Assembly: GCA_951406725.2 (NCBI GenBank) | Contig: OX597816.1 | Coordinates: 140,492,001 to 140,556,000 of the forward strand | Direction of reading: 5' to 3' | From: Octopus vulgaris | Lineage: Eukaryota | Length of the DNA: 64,000 nucleotides | Shown here: in pieces, positions 1 to 64,000 of the stretch | Numbering within the stretch: the first letter of the stretch is position 1 | Layout of the letters: each line of letters begins with the position of its first letter | Notes under the pieces: generated by a model | The model's input: the letters and a program-made list of their open reading frames with translations, nothing else | Told to the model about the DNA's origin: nothing | The model's database searches: none | Program-made: the position numbers and the translations under genes

Positions 1-880
1 GCAAACAGCTATGCTGCATGGCAGTGAAACATGAGCTATGACAACTGAGGACATGTGTAGGCTTGAGAGAAATGAAGCCAGTATGCTTCACTGGATGTGC
101 AATGTCAGTGTACATGTTTGACACAGTGTAAGTATCTTGAGAGAAAAGTTAGGCATAAGAGGAATCAGATATGGTGTGCAAGAAAGATGACTGCACTAGT
201 ATGGTCATGTGATGCATATTTACAAGGACAGATGTATAAAGAAGTGCTGATCTCTAACTGTGGAGGGAACCTGAGGTAGAGGTAGACCCAGGAAGACATG
301 AGACAATGTGGTGATGCATGATCTTCAAACTTTGAGCCTCACAGAGGCAATAACTAGTGACCAAGACCTTTGGTGATGTGCTGTGCTTGAGAGGACCCGT
401 CAAGCCAAGTGCACCCAAGCTAGTGGCACGTAGAGAACATCTTTTGAACACTGGGCTTCACAGAGGCAAAGTGGATGAGTTCCATTCAAGCATTGGGCCT
501 GATGGAGGCAAAATGGCTGAGTTTCTTTCGAGTGTTGGGCCTCATGGAGGCAAAGTAGCTGAGTTCTTTTTGAGTGCTGGGCCTCACGGAGACAATGACC
601 AAGACCTTTGGCATTCTGTTGTGCTTGAGAAGACCCAGCAAGCTGAGCAAAATCACAGTTTTGGCAGATATTGGTGTCATGCAAATTGGCAACTGTGCCG
701 GTGACACGTAAATGCACCCTAGTGTCAAGCAAATGGCATCTCGGAGTAGTTGGCATTAGGAAGGGCATTCAGCTGTAGAAAACCATGCCAAATCAAACTG
801 GAGTCTGGTGTGGTTTTCCAGCATGCCAGTCCAGTCAAACAATCCAACCCATTCCAGCATGGACAACAGACATTAAATGT
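1..880 (+). mobile_element. Degenerate RTE LINE 3' portion with 3'UTR tandem repeats (~40-bp units at ~450-610)
   Basis: 1-~400 is homologous to the [34 protein letters not shown] region of the 48.6-51 kb RTE; tail motif ttggcattaggaagggcattcagctgtag. Confidence 0.8.
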
Positions 881-1110
881 GTGTATGCCTTTGTGTTTGT
901 CCTCCACCACCGCTTGACAACCAGTGCTGGGGTGTTTACATTCCAATAACTTAGCAGTTCAGCAAAAGAGACTGATAGAATAAGTACCAGGCTTATAAAA
1001 AAAAATAAGTACCGGGATCAATTCATTTGAGTAGAAATTCTTCAAGGTGATGCCACAGCATGGCCACAGTCTAATGACTGAAACAAGTAAAAGATGAAAG
1101 ATAAAAGAGA
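880..1110 (+). mobile_element. 3' half of tRNA/CORE-type SINE (family A)
   Basis: Shares ccaccaccgcttgacaacc..aacttagcagttc..agcatggccacagtc..gaaacaagtaaaag with copies at 35788, 44310, 54600 and 62200. Confidence 0.8.
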
Positions 1111-1483
1111 TACGTGTAATAGAAGCACTGTGAGCTGGCATTATGACATAGGAATGAGAACCACAAATATCATCCTCTATGTTATCCTACAGCACAACAC
1201 TGTCTCCTCAATTTTTAATTACAACCCAACTATTGCCAACAAAGAAACTAAGTCTAACAGCCAAATCACTATGCAAGCCATAGATCTATTCCATTGTCTC
1301 GACCATGGTCGAACAATGATGATGATGATAGATCTATTTCATCAGAACTGGCCTGAAACTCTTTGTTAAAGACACTTATTCTCTTCAATGCAATGATCCC
1401 AGTCAACTGATAAATCCAGTATATTCATTGCAGAAAATTAAGAAATACAGAATATGCAGATGTAAATTACAAATTATCATGAA

Positions 1484-1800
1484 CATCATCATCAACATTT
1501 AATGTCCATTTTTCATGCTGGCAGAGATTGGACAGGAATTGGCAAGGCCAGGGGCCACACCAAGTTCAATAATCTGTTTTGACTTGGTTTCTGTAGCTGG
1601 ATGCCCTTCCTAATGCCAACCACTCTACAAAGTGTACTTGATGCTTTTTATGTGGCATCATCACCAGTACTTTTTATGTGGTACCAGCACCAGTGCTTTT
1701 ATGTAACACCCATACCAGTCCTTTTTCCATGTCACCAGCACCAGTGCTTTTTATGTGGAACCGGTGCCAGCATCCACATCAATGCTTTTTATGTAGCACC
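1484..1800 (-). mobile_element. Truncated RTE 3' tail with ~25-bp internal tandem repeats
   Basis: (cat)n..tttaatgtcc..catgctgg..gctggatgcccttcctaatgccaaccact, then repeated tttttatgtggcaccagcaccagtgc-like units. Confidence 0.75.
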
Positions 1801-1893
1801 TTCATCTTAGGATCTCAATTCTATTATGATAATGTATATATGATGGGTATAATGGAGAGAGGGGAGAAGTATTCTAAAATCTTGGTTAACATA

Positions 1894-2094
1894 CGAGGGG
1901 TTGTTGGAAAGTTCCTGGCTTTAAGGGCATTGCAAAAAGCCTGATTGGAGGCCAAACCTTCTGAGTTCTTTTACAGGGCTTAGAAAAATGAATGACCACT
2001 GGGATAAGTGTGTGAATCTGAAAAGGGAATATGTTTAATAAAATGATAATTAACTGATCCTCCTGTATTTTCATTTACCCAAAGCCAGGAACTT
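1894..2094. mobile_element. Mariner-type MITE, right end truncated by a SINE head at ~2101-2195
   Basis: TA+cgaggggttgttggaaagttcctggcttt TIR, partial inverted aaagccaggaactt; inverted homologue at 55822-56034. Confidence 0.75.
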
Positions 2095-2214
2095 GTAGTT
2101 GTGGACATGGCTGTGTGGTAAGAAGTTTGCTTCTCAACCACATGGTTCCAGGTTCAGTACCACTGTGTGGTACTTTGGGTGAGTGTCTTCTATATATATA
2201 TAATCTGTACTCAC

Positions 2215-2345
2215 CTTTTGTGGATTAATCTCTCGCCGAAACAGCTGCAGTAAGACATCATCATCTGTTACCAGAGTACACTGAGCTTTCTTGTCTTTAG
2301 GGGCACCATGGTATATACCTCCTCCACTAGGTGTCAGGTCTAATG
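2215..2345 (-). CDS. HSD17B4: HSD17B4 exon 22 ([44 protein letters not shown])
   Basis: tttcag acceptor, gtgagt donor; 131 nt; no stop, so a further exon is expected beyond position 1. Confidence 0.94.
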
Positions 2346-5300
2346 CTGAAATGATAAAGCGTGATGGCAATGATTTGAGTATCTTCATAGTATTGGTTAT
2401 AATATTGATTTCAAATTTTAGCACAAAGCCAGCAGTTTGTGGGGAGGGATTAAATTGGTTAAATCAATCCCAATACTCAACCGATACTTATTTTATTGAC
2501 CTCAAAAGGATGAAAGGCAAAGTCAACCCTGGTAAAATTTGAACTCACAATATAAAGATGGCCAAAATACCACTAAGTATTTCACTTGGCATGCTAACAA
2601 TTCTGTCAGCTTGCTGCTTTAAGACGGACAAAACACTGTATTCCCAGTGTTTTATAAGTCTTGGAGGTATGTGTCTGTGTCTGAGAATAGGATTGACTTC
2701 CTCATCTGGACATCAGGTCAGAATCAGTCTTGGTTTTCCACTTTTCTTTCAGGAATTATTGAGGCACTTAAACTAAATGCAAACAGGCTGAGGTCAGGCC
2801 ACATCAGAATAGTAACTAACCAATATTAGATGAGTTTATTTTAAATCTCTTATATGCCCAACATATCAGATATCCAAAAACACAAGATATAGACTATCTT
2901 ATGTTGCACTGTCCAGCCACTTTGGCCCCAGTGGGAATATGGAATAATCCACAAAGTTGGTAATGTATATATCAGTTGGATTTGGAGATGTGAAAGAGAC
3001 CAAACAAAACACATACAGCATTATTGTGAATTTAGTAGGGTACTTTCAGTAGTATTGATATTGTATTAGAGAAAGTACTGATAATAATATTTGTGGCATT
3101 ACTGATATAGTGTAAGGAGCATTTGTATGGTATTGGAAACAGTATTGTGACAATGATGATAATACAATATAGGTGACAATAGTCGCAAACAGAAGCTGTG
3201 TTAGTAAATGTATTACGCCATTTCATTACAAATGCATGCTTAGTGCAGTTGATGTTGTCATTTAGTCCCAAGTCAGCCTTTATCATGCTAGGTTTTTTTC
3301 TCTTCACTATAAGGAGTTACATAAGTCAGTGAAGGAGCTCTTATGTAGTCCTGAAAATTGTTGAATGTAAGAACAAAACTTTACTCAATTAACTTCCTTC
3401 TCCCTTTAAGATAGGGAATACACAAACCAATGAGGCTCATAAGATCCCTACTTAAGTTAATTATTCTGCTCAAAGAACCAACCAATCACATTACAACACA
3501 TACTAACCAATTTTGTTATAACACACCGACCATCCATATCATAGCATTCCCCAGTCATATCACCACACAACACACAGCCAACAGTCATGACACAACACAC
3601 ACACACACCAAGCACATCACAGCAAACTGTCACAACACTAACATAAACAAACATGTCATGACAGAAATCAGCTGTCTATGTCATAACAACGTAAACCAGT
3701 CTGATCTGTTACAACACAATACAAAGAGACGACTTACTCCACTGTGATACAGGTTCATTGCCATTTTTTGTAATATTCCAAAGAAAAACAGCATTGATCT
3801 TGGTCATTATTTGAGGCTTGTTTTGTAAATGGATTGCTAGCTCTTTGAACAGATTGTCACTCTTCAAATTGGTTACATTAATCTGGCAGAGATTAAACAA
3901 AAAAGGAAATTGTCTTTCAACAGGTATAGCAATTAAAAGATTTAGAAAATAACAAATTAAAACAGAATTGCATGTAAGTTTGTATGAGTGTATATCAGAG
4001 TTATGCCATCTGGGTTGGCAAAATAAGCATGCTTACAAAGACTACAATTGTAAATATTAATCAATTAAAAAGTATAAAAAGTATGACCATGTCATATGTG
4101 TATGTACACATGCATGTGAATACACAAGTACAAAACAAGGTAGAGAAAATAGTACTCAAATACCAAAGGCAGAGTAAAATACAGTATACTATTAAAACTG
4201 AAAAAACTTCACAAATGTTATTTAGAGATCATCAGTTAGAAGTGAATGGTGGATAAAATTCAAAGAACAAAGGAACAAGCAGAGGGCAGGTAGGTCCATC
4301 CATCTGTACTTACATGTATACATATAAGTATGGATGGATGGACCTACCTGCCCTCTGCTTGTTCCTTTGTTCTTTGAATTTTACCCACAATTCATTTCTG
4401 TCTAGTGATCAGTGTACCAACCAAAAAATGTGCAATTACCTCTCCTGTCTCAAATAATAACAATCACCAATTACCTCCCCTTAGATTTTTCCCCATGCTG
4501 GTTCATTTAGAAAAAAACTCTCATACAAGCAACATGGACTAAAAACTCCATAAGATAACACAAAATTGCAATATTTTCACTAATTTCAATGTCATGATTA
4601 CCAAAACATGAAACTAATAGAATATCATAATATTCTATCCTTTAAAATATATCAAAAATATATAAATTGTGTGCATTTTCCTTCTTTAATTATATATAAA
4701 TGTAAGTTCATAAGTATTATATGCCATAGCAAGAAGAAGCTGCTCTTTTGAGATTGACTCTTCATCTATGAAAGCAAAAGATAATTTTTTTCTCATTTTT
4801 GCCTGATAGAAATTATTTCTTTTTATCAAACAAAAGTCAGTCTCAAACAGGAGTTGGCTCTTCTCTCCTAAAGCATACAAACTTATCTAAGCTCATGGAC
4901 TTTTTGCCAATCCAGACCACAATTTTATATTGAAAGCTGAACATAGAGAATCTGTTTCCTAAAAACCCAAAACCTTTACATCAATGGTCTCTATCACCTC
5001 TGTCCCATACAACAAGTGCTGCAAACATCTAAGTATTGACAAAGATATATCACACAAAGGTTCTATGAACAAAGATTGAGTCACTAAACAACATCATGCC
5101 AGACTTGTAAGTCAGAAATTTCCTCATACAAGATAATGTCCCACAAAGTATTTGGATAAATTGTACTGATACCAACATCTGAGATATTTGAATGATCTAT
5201 TAAGAAAATCCACTCCATAGATATTAAAATCTGCCAAAGAGAAGCTTCCACAGAAACAGTGATATTAGCAGGCTCTAACTCAGAAGAAAAGAGGGAGGAA

Positions 5301-8300
5301 GAGTTTTAAGATCTGTCCAGACAGCCTACAAGTATTGTATGGTATCAGACAGAATCTGCTAAACAACAACAGAAATAAATACTGTATTTGATGCCATAAA
5401 AGATGAATGGGGATATCAACCCTTAAGCATTCAGATTATTCTGTCAAGTGTAATGCTTATTTATTCACACTGTTTTGTGTTAATCATACATTATCTTGTA
5501 GCTCTGAGATTTTGATAATGTAATTGTATATTTTTAGAATGATATTGTAGGGTAGATGTAAGAGGCCAGATCTGGCCAGTCTAAACATTAAACAGGTAAA
5601 ATATTTGGGCTTGATATGGCCGGTTTGAATGCTAAAGAGTTAAATACAACCCAATTTCAACAGTGCATATTCATAAAAAAATTTTAGTGCATTAAAGCTT
5701 ATGAGAAACTCAAATTTGAATATGAAACCTGGAGTGATTTTTTTTGAGAGCTTAAAAGCAAAGATAACATTCTCTGGGTCAAGAATAAATGCCTCAAGAA
5801 CTCTTCACTTCCATATGACATATATGATCCTGAAATTGCTGAACTACAGTACCTAAACAAAGACCTAGAAGAGAGACATAACCAAAAAGATTATGCATGG
5901 ATATGCATCCCATAAACTTAAGGATGATGATAACATTAACATGAATTGTAGTCTCTTTGATTCATGAACATTAAAATCACATTCAGATGTTATGCTTTTA
6001 CAATCCAGGAGCTTGAGATAACTACAAAATACTTAGTGAATAAGAGACTATGAAGTTCTTAAATCCACCTGGATATTACCCAAAATGTTACTTGTCCCAT
6101 TTCTGTAGAATATATTACACATAGAGCTTGAAAAGCTGAGGTTAATGCTAGTGATTAATGCAGTAAGGCTGAGGCTGTCAGCCGGTGCATGGAGTATTAT
6201 ATGCCTCAATCATGCAGAAACGAAAGTGTGGCATGCTGGCGTGTTGTGAAAGACAAACAAGTTTCTCTATGCATGCGTGACCAACCTAGGGTCTTACAGA
6301 GATGAATTGTGTCTACAAGGGCGCATTGAGCGTGGAAAACAAGCAAGGAAGGCATGTGTGGTGCATGAATGTGACAGAGATAGCATTTGTGTGTGTGTAA
6401 CAATGTGTGCCGATGCGTGTGCAAGGCCAGGCTGTCAGGAAAGGTGCATGTGTGTGTGTATGCCACAATGCAAACATTTTCAAAGTGAATGTGCAGTGCA
6501 AACAGAACAATAAAAAAAGCGAAAAATAGCTAACTAAACTGAAAATAGTGTCCTTTGTTAAAAGTCCACTGCTGAAAATGAAAAAAAAATGTGCATGCAA
6601 AGAAAAAGATTTGTGTAAGTCTATGTGAAAGTCTTATGTATGTGAAAAAGTTCATAGACAATGCAGGGTTTGTACGTCAGGACGAGACGAAAAGCATGTG
6701 TGCTGAAAAGGTTGCACGTGCGGGCTTCCATATCTTCTTCCAGTTAGTTTCTGGGCCTGTAGGTGAATACCTTGTTCGTCAGCTGTGTTGCATTGTTGTG
6801 AAGTGCATCGTAGACTGCATTGCAATATAGTGCTTTTTGCAGTAGGTCGATGGAGGATGCATCTTGGTGGTGACGGATTCTTTTTCTTTGGTTTAGCGAC
6901 TGTAGATATTCTAGTTCTTTAGTTCGAATCAGTAAAAATGCAACGGCATGTAGCATCGGGAGGTATCAATTCTCTTTACACGGGCTCACCAAGTTGTAAG
7001 CGATGAAGTTTAATTTTTGTAGCTTGTTATGGTGCAACGTTGGGGTTGCCAGTTTGTAACGGTTTGTAATGCAATTTCAGAAGGCATAGATTCTCTTTTT
7101 ACAAAGTCACCGATTGTAACGGCAAAAATTGTTGAAGTTGAGGGTCACCAATTATAACGGCCGATATTGATTTGTCGTGGTCAGCTGGTGTGACGATAAG
7201 TTGTTGTTATTATTGCATGTTGTAGAATGTGAAAGATGAACAATGCATGAAATTTTAAGGAAATATTTATTTACCGTTACGTTACAAATACCTTGCCTCA
7301 ACAGGTAGGTTGATAAATCCAAAAGCATGCGAAAGTAAAGTTTGCGTTTGTATCCTTTTCATTGTTTAGTAGTAATTGCTGAGACAGATAGAATGATGTT
7401 GTAGGAGAACGGAATTAGAGCTAGAGAGAAGTGTTGGGTGTTGTCTGTCAGTAAACTTCATTTCTCCCGCTGACTAAGGCTGGTCAGCCAGACCTCGTTG
7501 AGTTGTCACGACTGTGATGAACTTGGTTGAGTCATCATCACCGGCTGGTGACTAAACCGAATTTTGCTTGGGGTGTGCTTGCTTACATAAAGATCCAGAA
7601 GGATAGATATATCATTGAGAACAATAGATTTAATTGGAGGTCTTGTTATCTATTCTAGCTTTTGGTGAAGTAGAAGAAGTTAGAAAGGGTCAAGTAGTGA
7701 AGACATTATTTCGGCCTAGCTAAAGGCATCTGGGAAATGTAAAACTGCAGTCAGAGAAAAACCATTGTTCCACCATGGGAAAAGTTCTGTAGCAGTGTTG
7801 ATTTAAATTTGGCTATGGTGGATCGAATCTACTTTATGCATGCAAGATTCACTACACACTCCCTCTGCCAGTGAGATTCCTGGTAAGGAAATGACCGATC
7901 AAAGGAGACAAAGAAATGCATGGTAAATGTGAAATTTGGCATATCAGGCGAGAGGATCGTTGAAGTGTATACAGGACAGATTTCTATTCCGATTAGTTCG
8001 AATAGCAGTGTTGCTTTGCATGCCAAAATGTGTGCAGTCAGTGACTGGGCAGTACAGCAAATGAGCATGTGTGTGCACGTGAGGGTGTATACAGGAGTGC
8101 AGGGGCACGTTTCGAAATTGAATGTAAAATAAGCTCAGGTAAGCGAGTGAGTGATATGAAAGATCTTCCTGCAGGGTTGCAGTGTGTGAAATGCCTTGAA
8201 GGTGAAATGCCCTAAGTGAAATGCATCTGGTGCTGTTGTCGTGGTTAATTGCTGAGTTAGCAGGACGACAGTGTAGCATGCTGGAGTTGTGCGCGAGACA

Positions 8301-11300
8301 GATAATTTTCTCTGTTAATTACGTGACCAAACAGGGGTCTAACAGGGGAATATTATGTCTAACATGAGCACAGAGCATGAGATCATCCGACGTGCTTCAA
8401 GTCGGGAGAATCAATATAACAACAAAAATAAAGAAAAGAAATAACATCACTTACCTGTTGTTTTTCAGTAGTTACTCCTGTTTCAGGAAAAGAGTGGACA
8501 TTTATAAAACCCCCAGTAATACACATTTGCCCAGTTTCCACAATCTGAAATAGTCAAATAATAAAATATTAAATTTCAGGTTGTAAACAGACAGTAAAAA
8601 AGACAAAAACAGAAGATGGACATCATTTATTAAAAAGAGGTTATGATTTTCAAGACATCAGATCATTTGAGAAGCATCTCTCCCCTTAGATGGTTAGTGC
8701 ATTGTAGATTTTATTCGTGAGGGTGTATGGTCTGAGCACTGTAAATTTGTTTTATCACCTGATTTTGTAGTTAATAGTTCTTCTACTTAACCTGATATCA
8801 CTGTAGTTCTTTGTGTATAATTAAACCTTCTGGAAGAACTCACCGAGCATTGGAAATGAACACCAGAATCAACTTTCCACATTTCTGTTCGCAGAGTTTG
8901 CCCTGGTAAAAATGGTTTAGAAAACCGTGACTGAAAGAAAAAATAGAACTATGTAATATAAATTTGAAAGAGATGGGTGGCAGATTATTTTAAAAGAAAG
9001 AGTATGTTAGGATTTTTATGGTAATGTAGAATGACAAAACAGAAATGTGATTAGCTTATGGAATACATGGGCAGATATATTACCACAAAAAATAGTTGAA
9101 CACAGTTGCTAATATTGGACAAAATTAGTGTGGGACAAATAGAGTGCTACTAAGCTACATTTCAACAAATTACAGTGGGGCAAATGTTACGATATTTAAA
9201 GACAGCTACAGAGGGACATAGGTAATGCTACAAAGCTGCATTTGGACACACTTACAGTGGAGAAGAATGCTGTGTGTCTCATGGTTTAGGCTATTTTAAA
9301 TGTTCAGTCGCAGGAAGAAGAGCAGCATTCATGATATTTGTAGGATCATCTAGAGCAAAGGTTCTCAATGGGGGCCATTTGGAGCGGGGGCAGGGTGCGT
9401 TTTGAAGCAAAGGGGCACTAGGGGTGAGTGTTGAAATTAGTGTGTAGAAGCCATATTTTCACATCTCTGCAACAGTCAGTTTTAAAAAACTGTCTTTTTG
9501 TTTCAAATTTTCAGAAACTTGAAAAACACTCTTTCCACTGCAAATTCCTGGTACCAAGTGTAACCTAAGCAAATTCCTGCTACCATGTGCAACAGGTGTA
9601 GCTCAAGTGAAACCCCCAAAACAAAGAGATGAATAGTGACAGACGACTAAAAGACAAAAAAATGAATAAAAGCGAAAGGCTGAAATGTGTGTGTTTATGT
9701 GCAAATAAATAAAGAATGACAATCAAAATTTTGGAACAATTTTAGCTTTTGGGAATAGCTGATAGGTATGTATCTGTGTATGTGTGTGTATGTATGGGTA
9801 TGTTTGCATATATATGATTGTGTGTGTTGCCATTTTGAATTCCTTTCTGCAATTGAACTTAAATTGAGCCCTGGCTATTAAAACCCAACCACACACACAC
9901 TCGTTTGTTTTAGGTTTTGTACCCATTTGAACTGTGACCATACACTAGATAACATGGTAAGTCTTATGCTCTGAAATCGAAATTCTGAAATTGTTTCAAA
10001 TTATAAAATTACACCTCAACTGAAGACACATCTTTTGGCTTTTGGTAAACAGAACCCTTTCTTTCCCTTTCTATATTTTTGTTAAGTTAGGATTTCTCTG
10101 TTTTGGTCTGGATTTTCCAATTTCCTGTATCAAGCAATGGACGGAAGCATTTAGAAAAAATCAGTTTCATAGAACCAAACAAAATCAAAAAAGTTAATTT
10201 TAATCATAGTAATGGAGAGAAGTAAGCATTCTCCCTTTCCTTAATACTAACAAGAGCATAGTATGATGGAGATTAGCCTGTTATTTCTAACAAAGTGAAC
10301 AACCACACAGAGAGTACCACATTGGCTCATTTGTTAATGTGTATAAGTAAACAAAAACTGAAGGAAAAACAGACACTAGCAAACACACACACACACACAC
10401 ACACACAATTTAAATAATCAGAAAATGGACAAAACTTTTGATCAACAAACAAACAAATTGAACCACATCGGTTGATTATTATTTAATATAAAACATGACA
10501 TAGCATTTCTTAAGGTAATTTCTACTTCAAGTGTTAGTCGGTGCTTATGAAAGAAATTCTGAAAATAATATTTGTCATCCCCATAGCACATTCGATCTAG
10601 TACATGGAGCTTCATCAGAGTGAATACAAAAGTGTATAATAAAATGAACGAAGGGAAGAGGAAAGAACAGGACCTCGGGAAGAGGAAAGAACAGGACCTC
10701 GAGAAGAGGCCAGAAGGCTCAATATATTAAAATCATAACATCTTACAGTGTGTAGCTTGAAGTCCATAGGCAAAAGAGTGAACTAGCAGTGGCCTAAGGA
10801 AATATTCACAGAACCAGGGTGTTTAAGTAGTAGTGAAATGAAGTTAGTAATAAAATAAGACAAAAATTACTCATATGTCTAAAAAAAGAATAGTACTTAT
10901 GATATCGTAAATAGGGCTAGTTAATATTTATCCAAAACCATAGGGTTCTTATAATGGTGTACTTACTGAAATATTGTAAAGACCACCACCTGTTGTCTGC
11001 AATGGAATTGACCAAAGTCTATCCATCTCTATAATTGGTTAACTGTATTTGAACCAGGGGTAAAAGTTAAGACCATTGCAGGGATATGTAAATAAAAAAG
11101 AAAACAAACTAGTAAATAAAGGGTGTGGGGAGAAAAGACTGTAATATAAGTGGCCCAAGGCTGCTTATGGCCTTCTGCAACTTCTGAACCTAACATAAAT
11201 AAGAATAAAATAAATATTATTATCAATCAAACTGCAGTAATTTTTTATAGTTGAAGGGAGGCAACTTGATGCATGCTAATGGAATAACCAACAACAAAAA

Positions 11301-14300
11301 AATAATGCTGAATCTTACATCCTAGATAGCTGGTCAAATTCCAAGTGATGGTAATAATGGACAAACAAGTAAATGCATACATGTTCCTAAGTAAATTCTG
11401 CCCCATAGGTACACGAAAGGGCAAAAGCACAAAACCACAGTCTTCTCCCTTGCACCTTTTATTTACTGGTTTGCTTTCTTTATTATTTACATATCCCTGT
11501 AATGGTAACTTTTGCCCTTGGTTCAAATATAATTGACCAATTATAGAGATGGATAGACTTTGGTCAATTCCATTGCAGACAACAGGTGGTGATCTCTACA
11601 ATATTTCAGTAAGTACAACATTATAAGAACCCTACAGTTTTGTTTTGGGATAAATATTAACTAGCCCTATTTACAATATCATAAGTACTATTCTTTTTCT
11701 AGACATATTAGACATATTGGTAATTCTGGTCTTATTTTAGTACTAACTTCATTTCACTAATTTTCAATCACCTTGGTTACCCTTCTATATAGAAATAACC
11801 TGTGAATATTTCCCTAGGCCACTGCTAATTCACTCTTTTGCCACTCTTTTAGGTATTTTCGTGAATTTTCATAATATTTTACATATATTTCGTGAAGTTT
11901 TCTGTGGTTTTAAAATTTTTTCACCTGTCATGAAGTTTCTCTGGATTTTTATAATTTTTCGCCTTTTGTGAAGTTTTTTCTGCATCTTATTTCAAAGAAA
12001 GGGTGTTATCCTTAAAAAAAGTGTAGTAAATCTAGGCATAATATGACTAAGAAAGTGGTTCATGGGAATTTGAACTGGCGATGCACTCGCAATGGATGTA
12101 ATGAATGTTTGTCAGTAAGAACAGGAAGAAAAAAAAAGAAAAATCTCGGATCCTTCATGTGCATTCAACGTATCTGACCACCAAACCCACCAAAAGCCAC
12201 TTTTGCTTTTTGGAATAGGGGAGGGTAGTAGAGACCTCGAAATTTCCTGGAACCCAGAAATGGAAAGATTTGACTGCTGTTTCTAACATGGCCTGCTACC
12301 ACATAAAGGACCCACCGTTATTGCAAGTAGCTGCCAATGTGGGTGCACTTGTAAAAATTTGCCCAAACACATACAAATACATTAATATAACAAAAAAAAG
12401 AAGTGGAGCTGGATGACAGTCACGCACACACACACTCCACAAAAACCAAGCTTTCGGAAATTTCTTTTTTTTCTTAGTGGATTCCAAGGTTTTCAATGAC
12501 AGAGATTCCGACTATGCAAAAAATCATGTTTTCAAAATTTTAAATTCCCCCTTCCCACCAACCCAATTTTTTTAATTTTTAACTTTTTCAAAATTTTTTT
12601 AAAAATCTATGTGGAAAAATACGGAGGTTAACAATAAGGCAAACAAAAAAATTAATCAATTTCAAATTTTATATGAAAAACTTCAAATTTGATCCACACA
12701 CCCCTCGCCACTCAGCAAAAAAGGGTGCACATGTGCAACAATCTTTACAGTTCACTGAAAATGAGCAGCTGAGGAGGTAACCCATGAGCTCCACTCATTT
12801 TTAATTAGATGTGCAAAATAACAGCCAAATCTCTAGTTTTAAATTCTTTCTTTATCTGCTAACAAATTCGGAAATAACAGTTGGGAAAAAAATTTATTTT
12901 ACAAAATTTCAATAATTAAATCAACAAAAATATCTAGTTTGAGCAGTTCAACATATAAATACAAAAACTATAATTGAATAACAGAACAGAAGACACTTTA
13001 CAGGGAAAAAACCTGTACAATTAAAATGACTTGCAACAAACTGGAATTTACTGAGGATAAACCTCAGCAATATGTCTCAGAAAAGTGTGGGGATTCCAAA
13101 GTCTGTTTCTGGTCATTATGCTGTAAAACTCCATAAACATGCATTCGTCAACATGTGACCATTGCATTAGTTTAACTCTGGAATCATCATAATGGACCTC
13201 AAAATAACATCTTTCTCCAGTGAATGATCTTTAGTTGAAAAGCAACAGAGGGCAGACAAATGGCAATTAAGAATTAAAATTTAAAAAAAAGTTTAATGTT
13301 GTGATATAACTTTGTGTGTGTGTGTGTGAGAGTGCATGTGTGCATGCATGCATGCAAGCATGCATGTATGTGTGTACATGTATGTATGTTAATGCACATT
13401 TCGAAAAAGTTTTAAATTTTTTAATTTGGTGGGGGGGGGCAGCATTTAAAGTTTTAAAACGTGATTTTTTGCATATTCGGAATCTTCGTTATTGAAAACC
13501 TAGAAATCTACTGAGAATCGTTTACCTTTAAAGCGAAATAACAAGACTGATATACAACAGGAATGTAAAACAAGCTGTTTTACTTGTTTCAGTCATTCAT
13601 TTTCAGTGAGCTGTAAAGATTGTTGTGCATGCACACACCTTTTTGCTGGGTGTGGGGATCAAATTTGGAGTTTTACATATAAAATTTGAAATTAATCAAT
13701 TTTTTGTTTGTCATATTGTAATTTTCTCCATATTTTTCCATGTAGATTGAAAAAAAATTTTGAAAACAGTTAAAAATTAGAAAATTCAGGTCATGGGGGG
13801 TGGGGGGATTTAAAATTTTGAAAATGTGATTTTTTGCATATTCGGAATCTCCATATTTGAAAACCTAGGAATCCACTGAGAAAAAAATTTCCAAAAGCTC
13901 GGTTTTTGTGGCAGGGAAACTGTCATCCAGCTCCACCAAAAAAAAATAAGAACATGATGGTACAACCTTACACAGGATACAAACCTACACAGGGTACAGC
14001 CTTACACAGGGTACAACCTTACACAGGGTACAGCCTTACACAGGGTACAACCTTACACAGGGTACAACCTTACACAGGGTACAGCCTTACACAGGGTACA
14101 ACCTTACACAGGGTACAACCCTACACAGGGTACAGCCTTACACAGGGTACGACCTTAAAGTTGACACCATTCGCTATGAGTGTTTATTACTGGATAAAAA
14201 TAGACGGCTTTTCGATTTTTTAAACATCTGTAACATTTTCCATCAAATACCAACCTCCACAATTTGCTACTCATCTGAAGTACATATGTATTTCAACAGT

Positions 14301-17300
14301 TCTACCAAATACACTCTTTCTCGAGCATAAAAAATCCTCTTCCCAGATAACAATAACTTATATGTCAGATTGTTGCACAAGTTCTAGGTGTTTTGATATG
14401 GGAAATCGGAAAGGTTTGAAATGATTTCATGGGCATTTACTTGTACCTTAGAGCACTCTTTCGATAACAACACATTGATCTTATAAGTGTCGTGTAGTGG
14501 AAATAAACGCAATTACCAAACTTTCATTTATAAAACCATTTATTATTTGGGTTCTTTTTTTTGCATTCCAATTAGTACATTTGTGCTCCCAATTGCATAC
14601 AAGCGCACATGTAAAGTGACATCCTTTATTTTATAATCATTATTTGCTGATATAAAAAAAAAGTTATATATTGAAAAATAAAAATATTTTGTAGGAGAGC
14701 CCAAGGGTCAAAAGAGGGCGTTTGGCCCAAATGGGTTGAGAACCTTTGAACTAGATTCATTAAAGTGATACAGTTGATGTTCAGCTTCAACGTTTTTATT
14801 GCTGATGGAGTGTGTTGAGGGAAGGAGAATGAGCAGGGAAAGAATTCGAAAGGAATGCAGTTTCTGCGGGCAAAGGTAAGGGAGATTACTCAGCTTGAAC
14901 AATATTAAAAAAAAGTACTGAAAAATTATTCTTTTTACATTAACACAAGGAGAGGAAATGAGATTGCAGGATGCTCATGCTGCTGAAAAGGAAGACTGAC
15001 ATAAGTGATGGGCAATTTTTACAACGAAGAACCAGAAAACAGGTGTTTATCTCTACCTTATTGCATTTTCTACAGTAATTTGTAAAATATAGTATACTAA
15101 AGAGTCTATATTATACTAAAGAATCTGTTGAAAGAAAGTGAGGAAAACACATATGAATTGTCAAAAGAAAAAGCCAGATTATTAGAAAATACTGTTCTTT
15201 GGGAAAAGACATGAAAATAAAAATAAGAAGGTTTGTCAACTTACTTTCATGCTTTTTATAAGATTGGCATCGTTATTAAGAAACTTTTTCATAACATGGC
15301 GCAATGCAAAACCATAAATACAGAGACCATGAAGTGGGGGTTTCTCTTGACCTGTTCATAAGATTAGAAATAATGGAAAGATATAATTTTGATATCAAAC
15401 AATATTTTTCTGTAGAAGTGTATGTTCTGTCTGTATGTTCTGTCTTTTATTTAGAAGTTCTTCACTGTGAACACTAATGTAAGTTTTTTTTAATAATCTC
15501 AACATATTTTGAATCCTAACCACTATTCTATCAAAAGCTCAGTCTGCATATTGAGAAGTAGGATATGAATTATGCTAATCTAAGGTAAAAGTTAATTTAT
15601 CAAATAATGATTTAACATCTAAAATTTTTATCTAATATTGGTTTCAAATTTTGTCACAAGGCCAGCAATTTAAGGGAGGGACCAAGTCAATTACATTGAC
15701 CCCAGTATTCATTGGTATTTATTTTGTCAGCCCCCAAAAGACTGAAAGGTAAAGCCGACCTCAGCAGAATTTGAACTCATAACGTAAAGATGGATGAAAT
15801 GCCATGAAGCATCTTACTCAGTGTGCTAACGCTTCTCCGAGTTCACCGCTTTAATTTTATCTAATATTGAATCACTAAGTTAAATATAACTGAAATTTAC
15901 ATTTATTACAGGAAAATGGCCAGATAAATAACATCATAGATATGAAATATAACAGTCTAAAAAATTACACTTACCTACCATCTTGGCAAAACTAGGATCA
16001 ATGTGTAAGGGGTTGTAATCTCCACACAAACGGTAAAAGGCAGCCTAAAATTAAAACCAAATTTAGGATGAAATAAAATATGTAAAATATTGAAGGTTTT
16101 ATGAAGTACAATTGAGCAGTGGTTCTCAACTGGAGTCCATATAAGATTTTGTTTTTAAAACTTATGAGCAATAAATTGGTTATACTTGTACAATACACAA
16201 AATATTTTAACAATTTTTCATACAATTCCTAATAATGTTTAATTATAAAAATATGTGATTTTTTTTTTTTTTTTTTTTTGACATCAGATGATTAGGAGGG
16301 TACGTCAAAGTAAAACAGGAATGAAAGGGGTCCATAGGTAAAAAATGGTTGAAAAACATTGTAGTAGAGTGTATGAAATGTATGGTATGTATTGCCTAAA
16401 TAATGCAGTCAAATGTGTTGTGTAAAGATGGGTGTGCTATGTAAAATTAAGCAACTACACGTAACACCTACACAGGAAAAGAAATTAAAATCATGACATG
16501 ATCAACACTGCTAAAAAAAAAAAAAAAAAAAAAAGGTAGAGAGAACATGGAAATTTCTCACCTGGTCAAGTAATGTGCTTTCTTCAATTACAGCATGAGG
16601 TTGAGTTGAAGGAGGTTTTGATAGGGCTTTAACAAATGCTGAATCTTTTGGTCCTCCAAATCCTCCAGAACCAACTTGGAAAATACTGAACTGATTAAAG
16701 GCCACCTTTTCTTTAGCTTCATTGAAAGACTCCACTGAAATCATTAAAAAAATCTGTGTCTGTCATGTCACATAGACAAAACTGCATCAAAAAGGTCCAG
16801 TTACTACTTCAGGTCAAACAAAATGTTTGAATCATAAATGGCTGCTTAACCTTTAGAAAATACACATACACCCAACAATGGAATATCTATTGCTCATACA
16901 GTTGGTTAAGTGTAGTCATCACACTATGCACCTGAAAGGCAAAGCAACACTCACTCCATATCCAAGAAAAAGTTGTTCACTTTACAAGCAAAGTCAGATG
17001 GCCCTTGTAAGCTCTCCAAGACTAGTGAAGTTGGCACTATTAACATACTGCTTAACAGTTGCCAATTGACAGCTGCAGGAAATAATTAAACAAAGAGGGA
17101 TTCCAAAGGCCAATATTTTGGAGAGAATATCAGCCTTTTGGACACCATGGTTAATTTGGGGCTTGGATAGAAGGAGGGTGGAACAACATGGCTAGTAACA
17201 GGAGGAAAGATATAAAAATCAGAAGTGCTTGAGTGGAGATAGTATGAAATCAGCTAGCTCCAAGAAACAGAGGCCATTACAGTAGGACCAGAAAAAGCAG

Positions 17301-20300
17301 AGAGAGAAAACATCACACAGTGGACCAGAGACTGAATCATGTTTGTGATTGACTTGATGCCAATAAGTCAAGATGTTGTTCTCAGGATATGGTCAAAGTG
17401 TTTGTGCATGCAGTAACAGTAACATCCTAATTGTAGAAGCAATACTTCATCGTGGTTTTCACTTGAGCCTTTATAAAGTATGAGCATTTTCTGGCCCTGC
17501 TCCTTAGGGCCAATCTTTGGTGTCTGGTCCTAGGTATGTTAAGAATGTGCTTCTTCTCAGTCTCGTCATGTGTAACATTTGGAACATTCGAAAGGGTTCA
17601 AGTTGCATGTTGCTCATGTTTAAAGGTGAGGTGAGGTGTAGTGATGTTTTCTTGATATGAGTAATACCTCTGTCTTTAGGTGGGTTTTTGTTATTGAAAG
17701 AGACAAACTGAAACATCCCCATTGAAGGAAGCTTTTAAGGTCTCTGTTCATGGAACCAGTGCAGGTTTGGCATGGGGTGTCTAAACTACATATGAGTGAC
17801 ACACTGTTGAAGATTAGAGAAGAATAAGGGTAGTATTCACTGCATAAGAGTTAATGTTTTTAGACAATGTGGCAAGCAGATCAAGAGAGTTGGGGACAAA
17901 ACCCAATCCTGGGACACAGCAGAGTAGGCAGAGTGAGAAACAGAAAAAAACAACCTTCAACCCATGCTACAATAGTGTAATCTGATGGGAAACTACCAAT
18001 CCAGGAGATAGGAGATGGATGAAACCCATCAGAAGATAGTTTCCATGGAAGATTCACATGTCAGGCACAGTTAAAAGCTTTGCTGATAGTGCAAACAACA
18101 GCACTGCTTTCATAAAATTTTTCTAAGGTAAGAACCCAATGGTAGGAAACATCAGAAAGTAAGTCTCCAGTGGAGCTGCCTTTATGGAAGGTGTACTCAT
18201 GGTCACTGAGAGAGAGAGAGAGCGAGAGAGAGAGATATTCGAAGCATTGGGGGAAAATCATCATTAACAGCAGTCATCATTACATTGAGATATTGGAAGT
18301 GGGTATAATAGGACAATAAATGCCAGGAACAAAGAAGTTGCCTTTCTTGGGACTGGAATATACTGAAGAATGTTTCCAAAGAGCAGGTTACATCCCTGAA
18401 GAGAGTGGGATGCTGAACAGTTTGGTAAGTATAAGGATTAGCTCTGGAGTACAATGTTTGCAATAGAGACCTTCTTTGTTTGAAGCAGTCTGGAATCAGT
18501 CTTACACTTGGTATGTATATAAGGTAGTGCACCTGGTGAAGTGGAAGGGAGATTTGCCATGAGTGTGATACAATGCAGTTGAATGCAAAGAGGGCAACAA
18601 AGCCAGAGACATTCTAACAGAACCATCTTTGCTGAGAAATGGAGTAAAAGCAGATCTTAGAGATACTTTTGACAAAAAACCGAAAGAATCAACTGCAGTA
18701 TGGAAGGTGGGAAAGCATGAGGGGTGTCTGATGCACAAAGACATCTTTTGTGCAAGATGTGGTCTTGCAGGATTTTTAGTCCTGGGTAAATGTTACCCAG
18801 TTTTATGGGGTAAGCAAGCTTCTTCAGGCATTGTAGGCCTTGTTCTTATTCTGTTGCCTAAATGGGGGCAATATAGTCACGAGTGAAGCACTTGGGTTAC
18901 TTGTGGCACTGTGTTTTGTTGTGTATGAGATGTGGACAAGCATACCTAAAAGATTAGTTTCAGTTACCTGCCATGCTATTTCAGATGAGTGAAGCATGAA
19001 ACATTTGTGCTATAAAACTAGTGAAGAGTCAACTAATCACCTGACTTGAAGTGCCATAGGATACAGTTGAGTGTGTTGAGTAATGTGTGAATATATATTG
19101 GATAGTTGCAATGAAGCTATGTTTGAATAACCGGAGAGGTGCAGAGACAGTTACAGTCTAGTAGAGGTTAAGTTTGGCTGTGAGAAATAGATCAAAGGTA
19201 TATGAAGTGCCTGGGTGTTGGTCTGGTATGCATATAGTGGGTGAAAGAAGTTGATGTAGAGAGTTAAGGATTGCAAAAGATTCAGTTTCTGAGCTGGTAC
19301 AATCGGTATGGGATATGAGTGTGTGCCATGAAGAGTTATGAACACTTATGCAAGAAGTAAACAGTACAAACATGTGGTAAAAAAGACTTACCCTCAAAGA
19401 GAATTACAGCACCAGAACCTTTGTCCAGAATATCAACAACTTTGCCCACTGAAGTGATTTCACCACCTGCAGCCAATGGTTTGAACAATTCTATATACTG
19501 TTCTCCATGAAGGACCTGACAAGTAAAAATTAGTTAATACCAAATGAACAATAGCCAGAATCTCATGCCTTGAATTTCTGAGATGACAATAATAACAAAT
19601 TTTCTAATCAGCCACATCTGTAAAATTTTTGTATTTGACTCTACTTTTCAATTGATTTTATTTCCAATCATTTTCAAATATCCTTATTCATATAGCTATC
19701 CTTAAGCTGGATTATAACTCAGAATCAATCATTTCTATTGTAAAGTTTCAATATTCATAACCTATCAATAGTCATATCCAGATGTAACCATTGTTCACTC
19801 TCTAATATCACAGAAAATCTACTTCTCACTATATGTACTGATTCACTGTTAAGATGTCACACGTGCTAGGTTCTTTTAGTATGTATTTAACCAAGACTTT
19901 TTCCCAGTTACATTACCAAAATTGTTTACATTTCCTTAAGAACATAAACTAACATCCATGGAGCAGCTTGGGTACAGGTTCTTAATCTTCCCTTGAAACC
20001 TTCATCAAAACTGATATTTAAAGCTCTTATTACAAATCAAGTATCTCTAGTCACACAATTTATGTGAAAGTAAAATTTAAAAAGCTTAATATCATCATCA
20101 TCATCATCATCATCGTTTAACGTCCGCTTTCCATGCTAGCATGGGTTGGACGGTTCAACTGGGGTCTGGCAAGCCCGAAGGCTGCACCAGGCCAGTCAGA
20201 TCTGGCAGTGTTTCTACAGCTGGATGCCCTTCCTAACGCCAACCACTCCGAGAGTGTAGTGGGTGATTTTATGTGCCACCGACACAGGTGCCAGACGAGG

Positions 20301-21044
20301 CTGGCAGACGGCCACGCTCGGATGGTGTTTTTTATGTGCCACCGACACAGGTGCCAGACGAGGCTGGCAGACGGCCACGCTCGGATGGTGTTTTCTTATG
20401 TGTCACCGACACAGGTGCCAGACGAGGCTGGCGAACGGCCACGCTCGGATGGTGTTTGTTACGTGCCCTCAGCACGGAGGCCAGTCGTTGCGGTACTGGC
20501 TACGGTCACGTTCCGATGGTTTTCTTATGTGCCACCGGCACTGGTACCACAAGGATACAAATTCCATTGATGTTCATCTATTTTGATTTGGTTTGATTTG
20601 ATTTGATTTGTCTAAACTCCAGCATGCCATTACAATATGCATCTGCCTCCAGATTGTCTGACAGATTTACTGTGATGTTAAGTATAACCATAATGTAAAC
20701 AGTAAAAATTATAGTCATAATGAAATTGTAATGTGTATAGAATAAGAGCCAAATCAAATATTTACTTTTGAATGACAACCTTAATATCATGCATCTTCTC
20801 ATTTCAAGTGAATTGGCCTGGGCAACAATAACACAATTAAAGATAAATAGCATCAATGATAATAATTTTGATTATTGGTCACAAGGGCCCAGAAAATACA
20901 TAAGAAAACAAGAAATAATGAGAAGGATACATCAAGTAAAAGGATGGTATTAGCAATAATCATAAAGACACATCAGTAAATAGATAACAATAGCAATGAT
21001 ACATCAAACAACAAAATAAAAATGAATATGTATGTGTGTGTGTA

Positions 21045-21126
<82 letters not shown>

Positions 21127-24100
21127 ATAATGGAGAAAGCTGCTTATTAATTAGGTAAGTAACAATTACTAAAAGTACTAAAAGAAAGCAATTATTTTTA
21201 TAAATTCATGTTCTAAGAAATTTTCTATAATTTTGATTTCTCAAGTTTCTTGAATTTTTTTAACTCCAGTTTCTTACAAATTTAAATATTTCATTGCCTT
21301 CACTATAGAGTATTCCTTTCTCATTTGCAAAGTCTCTCACTTTCTCTTTTAAGTTTTCATTCTCTATTTGGAAAACCAACAGCTTATTCTATTAATGTAC
21401 ACATAATTTATTATTTATTGAATGAAAAATTTTAAAATACCCATATAATTTTTGACTGTGGGATAGCTGTGAGAAGAGCCAAGAAAGTTGGGTAATTACT
21501 ATTAGAAGATGAGGAGAAAAAGTTACCGACAAGTACTTGAAACTTGCACATTATTCACAGTTTCCAAACTCTCTGTACCACTAAGCCAAATATACACAAA
21601 CAAGTTGCACGAGCAACTTCAACAGTGATACACTCGCGCATACACATAGATATACATACACACAAATGAAAGGCAATGAATGTGTGTGTGTGTGTAAGTG
21701 TGCGTTTGCTGTTCACTGACAAAACTTCATGCGGCATTACTTTTGCTAAGTTTTGTCAGTGAACACACTTTCAAGTCAGAGAAATCAGATCCTTGATCTT
21801 TGGTCTTCTTCAGTACACACTGCCATCAGAGCAGCTATGTTTACTCTGTAACACAAAAAAGAAAACTGTAGTGATCAAGGTCAAATTTTGGTTACTTGAT
21901 CACAGGGGTACCACTTTTAGCATGCACGATATGGTATCATGGCCAACCTACAGAAAGTTTTGGCAAAAATATGGATAGATTTGACTCCTTATTTTGTCAG
22001 CCTTGGATAAATGAAAGAGAAAATTAGATTCCAACTAAAATTGAATGGAACAACAAGAGACAAAGAGCCAAAATATCATAAACTAATGGTTCAAGATTAA
22101 GTATTTACACTATTTCCCCCACCCTACTGGCAACATTAATAACATATTACCTTCGATAAATCTAATGGAAAACCAGGAATTCCCTTGGTAAATAAGTTAT
22201 GTAGAGTCTTGAAGCCTTGAATGGTTGAAAAAGTGGGTAAAACAGTGAAATCATTATGATTTTCATATAAAAATTTTATATCATCTTCACATTTTGTTGT
22301 CATACCAACTGAAAAGAAAAAGTGTAAAGAGTAACAATTAATAATAATTATGATGATGATGACGACAACAACAACAACAACAATAATAATGATAATGATT
22401 TCAAATTTTGACACAAGGCCAGCAGTTTCAGGGAGTGGGTAAGTCAACCCCAGTGATCAACTGATACTTATTTTATCGACCCCTAAAACGATGAAAGGCA
22501 AAGACAACCTTGGTAGCATTCAAACTCAGAATGTAAACACAGATGAAATACTGCAAAGCATTTTGCCCGCCATGCTAACAATTCTGCCAGCTTAACACCT
22601 TAATAATAATGGTTTCAAATTTTTGCCGCAAGAGCAGCTTGAGGGAGGGGATTAAATTGATTACATCAACCCCAGTGTGTAACAGGTACTTATTTATCCA
22701 ACCCCAAAAGGATGAAAGGCAAAATCAACCTCAGCAGAATTTGAACTCAGAACATAGCAGCAGACGAAATACCGCTAAGCATTTCGCCTGGCATGCTAAC
22801 GTTTCTGCCAGCTCGCCACCTTTACTGATGATAATAATAATAATAATAAGGTTAATCAACCAAACATAATTGCAAAAGACAAGGAAGGAAAATACTTGAA
22901 AACTGAGAGATACAAGTGTCCCCACTGATAAGAATTTATCTGTTAACGAATTTGACTAGCACAGTAACTATAAAAATCTAGAAACTGAAATACGCAAGAT
23001 GTGAAATCTTAAAGTGAATACCACCCCAGTAAGTGCACTTGGTATGATATAAAAAAAGGATGTCAGAAACATCTAAATAATATCCTAGGAAATCTCTGAA
23101 AGAAATTCAAAAAAAGATTATATTGACAAGCACTGCCCAAAACCTCAAAAAAAACCAAGCATCTTAAAATAAATGGGTTTTTTATTATTTTAGGGGGCAG
23201 TACAAACAAGAAAAAATTATTTTAGGGAGTAATAGAAATATGTATATATAACCAAGAAACAAGGAAATGATTATTTTAGAGGGAGAGGGTCTGAGAGGTG
23301 GTGGGGGGGGGGGACAAGTGTGGAGGCCTCTTATATTCACGACAGCTGGAAATGACAAAGATGGCAGTTTTTGTCCTAGGGAGTAGAAGAAATAGCAGTA
23401 AGTAGCCATTGCAACCAGGAGCAAGAGAGATACGGAGAAGAAAGAAAGAAATTATTTTAGAGAAAGAAATTATTCTAATAATGATCCTTTCTATTAAAGG
23501 CACAATGCCTGAAATTTTGGGACGGGGGACTAGTCAATTACATCAACCCCACTGTTTCACTGGTATCTAATTTATCAACCCTGAAAGGATGAAAGGCAAA
23601 GTCAACCTCGGCAGAATTTGAACACAGAAGGTAAGGATAGGCAAAATACTGCTAAGCATTTCATCCAGCGTACTAATGACTCTGCCAGCTGCCACCTTAA
23701 AAATAATAATAATAATATTAGAAATATGAGTAAAAAGATAAGTAATTGGAAAGCAGCAGGACCTGATGGCATACAGGGATTTTGGATTAAAAAGTTTAGT
23801 AGTCGCAATGAATTGATTACCGAGTAATTTAATGCATTGATCAATAGAGAAGAAGAAACCCTGAGCTAGTTGACTAAAGGATGAACAGTGTTGTGCCTGA
23901 AGGATGTATCAAAGGTTAATACTGCTGCTAATTACAGACCAATTTCCTGCCTCCAATTAATGTGGAAGGAGGAATTACAGAAGAACTGTATAAAATTCTT
24001 GATGAGAATGATATATTACCGATGGAACAAAAAGGCTGTAGGAGATGCAGAGGTACCAAAGATCAATTATTGATAGACAAAATAGTAGTGCAAGATTGTA

Positions 24101-27100
24101 AATGAAGGAGAACAAATCTGGAAATGGCCAGGATTGACTATTGCAAAGCTTATGATATGATTTCATATTCATGGATCATTGAGTGCTTAGATCTGTTTGG
24201 AATTGTGAGGAATATGTGTTTCCTGAAGAAAAGAATGGTGGGATGGAAAACTGAACTGACATCTTACAAAAAAAACTTGGGCACCCTGGGTATCAGAAGA
24301 GGGATTTTCCAGGGTGACAGCCTATTTCCATTGCTTTTTGTTCTCTGCATGATACCCATGGCCTTGCTATTTAGGAAAATGAACCTGGGGTACAAACTAA
24401 AGGAAAAATCCCAATCAATCAACCACCTCCTCTTCATGGATGATTTGAAACTGTATAGCAAGGATGAGACACAAGTGAGTTTCTTGAACACAGTTCATGG
24501 TTTTAGTACTGATATTAGAATGGAATTTGAACTCAGAAGTGCAGAATAATCTACCTAAAAAGAGGAAAGGTACAGTCCCTAGCAGGGATACAATTTCCGA
24601 ATAGAGACTTAATTAAATAAATTGAAATGGAAGGATACAAATACTTTAGTGTACTAGAGTTCCAACCGATCGTGGCCGATGCCAGACCGCTCTGGCACCT
24701 GTGGCCGTTGCCAGTGCCGCCTCGACTGGCTTCTGTGCCGGTGGCACATAAAAAGCACCACCCGAACGTGACCGATGCCAACCCCGCCTCAAATGGCTTC
24801 TGTGCCAGTGGTACATAAAAAGCACCATCCGAACGTGGCCGATGCCAGCACCGCCTCGACTGGCTTCTGTGCCGGTGGCACATGAAAAGCACCATCCGAA
24901 TGTGGCCGATGCCAGCACCGCCTCGACTAGCTTCTGTGCTGGTGGCACATAAAAAGCACCAACCGATCGTGGCCGATGCCAGACCCCTCTGGCACCTGTG
25001 CAGGTGGCACGTAAAAATCACCCACTACACTCGCGGAGTGGTTGGCGTTAGGAAGGGCATCCAGCTGTAGAAACACTGCCAGATCAGACTGGAGCCTGGA
25101 GCAGCCCCTGGCTCCCCAGACCCCGGTCAAACCGTCCAACCCGTGCTAGCGCGGAAAATGGACGTTAAACGATGATGATGATGATGAAATGAAAGAGTAA
25201 CTGAGAATGGAGTATTTCCGAAGACTGAGGTTGGTGTTGTGCTCAAAATTGACTGGATGGAATAAAATCCAAGTAGTTAATACGTGGACGACAGCATCAC
25301 TTTGGTATGGAATGGTAATTATAAAATGGCAAAAGAGAGAAATGAAGAAAATGGATACCAAGACCAGAAAAATGTTGACAGTGCACAGAAACTTCCACCC
25401 CAAGAGTGACACTGATAGGCTGTACTTGTCCAGAAGAAAGAGTGGCAGAGGTTTGATCAATTGTCAGGGCTGTACAATTTAGGAAAATAATTTAGGGTGT
25501 TATATAAAAATTGCCATGGAGCAACTGTTGAAACACATGAAGAAGGCCGGCATCATCAAAACTGAAAATTGTGTAATGCAAGAAAAATTTAAACACGAAA
25601 CGTATAAAAATCTAAGTATGTCACTAGTTTTCCAGACATGAGTTCTACTCACGTGTCATGTTTCATCAAAATTGATAAAACGATGTAGGAGGAGTTAGAT
25701 AACGCCACAAACACACCCACAGATTTCCACATATGTAGTAGATGATAGAAGATAACTATGATGGAGTTAGAAAGATGAAAACTTCAGATGAAGTAGTCAA
25801 AGTATTTCTGAGAATAGAGGACCTTTCAAATATGATCATACGAGATCGTAGAAATGCATTAGAAGATAATGCATCAAAGATTTGCTAGCATGATGAGACT
25901 AATGTTGTTGTTGAGATGACAGTGACAGTGATGGAATTAAAAATGTTTCTTTTTTTATTTGTAGAATCAATAGAACTGTATCTTACCTGAAAGGGCATAC
26001 AAGATAGCATCAGGAAAGCTGTAGGTGTATTTAGAAATAAAGGGGCTCAGTGACTTGAGATCCTAAGGAAATAGAATAAAAATAATTAAAACAGAATAAA
26101 TATAATTAAAACAGAATTACAGTTCAATCAAAAGTTTTTTTGTTAAAGTTTAATTTGATAATAAAATTTACTTTGTTTTGGATTTTATTTTTTACTGTTT
26201 TCTTTAGATACAAATGTGGGATCATAAACATCTATATAACATACATAATGTATGTATACTTTTCAAAAGTATGATGCTATGAATTTTCATTCAAAAGAAA
26301 ACTTCTATATAGAGAGTAGTGAGTCATGAGAAAGCCAAATGCATTTCAGCCTTCTTGGGCCTTATCAATAACATGTACTCACTAGTCACATGTCTAAATT
26401 AAATCTGCTCACTGTCATATCTAGGACACTGACTGATACATGCACCGATGTTGTGAATAGCCATTGGGCTTAATAAAAACTCAGTGTATGCAATCAAATA
26501 AGCATTAAATTAAAATAGCCATCTATGTATCATACTTAATACACACACACACACTGTTGAGAGACATGATGCTGTAGATTTTCACTTAAGAGAAAATCTC
26601 TTCATAGACATGCGATGTTAAAAACACAATATGCATCAGAGCATGATGAAAAATTGCCCAGACAGTGATTCACAAGAATACCAGATCCATTTCGGCCTTC
26701 TTAGGCCTAGTTATTAATCATCATTCATCATAATCATCATTTTTAAATCCACTTTTCCATGCTTACATGGGTTGGACAGGTCCTAAATCAGCCATGGTTT
26801 ATTTATTTATTTGATTTGTTTTGTTTTGTTTCATCAGTTAACCATCAACGAACCATAATCATGCCATGGTTTTCAAAAATAGCTGACCAATTAAGTTGTA
26901 GGACTGACCATGACCCCCACCCCACTAGACACAGGGATTCCGAAACTTGTTGATCAGCAAAAAAATAATGAACACTAACACCGCACTTTGGTCCCACCTG
27001 GTTCCTTACTCTCATTAGTACACTCATATACCAAATTTTCCCATGATGGGTTCACCATCTTAGGCTGCTTATGCCATACCATCCACAATGTTGCACCTAC

Positions 27101-27966
27101 TAGCTGGCACTTTACATATAAACTTTCACCTCCATAACACGGACCATACCTTCAAATCCACCACTGTATTTCTATGTAAACATAATGCGAACTGCTGTCT
27201 AAATTCACCCTTCTATAAAAAAACTCCTCCTGAGAACGATTATATTCACCTATCCACAATTAGACAAAATGACATGGTTCTCGGACTACATCACAGGAAG
27301 TCTGTAGCTTATTCCCCTTCCTATACCCAAATAATTTTAATAAGTTGTGCTTCACTAACATCTTCATGTTTGCTCCTATTCTTTTTCTGCCCTTTCAAAA
27401 AGACAAACAAACTGTACCTATTAACTGTTTCTTAAATGTATTAACCCTCCTAACCACTTAGACCCTCTGGAGAAGCCTAGAGGCATATTCATCATCCAAA
27501 CTTTATCTGCCCATCCCTGCAGAACACTGAGGAGATGGAGATGGCATGGAGGATTTCGTTGCCTCTTGGCAGAAATGGGCAAAAGGAAATAGAACCTACT
27601 GTCAATCTCATCTTTTGCTCTTCTCTGTAATATTAGTACATGCATGTGTAACACATAGTTATTACATGTGTATGTATTCTTCTAATACTTTCTAATACTT
27701 AGGAATAAATAAACATATTAGAATGTCTACTGGCTGATCTATGTCATTTTTGTATCCTCTCCATTTTCTTATTTGCCATATAAATTAAGGGTAAACCATT
27801 TTTTACCCCCACCCCCGCCCATATATAACATTGAATTGCGAGATTGGCACACAATAACCAGCACTTGGATATGAATAATTGGGCACACTACCAGCAGCAT
27901 ATTGGATAGATACTATCCCTTAGTTGGTTGGTTTCCCAACCCCTAACTCATACAGATTATATATAC

Positions 27967-28003
<37 letters not shown>

Positions 28004-31000
28004 TACTCACACACTTCACTGAACTAAATCTTTTACTCACAAAGGTTTTCACACTGGTTTCTGGTGTTTCAGAAAAAGTATTCTCTTCAAGGAGTCTCAT
28101 TATTAATCCAGCAGTTTCTGCAAATAAATGTGGCTAAAATCATTAGAAAAAAAAATATATATATATTCATGCCAGCTACAATTCTTTGTCCATAACCTAC
28201 TTACATCTGGTGGCCCAAGCACCTGAGATTTATATTTAGCAATATTTTATATCAAATATCTTATTAAACATTAGCCAAGAATGCTTAAGTTTGGTATCAG
28301 CTGATATACACAATGCCATACACACATTCAACAAAATAATCTTAGATGTAACCAAATCCATATCCTAGAAAGCAACATGAAAATACAAGTGCAATTGCAC
28401 AAAAGAAACAGCCAACTTCTTGAAAACCAGAAACAATATCAAACACAATACACCAAAGAAATAACAACAAATATGATAAACAAATAAACCAGAGGAAACA
28501 GAAAACTGGTAAACATTTGCATCTGATATAAACCTCAAAACTAACAATGAAGCACTATATAGAGCAATTATTAATATTTAGGATCACTGCTTATCATCAG
28601 AGAATCAAGGAAGTAAAAAAAGTGGTAAAAAAATTATGTTGTAACTTTGACTGTACCATATAAAGCACAACATTCACTCAGCACTTTAGCCCCTCTGTAA
28701 GACCCATCTGCATGATACTACAGCCCTCTTTCATTGTATGTATTTATCTAAACAACTAAATCTATAGTCCTTACTGGTTAACCTTATAAGGGCAGACAGG
28801 CTTCTTAGAAGGTCAGACTAGGACCTGGAAAGAAGTAAAAATATGGAACCTCAAAAGCCTTGTGCCATGAAACAAGAACAACAAAATCAAGTCACCATCA
28901 ACCCCAATTAATCAACTCTCACTGACCACCACTCTTTCCCTCATCACTAACATAATATAATGTTAAAGAAAATTAAATATCTCTCAAGTGTCAAAGGCAT
29001 CTTAAGAGTCAATGCTTAGGACTAGTGGTATCAGAAGATAACATCTGTTGAATATGTGTCTTATGGAACCTTCTTCCTTCTTGTTTTCCCAGATAACTAC
29101 AAATTTCATCATCATCATCATTTAGCGTCCGCTTTCCATGCTAGCATGGGTTGGATGGTTCAACTGGGGTCTGGGAGGCCAGAAGGCTGCACCAGGCCCA
29201 GTCTGATCTGACAATGTTTCTACGGCTGGATGCCCTTCCTAACGCCAGGATGCCCTTCCTTTTTAAATGTGTTGATTATCATAGGACTCTAAGGGGAGCT
29301 TCTAATTTATTTTTTTAACTCCAAACATACTAAGTGATTGCTTGAACCTGTTTTATTACTGGCTGTTTACCACATAGTTGGGAGTGATTAGCAATGAAAA
29401 AAGGAAGAAATGAAGAGTCCAAAATCTTACAGAGAATAGATTCCTGATATTTAACTGAACTGGAACAACATAAAATTATGTGTAGTGCTCCAAATAAACA
29501 AAGAAATACCTTGGTGACCCAATACCATATCCGCTTAACTATTTTACCTCAATATTTCCATGCTAGATACAGGGTGTCTTTTATGATGTAATATATGCTA
29601 CTTGTTATGAAATATAGGAGCACATGAAACATAACACCTTCTTATTTCTTCTCATCCTAAAACCCTAGAAAGCACAGAAGTCAAGTAAAATCTTACCTTG
29701 CATTGAACTAGGATTTGTGGAATTTGTAAAGGAACAAATCTGATCCCAGTTATCTCGAACTGAAAAGAATAAGATAAAATATCAATTATTTACAAGTCAC
29801 AAAATGTATTCTTCCCACCCTTTCCCACTTCCTAAAGAGGATATATGTATGTTATGAGACAATGAGATACTCACTGTAATCAGATCATCCATAATGACTT
29901 AATTAATCTTGTTGAGTGGTTAAGTCCACTGGAAATGGAACAGAACATTTCTTCTAGCAACGGCTGCAAGAAAAGCTACATGGTCTCATAACCTGCTGGA
30001 AATTACAACCAAATATCTCTCATATCACATCCAATGTTCTTAGAAAAGGAACTTACTGGATAATGTCTTGAAATTTGTTTGATTGTTGTCCAATAGTGTT
30101 TGATCTTGTCAGCCGTAATTTTTTGGTGTCTGTGTTACAATCCTTATCATTTCACTGGAGATACTTCTTATGGAAAAGTTTCTCTTCCAATGTTTTATTT
30201 ATCCCCAGACTGAACAGACCTATGATTGAAGACATTCAAGCCATGACTATCACAGGTTTATTTATCTAATTTTAAGATGCTGTGAATACAGAACTATGTA
30301 ATTCAATGTATTTTACCTTTTATCAAGATGGTACAGTAAGATCATCATCATCATCATCATCTTCGTTTAGCGTCCGCTTTCCATGCTAGCATGGGTTGGA
30401 CGGTTCAACTGGGGTCTGGGAAGCCAGAAGGCTGCACCAGGCCCAGTCTGATCTGGCAATGTTTCTACGGCTGGATGCCCTTCCTAACGCCAACGTGAGT
30501 GTAGTGAGTGCTTTTTACGGGCCACCGGCACAGGTGCCAGACGAGGCTGGCAAACGGCCACGATCGGATGGTGCTTTTTACGTGCCACCAGCACGGGGGC
30601 CAGGCGAGGCTGGCAATGGCCACAATCGGATGGTGCTTTTTATGTGCCACCGGCACGAGGCCAGTCGGGGCGGCGCTGATGAAAAAGATTTAACTCCTAT
30701 TTCTAGCAGGTCAACCAACCACATAGAAAATTCTTCATTAACTCATGATTTGCTCTTGTTCAATTTGTGCTGTTTATTTTTTTTTTCTTTGCTTAGTTGT
30801 TATGCCAATATTATTACTGAATTCTGAGGCATTGATATCTGCTTTCTGTTGCTGACAGACTATAGCTTCAAAGGAAGCCTTTAGCAGATCTTAACAAAAG
30901 ACTAAACGTTGCTTCACCTGAGGAGCCTTATGTGTAGGAGACAGACACAGTAGTAGTTCTTTAGATTTTGCATGTTTGTTTACTTCTGTGAGAAGGAATG

Positions 31001-32759
31001 AGATGCCAGATCAGAATGGTTCAGCATGAATCTTTGATCAGTACCAGTTGAATACTGGGATTGATATAATTGACTTTCTACTGTAGGCCTTGTGCCTATA
31101 GTAGAAATGATTATTATTATTATTATGAGGATGGCAAGCTGGAAGAATTGTTTGCATGCTGGGCAAAATGTTCAGCAACACTTCATCCATTTTTATGTTC
31201 TAAGTTCAAATTCCACCGAGGTCAACTTTGCCTTTCATCCTCTCAGGGTCCATAAATTAAGTTTCCAGTCAAGCACTGACATTGATGTAATCAACTAGCT
31301 TCCTCCCATAAAATTTCAGGCCTGATACCTATAGTAGAAAGGATAATTATTATTATCATTATTATTATGATAAAATATTAGAAAACCAGTATTATTAGTA
31401 TTATGCTAATTAGGAAAGAAACATGTTGGTATCATACCTGCTTCAGGTGTCATTTTGTCTTTAGTTCTTACAATAGCTCCAGTAGTACGCTCCCATCTCA
31501 CTGAAGAAAAAAAAAATTTCACATAAAATCATGATCATCATTATTATTTTAACACCCACTTTTCCATGCTAAATGGGATGAAGGAATTCATTGAGCCAAC
31601 CACTCTATAGAGTGTACTTGGGTGTCTTTTACTTGATACAAGATTGAGAGATTGAAGAAGAGAGAGAGAATGAGAGAGACTGTTGTTGCTAACCCCAAGT
31701 CAACCCCAATCCAGTAAACCTATGATTAAACACATTCCAGATATCAACATCATCATTTACCATCCATTTCCCATGCTGGCATGGGTTAGATGTTTTAACT
31801 AAAACTGATAAGCCGGAAAGCTGTACCATGCTCCAGTCTGGTTTGGCTTGGTTTCTACAAATGGATGCCTTTCCTCATGCCAACCAATCCATAGAGTGTA
31901 CTTGGGTGTCTTTCACATGTCACCAGCACGGGTGCCTTTTATATATAAGAGAAGATAGACTGAACATGCTTTATTATGTATCACTACCTACCTTTGTGGA
32001 ACGTTACATATATTATAAACAACATTGCATTAATCAATATCACTCAACACTAGTACCATATGCATATCCTCAGATCAGTAAAGCAAAAGAGCCCCATTAT
32101 ATCAGATTTTGATTTTCCAGATTATATACCCACACCAAACGATAAGTTATGTATTACATATATTATATACCTGTGAAGGCACATGGCTCAGTGGTTAGAT
32201 CATCAGGCTCACACTCATGAGGTACTAAGTTTGATTCCCAGACTGGGCTGTGTGTTGTGTTCTTGAACAAGACACACTATTTCACATTGCTCCTGTTCAC
32301 TCATCTGTAGAAATGAGTTGTGACATCACTGTATCAGCCTTTGCTTTTCCTTTGGATAACATCAGTGGTGTGGAGAGGGGAGACTGGTATGCATGAGTGA
32401 CTGCTGGTCTTCCATAAACAACCTTGCCCACACTTGTGCCTCGGAGGGGAACTTCCTAGGTGCAATCCCATGGTCATTCATGACCAAAGGGGATGTTTAC
32501 CCTTTTTACCCTTTATATTATATACATACACTAGAAGATGAGTTTGCGATTTAAGGTTGAATGATCATGCTGTTTTCTTTGTTTTGTTTCCTTTCCTTTG
32601 TTTTTATTTATCTTTGCTTTTTTTTTTATGTCTGCAGAATGCTAAAGATAGTATTTCAGTATAGATACCTAAAGTGGAAAATCAAAATCTGATATGACAG
32701 GGCTTCCACCTACCTGAGGTTATAATTTATCTAATATTCAGCAATGAACAGAATTGAAT

Positions 32760-32812
<53 letters not shown>

Positions 32813-33288
32813 TGTGTGTGCATGCGTGTGTGTGTGTGCATGCGTGTGTGTACACTTCTTTGTAGGATTAGGGAGGTTGCTTAAACTTTGCAGTACTCCA
32901 GTCAAATCCAGGTCAGCAATGAAAATAGCAATGAGGCTGATGACCTGCTGCATTTCAACTTCAATGTATATTTTACATGTAAAGCAATTAATGTTAGATG
33001 TCAAGAGTTCAGTATATGTCAAAGTAGCAGAATAATAGATGTGTAGGCTCAGTGAGTTTATTGCATACATATATATATGCTTCAAGTGAATAACCTAATT
33101 TTCAGAGAAGCTGTTTCATGTTTGCAAAATAGTAATGATGAAAACACACAATATATATGTATTGTGTGGGTGTATAAATACTATTTAAAAAATACAAATA
33201 TGTATATCTATAATGTTGTACATAAGATGGTATTAACCTTAGTTTACATGCTTACAGTCTGCTCAACATTGTCTGTTACTGCAGATAC

Positions 33289-33372
<84 letters not shown>

Positions 33373-36300
33373 AGAGAGAGAGAAAATATCGTTTGCTGCC
33401 AAAATATTTTCTAATATTTATTTTGATATTCTTATATTAATAATGATTTTTTTTTTTTGCAGTTTACTTTATCAATAACTATCTAACCACTGTATATGCC
33501 TAATTTAAACAGACATATAAATGTATTTAGGCCTTTAATATTCCACCACAAAGTTTGGGATTTTTTCTTTTATAAAACCAAGAGTAAAATCAACAATCTG
33601 TATCTATATCTATAACTTATCTACTATTAACACATCACATTTTTTTAATTCCTAATAATTTGATAGGTTGAGATATTTGATATTTTATTTATAATGTTTT
33701 CAAATTTAGGCTATAACAAGAAAGTAGATATTTTTGTTGGCCCAAGAGGTCTAACTGTAGTTCAATAATATGAGAGAACCTTTACATCAAGCAAGACCCA
33801 TTTTTTTAAATAAAGATGGGTCCTATGAGATATTGCACATAATAAAAATGAACCACACTCCAAAAAGAATAGTATAACAAATAGCATTATAGTACAGTGC
33901 ACTATATGTCAGGAAACAAATCATCATCTTTTAATATTCATGTTCCATGCTGGCATGGGTTGGATAGATCCACTGGGTCTAAGGGCTGCATCATGCTATG
34001 TCTGCTCTGGCATGGCTTATACTACTGGATGCTCTTCTTAATGCTAACTTCTTTACAGAGTGTACCAGTGTGGTCACCATGCAAGCTTGAAAGTCTAAAA
34101 TCTCTTTTAAATGACTGAAGGAGAGAGTTAAGTGGCTTTTTACTAGGAAATGAGAAGTATGAGAGAAGAGGCCAGAACAGAATAGGTCTCTAGTTGTAAA
34201 GGAGCTACATGACTATTCACATTAGAGAAAAGAGGGTGAGACTAACTAGACAAAGAGTTAAAAATAGTGGTAACAAGGTGTCAGGGTTTACCCTCAAAGA
34301 ACAAGGTAAGGAGAAACAACAGGGAGAGTGGTTGCAAGAAACTGCATTATGGAAAGTCCACTCCAACCATTGGAGAACACATGAAGCAGTAAAACTCACT
34401 TCAAAGAATAGTCTTACAGGAACTAATACCACTTCATTAGAGCTGGCACCATGACAAGATGCACCCGTATACTCTGTAAAGTGGTTGGCTATAGGCCCTT
34501 TAGTCTGTTTGAGAACATAACAGCCTTTCTAAAGTCAGTGTGTCAATAAAATGCAACCAATACACTCTGTAATGTGTTTGGCATTAAGAAATGCATGCAG
34601 CTAATCACCCATGCCAAAAATGGAATGTATAAGCAAGATAGGAACCCTGACTAATCTAAGAAGGCAATAACTCCCAAAAAAAAAAGATTCAGACTGTAAT
34701 GGCCTCTCCAACACATGCCAGCATGGAAAGTGGACTTACAGAGACGATATTGCATCAGACTTAAAGATTATGTTGCACAGTTAAAAAAAAAATTGTTTAC
34801 ATAATCATAACATTATGCATGCCATACAAAACTTATAGTGGATAGCATGTTGCTCAAGAGTCAGAGGTTGTTCCATGCCTGTTCTACATGACCCATAGGA
34901 ATTGCCAGCCAAATCTCTCACAAATTACACTCTACTACTTTACAAAAATAACCACAATTGCATTTAATAATGTAGTCCTAAACTACCATGTCTGAATAAA
35001 GGAGGAGGTGTTTATGGCTGAAACATATTTTATTACAGTTTTACACTATCAAAACTGACTTAGTATTAAACAACTACTACTACTAATTTGAACCAACAAT
35101 AGAGACACTATAAGGTCACTTAAAAATCCCATAATACTATCTTAAGAAAAGGATGTATATATTTTATATTGTAGTCCTAGATACACTATGTCTGCATCGG
35201 AAGACTAGAGGATCATATCTAAAAGAGGCCTGACACTTGATCGAGGGTGACCTGATGATAAAAGTCAACTACAATTAAATGAGGGCCCACTAGTGATATA
35301 TAGTTGTTATTGCTAGATATACAACATGACTAAACCAAAATTCCCTATATTTGTTAAAACATGCCTATACTAATAAAAAAATTTCTCATAGTTAAGATAG
35401 AAAAATGAAGTTTAAAGATTACATTTTGATATCCAGCCAGCAGCAACTTCAAAAATGCCACCAGTTTCAAGACAGGAACTGTGGCAAAGGAACATCACAA
35501 GTGGTGCTACAAATTTTGGTTTCAAAGCATCAATAACATCTGAAAGATAAATAAATAAATAAATAAATAAATAACAGTAATATTTTATTCCAAGCAATGA
35601 ACACTATAGAGGTAGGCTTATCATTAGGTAAGTCATCTATATCCATTTAATTCAGTTTCTAGATATTCCATTTCATTTGTGTCCTTAATGACCAGGGAAT
35701 GCATGAATGTTTCAATTATTTCGTTTTCAAGAGTGGAGGGCATGGTCAGTGAAGTAGAGTGCCTGCCTGAACATTTTAGTGCACAGTGTGGCTGTGTGGT
35801 AAGAAGTTTGTTTCAGAACCACATGGTTCCAAGTTCAATTCCACTGCGTGACACCTTGTGAACGTGCTTTCTACTATAGCCTTGAGAATGGATTTGGTAA
35901 ATGGAAACTGAAAAAAGCTTGTCATATATATATATATATATATATATATATCTGTGAGTGTCTTTGTGTCTGTCTTTTTCCCCCACCACCACTTGACAAC
36001 CAGTGTTGGTGTGTTTACGTCCCCATAACTTAACAATTCGGCAAAAGAAACCAATACAATAAGTACTAGACTTAAAGAAATTAGTCTTGAGGTCAATTTG
36101 TTTGACTAAAACCTTTCAAAGAAGTGCCCCAGCATGGCCACAGTCAAATGACTAAAACAAGTAAAGGATAAAATATTAGTTAGATATATCACTGTTCTGA
36201 GCGTTCATCCCAGCCAGGATCAATGGAATATACCTAAGTTGTATTAATATGGGTTGGTTTGATCAATTTTATCCTGTTATCCAATGTTTCTTTTAAAAAA

Positions 36301-39300
36301 TCACCACAAGATGGAACCTAGAACTTTGGGTTTTTTTAACTTCATGAAAATAATTGAAAAGTGCAGATTACAGGCAAAATAGCAGAATTGGTCAGATAAA
36401 ATACATTACAGCAGTGTTCTACAAAGTGGGTTCTCTGAAAAATTTTTGGGATTCCATCAGATTTTTAATTTTTAATTTCTTTTACTAAATATGGTATTCA
36501 GCATTCTTAAAATTTTAAGGTATATGTTGTATTTTTTATATGAATAAATTCTCTCTCTAAAACAATTTTTATTTCATTTAATGCCTCGTTAACATGTGAG
36601 TGGTGGGGGGGGGGTTGTCTGTGAAATATACATGTGGGTTTCATAGTTTTGGGGAAACCATATAATTGGTTCCACACTAAAATAATAAGTTTGAAAAACT
36701 CACAGTTTTTTTATACTTAATCATATCCCTTTACATACTGAGTTCAAATCCTGTACTGGTCTGCTTTGCCTATCATACTTCTGAGAGTGATAAAATCTAT
36801 GCTAGACAATAAAATAAGTACTGCAGTTGATATAACCATCTATACTCTAGCTGACTGTGAGCCATGGTCAAATTGTTCGATGTCTAAAACCTGATAACTG
36901 TAACACTACAATAATTAAAATATTCCTGCTTTAGAGTTTTTTATGGAGAGGACACAAAGTTAAAATACCTATAAATGTTTTTAAAGTATTAGTAAAAATT
37001 TCTGAATGAAAAATTTTACTCACCAGGTGGCATTACATTTTTTGTTAGTCTTGAACCAGCAAGTGGTGCTATTGTATTACAGTGGATGTTATACTTCCTG
37101 CCTTCAATGGCTAAAGTATTACTTAAACCAAGTAATCCAAGCTTAGCTGAAATAATAATTAAAAAAATGATACAGTTCTCCCATTTTTATTTTATCCATT
37201 ATTGAAAGCAACTTTAAAACTAAAAATATGTATTTCCAGTTGTTTAACCCTAGGTCAGCTCTGGTAGTCAAACCAATTATCAAAGGCATTTTTGCTATGA
37301 CCATTCATGTTTTGTGGGGGGTTTTTTTTTCTCATTGAGTTTACATAACAATGGACATTTACCATATCTACTACATGTTTTCATAGAATGTGTCAAACAA
37401 CAATCATTCTGACCTACAACAGAGTGTGTCAGACTAAGCATGTCTCATTGAATATATCACATGGAGTTTGCGAAAACAAATATGTCACACACATATTATA
37501 CCATCTAGAGCCATGATGCCCCACTGGTGGGACATGGTAATATTTTGGTGGAGCATGGTAATATTTTGGTGAAGCATGTGTAGGGTTATGTTGAATTTAT
37601 ACCTTTTGTACACAATATTTAGTATGCCAATAGAGAAATTCAAGAATGAGTTATTAAAAAAAATTCTTTACATCCCTTCTGTGGACAATTTTATCAAATT
37701 TTGGACACTTTACAGACAACAGATCATTTTCTTCATATTCATAAGATCTGATGTCACTAAAGAGGGAATAGATTATTTCCTTTAATTTAATATGTGAAAA
37801 CATGTAGGTAATTACAAACACGTACGTGTGTGTGTGTGTGTGCTTGTGCATGCGTGTAAGTGTGTGTGTATGTGTAGATGTAGTATAGAACTGGTCAGTA
37901 CTGAAAGCAATGTCGGCTTAATTCCCTATGGAAAAATAAACTGGAGACAGACTTGTGTGTGCGGGTGTCTAAAAGTATTGACTCTTTTATCTCCGGTGAC
38001 AAAAATCTGGGTACACAAGAAAAATGTGGTGTTGCAGAGTGTTGATGGGGCAATAAATGGCATTGGGGATGAAGGATGAAAAAATTGAATGGTGTGGAAT
38101 GAGTTGAAATGGAGTGGAAGTAAGGGGTAGCATTAATGAAGGAAGAGAAAGAGGCAGAGAGAGAGAGAAAGAGAGAGATAGACAGACAGATAGATAGATA
38201 GAGAGAGGGGGGGGAGATTTATGGTACTGGTTATGCACACATACACACACGTATATATGAACAGAGATGAAAATTAACAGGTCATTTTATTCCCACCAGT
38301 CAGTTTGTGAATTCAGCAAAAAGGTAAGAAAAATCTTCCATTATTGATACAAAGGCTTTCGCAGCTGAGAAGATTCACAGAATATTTTTTTTTGTTTCTT
38401 TTTGAGCATATTTTCCAAAAGTTTATACTGAAATCTTTTTGAAGAAATGGTTGAAAAAATTTGCTTGAACTGAAATCTCTTCATGTTTGATTCAAAAACA
38501 GATAAAATGAGTAATGCAAGTAAAAAAAGTTCATCAATATTCAGAGGAATATTTATGGGTGAAAAACTCTAATCTATTGAATTTTCTGAATTCTCCTCCC
38601 TTGGAAAAGATTTTCCCACAAATTTCTTTATAGTCGTAATCTATGCCACTTGAAAGGTATTTATATAAATGATAGAAAAATGCATGAGGAATTCTGAATC
38701 ATTAGTCGCATTGAACAAAAATTAGTAGAAAAAGAGTTATGAAGTAAAATGTCATGTAATGTGGAGGAAGTGAGGGAGCGATGCCCCAAGCAATAAGAAT
38801 ATATTTCTAAAGTGAATGTTTACATCCTGAGGTGGCAAGCTGGCAAAAACGTTAGCACACCGGGCGTCTGTCTTTACATTCTGAGTTCAAATTCCACCAA
38901 GGTTGACTTAGCTTTTTATCCATTCCAGATCTATTCAATTTGTCGTACAGATTATTTAATTAATTTTTTTTAACTAAGTACTTTGAAACTTCAGATACTG
39001 GGACCCTACCCTAATCCCAGAATCATTAGAAATTTTTTTTTCATTGAATGAATTCCTGTGACCTCATAATATTGGAAAATTAGGTTACTTAAGGTGAGCC
39101 TGATAACTGATAGTATTGGGGTCTTGTTGTTTGTAACTTTTGGTGAGTCATGGTGCAACCAACAACATGATAAAAATTCCTGCTGTTAATTTGGTGTGGA
39201 TGGGTAATATCAAATAATTCAATCACAACATATATTTAAATTAAACATGAAAAAATTGAAATATTATCATCACTTACATGGAAAAATTGAAATATTATCT

Positions 39301-42300
39301 TTCAGTATTTTATAAGATAAAATCTTGAATTATCAATTGACACATTATTAATTATCTTATAACAGCAATGCCTGAAAAAATCATGTATTACATGGAAAAA
39401 TGCGAGCATGAAAAGTAATATTCTTCAGATTATAAACCTGGAAAAGTACAGGACAAGTTTTTACACCAGTAAAAGTATAGGACAAGCTATTACTTCTAGT
39501 AAAGTAAAGAATAAAACTTTTACTTAAAATATTGCAACTAAAATTAAAATTTGAATATTAAAACTTATTTTATTATAATTTACAAATCACACTATACTTA
39601 ATTAAGTAGAATTTGGCTAATTTACTACCTTAAATACAGAAAAAAGTGAATAATTAGACAAACTTACAAATTAGTTGAACAGTTTTGTACAATAAATTTA
39701 AAAGATGTGAACTGTAAAGAGTGATAAATTAAAAGAACTGGTATTCTTTGCGGCAATATTTTAAGTAAAAAGTTTCTAATTCTTTACTTTACTTGAAGCA
39801 ATAGTTTGTCCTATACTTTTACAGGTGTAATAACTTGTCCTGTACTTTTCCAGATTTATAATCTTAAGAATATTACTTTTCATGCTAGCATTTTTCCATG
39901 TAATATATGTATGTACCTCCCATATCTCTTTTCCAGTTTTCAAAGTTGGCACTGTAAATGTAGGCACATTGGAAGGTAGGTTTTGCAAAATTGTAGAGAT
40001 GCTTGAATGGAGGCATGTTGATGTATGCTGTATACAAGAGTAGAGAGGAGCTTCATCCAGGGTCCTCACAGGCAAAGCACATAGGTATAAACTCTTCTGC
40101 GAAGGTAACAGTGACAGAGTAGAGAGTGTAGGTATACTTCTTGAAATGAAATAGGTGGATAAGGTCGTAGAGGTAGTGAGGGTGTGGGATAGAGTACTTA
40201 AACTCAGGATAGTCTTGCAGAATAGTATACCTACAATTATCTCTTGGAGATGCCATTATGAAAGACTGCTTGAGGTGAAGAAAGAATGGGAGGAGGTGGA
40301 GAGTCTGCCACTTCCTAAGGCTGGCCCTGTCTAGAAACTATACTTTTCTCCATTATTTGGATGGTGATATGCATTAAGGGATACAGACATAACCCCACTA
40401 GAAATGGTCTATTACGGTTGTGGTGTCCAGACAATTTCAAAAACCATCAGCAAATAATTTTTAAAAATTAACTATTTCTATATCCCTCTCTCTCTCTATC
40501 TATCTATCTTTTTGTCTGTCTATTTTTTTCCAGTTGACTTTTCCTCTCAACTGCTAGTAGTAATGTTGCTTCTAAGGTAGTAGTGGGAGTGGTGTGACAA
40601 CATGCATTTAATCCCAGCTTTTGAGAATTAGTGATGTTCTCAAAGAACTCCATCAGAATTGTATCAAAGGACCCGAACAGATAAAGAAATCATTCAACTT
40701 TAGATCAGTAGAAGGAAGGACATACAACAAAGCATAAAAATAAATTTTAAAAAACACTTGCTTTAACAATATGTAAATATCTGAATTTGCATAACCATCC
40801 CACCCAAGCTGGTCTGAAAAAATGGTGGAAAATTTAAAAAAAAAAAAAAAGATGATAGGACAAAAAAGCTGAGGTCTAAATGAAAGTATTTTTCTTGATT
40901 ACCTGCACCATAATTTGTTTGACCAAAGTTCCCATATAAACCAGCAGCAGAAGATGTCATAATAATTCTGGATGTAAATTAAAAAAAAAAAAAAAAAAGC
41001 AAAAATTTACTTTTGAAGTAAATGAACTATAACAAAAACAACAACATATACACACACATAAATACATGCAATATTATTTTTATATCTGCTTTTCAATGCT
41101 GGCAAGGGTTGGATGAGAGATTTTGCAGCAGCAATCAGATATTTTTCCTGATGCCAATCTTTTTAGTTACTCCTTACAACATACGACATAAACAACAAAA
41201 CAACTTTGACAATAACAATCATTTCAACACAGGCACATAACCAAAAATTTGAGGGAAGATGCTAGTCAGGATTGAAAGTACACTGCCAACATTACATTAT
41301 CATACAACAGAAAATATTCTAGAATTAAAAAAAAAAAAGAATGAAAAATAACACGAAATTTAGTTACCTGCCGTACTTCTGTTTAACCATGTGTGGCCAA
41401 GCAGCATGGGTCACTAGATAGGACCCCCTAAGATGAATTCTGTGAATAATATCTGCAACAGTAAAGGGAAATGGTAATTCTTCTCTTGTTTGGTCCTACA
41501 CATAAACAACTAGCATCTAATAGCAATTATGGTGGTGGTGGTGACAATGTCGGTGAAGATGATAAGAAGAAGAAAGATGAGAAGAATTATGAGACAGACT
41601 TATGGTGATAGTGATAATACTATTGATGCTGGTGTCAGTGATGATGATGATGATGAGAATGATAACAAAAACCAGACTCAACTTACCCCAGTCTTCATCG
41701 GTGAGTTTGGTAAAAGAACGGTCCCGTAAAATTCCAGCATTATTCACCAATATATCTAACAAAAGAGAAGAGAATTGATCTGTTACAGCTGACATACACC
41801 ATGATGATGGTAGCAGAACTGTGGTATTGTTGAATGTGATGTGGTGGGGTTGTACGGAGATATTAGTGATAGAGTTAATGTTGACATGCAGATGGCTAAA
41901 TAGTTAGATTCTTACTGACAGTAGTGTTTAGATCAAAGTGGTTCAAGCCACTCCAACCTGTTGTTTTTGTGATATAAGTACCAATTGAGTACCAGACTTG
42001 ATTTAATCAACTGTTTCCTCCCCTAAAATGTGCAATCTTGTGTCCATGTTACAAATCATTAGTATTATTGTTATTGTTGTTGTTCTTCTTCTTACTGTCA
42101 CATTGTTGATGAGTGAATCTTTGTATTTGCTTGTGCTACATTCATAGAATATCATCCGTTAATTTCCTTTAAAGATATTTTGCATAAACTGCAATTAGGC
42201 TTCATTAATATTATTATTATCATTATTATTATTATTATTAATATTATCATCATCATCATTATTATTATTATGAGAGAGCACGTGACCTAGTGGTTAGGGT

Positions 42301-45300
42301 GTTGCACTCAGTCGCAAGATTGTGATTTCAATTCCTCGACTGGGTGGTGCAATGTGTTCTTGAGCAAACACTTCATCTCATGTTACTCTGTGATCACTTG
42401 ACACTTGATGCTTGGTAAACCATGCACCTATTTGGACAACATCAATTTGATGGTGAATGTGAGCTAATGTACAGCACATACATTTGATCATTGTAAACAA
42501 ATCATCTGTGCAGGTCATTCAGTGAAAGCTGAACATAAAAGCTGAACACTTATACGTCATCTCTGATGGGAGAGTCCATCATTATGATGACGATGATGAT
42601 TATCATTATTTCTGCAATAATAATAATACTGATTTCTTCATTAACCACTAAGGGTTTGCTAACAAATCAATAAAAATGGTATGATACAATACGCTATGAT
42701 ATGATGTGGGATTACATGAAAGCATGTAAACAGTAAAAATAACAAAAACAAAGAAACAAAAAATTCAAATGAGAAAATTCCCCAGAAGAGGGGAGACTTC
42801 CAAAGGCTGCTCAGATAAAAATCCCATAAAACTACTAGGGCAAGTGCCTTCCCACCATCCTCTTCCCTTGATCTACAGGCACATGTTCAGAGCAGGCCTG
42901 TTCACTCAGCCCATTCATGCCACTCACACCCAACTTTCAAAAACTTTAATGGAAGTAAGGTAGGTCAGCTTATACATTAAGATGACTATGGAGAACCTAA
43001 AGTACCATGTGATATGCAGAAGGGTTTGGAAAGATAGTAACAATGTCTGAATGTTTACACTATATATAACGTCAGCTTGTATGCCAGAAAATACGGTACT
43101 TAATAGCATCAACAACTTTAGCAACAACAATATATAATTTTTTTCTCTATTTGAGATTAAAAAAATAACTTACCTATTTTGCCAAAAGCATTCAGAGCGG
43201 TTTCAACTATTTTTGCTCCTTCTTCAACAGAATCTAATTAAATGAAGGTAAAATGAAATAGAACAAGATATTAATCATCTAGTGACAACAAAGATATAAA
43301 GATGAATGTCAGAGAGGTAACTGCTTAAATAGATTAACTGAACACCAGTCAGATATTATATAAACAAAAACTGTCATTAGAACAATATCACAATATTCAA
43401 TCAATTTTGTAAAATTCAGCAGAATTAAACAGAAATAAAACTTCTAAATAAAATGCAAATTTATCATTCCTAGAATATCTCCTTCATATTTTCCACATCA
43501 AAGTAAAATGACAAAATGTAAAATGGTATTGTTGGGAATCTACGGAAATGTCTTCAGCTACTGAAGCCTCAAGTAAAGCATGCTCAATTTAAATCTGGAA
43601 GAACAGAAACTTGACACCTATATTCCAACTGTTCTGACTTGGTCTACAGAATTCATAAATTTTCTGTCCAAATGATTTTGAAGACTGCAGAATAAATGAT
43701 AAACAGATGGGACAATTTCCAGCAAATATGGTGGGTGGGGCATTGTTTCCCATTCAAACTGCTCCAGCCTTTGGAATGTCATCCTTACTGTATGTGGCCG
43801 AGCATTATCCTCATGGCAGAACACTTTCCATCTTGAAACCAAAGATGGTCATTTTTCTTCTGGTGCAGGTGTCAATGAATGGTTGGATAACCAAATCTAA
43901 GCTTCTCTGCTAGTTCCTCAAAAGTTACAATGGGATTTTGTTCCACTAGGGTTTGCAGGATGTCTTTGTCAAGCTCTAGAGATCTTCCAGGATGAAGCTC
44001 ATCTTCTAGGCTGTAGTTTCCAGCTCAGAATTGGCTTATGCTTATTGTCCGATCCTCATATACAGCATTAATATTCCTCATACTTTCTGTTGTGTCGTTG
44101 CCTTTATTGAACTCATAAAGCAAAATATGCTGCTTATGTTCCTTTGTCATTTCCATTATCGCTTCGAAAAAATAACTGTTAAAATCAAGCTGCACTGTAA
44201 AATTATGATGTGCTGTTATAGCAAGTTGATGCAGGTAGTTTATCCCATCCCTCTCCAACTTTTAGTTCATGCAATTGAAAAAACCGCATTATTTATGGGA
44301 TGACCCAATGTATATATGTTTATATATCTATGTGTGTTTGTCTTTATTTGTCCCCTCCACCACTGCTTGACAGCTGATGCTAGTGTGTTCACATCCTCAT
44401 CACGTAGAGGTTCGGTAAAAGAGACTGATACAATAACTACCAGGCTTAAAAAAAAGAATAAGTACTGGTGTCAATTCGTTCGGCTAAAAATTCAAGGCGA
44501 TGCTCCAACATGGCCACTTTTAATACTGTAGAGACTAAAGATTAGCAGCAGATGAATATAAGGAAATAATGTTTCACTGTTTTTTTTTCAAGTGTTGAAT
44601 AAAAGTAATACTTCAAAATTCTCCACACAACTTTCTAATTTATGATACACATGGACACAGTCTAATGACAGAAACAAGTAAAAAGATTTTTAAAAAAAAG
44701 ATATAACATGGCATACCTATAAAAACTTGGAAGCTAACATATAAACATAACATATTAGTCTAAGTATTGAAAAATGTTTCTTTAGATGAAATTTTTATTG
44801 AGAAATTGTTTATAAAGAATATCTACAGCTATAGATGTAGAATTTGGAGATATAGTATCTAGTATCACATAATCCTATATATTTGAACCACTTCTTTTAT
44901 TGCTTTACATCTATGTTTGCATGCATGAAATGGCTTACTAGTTGAAACGGTTGTTTTCATAGCTAGATGTCCTTCTTATTGTTAACCACTCAAATGTGAT
45001 GCAAAGATGTGGAAGCTTGTTATAGATTAATCAATTTATTTATTTATTTATTCATGATTAGGGTCAACCAGGTAAACTGGAACAACAAGATTTAGGTGGT
45101 ACTTTGCTGAGAAGCACACACACATTAACAATAGTAAGATTCAAACTTACAACCATTTTTAACTGGAAATATTATTTATAAATCTTACGGTAATCGGCAA
45201 CTGCCTTTCCTCCACTTTTTTGAATTTCTCTGACAACTTCATCGGCTGCTTGCAAACTTTTACCAACACCTTCTACACTGCCACCTAAATCATTAACTTA

Positions 45301-45675
45301 AAAGAAAAAGAAAATATTTCTATAAAAGTCATGGAACATACATATATATATAATAATATTCACACACAGATAGATGAATATCTTCACCATTGTTTTAAGA
45401 TACACTTTTCAGTGCTTGCATGGATCAGAAGGAGTATATTAAGGTGGATTTTCTGTGGTCAGGTGCACTTCTTATCACTAACCTGATCCTGTTTCCAAGA
45501 AAGGTAATATTTTTCCATGGCCAGACTTGTTTTTGCAAAATATTGGAAATGAATGGTACTGCTTGTATGACAATAACAATAATTTTACAACTATCATGCA
45601 ATGTCATTACAAGGAGATGCAAACATATACACACACATCATGCTAGCGTGGAAGGGGGACGTTAAACAATGATGA

Positions 45676-45723
<48 letters not shown>

Positions 45724-48700
45724 ATATATATATACACGCACACATACATATATACACACACATATGCCTGTGTGAGTGAAGGCTAGCAGGTTGCAACTTT
45801 GAAGTCACTGTCACCACTCTTCTTGTAAAATATAATACATCTCTAAAGTTGAATTTGTTTCAGGTTTCTGCAATGTGAGACTATTTATCATTCATTTTTA
45901 TTTTGTTACTTGACAAAATCTGATTCTAAACCAATAACCAACTCTTAAAATAAAAAGGCAAAAGTATCTCTCAAGAGCAGTGGTTCTCAAGTGGGGTCCA
46001 TATAAGATTTTTGGGGGTGCACTCAACAAAATAGTAATTTGGGAATCCACAATAGTATTTTAAGGGTCCCTGAAAAAATTTTGCTTTAGATGTATGTATT
46101 GGTATGCATTGCAAGAAACAGCTTGGCTTCTTTCTCTAATATTTTACATAGTTCAATGTACACAAGTTAATGTGTGAAAAACAAAATAGGAAATTAGAAA
46201 GAAGTATCTCTAAAACTACTTTTTAAACATTGAATGGCTATGGGAAGTCCACCAGAATAAAATAGTAATCAAAGGGGTCCACAGGCAAAAAATTATTGAG
46301 AACCACTGATCTAGAGTTTCACATTCCTCTTTCATAGACATCTTTTCATTCTACTTCCATCTTTCCCTTTCACTCTTTCTTCCTCCTCTCCTCATCACAG
46401 GTATAATCACTCTTAACAATACATCATTTACAGTATACTAACATACAATTAAACTAGCATACCTAACAATGTCTTTTTCCTTCCTTCTTTCTATCTTTAT
46501 TCCATTCTTTATCTTTCTATTTCTGATTTTCCCCTTTTGCTCAGTTATACATTTGTTTATGCATGTCTCACAATTTCCCTTCTCTTTTCTCTATCCCTTT
46601 CTGTTCTGTTCACTTTTTAGTTTCTCACTTCAATCACTGTACTTTTACTGTCTTTAGCTACCATTTTTCTTTCTTAATTAACTATTATTTTTATATGTTT
46701 ATATGAATATTAGAATACTAGTTTTTATAAGCCCACAGTATTACAAAATTTTGGTAACTGTTTCAACCTGAAAGTTTTTTAAAACAATGAAGTCAATATA
46801 TTGTTTTGAATAAGAGGCAATTAAGTACGGTAAAGTTATTTTCTTGAGTCATGCTGACTCACAAAGACCAACTCACAAGGACTAGAGCAATTCACAAGGA
46901 CTGGAGCAATATGAAATTAAGTGTTTTGCTGAAGAACACAATGCATCACCCTGTCCAGGAATTGAAACCACAACCTTATGATCATGAGTCCAATACCTTA
47001 ACCACTGAGCCACATACCTCCACATTTCAGTATGAGCATGATATATACATGTGTTTATATGTGAGCATGCACACACATATGCATATAAGTATGCATACAG
47101 ACACACTGTCGTCTGAGAGAGATGGGTGAGAAAGATTGTAAAAGAGAGAGAGCTTGAACTAGAGAAAGCTTTTTATAAGAGAGAGAGAATTCTTAGAGAA
47201 AGCCTGAAAGAAAAAGGGAAACCAGAGAGTTGAACATTAATGACTGACAACCAGCTTTAGAAAGTTTCTATACCTCCTACTAACACTTCTACTCATGACA
47301 ACTGTTATATGTCATCTTTCTCTTTTTACCATTACATAAAAACTTTTTAGCATTTCTCCATATTTTTTTTGACTCCTCTTGATTTTATCCCAACAGGACC
47401 TCAAATCCATATTTTTTTGTTCATAGATTATTCTTGGTTAGATCTGTATTTCCATGCCAAAATTCATTGAAGTTTCATTGAGAAATGCTAATGTTTCTTC
47501 AAGACAAACAAACTTCATGCTTATTATACAGTCTTTTATTATTTTACTACTTTCTTTAAGGTGGTGAGCTGGCAGAATTGTTAGGACACTGGGCAAAACG
47601 CTTAGCAGCATTTTGTCTGTCCTTACATTTTGGTTTCAAATTCCACTGAGGTTGACTTTACCATTCATGCTTTCAAGTATCAGTTCAGCACTGGGGGTTG
47701 ATGTAATCGATTCATTCAACACCCCCACCCCACACCCCGAACGTGCTGGCCTTGTGCCAAAATTTGAAATCATTATTTTACTACTTTCTATCATTGAACT
47801 GTGACAATGTATCAGCACCACTATGTAGGCAGATATAATCCACTGCATCTGCCATAGTACTTATTTTATTAACTGGTTCTTACTTTATTGACATTTTATT
47901 GAAAAAAAAACAATGGAAGTCACAGTAAACCACAAAGGCATAACTCAGAATGTAAAGAAACATAGTCAAATACCATAGTGTAATTTGTACAACACTCTAG
48001 ATTGATTCTGCCATCCACCAGCAGTGAACTTATGGCATACATAACAATTTCAATACCTATTTCTCATCTCAAAAGAGATATGACAGGTATTGAAGCAGTT
48101 TACATAAGCTATAAGGAAATACTTCTTAACTAAATATTTACTCAATATTTACAATATATGTTAAATCATTTTTTTATGACTTGGTCTTATAGATTATTTT
48201 TCTACATGAATTACACAGTAAGTATGTATGCATACACACACACACAAAGGTACTCAAAGGTGTGTGATCAGTGTAGGGTACTATCTATGTTTGTCATATG
48301 TAGAGTAAACAGAAAAAATACATTTCATTGGTAACAACAAGAAACATTTAACATACTGATGATGTCAAGATTTATTGGAAACAGCTTTTCTTTTTATAAG
48401 ACATACACATATGATCACACATGCATAAATGCAATGTGTTCAATACAAGCAATACAGAAAATAAATATTTGCAGGAAGTGTGAAAAGAGTACTCAGTAAA
48501 ATAAAACTATTATACAGTTCCAATGGTGATAAAGATTTTAATAATTGTTTCAAACTGCAACAGATGCTATTGACAGACAGCAGAAAGCAGTGAAGTAAAT
48601 ATACAAGGCACCCAGAGCATTTCATCATCATCATCATCGTTTAACGTCCACTTTCCATGCTAGCATGTGTTGGACGACTTGACTGAGGGCTGGCGAACCA

Positions 48701-51700
48701 GATGGCTGCACCAGGCTCCAATCTTGATCTGGCAGAGTTTCTACAGCTGGATGCCCTTCCTAGCGCCAACCACTCCGAGAGTGTAGTGGGTGCTTTTACG
48801 TGCCACCGGTACGGGGGCCAGTCAGGCGGTACTGGCAACGACCTCGCTTGAATCTTTATACACATGCCACCAGCACAGGTGCCAGTAAGGCGACGCTGGT
48901 AATGATCACGCTCGAATGATGCCTTTTATGTGCCACCAGCATGGAAGCCAGTTAGCCGCTCTGGCAACAATCATGCTCAGATGGTGCTCTTAGCACCCTA
49001 CTAGCACAGGGCACAAGTGCCAGTAAGACGAAGCTGGTAACGATCACACTCGAATGGTGCCTTTTATGTGCCACTTGCACAGAAGCTGGTTAGCTGCTCT
49101 GTCAACGATCACACTCGTATGGTGCTCTTTGCACCCCACTAGCACGAATGCCAGTCATTGAATTTGATTTCAATTTCACTTGCCTCAACAGGTCTTAGCA
49201 AGCAGAGTTTAGTGTCCAAAGAAGGAAAAGGTACGCATAAGTGGGCTGGTTACGCCCTTGGCATAGGCCACGAGGTTATGGTCTCATTTGGCTTGCTGGG
49301 TCTTCTCAAGCACAGCATATTTTGAAAAGTCTCGGTCACTAGTCATTTTCTTGGTGAGGCCTAAAGTTCAAAGGTCATTCTTGACCATTTCATCCCAGGT
49401 CTTCCTGGGTCTACCTCTTCCACAGGTTCCCTCAACCGCTAGGGTGTGGCACTTTTGCACACAGCTATCCTCATCCATTCTTGCCACATGATCATACCAG
49501 CACAGTCGTCTCTCTTGCACACCACATCTGATGCTTCTTAGGTCCAACTTTTCTCTCAAGGTACTTACACTCTGTCGAGTATGAACACTGACATTACACA
49601 TCCATCAGATCATACTGGCTTCATTCCTTGCGAGCTTACGCATGTCCTCAGCAGTCACAGCCCATGTTTCACTGCCATGTAGCATGGCTGTTCGTACACA
49701 TGTGTCATACAGTCTACCTTTTACTCTGGGCAAGAGGCCCTTTGTCACCAGCAGAGGTAAGAGCTCTCTGAACTTTGCCCAAGCTATTCTTATTCTAGCA
49801 GCTACACTTTCAGTGCACCCTTCCCCACTACTGACTTGGTCACCTAGGTAATGGAAGCTATCAACTACTTCTAGTTTTTCTCCCTGGAATGTAGCGGAAG
49901 TTGTTCTCTGCACATTTTCAGTGTTTATTGCTCCCGAGCATCTGCCACATACAAAAACTATCTTCCCAGTTAGCCTTCCGTTGATATTACTGCAACTTTT
50001 ATGTGTCCATAGCTTACACTGGGTACATCTTATAGAGTTTCTACCTATACCTCTACAACAGATCGAGTAGGGCCATCTACCTGAAGGGATTTGTGGTTTG
50101 CCTGCCCTCCTACTTATTAGGACTTTGCTTTTAGCTAGGTTGACTCTAAGGCCCTTCGATTCTAATCCTTGTTTCCACACTTGAAACTTCTCTAGTTCTG
50201 ATAGTGACTCAGCAATTAGAGCAAGGTCATCAGCATAGAGGAGCTCCCAGGGGCATCCTGTCTTGAATTCCTCCGTTATTGGCTGGAGGACTATGATAAA
50301 TAGGAGGGGGCTGAGGACTGAACCTTGGTGGACCCCTACCGCTACCCTGAATTCTTCAGTGTACTCGTTGCCAACCCTCACCTTACTGACAGTGTCCCTG
50401 TACATGGCTTGCACGGCTCTCACTAACCATTCATCTATCCCTAGTTTCCTCATTGACCACCAGATAAGAGATTAGGGGACCCTGTCGAAGGCTTTCTCCA
50501 TGTCAACGAAAGCCAGGTACAGGGGCTTATCTTTGGCTAGGTATTCTCCTGCAGCTGTCTTACTAGAAATATAGCATCAGTGGTGCTTTTCCCTGGCATG
50601 AAACCAAACTACATCTCATCCAAACTGACTCTCTCCCTAATTAGTTGGGCTATGACCCTCTCCATGACCTTCATTACCTGATCCAACAGCTCGATACCTT
50701 TGTAATTATTTGTATCTAGAGCATCACCTTTACCTTTGTAGCAATCGACTATTATGCTGCTACACCAGTCATTGGGTATGACTCCTTCATGTATCACCTG
50801 GTTAACTATACAGGTGACTAGACTATAGCTGACACTGCCCTGATATTTTGAGCATCTCTGCAGTAATTCTTGATGTGCCAGGGGCTTTCCCTGTCTTCAT
50901 ACTTTTAATTGCTTTATCTACCAAGGTACTGTCAACTCGGATAGATGGTCCACTCGGAAATTTTATCAGAACACAAATGGAAGATGATCTAACATAGCTA
51001 TGTGACACAAACCAAATTTTAACTTCTTGAATTCAACATCATCATCATTTAACATTGTATTCTATGCTGGTATGGTTGGATGATTCAACAGGACCCACCT
51101 AGCCTGAGGGCTACATTGGTCTCCATTGTCTGCTTTGATATAATTTCTATAACTGGATGTCCTTCCTAATGTCAACCTCTTCACAGAGCATATTGGGTAC
51201 TTTTTTTCATGGTACCAGTACCAGTGAGATCACAAAGTAATCAAGTAACTCACAAGACAAGACACCTCATCAGACTGAAGATGCAGTATTGAGTGAGATG
51301 GCTACATGCCTGGTGTTGGGAGACCAAAATAGGTCATAGGGACAGAAACAAGTGTCCTTCAAATATATCAACAGCATCAACATGACAGACTCCAATCTCA
51401 TAGAACACTCTATAGAGAAAAGAAGACTACTGCTCAAACAGTATTGGAACAGCCTACAAATACAGCTTGTTTAGCAGAGACTGCCATTCACACAGCAGAC
51501 TGTTCAACCATAGACAATTCTGTTCCAGTAGGGCAGATAACACTAAACCATCATCTGTGGTCATTAATTATAGATAGGGGCTAACAGGCTGTTGTAGACT
51601 CAGGTCAGGACTAACCCAAGAGATCTATGATTGAAAATATCTCATCCATGACCATCACATTTCGTTTTCCAGAAATTGTATAAAGATCACATTATCCAAT

Positions 51701-54700
51701 GTGTCTTTCTTCTTATTAAGATGATAGGATGTTAACTTGGTGAAATTGATTGTATTTCTAGAAAGTTGAGTGACCAGATAGCGACACCCTTATTAACATT
51801 GTACAAGTGGATGTGTTTGAGAGAATATGTAGCCACAGAAACAATGAAATGCCAGGTCATCAACACAACACTTAATGCTGTTCACAGGATCACTTTTTTT
51901 TCTTTTATAAGAAAGCAAAGAAGACTACTTACCAACGACACTGGCTCCTCGTTCAGCAAATGCCAAAGCATATTGTCGACCCAAGCCTACAACAAAAGCA
52001 AATAGTTAAAAAAAAAAGAAAAAAAAAAGGCAGGAATGAAGGAAAAGAACAAATGAATGAACAAACAAAAGAAAGAAAAATGGCCCTGACTATCAGCATC
52101 TTGGTGAAATCTGAACTCCCAATACAAAGAGCCAAAACAGACAGTAAGGCATCTACTCTGACACTAATGATTCCACCCATAACCCACCCACCCTACACAC
52201 ACATTACATTGGTATTTATTTCACTAAAAGCTGTCCTCAGAATATAGGCCTATTTATTATCCAGAGCATTACTTTCTATACCAACAAATCAGAAATCTTT
52301 AAGAATACTAAAGGTATATACATATATATTGGAACTATAAGACTGAAAATACAAGCTGTCCATCATATATTAGATGTAGATGAGATGTGTGTTGTGTAAA
52401 CCAGAAATGGAAAAAAAAGAGAAGGCTGTTTTAATAGTAGTTGTAATGGTAGTGATGAAGTTGAGATAGTACATAATATTTAGAAGAGCAATGTAGCTAA
52501 ATCTTGATTTCTTACTGGCACCAATTTTACTTACAAAAGCTATACTATTTATTTTGAAACAGTATTTTGAAATTCTCATAGCCTTTTTTTCACAAGACTG
52601 ATTTGTTGTGAATTCCCATTTAATTTTTCTGGAGCCACTGCTACATTTAGATGCTGTTTGCTGCAGACAAGGCAAAATGGCATAGTATGACATATAAAGC
52701 CTATTGATAAGTATATAACATTGTACAAAAAAAAAGTCCCTTTTAAGACTCAATTTACAAGTTATTTAGATGCAGAAATTACTGCACAAAAAAGGAAAAT
52801 TCACACAGTTGGTGAGTATTTAATCATGCTTGCTTAAGTGAAATGCTGGAACGAGATGCAGCACAGGAAACTGAAAATCTTCCACTTTCAGACAATACAA
52901 TAAATCAACATATTTTGACACAAGGCCAGCAATTTTTTTGATAGAGAGGACCCAAGCCAATTAAATCAAACTCAGTGCTCAACCCTGAAAGGATGAAAGT
53001 CAAAGTCAACTTTGGCAGAATTTGAACTCAGAATGCAGAGGTGGACAAAATGCTGCTAAGCATCTTGCCCAGCATGCTGACTTAATAAATCTGCCAGCTT
53101 GTTGACATAATAAATCCACATATTGATAAAATATCACATAATACTGAAGGAGATATATACGATAAGATAAAAAATGCCAAAAGGCCATGAATTTGTATAG
53201 TTGACTGAATCATGCTCAAGACATGCCTGTTCTATTATATCAATCTAAATGTGTGAATGATGGTGTTGGCCTCAGCAGGATCTGAACTCATAATGGTAAT
53301 TATACTAAAGTACTATAAAGTATTTAATCTGATACTCTACCATATCTATCATTCCACCACCTTAGTGGTTTCCAAATAATACCTATATGTTCATCAGCTG
53401 GACTAAGGTTTAAAGAAAGAGAACTGTTATTTAACCAGGGTTGATAAGATATCAGACAATTAGGCAAGAGGTCAATGGTTCATATCCTGTCACAGGGCTG
53501 CATTATGTCAAATGTCTAACAGTAAGTAGGATTTGAAAGAGGTTTAGTTGCTATTTCTACCAGATTGTGTGACCATACAGATACTCTCTCATTGATTCAA
53601 GTTAGTCTATATTTGGTTTATGAGTGAGGAGTATAATTCAATCCATGGAAAAACCTGTCAGTCACAGACCAGTTTCCTGTCCAAGAGAGATGTGTCTCAT
53701 GTGTTCAATGCCACAAAAATAGGACAAAGATCTGAGGAACCTTATACTAACATGGAGTACCATTTATTGTGACTCAGGGTGTATGAGAGTCTCAGGTTCC
53801 AGGGAACTTTGTTATACCTGAGAGTGGCTAAAGGCCCCAAATTGTCATCAGCCATAAGGAAACTTGTAATACTCTTAAGAGCCACTGGTAATGATTAATG
53901 GAGTATGATTGCCACTAGCCTGAGAAACCTTGAAATACCCTTGAGTGCCACTGATAGTAGTTTATGGTATATGAATGTCACTATCCCCAAGGAAATTTTT
54001 AATACCCTTGCATATATTTTTAATAGTAACAATGGTGTACCAGTAATTCATGACAGTAAGATATGGCTGTCACAGGCATAGAATGTTATTGAAATATAAC
54101 TAAAGTACTAAACCCAAATGAAGCAGGAGATGGTGAAGCTATTTATACAATTAGGTTAAATTGATACATTTACACATGAATGTATGACAAGGGTTGATTA
54201 GAACTGATGTTAATCAATGGTAGCATATCTCAGATAATTAGATGTGACAGGTGTCAAAAATAAAGACACAAGATAAAGATTTTAATAGCAATATATGTGT
54301 TTGTTTCCTACTTCATAGCTTGTAACTGACTGTAGTGATTTTTTACTATGCTAAAATGTGGACACTTATTGAGTGTGAAATGATAAAAGATAGATAACCA
54401 GGCAAGATAGATGCACACACAAGTAATCAGATGGATAAACAGACTGATAGACAAAGGTCTACTGCAAATATTTTAGTATCACCAGAGCATTTTGCATCAG
54501 AAACCCCTAACTGAATGGTCCTCAATGACACAGCCCCAACACTACTTACATTTTCTACTCAGATTTAGGGATGGTAAATATTAAAATAAAATTTTTTTTA
54601 AAGAATCTCTCTTTGCAACAACTTGGTTTCCAGTTCAGTGCCACTGTATGGCATCCTGGGTAAGTGTCTTCTACTGTAGCCCCAGGTGGACAAATGCATC

Positions 54701-56654
54701 ATGAGTGAATTTTGGAAACAGAAATAGGATGAATCCCAGTGTGTGTGTGTGTGTGTATGAGTGGACAAATGAAAGGAAATGGCACTCAATACGTTTGTAG
54801 AAGTTACATGTATTACTGTTCCATATGACTTCAAGTTTCACAGGCCTCTAACAGGACCTTGTATCTTTTAGTACTGGGGTTGATTTACTTGAATAACCCT
54901 TCAAGATGGTGTTCTAGCATAGCTGCAGTCCAATGAATGCAAGAAGTAAAAAATAAAAGTTAATTATTCCACACAAATATGGGCGCTAGGTACACAATTC
55001 CTACATGTCTTTTGTCTGGTTAGCTTTCTATAAATATCATCATCATCATTTAGCACCTGCTTTCCATGCTGGCATGGATTAGATGGTGTGACTGGAACTG
55101 GTAAGCAGGAGAGCTGCATCAGGCTGCAGTCTGGTTTGGCTTGGTTTCTACAGATTGAGGCCCTTCCTAACACTAACCATGCTGCAGAGTGTAGCAGGAG
55201 CCTTTAACATGTCACCGGCACAGGTGCCTTTAACATATCACTGGCACAAGTGCTTTTGCCTTTAAAGTGTTACCAGCACAGCTGCCTTTAACATGTCACT
55301 GGTACAGGTGCCTTTAACATGTAACCAGCACAGGTGTCTTTAACATGTGACCAGCACAGGTGTCTTTAACATGTGACCAGCACAGCTGTCTTTAACATGT
55401 CTCCAGCACAAGTGCCTTTAACATGCCACCTACACAGATGCCTTTTACTTATCATGGACACCCAAAATGGAATAAATTCTGATGCTATGAGGATAAAAGT
55501 ATTCTAATGTTTTGGGCAGGGAGCTAAGTTTGTCTATGCATACATGTATCTATCACTCTGACTGACTCTCAGTCCTTCTCACACCACACCAACTTAATCT
55601 CTTTCCTGCATTTTATGGTACTAATTACTTGTACTTCAGACTACCACAAGTTTCTTCAGACACTAAAGCTTTACTAATGTATAAATTCAGTTTGACACAC
55701 TACCATAACATCAATTAAAATGTAATTACTTATAGCAAGTTCCACCTCTCACTAGCTATACTATCCACGTATACTTCAGACCACCACAAGTTCCCTCAGA
55801 CACTAATGTTTTACAGGTGTACGAAGAGGTGCTGGAAAGTTCTTGACTTTGGGTAAAAGAAAATATAGGAGGATCAGTTATGATTTTATTTAGCATATTC
55901 CCCTCTCAAATTCACACACTTATTGCAGAAGTCCTTCAGTTTTACTAAGCCCTGTAAAAGAACTCAGAAGGTTGGGGCTCCAACAAGGTCTTTCGCAATA
56001 TCCTTAAAGTCAGGAACTTTTCAGCATCCCCTCATATAAATTCAGATTAACACACCACCCACCCCATTTATAAACCATCATAATGTCAATTAAAATGTAA
56101 TTACTCAATGAGTTCCACCACTCACTAGCTATACAGTAAACAGGAGGTGAATTCAGCGTCACCACTAATTGCTATGGAGAGTTGTTGCTACCCAGCTTGT
56201 TCAACTGAGTATTTTTGAGTGCTTAACATTTTAATATAATAAAATCAGGAAGATAATGCAAAGACTTAATCTTTCAGATGATTGTATAAAGAGCTGATGG
56301 CAGAATCAATAAAATGTTGAACAAAATGTCTTTTGGTATTACTGCTATTTACGTTCCAAGTTCAAATTTCACCAGGAGACTTGCTTCTTTTTTTTTTTAT
56401 CTCTATTATCATTTATGTCACACACACACACACATATACATATATATATATATATACAAATATAATACAAATAAGAAAATGGAGGAACAGATTCCTTTCA
56501 ATCATCAACTTACAGATAATACCAATTCATATTATTTATTAACTACATAAATAGGAACATTCAAATCCAACAGCATAAAACAAAATACATCAATAAGTAA
56601 GATAATACCATAAAAATAATAGGGTTACACTCATAATCCCTATCTCACTTTGTA

Positions 56655-56710
<56 letters not shown>

Positions 56711-58241
56711 TATTCCTATACATGTGTACCCACCGACTTTGTTTTCTCATAACCTCCAGAAAAATGGATATTTTTTAAAATCAAATTTTCTACAAATAGG
56801 CTTCAGATAGTGTTGATTTATGTCGGAACTTATCATGAAAAATTTTTTTCTGTGGGACAGAAGAGGAGTTTCGGAAAATTCATACGTGTTGACTTTTTTT
56901 CCTCATAACTTTCAGAAAAATGGGTGTTTTTAATGAAATTTTCAACACATACTTTTCAGCGTGTGCAAATTACATATATAAAAAAAAATAATAATGAAAT
57001 TATTGTATACAGTGCTCAGGTGTACCACAACTTGTCAGAAAGTGCATATAAAGTACATGCAGTAATGTAGAAATGTCTCGAAAGCGAACAATGTATGAGT
57101 CAGATACATGCTTGTGTGTGTATGGAGGGGAGAAAATCAGGTGTAGTGTTGGCGAATCTCAGGAAGCATGGAAGTTTTGAAGGATGCTCCGACAACTAAC
57201 AACCGATGCCGGCAATTTGTTCCATGCTTCAGCAACTCTCAGCGTGAAAAAATGTTTCCTGAAGTCATGGGAGCTGTGCTGTTTTCTTACTTTGTAAATA
57301 TGTCCACGGGTGTTAGATGGGTGGAGTTTGAAAAGGTGCTCAGAGTTATTGTTTGTGCGATAGTTGATAATTTTATGGTTGTCTGCCAAGTCAGCTGCCA
57401 GACATCGGAGTTTCAATGTGTCCATGCCCAGGGAAGTAAGGCGTTCAGGATATGGCAAATGCCTGATGGAGGGTATTCTTTTGGTTGCACGTCGCTGAAC
57501 AGCTTCCAGACGATTGATGTCCTGGGCAAGATATCGGAATTTAATGTGAAAAAAAAAATAGTGAGCACACACGTATACAAATGAAACACATTCCAATTCG
57601 TTTTCGAAATTTCTAGTTCCATTTAGTAAATGTATGTGACGCTTGTCAGTATGTATGTTTTTTTCTTTTTCTTTTTTCATAATTAATTTCCGATACAATC
57701 GTAATCTACACACTGAAAAGTATCTGAAGAAAATTTCATTACAAATAACCATTTTTCTGAAAGTAATGAAGAAACAAAGCCAACTCGTGTTAATTTTCCT
57801 CTTCACACCCACAGAAAAATGTTTTCGCAAAAAATTCTGAAATAATCGGAATCTACACTATCTGAAGAGTATTTGTAGAAAATTTCATTGAAAATATCCA
57901 TTTTTCTGGGAGATATGAGGAAACAAAGTCAGGAGGGGTACACATGTGTAGGAACAGTCATCGAATTTAATTATTCATTGTGAAAAATAAAGAGTATTTA
58001 TTCATACCAGTCATCTGTCTATGTATACATATATACCGATAGCTATAGATCTACGTACTACTCATAATTGTCATCTTTCTGGACAATTGCAAGTTCCTTT
58101 TGATGTGAATGGTAATGAAGTTACATCTTAACTCATTATTGACAAATAAATATTCAAAAGAGAAAGAAAAAGGACAATCTTACCATTGCCTGCACCGGTG
58201 ATAAGTACCACTTGTCCATCGAACTGTAGTGGCGAAGCCAT
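2215..58241 (-). CDS. HSD17B4: Peroxisomal multifunctional enzyme type 2 (D-bifunctional protein), 22 coding exons; 3'-terminal exon outside window
   Basis: Manual splicing gives a stop-free 701-codon frame: [26 protein letters not shown] (Rossmann TGxxxGxG), NNAG, SSAAG..YGAAK (SDR S/YxxxK), [20 protein letters not shown] (hydratase-2 motif), LHGLC, then SCP2-like [19 protein letters not shown]. All introns are GT-AG with consistent phases. Confidence 0.97.
2407..2615 (-). mobile_element. tRNA-derived SINE family B (~210 bp)
   Basis: Motif ggatgaaaggcaaagtcaacc..aatttgaactcagaa..ctgccagc, also at ~15640, 22395, 22610, 23500, 31130(+), 38830(+), 47560(+), 52915. Confidence 0.8.
3738..3882 (-). 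CDS. HSD17B4: HSD17B4 exon 21, SCP2 domain start ([16 protein letters not shown]...[21 protein letters not shown])
   Basis: tgccag acceptor, gtaagt donor; 145 nt. Confidence 0.95.
4227..4410. repeat. Long hairpin / inverted repeat
   Basis: Perfect 51-nt arms at 4254-4304 and 4333-4383, with imperfect extension on both sides. Confidence 0.95.
4950..6100 (+). mobile_element. Highly decayed R4/Dong-like LINE fragment
   Basis: ~5248-5330 reads [26 protein letters not shown], matching [20 protein letters not shown] of the 25.4-kb copy; boundaries approximate. Confidence 0.55.
5420..5639. mobile_element. piggyBac-like MITE (220 bp)
   Basis: TIRs cccttaagcattca / tgaatgctaaagag, flanked by tcaa and ttaa. 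Confidence 0.7.
6180..8400 (-). mobile_element. Non-coding (TRIM/LARD-like) LTR retroelement in tandem arrangement; LTR 7153-7856
   Basis: LTR starts TGTAG at 7856 and is homologous to the solo LTR at 60537-61218; PPT actggcagagggagtg at 7872-7857; PBS-like TGGTGACCC motifs downstream; internal segment 6226-6340 repeated at 8270-8385. Confidence 0.8.
8455..8544 (-). CDS. HSD17B4: HSD17B4 exon 20 ([30 protein letters not shown])
   Basis: tttcag acceptor, gtaagt donor; 90 nt. Confidence 0.92.
8844..8930 (-). CDS. HSD17B4: HSD17B4 exon 19 ([29 protein letters not shown])
   Basis: RF.KP..PGQTL.TEMW motif; tttcag acceptor, gtgagt donor; 87 nt. Confidence 0.96.
10770..11842. repeat. Large inverted repeat (~370-400 bp arms, ~290 bp spacer), Penelope-like geometry
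   Basis: 10770-11141 is the reverse complement of 11437-11842, e.g. acctgttgtctgcaatggaattgaccaaagtctatccatctctataattgg. Confidence 0.9.
12402..13936. mobile_element. Long-TIR foldback/MITE-like element (~350-bp arms)
   Basis: 12402-12764 is inverted at 13598-13936; outer 18 nt perfect (gtggagctggatgacagt / actgtcatccagctccac); partial third arm copy at ~13400-13515. Confidence 0.8.
13961..14156. repeat. 17-bp minisatellite, 11.5 copies (taca[a/g]ccttacacaggg)
   Basis: Units counted directly; explains the repetitive ORF 13906-14223. Confidence 0.97.
15245..15351 (-). CDS. HSD17B4: HSD17B4 exon 18 ([36 protein letters not shown])
   Basis: LHGLC motif; gaacag acceptor, gtaagt donor; 107 nt. 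Confidence 0.96.
15975..16044 (-). CDS. HSD17B4: HSD17B4 exon 17 ([23 protein letters not shown])
   Basis: Hydratase-2 catalytic Asp/His motif; ttttag acceptor, gtaagt donor; 70 nt. Confidence 0.97.
16117..16361. mobile_element. hAT-type MITE
   Basis: cagtggttctcaa..ttgaaaaacattg ends; same family as 45978-46308. Confidence 0.7.
16562..16734 (-). CDS. HSD17B4: HSD17B4 exon 16 ([28 protein letters not shown]...EESTLLDQ)
   Basis: GSGGFGG motif; tttcag acceptor, gtgaga donor; 173 nt. Confidence 0.96.
17080..19380 (-). mobile_element. Decayed CR1-group/Jockey-like LINE ORF2 (endonuclease + RT)
   Basis: [37 protein letters not shown] (GVPQGSVLSPTL-like) and [15 protein letters not shown] remnants, with many stops. 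Confidence 0.75.
19392..19515 (-). CDS. HSD17B4: HSD17B4 exon 15 ([41 protein letters not shown])
   Basis: LHGEQ and DKGSG motifs; tgtcag acceptor, gtaagt donor; 124 nt. Confidence 0.97.
20092..20600 (-). mobile_element. Young 5'-truncated RTE 3'UTR copy with ~59-bp tandem units
   Basis: (cat)n-cgtttaacgtccgctttccatgctagc end matches the tail of the RTE at 48623; CpG-rich. Confidence 0.85.
21030..21124. repeat. Compound (TA)n(GA)n microsatellite
   Basis: Direct reading. Confidence 0.95.
22151..22308 (-). CDS. HSD17B4: HSD17B4 exon 14 ([27 protein letters not shown]...[11 protein letters not shown])
   Basis: KFLYE..F.VLPTF motif; tttcag acceptor, gtaata donor; 158 nt. Confidence 0.96.
22395..22820 (-). 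mobile_element. Two head-to-tail SINE family B copies
   Basis: 22395-22600 and 22610-22820, each bordered by (taa)n. Confidence 0.85.
22870..23170 (+). mobile_element. R4/Dong LINE 3' fragment (restriction-like endonuclease region)
   Basis: Frame-broken translation: [49 protein letters not shown]. Confidence 0.7.
23720..25620 (+). mobile_element. R4/Dong-clade LINE RT remnant interrupted by an RTE tail
   Basis: [79 protein letters not shown]; multiple stops and frameshifts. Confidence 0.9.
24662..25187 (+). mobile_element. Young RTE 3'UTR copy with ~67-bp tandem units, nested in the R4 element
   Basis: Ends ggacgttaaac(gat)n; splits the R4 frame between ..FSVLE and EMKE.. Confidence 0.85.
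25987..26062 (-). CDS. HSD17B4: HSD17B4 exon 13 ([25 protein letters not shown])
   Basis: ccttag acceptor, gtaaga donor; 76 nt; ILYAL hydratase start. Confidence 0.93.
26317..26710 (-). ncRNA. Decayed minimal hammerhead-ribozyme motifs repeated at 346 bp (retrozyme / Penelope pLTR-like)
   Basis: TTGATAA-GGCC-CAAGAA-GGCT-GAAA-TGCA-TT at 26368-26338, with complementary flanks 26317-26328 / 26372-26384; second half-copy GGCC-TAAGAA-GGCC-GAAA-TGGA-TC at 26707-26684. Confidence 0.6.
28041..28117 (-). CDS. HSD17B4: HSD17B4 exon 12, interdomain linker ([26 protein letters not shown])
   Basis: ttgcag acceptor, gtgagt donor; 77 nt; phase 1-0 fits both neighbours; weakly conserved. Confidence 0.85.
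29107..29260 (-). mobile_element. Short RTE 3' tail
   Basis: Same terminal motif; ggatgcccttcct duplicated at the truncation point. Confidence 0.8.
29697..29759 (-). CDS. HSD17B4: HSD17B4 exon 11 ([21 protein letters not shown])
   Basis: tttcag acceptor, gtaaga donor; 63 nt. Confidence 0.94.
30341..30677 (-). mobile_element. Young RTE 3'UTR copy
   Basis: Near-identical to the 20092 and 24662 copies. Confidence 0.85.
31438..31500 (-). CDS. HSD17B4: HSD17B4 exon 10 ([21 protein letters not shown])
   Basis: cttcag acceptor, gtatga donor; 63 nt. Confidence 0.95.
32177..32512 (+). mobile_element. tRNA-derived SINE family C
   Basis: A-box tggctcagtggttag, B-box-like gtttgattcc, core ttgtgttcttgaacaagaca; related heads at ~42277(+) and ~46850-47015(-). 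Confidence 0.75.
32761..32852. repeat. (GATA)n plus (GT)n microsatellite
   Basis: Direct reading. Confidence 0.95.
33294..33382. repeat. (GT)n(GA)n microsatellite
   Basis: Direct reading. Confidence 0.95.
35423..35539 (-). CDS. HSD17B4: HSD17B4 exon 9 ([39 protein letters not shown])
   Basis: tttcag acceptor, gtaatc donor; 117 nt. Confidence 0.96.
35788..36172 (+). mobile_element. Full-length tRNA/CORE-type SINE family A with internal (TA)n
   Basis: A-box tggctgtgtgg, B-box agttcaattcc, CORE-like tgcgtgacaccttg..ttctactatagcc, conserved 3' half. Confidence 0.85.
37024..37146 (-). CDS. HSD17B4: HSD17B4 exon 8 ([41 protein letters not shown])
   Basis: Carries the catalytic Lys; tttcag acceptor, gtgagt donor; 123 nt. 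Confidence 0.97.
39386..39905. mobile_element. MITE/foldback element with ~150-bp TIRs
   Basis: 39386-39534 is inverted at 39753-39905 (tattacatggaaaaatgc.. / ..gcatttttccatgtaata). Confidence 0.88.
39938..40245 (+). mobile_element. RTE LINE N-terminal APE endonuclease fragment
   Basis: [56 protein letters not shown]. Confidence 0.85.
40903..40967 (-). CDS. HSD17B4: HSD17B4 exon 7 ([21 protein letters not shown])
   Basis: Carries the SDR catalytic Ser and Tyr; atccag acceptor, gtaatc donor; 65 nt. Confidence 0.97.
41368..41452 (-). CDS. HSD17B4: HSD17B4 exon 6 ([29 protein letters not shown])
   Basis: ttgcag acceptor, gtaact donor; 85 nt. Confidence 0.96.
41687..41755 (-). CDS. HSD17B4: HSD17B4 exon 5 ([23 protein letters not shown])
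   Basis: NNAG motif; gttag acceptor, gtaagt donor; 69 nt. Confidence 0.97.
43174..43233 (-). CDS. HSD17B4: HSD17B4 exon 4 ([20 protein letters not shown])
   Basis: aattag acceptor, gtaagt donor, 60 nt. Confidence 0.96.
43618..44310 (-). mobile_element. Mariner transposase remnant with internal deletion and left TIR
   Basis: [10 protein letters not shown].. HTH start; [32 protein letters not shown] (degenerate YSPDLAPSDYHLF); TIR attgggtcatcccataaataatgcgg. Confidence 0.9.
45189..45296 (-). CDS. HSD17B4: HSD17B4 exon 3 ([35 protein letters not shown])
   Basis: ttttaag acceptor, gtaaga donor, 108 nt. Confidence 0.96.
45978..46308. mobile_element. hAT (Charlie-like) MITE
   Basis: Perfect 13-bp TIRs cagtggttctcaa / ttgagaaccactg; 8-bp flanks ctcaagag / atctagag. 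Confidence 0.88.
48623..50957 (-). mobile_element. 5'-truncated RTE-clade LINE (RT pseudogene + 3'UTR with tandem repeats + (GAT)n tail)
   Basis: [73 protein letters not shown]; frameshifts and stops present. Confidence 0.95.
51933..51986 (-). CDS. HSD17B4: HSD17B4 exon 2 ([17 protein letters not shown])
   Basis: ttgtag acceptor, gtaagt donor, 54 nt, phase 1-1. Confidence 0.96.
53730..54050. repeat. Degenerate ~66-bp tandem repeat, about 4-5 copies
   Basis: Recurrent aggaa(a)c(c)ttgtaatacccttgagtgccactg..atggagtatga..gtcactagcc. Confidence 0.65.
55036..55447 (-). mobile_element. RTE 3' tail ending in a 26-bp minisatellite (~9 copies, 55200-55445)
   Basis: Unit cctttaacatgtcaccagcacaggtg follows gcccttcctaacactaacca. 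Confidence 0.85.
55822..56034. mobile_element. Mariner-type MITE with TA target duplication
   Basis: TIRs cgaagaggtgctggaaagttcttgacttt / aaagtcaggaacttttcagcatcccctca; empty site visible in the adjacent duplicate. Confidence 0.9.
56713..57954. mobile_element. TIR element (~130-bp arms) containing a nested CR1 fragment
   Basis: ttcctatacatgtgtacccc.. at 56713 is inverted as ..ggggtacacatgtgtaggaa at 57954. Confidence 0.8.
56990..57535 (-). mobile_element. CR1-group LINE 3' fragment
   Basis: [50 protein letters not shown]. Confidence 0.9.
58184..58241 (-). CDS. HSD17B4: HSD17B4 coding exon 1 ([20 protein letters not shown])
   Basis: ATG in a strong Kozak context (gccATGG); 58 nt; donor gtaag. 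Confidence 0.95.
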
Positions 58242-58531
58242 GGCAGTTGACACAAATTATGGTTGGTGTTAATTACGCAGTGAGAGTTATCTCCCCCTAT
58301 TTCAACAGCTTGCCTAAACAATTGAACAAAAAAGTGAACTTTGATCTGGAAACTAAACGATGTCAATATTGCCTGTCAAGCGGAGTAGGGAGAGAACAAA
58401 CATAAACACACACACACATGGTGGGTCAAAAGTCATGCACAAAATAAATTCGATACACTCCGGAATTGTCGGCAATGCTTCAATTTTTCTAAAACTGAAT
58501 AAAGTAAATAAAATAGTGATGAATGCATACA
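58242..58531 (-). promoter_or_regulatory. Probable 5'UTR/proximal promoter of HSD17B4
   Basis: Only non-repetitive stretch between the ATG and the upstream LTR fragment; several intact CpGs. An upstream non-coding exon cannot be excluded. Confidence 0.5.
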
Positions 58532-58737
58532 TGTAGGATCTTGCAGGCATGAAGTGGATTCGATCCACCATAGCCAAATTTAAATTAACACTGCAACAGA
58601 ACTTTTCCCGCAGTGGAACAATGGTTTTTCTGTGAAAGCAGTTTTACATTTTCCAGATGCCGTTAGCTAGGCCGAAATAATGTCTTCACCACTAGACCCT
58701 TATAACCTCTTCTACTTCACCAAAAACCAGAATAGAG
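58532..58737 (+). mobile_element. 5' fragment of the same LTR family
   Basis: tgtaggatcttgc..ccaccatagccaaatttaaattaacactgc..gctaggccgaaataatgtcttcaccact. Confidence 0.88.
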
Positions 58738-60440
58738 AGTCTGGCATGTAAGCATAAAGTTCATAGGGAAGCCCATCCAAACTAGGCGATTTACCCCTCA
58801 TGCAGCTAGCCATTACTTCCTGTATTTCAAAGGCTGTTATCGGCCTTTCGCAGCACTCCACCTCCGTTGCCGAGAGCCGCGTCAGTCTGTCAAAGTGGGA
58901 CGTGAAATCTATCCAGCTCACCGCTGCTCCCTAACAGTTGAGCGAAGTGCCACTGAAAGGCCGCAACATCTGTCTTAGATCAGTTATCATTTGCTCATCG
59001 TGGTCTGGCAAGGATCGGATCATAGATTTATTGCCACATCTTGCCTCTGCCATTCGGGCCCATTGACTGGTTTTTGTCTCTTCATATCTAAGTGCTCATG
59101 CCTTAGCTCTGGCAATACAAACTTTGTGTTTCTCATTGGAGAATTGGTTGAGTACCAATCTCGCTGCAAGCACGTCGGTTGTGATGCCTTGTCTAACTTT
59201 TTGACTAGCCCTGCCTCTACTCTGTTTCTTTCTACTAGTCCTTTGCTAAGGCTTATCAATTGTTTTCTAATCGCCCTTTTCAGGGCAAACCACCATTTAT
59301 TGTTCATTACTGCCCCTGTCAATGCCTTTTTAACTAGTTCACTAATCTGGTCGCTGAAATCTTTATGCACCAGCAACATGTTCAGCTTCCAGTAACCAGG
59401 TCCCCATCTGTGAAGCCTATCTAAATTGACTGTACAGATCATGAATTTGTGGTATGTGTAGTCGACTACTTTAAACTGTAGACAACCTTTGCTATCCTTA
59501 TCTGCTACTCTACAGAATGTCCTATCGAGGAAATAATCTGGATGATCCAATGTAGTTTGACCAGGTCCACACTGGAACATCCAGGAAATCCAATCAATAC
59601 CTGTCAGACATTTGGAATCGTCTGAGTAGGTTTGTGAGACTTTTGCACCCTCCTCTCATATCTACTAAACCTATATAGTCCTCCCTTACATCTAAAACTC
59701 CATTCCAATCCCCACCTAACACTAAAGAGCAGGACATTCCCAGACATCTGAAGGAATCTGGTAGTCTTGTCCCTGCCAGAGTATAGACGGCAACTAGCCT
59801 GAAAGTATGTCCTTCACTGCCTGTCATATCCAGGACTACCGACTTACCTTCCAGATCCATGAAGATCGTCTGTATTGCAAGATCCAGATTTCTATGAACC
59901 ATCACGGCGACTCCACCTCCAGCTTCCGGACGACTTGGAGATACATACACCTCATAGTCGTCAAAAATGAGTCAGAAGTCCCATGAGTCGGAGATTCTGC
60001 TTTCACTAATGGCCACTATGTCGACATTCAGTGCCTTGAAGTCCTTCAGGTGACCCCACTTCTAAAGCAACCCCAGGCCACGTACATTCATGCTACCTGT
60101 TTTGTACACGACCATGGTATCGGAAAAAGGAAAGAAAAGAAAAGAAAACTTACTTGGTTTTGTTTGGAGGGGTGGATTGCCCATCCAAACAAAACCAAGT
60201 AAGTTTTCTTTTTCTTTGGCTTGGGGTGTTTCCAACAGTAAATCACCAAGAATTCTCTTGGTGATATTCCCTCAAAAATCTCCAATTTCCTGTGAGAATT
60301 AGGTTTTTAAGTGTGTATATGTCTTTTGTGTTGTTTGAATGATTTGTATGTATGCAGGAAGGGAGATTGTGGGTATGACAAAATCGTCTGGTGTAATGTT
60401 TGTGTGTGTGTTATTATGTACTTCATTAATTCATTGTTTT
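58738..60440 (-). mobile_element. L1/Tx1-clade LINE remnant (ORF1 end; ORF2 endonuclease to pre-RT)
   Basis: MVVYKTGSMNVRGLG (ATG 60115), GGGVAV, LVLGGDWN, GPGYWKLN, GKSPSLDGLPYELY; frameshifted. Confidence 0.88.
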
Positions 60441-60536
60441 TTTGTGCTTATTGCCATGTAGTTGTTGGTTGACTTCTAGTGCACTCTGTGTATGTGTATG
60501 TATATACATATATATATATATGTATGTATGTATGTA

Positions 60537-61218
60537 TGTAGCGGATCTTGCCTGCATGAGTCGGATTCGGTCCACCATAGCCAAATTTAAATTAACACTG
60601 CTACAGAACTTTTCCTACAATTAAACAATGGTTTTTCTCTGACAGCAGTTTTACATCTTCCAGATGCCTTTAGCTAGGCCGAAATAATGTCTTCACCACT
60701 TGACCCTTTCTAACCTCTTCTACTTCACCAAAAGCTAGAATAGAGATAACAAGACCACCAACTAAATCTATTGTTCTCAATAATATATCTATCCTTCTGG
60801 ATCTTTATATAAGCAAGCACACCCCAAGCAAAAATCGGTTCATCACAGCCATGACAACTCAACGGAGTCTGGTTGACCAGCTAGGGAGAAAGCAACTGTG
60901 AGACAACACCCTACAATTCTCTCTAGCACTAATCCTGTCCCTTACAACATCATTCTATCTCTCTCTGTAATTACTACTACTAAACAATGAAAAGGACACA
61001 TATACAAACTTTACTTCGCATGCTTTTGGATGTATCAAAACCTGCCCGTCTAGGCAAGGTATTGTAACGTAATGGTAAATAAACATTTCCTTAAAACTTC
61101 ATTAATTTTTTTATCTTACACATCCTACAGTATGCAATCATAACAACAACTTTTTATCATCACACCAGCTAACACCGACACCATAATATTGCATACCTAA
61201 TAAATTAAAACGGTTACA
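60537..61218 (+). mobile_element. Solo LTR (682 bp) inserted in a TA-rich microsatellite
   Basis: TGTAG...GTTACA termini; homologous over nearly its full length to 7856-7153. Confidence 0.88.
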
Positions 61219-61240
61219 TATATATATATATATATATATA

Positions 61241-61380
61241 TATTATTAGTGAATGGAATAAATGGAGTTGAACGAAGATTGTACAGAATACCTTTTATTA
61301 CAGAATGTAATTACAGAATGTAATAAAAGGTATTCTGTACAATCTTCGTTCAACTCCATTTATTCCATTCACTAATAATA
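61241..61380. repeat. Perfect hairpin, 62-nt arms, 16-nt loop
   Basis: 61241-61302 is the exact reverse complement of 61319-61380. Confidence 0.97.
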
Positions 61381-61533
61381 TTAAACTTCAATTATCCGCT
61401 CCAACGCACGGTTGCAACACCAAATGGTCTTATCTCCAACCGTGCTGTTTTCCGCTGTGATTTTTGCTACCCAGGTATCGGTTAAACCTTTGAATATTCT
61501 GTTACAAGAAAATTCATCTTTCTATTTCAACAA

Positions 61534-61609
<76 letters not shown>

Positions 61610-62199
61610 ACATATATATGTGCTGCACATTCACACACTTTTCAATGTCTTTGACATGACGTCGGTTGGCCCAGGGCTATAGGAAAAGGCATTTATCCAA
61701 AATGCCACATACTGAGACTGCATCTACTAGACCACACAGTCATGTTTGCATCTATATAAAATACATGTACATTCTATTCATTGGTTATGTTGCATTTTTT
61801 ACATGAAATCATGAGATGTCATTATCTTGACTCCCTGTCAATTCACTTTCATTTTTTAAAAATCAATTTACTTTCACTATAGTGCATATTAATCCCAGTT
61901 GTCCTTTATGAGTGCCAGCCCAGGCAATGTACAGAGCTATAAATAAAAAGACAGCTTTTGAGATGTGCATCATTCATAGATTGGGCAGGATGAACTGAAA
62001 AGCTAGAGTAACAAATGCTGCAGTACTAGAAAAGCTAGATCAAAGGCATTTCTTGTCGACAGTCAAGTCCACAAAGCTATTATAATTTAAAGATACACTG
62101 TACCATGAGTCACTGTCCAAGACCATCTTGACAAGAAGTGCTGGGAAGAAGCGAGCAAGATGCCATCAAAGATTAAACTGAAAACAAGAGCTTGGCTGA

Positions 62200-62445
62200 T
62201 TGTTGTTTCCCAACCACATGGTTCCCGGTTCAGAGCCACTAAATTTGGTAGATGGAAACTGAAAGAAGTTTGTTGTATATATGTGTGTGTGTTGTCCAGT
62301 AACTTAGCGGTTTGGCAAAAGAGACCAGTAGAATAAGCACGAGGCTTAAGATATAAGACTTGAGGTCGATTTGTTCGACTAAAAACCCTCAAGGCGGTGC
62401 TCCAGCATGGCCACGATCAAGTGACGGAAACAAGAAACAAAAGAA
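62200..62445 (+). mobile_element. SINE family A, internally deleted
   Basis: cccaaccacatggttcccggttcag..gatggaaactgaaagaag..aacttagcggtttggcaaaagagacc..cagcatggccac. Confidence 0.8.
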
Positions 62446-62716
62446 ACAGTACAAAACAAGGCAAAGAGAACTAGAGAATCTTGGCAAGCCGCCTCCAGAG
62501 CACTGGGAAGGCACCTGATATATATCATCATCGTCGTCATTTAAAAAGTAAAAGGTAAAGCTTTGTAAAAGGTAAAGCTTTGTAAAAGCTTTGTTGAGTT
62601 AAGTACTGGTTGTCACAAAAGTATTAAAATACATATATAATTTCTTTGATAATAATAAGAAAATGCTAAAAACAGTTTACAAGGAAATATCTGAGAAAAT
62701 ATTAAACAAAACGTAT

Positions 62717-62855
62717 TAGGAGTTCAATAAAAATCATGTTTATTTGGAAGTATCTATATACATACACAGAAAAAAATATAAGGAGTTCAATAAAAATCAT
62801 GTTTGTTTGGTAGTATATATATATACAGAAGGAGATATATTTAGGAGTTTACAAA
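62717..62855. repeat. ~63-bp tandem repeat, 2.2 copies
   Basis: ggagttcaataaaaatcatgttt.tttgg.agtat at 62719 and 62782. Confidence 0.85.
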
Positions 62856-63440
62856 GAATTTGAGATGAACCAACCTGTTTTAGCATATTTTTATTTTGTG
62901 TGAAGCTAAGGGTTGTTTACTATTTTAAGGGACAGTGTGGGAGGTTGGTTGGGGTGGGGGGAAGGAAGAGCAATGTGGAATTGAAAGGATTTTTTGTTTC
63001 TGGGCTAGTCTGTCATGGTTCAGTGGTTTTGGGGACTGTTCTTAGAGGTCAGAATGGTGTGAGTGTGTGTGTCTCTGTGTATATCTCTATGTGTGTGTAC
63101 ATATACATGTGTTTGTGTGTGGGGGCCATTTTTGATTGGTCCCAGAGTTTATTGTGGTGTGTGTATTATCAAAGAATATATATATATATGTATTTTAGTA
63201 GACACCGCAATAAATTGTTGTTGACAAACAACCGCAGAAATTGTATTCACCTCAATAGACGTCATTGATTGGTTGAAATTGCCGAAATGCAAGAAATAGC
63301 TTACAAACTACAGAATTTTCTCAAGAAAGCCAAGAGGAAAAGATGTTTTGTGTAACACATTCTACCAGTATACGAAATTTAAAAGTGTTTAGTTACAAAG
63401 AAATCATTTAAAAAATCTGCCGGTCAAAGTGAAAAGATCC

Positions 63441-63911
63441 AGACTTCCGCCCGTCCACCCCCATAAAAACCACCCTTTAAAAAAATTTTTTTTTTTTTCG
63501 GTTACGGGGAATACGAATCTGGCAAAAATTTGGCAAAAATCGGCATTTTAAAATTACTAACCCCACCACCATTTCCTTCATTTTTTCACTTTTTTCAGAA
63601 ATTTTTTTCTTCAAAATATGCGGAAAAATACGGAGATTTTTCTGAAAAAATTTCCAAAATTTTTATCAAATTATTTTTTAAGAATTTTTTTTTTTCTAAA
63701 TATGCGGAAAAATACGGACATTATGATTCGGACAAACATTTCAAAACATTTATGTAGTTACGGTTAAGGAAAAAAGTTAAAATTGAAGAATTAGGTTAGG
63801 AAAGGGGGGAAAAAATTTTACATTGCCGGTTTTTGGCAATTTTCCGGAACCTGACAAAAAAAAAAGTTTTTAAATAAACAAAATTTAGAGAAAATGGGGG
63901 GGGCGAAGTCT
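63441..63911. mobile_element. Possible young MITE
   Basis: agacttccgccc / gggcgaagtct short inverted ends; internal direct repeat aaatatgcggaaaaatacgga x2; CpG-rich. Confidence 0.5.
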
Positions 63912-64000
63912 TTCCTATGCGTTTCCTACACATTTTTTTTACACCCGTTGCACCATTTTTTTCTGATTTTCGTTTTCAGGTCAAGTTGTAAACATTAACC

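Follow-up and report, generated by a model that had tools for sequence, protein, structure and literature searches.

The ends of an LTR retrotransposon and its single primer-binding site (PBS) are usually taken as fixed, and annotation tools assume that they are. In published accounts, the CsRn1 lineage is characterized by a tRNA-Trp PBS, a 4-bp target duplication and a GPY motif (PMC2582038; PMC3630058), the yeast elements Ty1 and Ty3 have a bipartite PBS, the two parts being separated in Ty1 by a small loop, with the copying of the tRNA reported as a dead end (PMC5371799), and Drosophila Gypsy carries two tRNA-Lys sites (PMC1635307). For HIV-1, plus-strand DNA is reported to stop at position 58 and, as a minor product, to pass m1A58 and stop at position 37, and a downstream complementary sequence, the primer over-extension sequence, can accept the over-extended DNA (PMC13191261).

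Here we describe an LTR element without coding capacity, a member of an old, CsRn1-like Gypsy family, in a stretch of 64,000 nucleotides of the Octopus vulgaris genome, referred to below as the window. As in the CsRn1 lineage, the octopus family has a tRNA-Trp PBS, a 4-bp duplication, TGT...ACA ends and a purine tract, and its coding copies carry the integrase GPY motif, but whereas those accounts give the lineage a single PBS and an LTR end that does not vary, the octopus family has 2-6 modules and staggered right ends (PMC2582038; PMC3630058); the window copy differs further in being non-coding. The combination of a short PBS with a second tRNA-complementary segment (the box), a candidate from sequence and folding only, recalls Ty1 and Ty3 (PMC5371799), whereas in octopus tRNA-Trp serves as primer, the side of the tRNA that the box faces runs from the T-loop to the anticodon stem, and the whole unit is repeated. 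In contrast to the dead end recorded in yeast, tRNA copies are found integrated in octopus. Octopus read-through copies stop near position 37, as the minor HIV-1 product does, but the long HIV-1 products are described as minor and inactive, whereas the octopus copies have become fixed genomic sequence that bears a new end motif (PMC13191261). Drosophila Gypsy likewise offers its primer more than one site per element, but its second site lies at the 3' end, lacks an end motif, is dispensable and belongs to no array (PMC1635307). A literature search whose scope left aside subscription journals, Repbase and Dfam found no natural stacked array of end plus PBS; what appears to be new here is a natural array with a probably movable LTR end, as a variant of known Gypsy biology.

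Results

A five-module array in a permuted, non-coding element

The sequence-only reading of the window had reported four modules on the minus strand, each an LTR end followed by a PBS, at 7160-7140, 7122-7102, 7062-7037 and 7002-6978, and all four are present. The pattern of an end motif followed after 2-3 nt by a PBS has exactly these four matches in the 64 kb, all inside a span of 200 nt, as against a mean of 0.03 and a maximum of 1 in 100 first-order Markov simulations, a result that speaks of clustering and not of discovery, as the pattern was derived from the four sites themselves. Directly upstream of them lies a fifth, decayed module of type A (7188-7153), assigned by eye, the automatic parser having given no score to this shortened copy; the array of the window thus reads A, B, E, F, G (Table 1).

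The unit is circularly permuted, running from the 3' internal part through the LTR and the array to the 5' internal part, and about 70 nt of linker are absent from it. Its upstream LTR (7856-7173) is 81% identical to the sequence at 60534-61180, and the first end motif of the LTR core is the terminus of some solo LTRs, where it is accompanied by a 4-bp duplication. The proposal that the element is non-autonomous is well founded: LTR, PBS and purine tract are kept, coding capacity is absent, and coding relatives share the LTR. A tblastn search gave no match to intact pol from the family loci. A second circularly permuted copy (L146) has break points that differ from those of the window copy (6121-8410), and both look as if derived from circles with one LTR or from tandem elements that had been trimmed.

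Within the LTR, a left-end-like motif at 7292-7270 reads as the end motif in reverse complement, and one solo LTR (L005) terminates about 100 nt into the body, in a 14-nt match to this left-end-like motif, with a perfect duplication. A shorter LTR starting from the internal motif near 7285 was considered and rejected, none being present among 23 copies that lack the usual start. One contig from a sequencing run covers 7066-7282 with one difference; the RNA origin of that run is a guess, and the contig is not evidence of expression.

Table 1. Positions of the element, its modules and related LTRs in the window; numbers in brackets give the place of a module among the four noted originally
Feature	Position	Strand	Basis or remark
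3' internal region, here upstream of the LTR	7860-8410	-	precedes the 3' LTR in other copies
Polypurine tract abutting the LTR	7859-7869	-	same tract precedes 3' LTRs elsewhere
LTR core, left end to first end motif (7197-7189)	7189-7856	-	LTR comparison
Module A (overlooked originally)	7153-7188	-	decayed PBS, shortened spacer, end motif 7160-7153
Module B (1)	7115-7152	-	PBS 7150-7140, 9/11 to tRNA-Trp; end motif 7122-7115
Module E (2)	7055-7114	-	decayed native PBS 7112-7102 (7/11); end motif 7062-7055
Box in module E	7085-7077	-	complementary to tRNA-Trp variable loop and anticodon stem
Module F (3)	6995-7054	-	15-nt tRNA-Trp-like PBS 7051-7037; end motif 7002-6995
Module G (4)	6930-6994	-	last PBS 6991-6981 (10/11), native leader continuing into the body
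5' internal region, non-coding	6121-6980	-	without long ORF
Solo LTR, same family	60537-61218	+	ends after module A, inside a TA repeat; flanks agree in 3/4 letters
Third LTR, 5' fragment	58532-58738	+	LTR comparison

Module types recur in a single order across the family

The 2.8-Gb assembly yielded 903 candidates for a query with the LTR end and 81 for one with the array plus body; scores were obtained for 40 from each set, and 113 distinct LTR 3' regions were parsed, a few of them segmental duplicates and some with diverged A modules that went unscored. The arrays are made up of seven recurrent module types (A, D, B, C, E, F and G), with 2-6 modules per 5' array. The spacers, taken at first for unique, are thus not so, as each module type is found again in other genomic copies, and modules E and G of the window are homologous to each other's type; the description of the units as cassettes of a U5 end and a PBS is borne out in these copies, which differ in module number. 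The array is also ordered, as had been supposed: a single module order holds in 163 of the 167 pairs from 43 arrays with at least two types (six duplicate loci removed), compared with at most 111 in shuffled arrays, with the provisos that the order was derived from the same data on which it is tested and that module instances share descent, so that counts are not independent events.

Identity is 92-96% within coherent LTR pairs and only 71-86% within the others, and the family is therefore old and partly chimeric. Decayed gag-pol copies with the same LTR were found at four loci (L289, L290, L302 and L303), and an array stands before gag in L302 (three modules) and L310 (two), with L290 also bearing an array; coding elements of other families have a single PBS in 12 of 12 cases. 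A GPY/F motif follows the integrase core in the coding relatives L290, L302, L303 and L344, the window copy having no ORF. The spacing of the CHCC gag motif (CX2HX9CX3C) is seen in one of five coding relatives, with the His missing, and sister families, at about 60-70% identity in pol, have the motif intact. That the family is CsRn1-like is our claim, suggested by the tRNA-Trp PBS, the 4-bp duplication and the GPY motif. A young intact Trp family (L152) has different LTR ends, for which reason it was ruled out as the parent and kept as a single-PBS comparison. Two older full copies (L147 and L157) have a common deletion in the 5' LTR that is not in their 3' LTRs, and at L112 an LTR end and a full 18-nt PBS are followed by about 80 nt of other DNA and then by a second LTR of the window family.

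The primer tRNA and two kinds of module

A pattern search for tRNA-Trp gave 35 genomic matches, and the tRNA-Trp 3' end read from the genes gives the expected PBS. About 19 tRNA-Trp gene matches are clustered within 85 kb (G000:C6:58378973-58461544). In a sample of nine host tRNA genes, the PBS of window modules B, E, F and G match tRNA-Trp at 9, 7, 8 and 10 of 11 positions, and Trp is beaten at these sites by none of the eight controls, although it is equalled at E by tRNA-Arg(TCG) and at F by three other tRNAs that also score 8. The Trp-like character ascribed to B and F from sequence is confirmed, at F in a tie; the suggestion that E and G use another tRNA finds no support among these nine genes, and the tails of both are the native leader of the clade.

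Across copies, the PBS of types C and E are near perfect to tRNA-Trp (mean 10.1/11), near-fixed mismatches mark types A, D, F and G, and B has slipped by one letter, scoring 9/11 with Trp against 8/11 with Arg(TCG), where D scores 7/11 and 8/11, respectively. Types A and F match tRNA-Trp over 13-15 nt. A sister coding family with a single PBS, usually of 11 nt, has a leader to which the tails of C, E and G align, with mean scores of 12.6-25.5 against a null near -1 (s.d. 4.5). To judge from these alignments, C, E and G each duplicate the 11-nt PBS and leader native to the clade, A and F appear to carry longer tRNA copies, and B and D appear to be slipped or decayed sites.

Complementarity to the tRNA beyond the T-arm, in a box with at least 9 of 13 positions matched, is present in 17/19 C and 10/11 E modules, is decayed in G (5/21), and occurs in 0/118 modules of types A, D, B and F, with a null of at most 1.4%. 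Co-folding is predicted to pair the C/E box with the tRNA, the box score of window module E is reached by 1 of 2000 shuffles, and the extra complementarity of type E and of this module is significant for Trp only, among the nine tRNA genes. The native site would be bipartite, 11 nt followed by a downstream candidate box, which is a putative binding site or a kept relic of read-through. Module F had been considered as the holder of the tRNA 5' end, a candidate that was dropped, with 21-64 of 2000 shuffles reaching its score and older copies differing. At two loci with another LTR (L092 and L106) an inner module has a PBS-like start of non-Trp type, possibly for a different primer.

LTR ends are staggered and point to a probable priming site

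Perfect 4-bp duplications flank 33 of 65 solo-type LTRs at their automatically called ends (permutation mean 2.3, maximum 9) and 0 of 104 passed-over end motifs; among the 32 calls without a perfect duplication, several were judged by eye to be miscalls. The question of whether solo LTRs end at different modules is answered by 31 verified solos (2 doubtful ones removed), which carry perfect 4-bp duplications and end at the first motif in 3 cases, after one module in 16, after two in 11 and after four in 1. A C, E, F or G module is present in one of these and the other 30 stop upstream of any; the offsets of the first C/E module in 23 arrays (6, 6, 6 and 3, with 2 arrays lacking one) form the same set as the offsets of the solo ends. 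From this agreement we infer that priming likely takes place mostly at the first native-type site (C/E), which in the window would be module E. Types A, B and D would then ride along within the LTR, and downstream sites would seldom be used.

The long solos (L209, L005 and L012) could be deletions between an end motif of the array and the end of the 3' LTR, so that 3' LTRs lying behind the purine tract are the cleaner evidence. These end at the first motif in L126, after A in L125, L151, L070 and L130, after A and B in L123 and L124, after three modules in L135, after E in L179, and after A, C and part of F in the coding relative L290; in L123, L124, L135, L179 and L290 the 3' LTR next to the tract ends past extra modules, at an end motif. 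In a second sample of 65 copies, picked by pattern upstream of the array and with ends read by eye, 5, 33, 15 and 4 end after 0, 1, 2 and at least 3 modules, respectively, 6 run into the body and 2 are cut by repeats. Exceptions to the rule of the first C/E site are L124 (B only in the 3' LTR), L126, with its end at the first motif, and L130, which ends after A although B precedes C; these copies may be chimeric, or other sites may be in use.

Such exceptions bear on a reading in which the intact sites of an RNA all serve with roughly equal frequency and the element benefits from keeping the array as a bank, for primer capture or as decoys against silencing by tRNA fragments. LTRs that end past a C/E module (L209 with a duplication, L179, L290) or upstream of the first C (L126, L130) are what equal use would produce, and dual initiation is reportedly seen in engineered vectors with two PBS; we nevertheless consider this reading unlikely in view of the 30 of 31 verified solos that end before any C, E, F or G, the near-fixed mismatches in the first 11 nt of A, D and F, and the one PBS in all 12 coding elements of other families.

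Very unlikely, in our estimate, is a passive origin by tandem duplication at the DNA level, with the staggered ends due to post-insertion deletions between end motifs. The 3' LTRs that end past extra modules stand behind intact purine tracts, 19 of the 57 readable ends in the pattern-based sample read by eye lie beyond at least two modules, which is many for 8-nt homology, and the ends avoid C, E and F, though these bear end motifs too; read-through copies, moreover, require a tRNA template. These observations weigh against it even though C, E and G are duplicates, with CCC or EE runs in some copies, chimeric LTR pairs occur, and a deletion between end motifs would preserve the 4-bp duplication.

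Integrated copies of the primer tRNA in other families

Exact matches to an end plus a 15-nt Trp PBS numbered 46, of which 41 were fetched, and in 8 of these 41 full-PBS loci a tRNA copy matched at 17-21 of positions 19-40. In two solo LTRs of other Trp-primed families (L109 and L103), the LTR is followed by a tRNA copy of 38-40 nt and a re-copied end motif, with a perfect 4-bp duplication, and an older relative of the window LTR (L220) has the same anatomy with a duplication of 3/4. At L157, a module with an 18-nt PBS is found at the 3' LTR and is absent from the 5' region. Read-through ceases near tRNA position 37, where A stands in place of C in 4 of the 5 copies that extend to it. Changed letters are seen opposite position 37 in L103, L117, L221 and L226 and opposite position 58 in L095, L113, L219 and L221, and these would fit a misreading of modified bases.

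A small, unrelated, non-coding LTR family of 250 candidates (L095, L097, L108, L349-L378) has, in most of 30 loci, a fixed module made of a tRNA-Trp read-through and an old U5 end, together with a second short PBS, and the first motif is where its 3' LTRs terminate. The LTR end that precedes this module differs among several copies, a sign that LTRs may have been swapped, and L097 has four sites. A young, coding Gypsy family primed by tRNA-Trp, many of whose integrases are identical (L152 and L259-L338), usually has a PBS of 11 nt, but one copy matches the tRNA over 17 nt, suggesting an inherited primer copy.

Discussion

In the reading that we prefer, with a probability of roughly 0.68, the array was built by slips of reverse transcription in a CsRn1-like family primed mostly at its first native-type site. 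By one route, plus-strand DNA would copy 13-40 nt of the tRNA primer, sometimes beyond position 58, and slip back onto the U5 end, gaining a new end motif, the products being types A, F and perhaps B and D. By a second route, the junction of U5 end, PBS and leader would be duplicated, giving C and E from a G-like module. With starts mostly at the first bipartite site, everything upstream would join both LTRs, and skips between repeats would yield varied subsets of modules. Integrable DNA would come only from units with an integrase-type end motif at the terminus, so the anatomy would persist without needing to be of benefit. The array is likely an accreted record of such slips, in which the LTR end is movable and the terminal repeat has been lengthened stepwise. 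Read as re-copies of the family's own U5 ends, the module ends match weakly, the best case (B-D) being reached by 8 of 300 shuffles and most not being significant.

A broader version, rather unlikely in our judgment, would have Trp-primed Gypsy elements generally grow their LTRs by a tRNA copy plus a re-copied end, absorb these through downstream bipartite priming, and keep the bank of sites for primer capture or for soaking up silencing tRNA fragments. The original proposal, of a non-autonomous element in which cassettes taken from several helper families, or serving several tRNAs, were stacked, is highly improbable, since the module ends match none of the 27 sampled U5 ends of other families above shuffles, arrays are also present in gag-pol copies with this LTR, and the additional tRNA complementarity seen in type E, including window module E, is significant for Trp alone among the nine tRNA genes, the fits of B and D to tRNA-Arg(TCG) and the different LTR ends before one module in the small unrelated family being the points in its favor.

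In this family of hundreds of LTRs, the boundary is seen to shift stepwise, with target duplications marking each used end. Integrated copies of the primer tRNA that extend well beyond position 58 suggest that what is a dead end in Ty elements and a minor product in HIV-1 is sometimes inherited. The data suggest that CsRn1-like elements have a bipartite PBS, and they yield a testable rule, namely that the first site with a downstream box sets the LTR end.

Elsewhere in the window, the minus strand at 59100-60120 holds a stretch that resembles, as read by eye, a decayed LINE endonuclease region, and an 83-bp inverted repeat at 60136-60217 adjoins this LINE-like stretch.

What the first reader, a model, noticed from the sequence alone, without database searches (positions are those of the whole stretch)
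26317..26710. Fossil retrozyme-like unit: hammerhead motifs 346 bp apart in the sense strand of intron 12
Seen (minus strand): copy 1 is tagtgagtacatgtta-TTGATAA-GGCC-caagaa-GGCT-GAAA-tgca-TT-tggctttct-catgactcacta, with the outer flanks pairing as an extended stem I. Copy 2 is GGCC-taagaa-GGCC-GAAA-tgga-TC-tggtattcttgtgaatcactg, with the CUGAUGA half truncated. Copy 1 differs from the canonical minimal type I hammerhead CTGATGA-GGCC-N6-GGCC-GAAA-CGCG-TC only by C>T/G>A transitions. Tandem units of a few hundred bp bounded by minimal type I hammerheads define metazoan non-LTR retrozymes and Penelope pLTRs, which can yield circular RNAs. An active copy here would cut the HSD17B4 pre-mRNA, so inactivation may have been favoured. 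This points to a ribozyme-bearing family in this genome.
Basis: partly seen in the sequence, partly recalled or inferred. Interest (0 to 1): 0.7.

Follow-up and report, generated by a model that had tools for sequence, protein, structure and literature searches.

The report
Extinct Penelope-borne retrozyme, swapped hammerhead core
This is one decayed copy of an old, scattered family of short non-coding repeats that carry a hammerhead (self-cutting RNA) motif and were likely pasted in by a Penelope-type jumping gene; the odd core letters are the family's original, already published variant and not damage, so it is a new family of a known kind.

Summary
The motifs are there, 346 nt apart, in the sense strand of a spliced HSD17B4 intron (12th by my exon count). 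They bound one monomer of a dispersed ~343-bp tandem-unit family. Across 84 copies, 58 have U3-A8 and none C3-G8, a published compensated variant, and copy 1 keeps every core nucleotide. The motif has canonical, not minimal, architecture. Arms end at two internal sites about 40 nt apart; 11 of 13 scorable head-to-head insertions have one of each. A Penelope-like element in this genome shows the same 40-nt offset and also carries a U3-A8 hammerhead, but shares no other sequence, so the actual carrier is unidentified. The family is old (median distance 0.20) with no young copy found. Copy 1 is predicted to misfold, like 63 of 65 copies; nothing suggests selection to protect the gene. Cleavage and circles are untested. 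This scan has already reported young U3-A8 retrozymes with this footprint elsewhere in this genome. Verdict: new, apparently extinct member of animal non-LTR retrozymes; interest low.

The parts
26224..26711 (-). Whole insertion: about 1.4 units of the 343-bp family, one arm only
   Evidence: unit positions 316-343 + 1-343 + 1-23, then 75-159; 84% identity to the family majority over 399 nt; no second arm elsewhere in the window
26664..26711 (-). Copy 2: 3' part of a hammerhead (helix II, GAAA, AUGGAU loop, AUC site at 26684, 3' strand of helix I); 5' core missing or overwritten
   Evidence: (D8, 76% to copy 1 over 54 nt)
26338..26683 (-). Monomer between the two predicted cleavage sites, 346 nt (would be the linear/circular RNA unit)
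   Evidence: family unit 343 nt; family majority folds as a circle with z -5.0, or -7.2 with CpG-like columns read as CG
26314..26390 (-). Copy 1: type I hammerhead with U3-A8 core (UUGAUAA at 26368), helix II with G.U at 10.1-11.1, palindromic AUGCAU, AUU site at 26338, bulged and extended helix I
   Evidence: predicted to misfold (helix II probability 0.01)
26224..26337 (-). Partial second unit with a ~50-nt internal deletion; ends at the family's short fixed 3' end (unit position ~160-165)
26062..28039 (-). HSD17B4 (MFE-2) intron holding the element in sense
   Evidence: joint 26061-28040 in 4 of 4 runs; gene domains; numbering by my exon count
25987..26062 (-). Next HSD17B4 exon, about 160 nt downstream of the element's 3' end
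   Evidence: RNA-type contigs X1, X3, X4, X13

Best explanation
The segment is a 5'-incomplete, 1.4-unit copy of an old dispersed family of 343-bp non-coding tandem units, each bounded by a type I hammerhead motif with a U3-A8 core, and it was likely written into the intron by a Penelope-type reverse transcriptase/endonuclease from a circular or multimeric RNA. Shown: family, unit length, tandem layout, ancestral U3-A8 core, two fixed internal 3' ends about 40 nt apart, head-to-head arms, high age. Predicted: in the ancestral tandem transcript the two motifs pair crosswise as a double hammerhead through the palindromic AUGCAU loops and cut out the monomer, which closes into a rod-like circle where helix III is only 2 bp. 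Inferred: the borrowed enzyme primed at two sites in the middle of the unit (positions ~163 and ~203 after the cut site), one for each cut DNA strand, and ran round the circle. Since then the copies have decayed neutrally; this one is predicted to misfold and likely does nothing to the HSD17B4 pre-mRNA.
For: Family. Tandem arms of up to about 2.7 units (L086, L010). Core: 58 U-A, 10 C-A, 8 U-G, 0 C-G of 84 lettered copies; in the 35 copies from loci found with a query that stops short of the core (hand count) U3 29 of 32, A8 27 of 33. CpG columns show roughly 30-60% transitions, position 8 only 3 G of 53. Compensatory A-U/G-C change in the outer helix I between two subfamilies (26 A-U, 24 G-C, 13 mixed; one event, not many). 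Ends: 65 of 102 arm 3' ends in unit positions 140-212 against 16 of 102 5' ends; 12 head-to-head pairs, 0 tail-to-tail, in 70 loci; 11 of 13 scorable two-armed loci have one short and one long end. A Penelope-like element with a 781-aa RT + GIY-YIG frame has 27 of 31 aligned ends at two sites 40 nt apart and a UUGAUAA hammerhead in 19 of 30 GIY-YIG loci. Folding: crosswise helix I probability 0.85-0.97 in a two-motif RNA with CpG-like columns read as CG. Age: median JC 0.196, range 0.143-0.264, 64 loci.
Against: No sequence link between the unit and any Penelope-like element seen: nothing but a separate family copy in one flank among 30 GIY-YIG loci, best E 0.25 in 12 longer stretches. End positions are blurred by 20% divergence and my short/long classes were set after seeing the data; 2 of 13 loci are short-short and 5 further two-armed loci could not be scored. 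The crosswise fold depends on the CpG reading: with plain majority letters its probability is 0.02, and one earlier majority gave no helix I at all. No target-site duplication was found at this copy. Cleavage, circles and expression of the family are not shown. Searches scored only 40 candidates each, so a few young copies could be missed.
Confidence: 0.78

Rival explanations
1. The units are the detached pseudo-LTR of an extinct autonomous Penelope-like element, and the copies are 5'-truncated element ends, not a self-standing RNA circle.
For: Same footprint as truncated Penelope insertions (10.1101/2021.04.23.441226 passages); Penelope-like elements here carry U3-A8 hammerheads; Xenopus retrozymes are related to pLTRs (10.64898/2026.07.22.740005).
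Against: Upstream of the hammerhead the arms run into another copy of the same unit, up to about 2.7 units, not into coding sequence; no tblastn match of 14 Penelope frames to 71 family loci or the window; the motif has the canonical shape and the unit folds as a closed rod.
Confidence: 0.14
2. One reading: a canonical CUGAUGA hammerhead disabled by C>T/G>A changes because an active copy would cut the HSD17B4 pre-mRNA.
For: Sense orientation in an intron; copy 1 is predicted to misfold; retrozymes are under-represented in introns in Xenopus.
Against: 0 of 84 copies have C3-G8; 0 genome-wide matches to canonical-core words; this copy is among the least diverged and keeps the whole core; 63 of 65 copies also fail to fold both helices.
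Confidence: 0.04
3. Copy 1 is a kept, weakly active intronic ribozyme (core of copy 1 cutting at the AUC site of copy 2 or its own AUU site) with a role in processing this transcript.
For: Whole core kept (17 of 90 copies do); helix I can be drawn with copy 2's 3' strand, 6 of 6 pairs with three wobbles; conserved intronic hammerheads exist in amniotes (PMC7229834 passage).
Against: Predicted probability of helix II 0.01 and helix I 0.0 in the whole element. The orthologous stretch in DNA runs X18 and X19 differs at 14 sites in about 730 nt; of the 11 listed one lies in the 78-nt motif and none in the core, which is what chance gives, so no sign of special conservation, though the comparison is too close to have power.
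Confidence: 0.04

Closest known systems
Animal non-LTR retrozymes (Cervera and de la Pena 2020, PMC7229834, passages and section 14 read; Li, Clavereau and Pollet 2026, 10.64898/2026.07.22.740005, parts 1-3 of 5 read), nearest the mussel 350-390-bp repeats
   Same: Non-coding tandem units of a few hundred bp, GC under 45% (37-41% here), one type I hammerhead per unit, highly self-paired monomer, co-occurrence with Penelope-like elements.
   Different: Core is U3-A8; family is old and apparently extinct, so a filter for intact CUGANGA motifs in tandem would miss it; no pLTR homology found; cleavage and circular RNA not shown.
U3-A8 hammerheads (Perreault et al. 2011, PMC3088659, passages read; Schistosoma Cercyon variant in Cervera and De la Pena 2014, PMC4209133, parts 1-2 of 4 read)
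   Same: Compensatory swap of the 3-8 core pair, seen in nature and reported active in vitro.
   Different: The Cercyon motifs are minimal (long helix II, short helix I, mostly single); this one has 4-bp helix II, 6-nt loop, 6-bp bulged helix I and sits in tandem units.
Endonuclease-bearing Penelope-like elements (10.1101/2021.04.23.441226, passages read)
   Same: Partial tandems, inverted 5'-truncated neighbour, 30-40-bp tail on one end only.
   Different: No coding frame, no RT or GIY-YIG; no shared terminal sequence with the Penelope-like elements examined.
Rfam RF02275 Hammerhead_HH9 (conserved intronic hammerhead)
   Same: Same helix layout, bulge and loop 2 size; best Rfam match.
   Different: 25.9 bits against a cut-off of 52; multi-copy and neutrally decayed rather than single and conserved.

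Membership tests
Animal non-LTR retrozyme | Short tandem units (about 150-400 bp), dimers to multimers, dispersed | tested here: met
   343-bp unit, arms up to about 2.7 units, 70 loci on many contigs
Animal non-LTR retrozyme | One type I hammerhead per unit | tested here: met
   90 aligned motifs; helices I and II at probability over 0.85 in the family majority
Animal non-LTR retrozyme | No protein-coding frame | tested here: met
   No tblastn match of 14 Penelope frames to the window or 71 loci; unit too short and degenerate for a frame
Animal non-LTR retrozyme | Low GC, highly self-paired monomer | tested here: met
   GC 0.37-0.41, 65% paired, z -5.0 to -7.2 against up to 60 shuffles
Animal non-LTR retrozyme | Self-cleavage of the transcript | not testable with these tools
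   needs an assay
Animal non-LTR retrozyme | Circular monomer RNA in cells | not testable with these tools
   only assembled contigs were available
Active retrozyme (two consecutive complete motifs, Li et al. 2026) | Both flanking motifs complete at this locus | tested here: not met
   copy 2 lacks the 5' core
Type I hammerhead core | 3-8 pair, U4 G5 A6, A9, G12 A13 A14 A15.1, U16.1, H17 | tested here: met
   copy 1 passes with U3-A8; 17 of 90 copies do
Minimal hammerhead of metazoan PLEs | Helix II of 7-8 bp with a 5' unpaired base, helix I of 4-5 bp, poorly defined loop 1 (PMC4209133) | tested here: not met
   4-bp helix II, no extra base, 6-bp helix I with bulge and extension
Penelope-like element (autonomous) | RT and GIY-YIG frame between pseudo-LTRs | tested here: not met
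Penelope-mobilised element | Partial tandem, inverted 5'-truncated arm, 30-40-bp tail on one end | tested here: met
   12 head-to-head against 0 tail-to-tail; two end clusters about 40 nt apart; 11 of 13 short+long
Penelope-mobilised element | Terminal sequence shared with an autonomous partner | tested here: inconclusive
   none in 30 + 12 stretches examined, a small and mostly young sample of 6136 candidates

The most novel reading that the evidence does not exclude
This extinct family shows that, tens of millions of years ago, a Penelope-type enzyme already copied a 343-nt hammerhead RNA circle from two fixed internal priming sites 40 nt apart, one per cut DNA strand, without sharing any terminal sequence with today's Penelope elements; the 40-nt stagger would then be a property of the enzyme, and U3-A8 a long-standing core of both retrozymes and Penelope elements in this lineage, missed by searches that demand CUGANGA.
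Probability: 0.45. Interest if true: 0.45.

Novelty: new member of a known kind. Interest (0 to 1): 0.25.

Why it matters
Modestly. It adds an old layer to the retrozyme record of this genome and gives sequence evidence for the proposed but unproven step in which Penelope-type enzymes paste retrozymes in. It also warns that UUGANAA must not be read as decay of CUGANGA. For HSD17B4 it most likely does not matter. No cephalopod retrozyme turned up in six paper searches, and the main text of a 2026 octopus repeat annotation (PMC13282606, passages) has no occurrence of hammerhead, ribozyme or retrozyme (supplements not read); but this scan has already noted several young families of this kind in the same genome.

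Tried and rejected
Canonical-core words with the family's helix II: 0 matches. CpG decay as the source of A8: rejected. Rfam HH9 over the genome: 4 matches from 58 scored of about 128,600 candidates, none in this family, none over the cut-off; too shallow to count copies. Copy number from word counts is loose (about 2,400, upper bound about 7,400, assuming independent columns; lower if gaps cluster); I give only 'hundreds to a few thousand'. Search for a second, opposite arm in the window: none. Penelope partner by sequence: none found. The repeat at 26810-27600 looked like an RT remnant by eye; no Pfam match in six frames and no match to Penelope frames. PDB search with the 26-aa exon: nothing. 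No run was on record as RNA ('no RNA holder listed'); contigs of guessed RNA runs show the splice joints, one low-depth contig (X3, 26665-26933) covers copy 2, and none of the listed pieces covers copy 1; contigs cannot show cut ends or circles, so this says nothing on expression or cleavage. Core A's match the majority more often than body A's (243 of 260 against 3073 of 3659) but G and T do not; I do not read this as selection after insertion. Units in one tandem share minority letters twice as often as units of different loci (2.6% against 1.2%), opposite arms only slightly more (1.5%): too weak to show a single template. Rows dropped: 11 loci that duplicated a place (both loci of one place, L035 and L071, were dropped by oversight) and 9 loci of other families; arms under 80 nt; loci with 150 or fewer columns; 25 of 90 motifs with gaps. 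The paper on tolerance to 3-8 exchanges (PMC1986816) was not held, so the rate of U3-A8 in this context is unknown to me.

Full report
Observation. Both motifs are in the sequence as quoted. The predicted cleavage sites lie at 26338 and 26684, 346 nt apart; the two copies are 76% alike over 54 nt. Rfam HH9 matches copy 1 at 25.9 bits, E 0.0012, under the family cut-off; at cut-off level the window has no RNA family. The surrounding gene is HSD17B4/MFE-2 on the minus strand (Pfam domains in order). The intron 26062-28039 is spliced in 4 of 4 guessed-RNA runs, and my exon count makes it intron 12. The element is in sense and ends about 160 nt before the next exon.

It is a repeat family. The 441-nt query gave 53 matches from 40 scored of 1036 candidates, the best non-self at 72% over 365 nt; two more queries widened the sample to 71 distinct loci used for alignment. 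The unit is 343 bp and occurs as partial tandems of up to about 2.7 units. The window holds 1.4 units: the 3' part of one hammerhead, a full monomer, a second hammerhead and a partial unit with a 50-nt deletion ending near 26224.

The core is a variant, not a ruin. Of 90 aligned motifs, 84 have letters at positions 3 and 8: 58 U-A, 10 C-A, 8 U-G, 8 other, 0 C-G. In the 56 motifs not selected by likeness to the motif alone, U3 is 45 of 52 and A8 47 of 53; in the 35 from a query that stops short of the core (hand count) 29 of 32 and 27 of 33. True CpG columns show roughly 30-60% transitions, whereas position 8 has 3 G of 53, so A8 is not CpG decay. Loop 3 is ancestrally the palindrome AUGCAU. 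Genome-wide, canonical-core words with this helix II have 0 matches and the U3-A8 word has 4. U3-A8 is a known natural covariation, reported active in vitro (PMC3088659, passages) and abundant in Schistosoma Cercyon elements (PMC4209133). The layout is canonical: 6-bp helix I with a UAC bulge and a long extension, 4-bp helix II with a 6-nt loop. Two subfamilies differ by a compensatory A-U/G-C change in the outer helix, one event.

State of this copy. Copy 1 keeps every core nucleotide (17 of 90 copies do) and is the 7th least diverged of 64. It has C7>U, a G.U at 10.1-11.1, an AUU site and a U.U in helix I, and is predicted to fold into an alternative hairpin (helix II probability 0.01). Only 2 of 65 scorable copies are predicted to form both helices, so misfolding is the norm and says nothing about this intron. 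The same insertion is present in DNA runs X18 and X19 (14 differences over about 730 nt; of 11 listed, one in the motif, none in the core) and in part in X20.

Age. Median Jukes-Cantor distance to the majority is 0.196 without CpG-like columns (0.143-0.264, 64 loci; 0.23 with them), somewhat inflated by mixing subfamilies. A young copy would match the exact words; one search found 5 matches, all of a sister family, and one search found 2 decayed copies. If this genome is octopus (recalled repeat tails, earlier scan notes; species not determined), the distance fits the expansion of Penelope-like elements at JC 0.2, about 56 million years, reported for O. vulgaris (PMC13282606, passages).

How it moved. 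65 of 102 arm 3' ends fall in unit positions 140-212 (21% of the unit), in two clusters near 163 and 203; only 16 of 102 5' ends do. Adjacent arms are head-to-head 12 times and tail-to-tail never. Of 18 two-armed loci, 13 have both ends in the clusters: 11 one short and one long, 2 both short (about p 0.01 by hand, classes set afterwards). The window copy stops at the short end. This matches the published Penelope footprint of partial tandems, an inverted truncated neighbour and a 30-40-bp tail on one end (10.1101/2021.04.23.441226, passages). In this genome a Penelope-like element with a 781-aa RT + GIY-YIG frame has 27 of 31 aligned ends at two sites exactly 40 nt apart and a UUGAUAA hammerhead in 19 of 30 GIY-YIG loci. 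Against the reading: no homology between the unit and any Penelope stretch examined, so the carrier is inferred from the footprint alone. Because the fixed ends lie mid-unit and arms run back through the cleavage site, the template was likely a circle or multimer rather than a cut linear monomer (inference).

Predicted ribozyme logic. The family majority folds as a rod-like circle (z -5.0; -7.2 with CpG-like columns read as CG) with helices I and II formed. In a two-motif linear RNA with that CG reading the helix I strands pair crosswise at 0.85-0.97, the double-hammerhead form described for short palindromic helix III (PMC4209133); with plain majority letters this drops to 0.02, so the prediction is sensitive to the reconstruction. 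Nothing here tests cleavage or circles.

Comparison and novelty. All testable features of animal non-LTR retrozymes are met (PMC7229834, passages and section 14; 10.64898/2026.07.22.740005, parts 1-3 of 5); the locus is not an 'active' one by that preprint's two-motif rule. Six paper searches found no cephalopod retrozyme. Earlier notes of this scan describe several young U3-A8 retrozyme families with two fixed start points in this genome; a look-up by sequence found no note on this family. I had the U3-A8 reading before those look-ups; the 'two fixed start points' wording prompted my end analysis, which I then ran on this family.

Noticed in passing
L025-L029 (G000 C2:10207962, C6:70477784, C11:65000563, C13:80792964, C17:63277866): A second old family with the same U3-A8 core and helix II but another loop 3 and body; 61% over 249 nt to this family's unit (E 6e-9); some loci have inverted neighbours.
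   Followed up: partly
L024:1500-1570 (G000 C12:78740940-78741006, minus): A C3-G8 hammerhead whose downstream sequence weakly resembles the second family (67% over 70 nt): a possible canonical-core sister.
   Followed up: partly
L134 (G000 C16:20835000-20842000) and L135-L140: Young Penelope-like family, copies about 93-98% alike: 781-aa RT + GIY-YIG frame, an overlapping upstream frame of up to 479 aa without Pfam match, U3-A8 hammerhead in the terminal repeat, two 3' ends 40 nt apart in (TA)n.
   Followed up: partly
window 26810-27600: Another dispersed repeat (48 matches from 40 scored of 191 candidates, up to 89-90% identity, at least 1.1 kb in relatives, often with an inverted neighbour); no Pfam or Penelope match.
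   Followed up: partly
window 26720-26790 and 25040-25190: Ends of a very abundant short repeat with an (ATG)n tail; one abuts and may have overwritten the 5' core of copy 2.
   Followed up: no
window 24660-25035: 67-bp minisatellite, about 5 copies.
   Followed up: no
window 49608-50471, 59023-59971 (minus): LINE remnants in HSD17B4 introns; RVT_1 match at 49608-50471; the second reads like an endonuclease/RT remnant (by eye, no Pfam match for 59023-59655).
   Followed up: no
L019, L020, L103, L110: Further hammerhead-like words of other repeat families (both C3-G8 and U3-A8) in the flanks of fetched loci.
   Followed up: no
L010:1048-1797: Both tandem motifs carry C3 with A8 and an A at the first helix II base, shared minority letters that may come from the template.
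   Followed up: no
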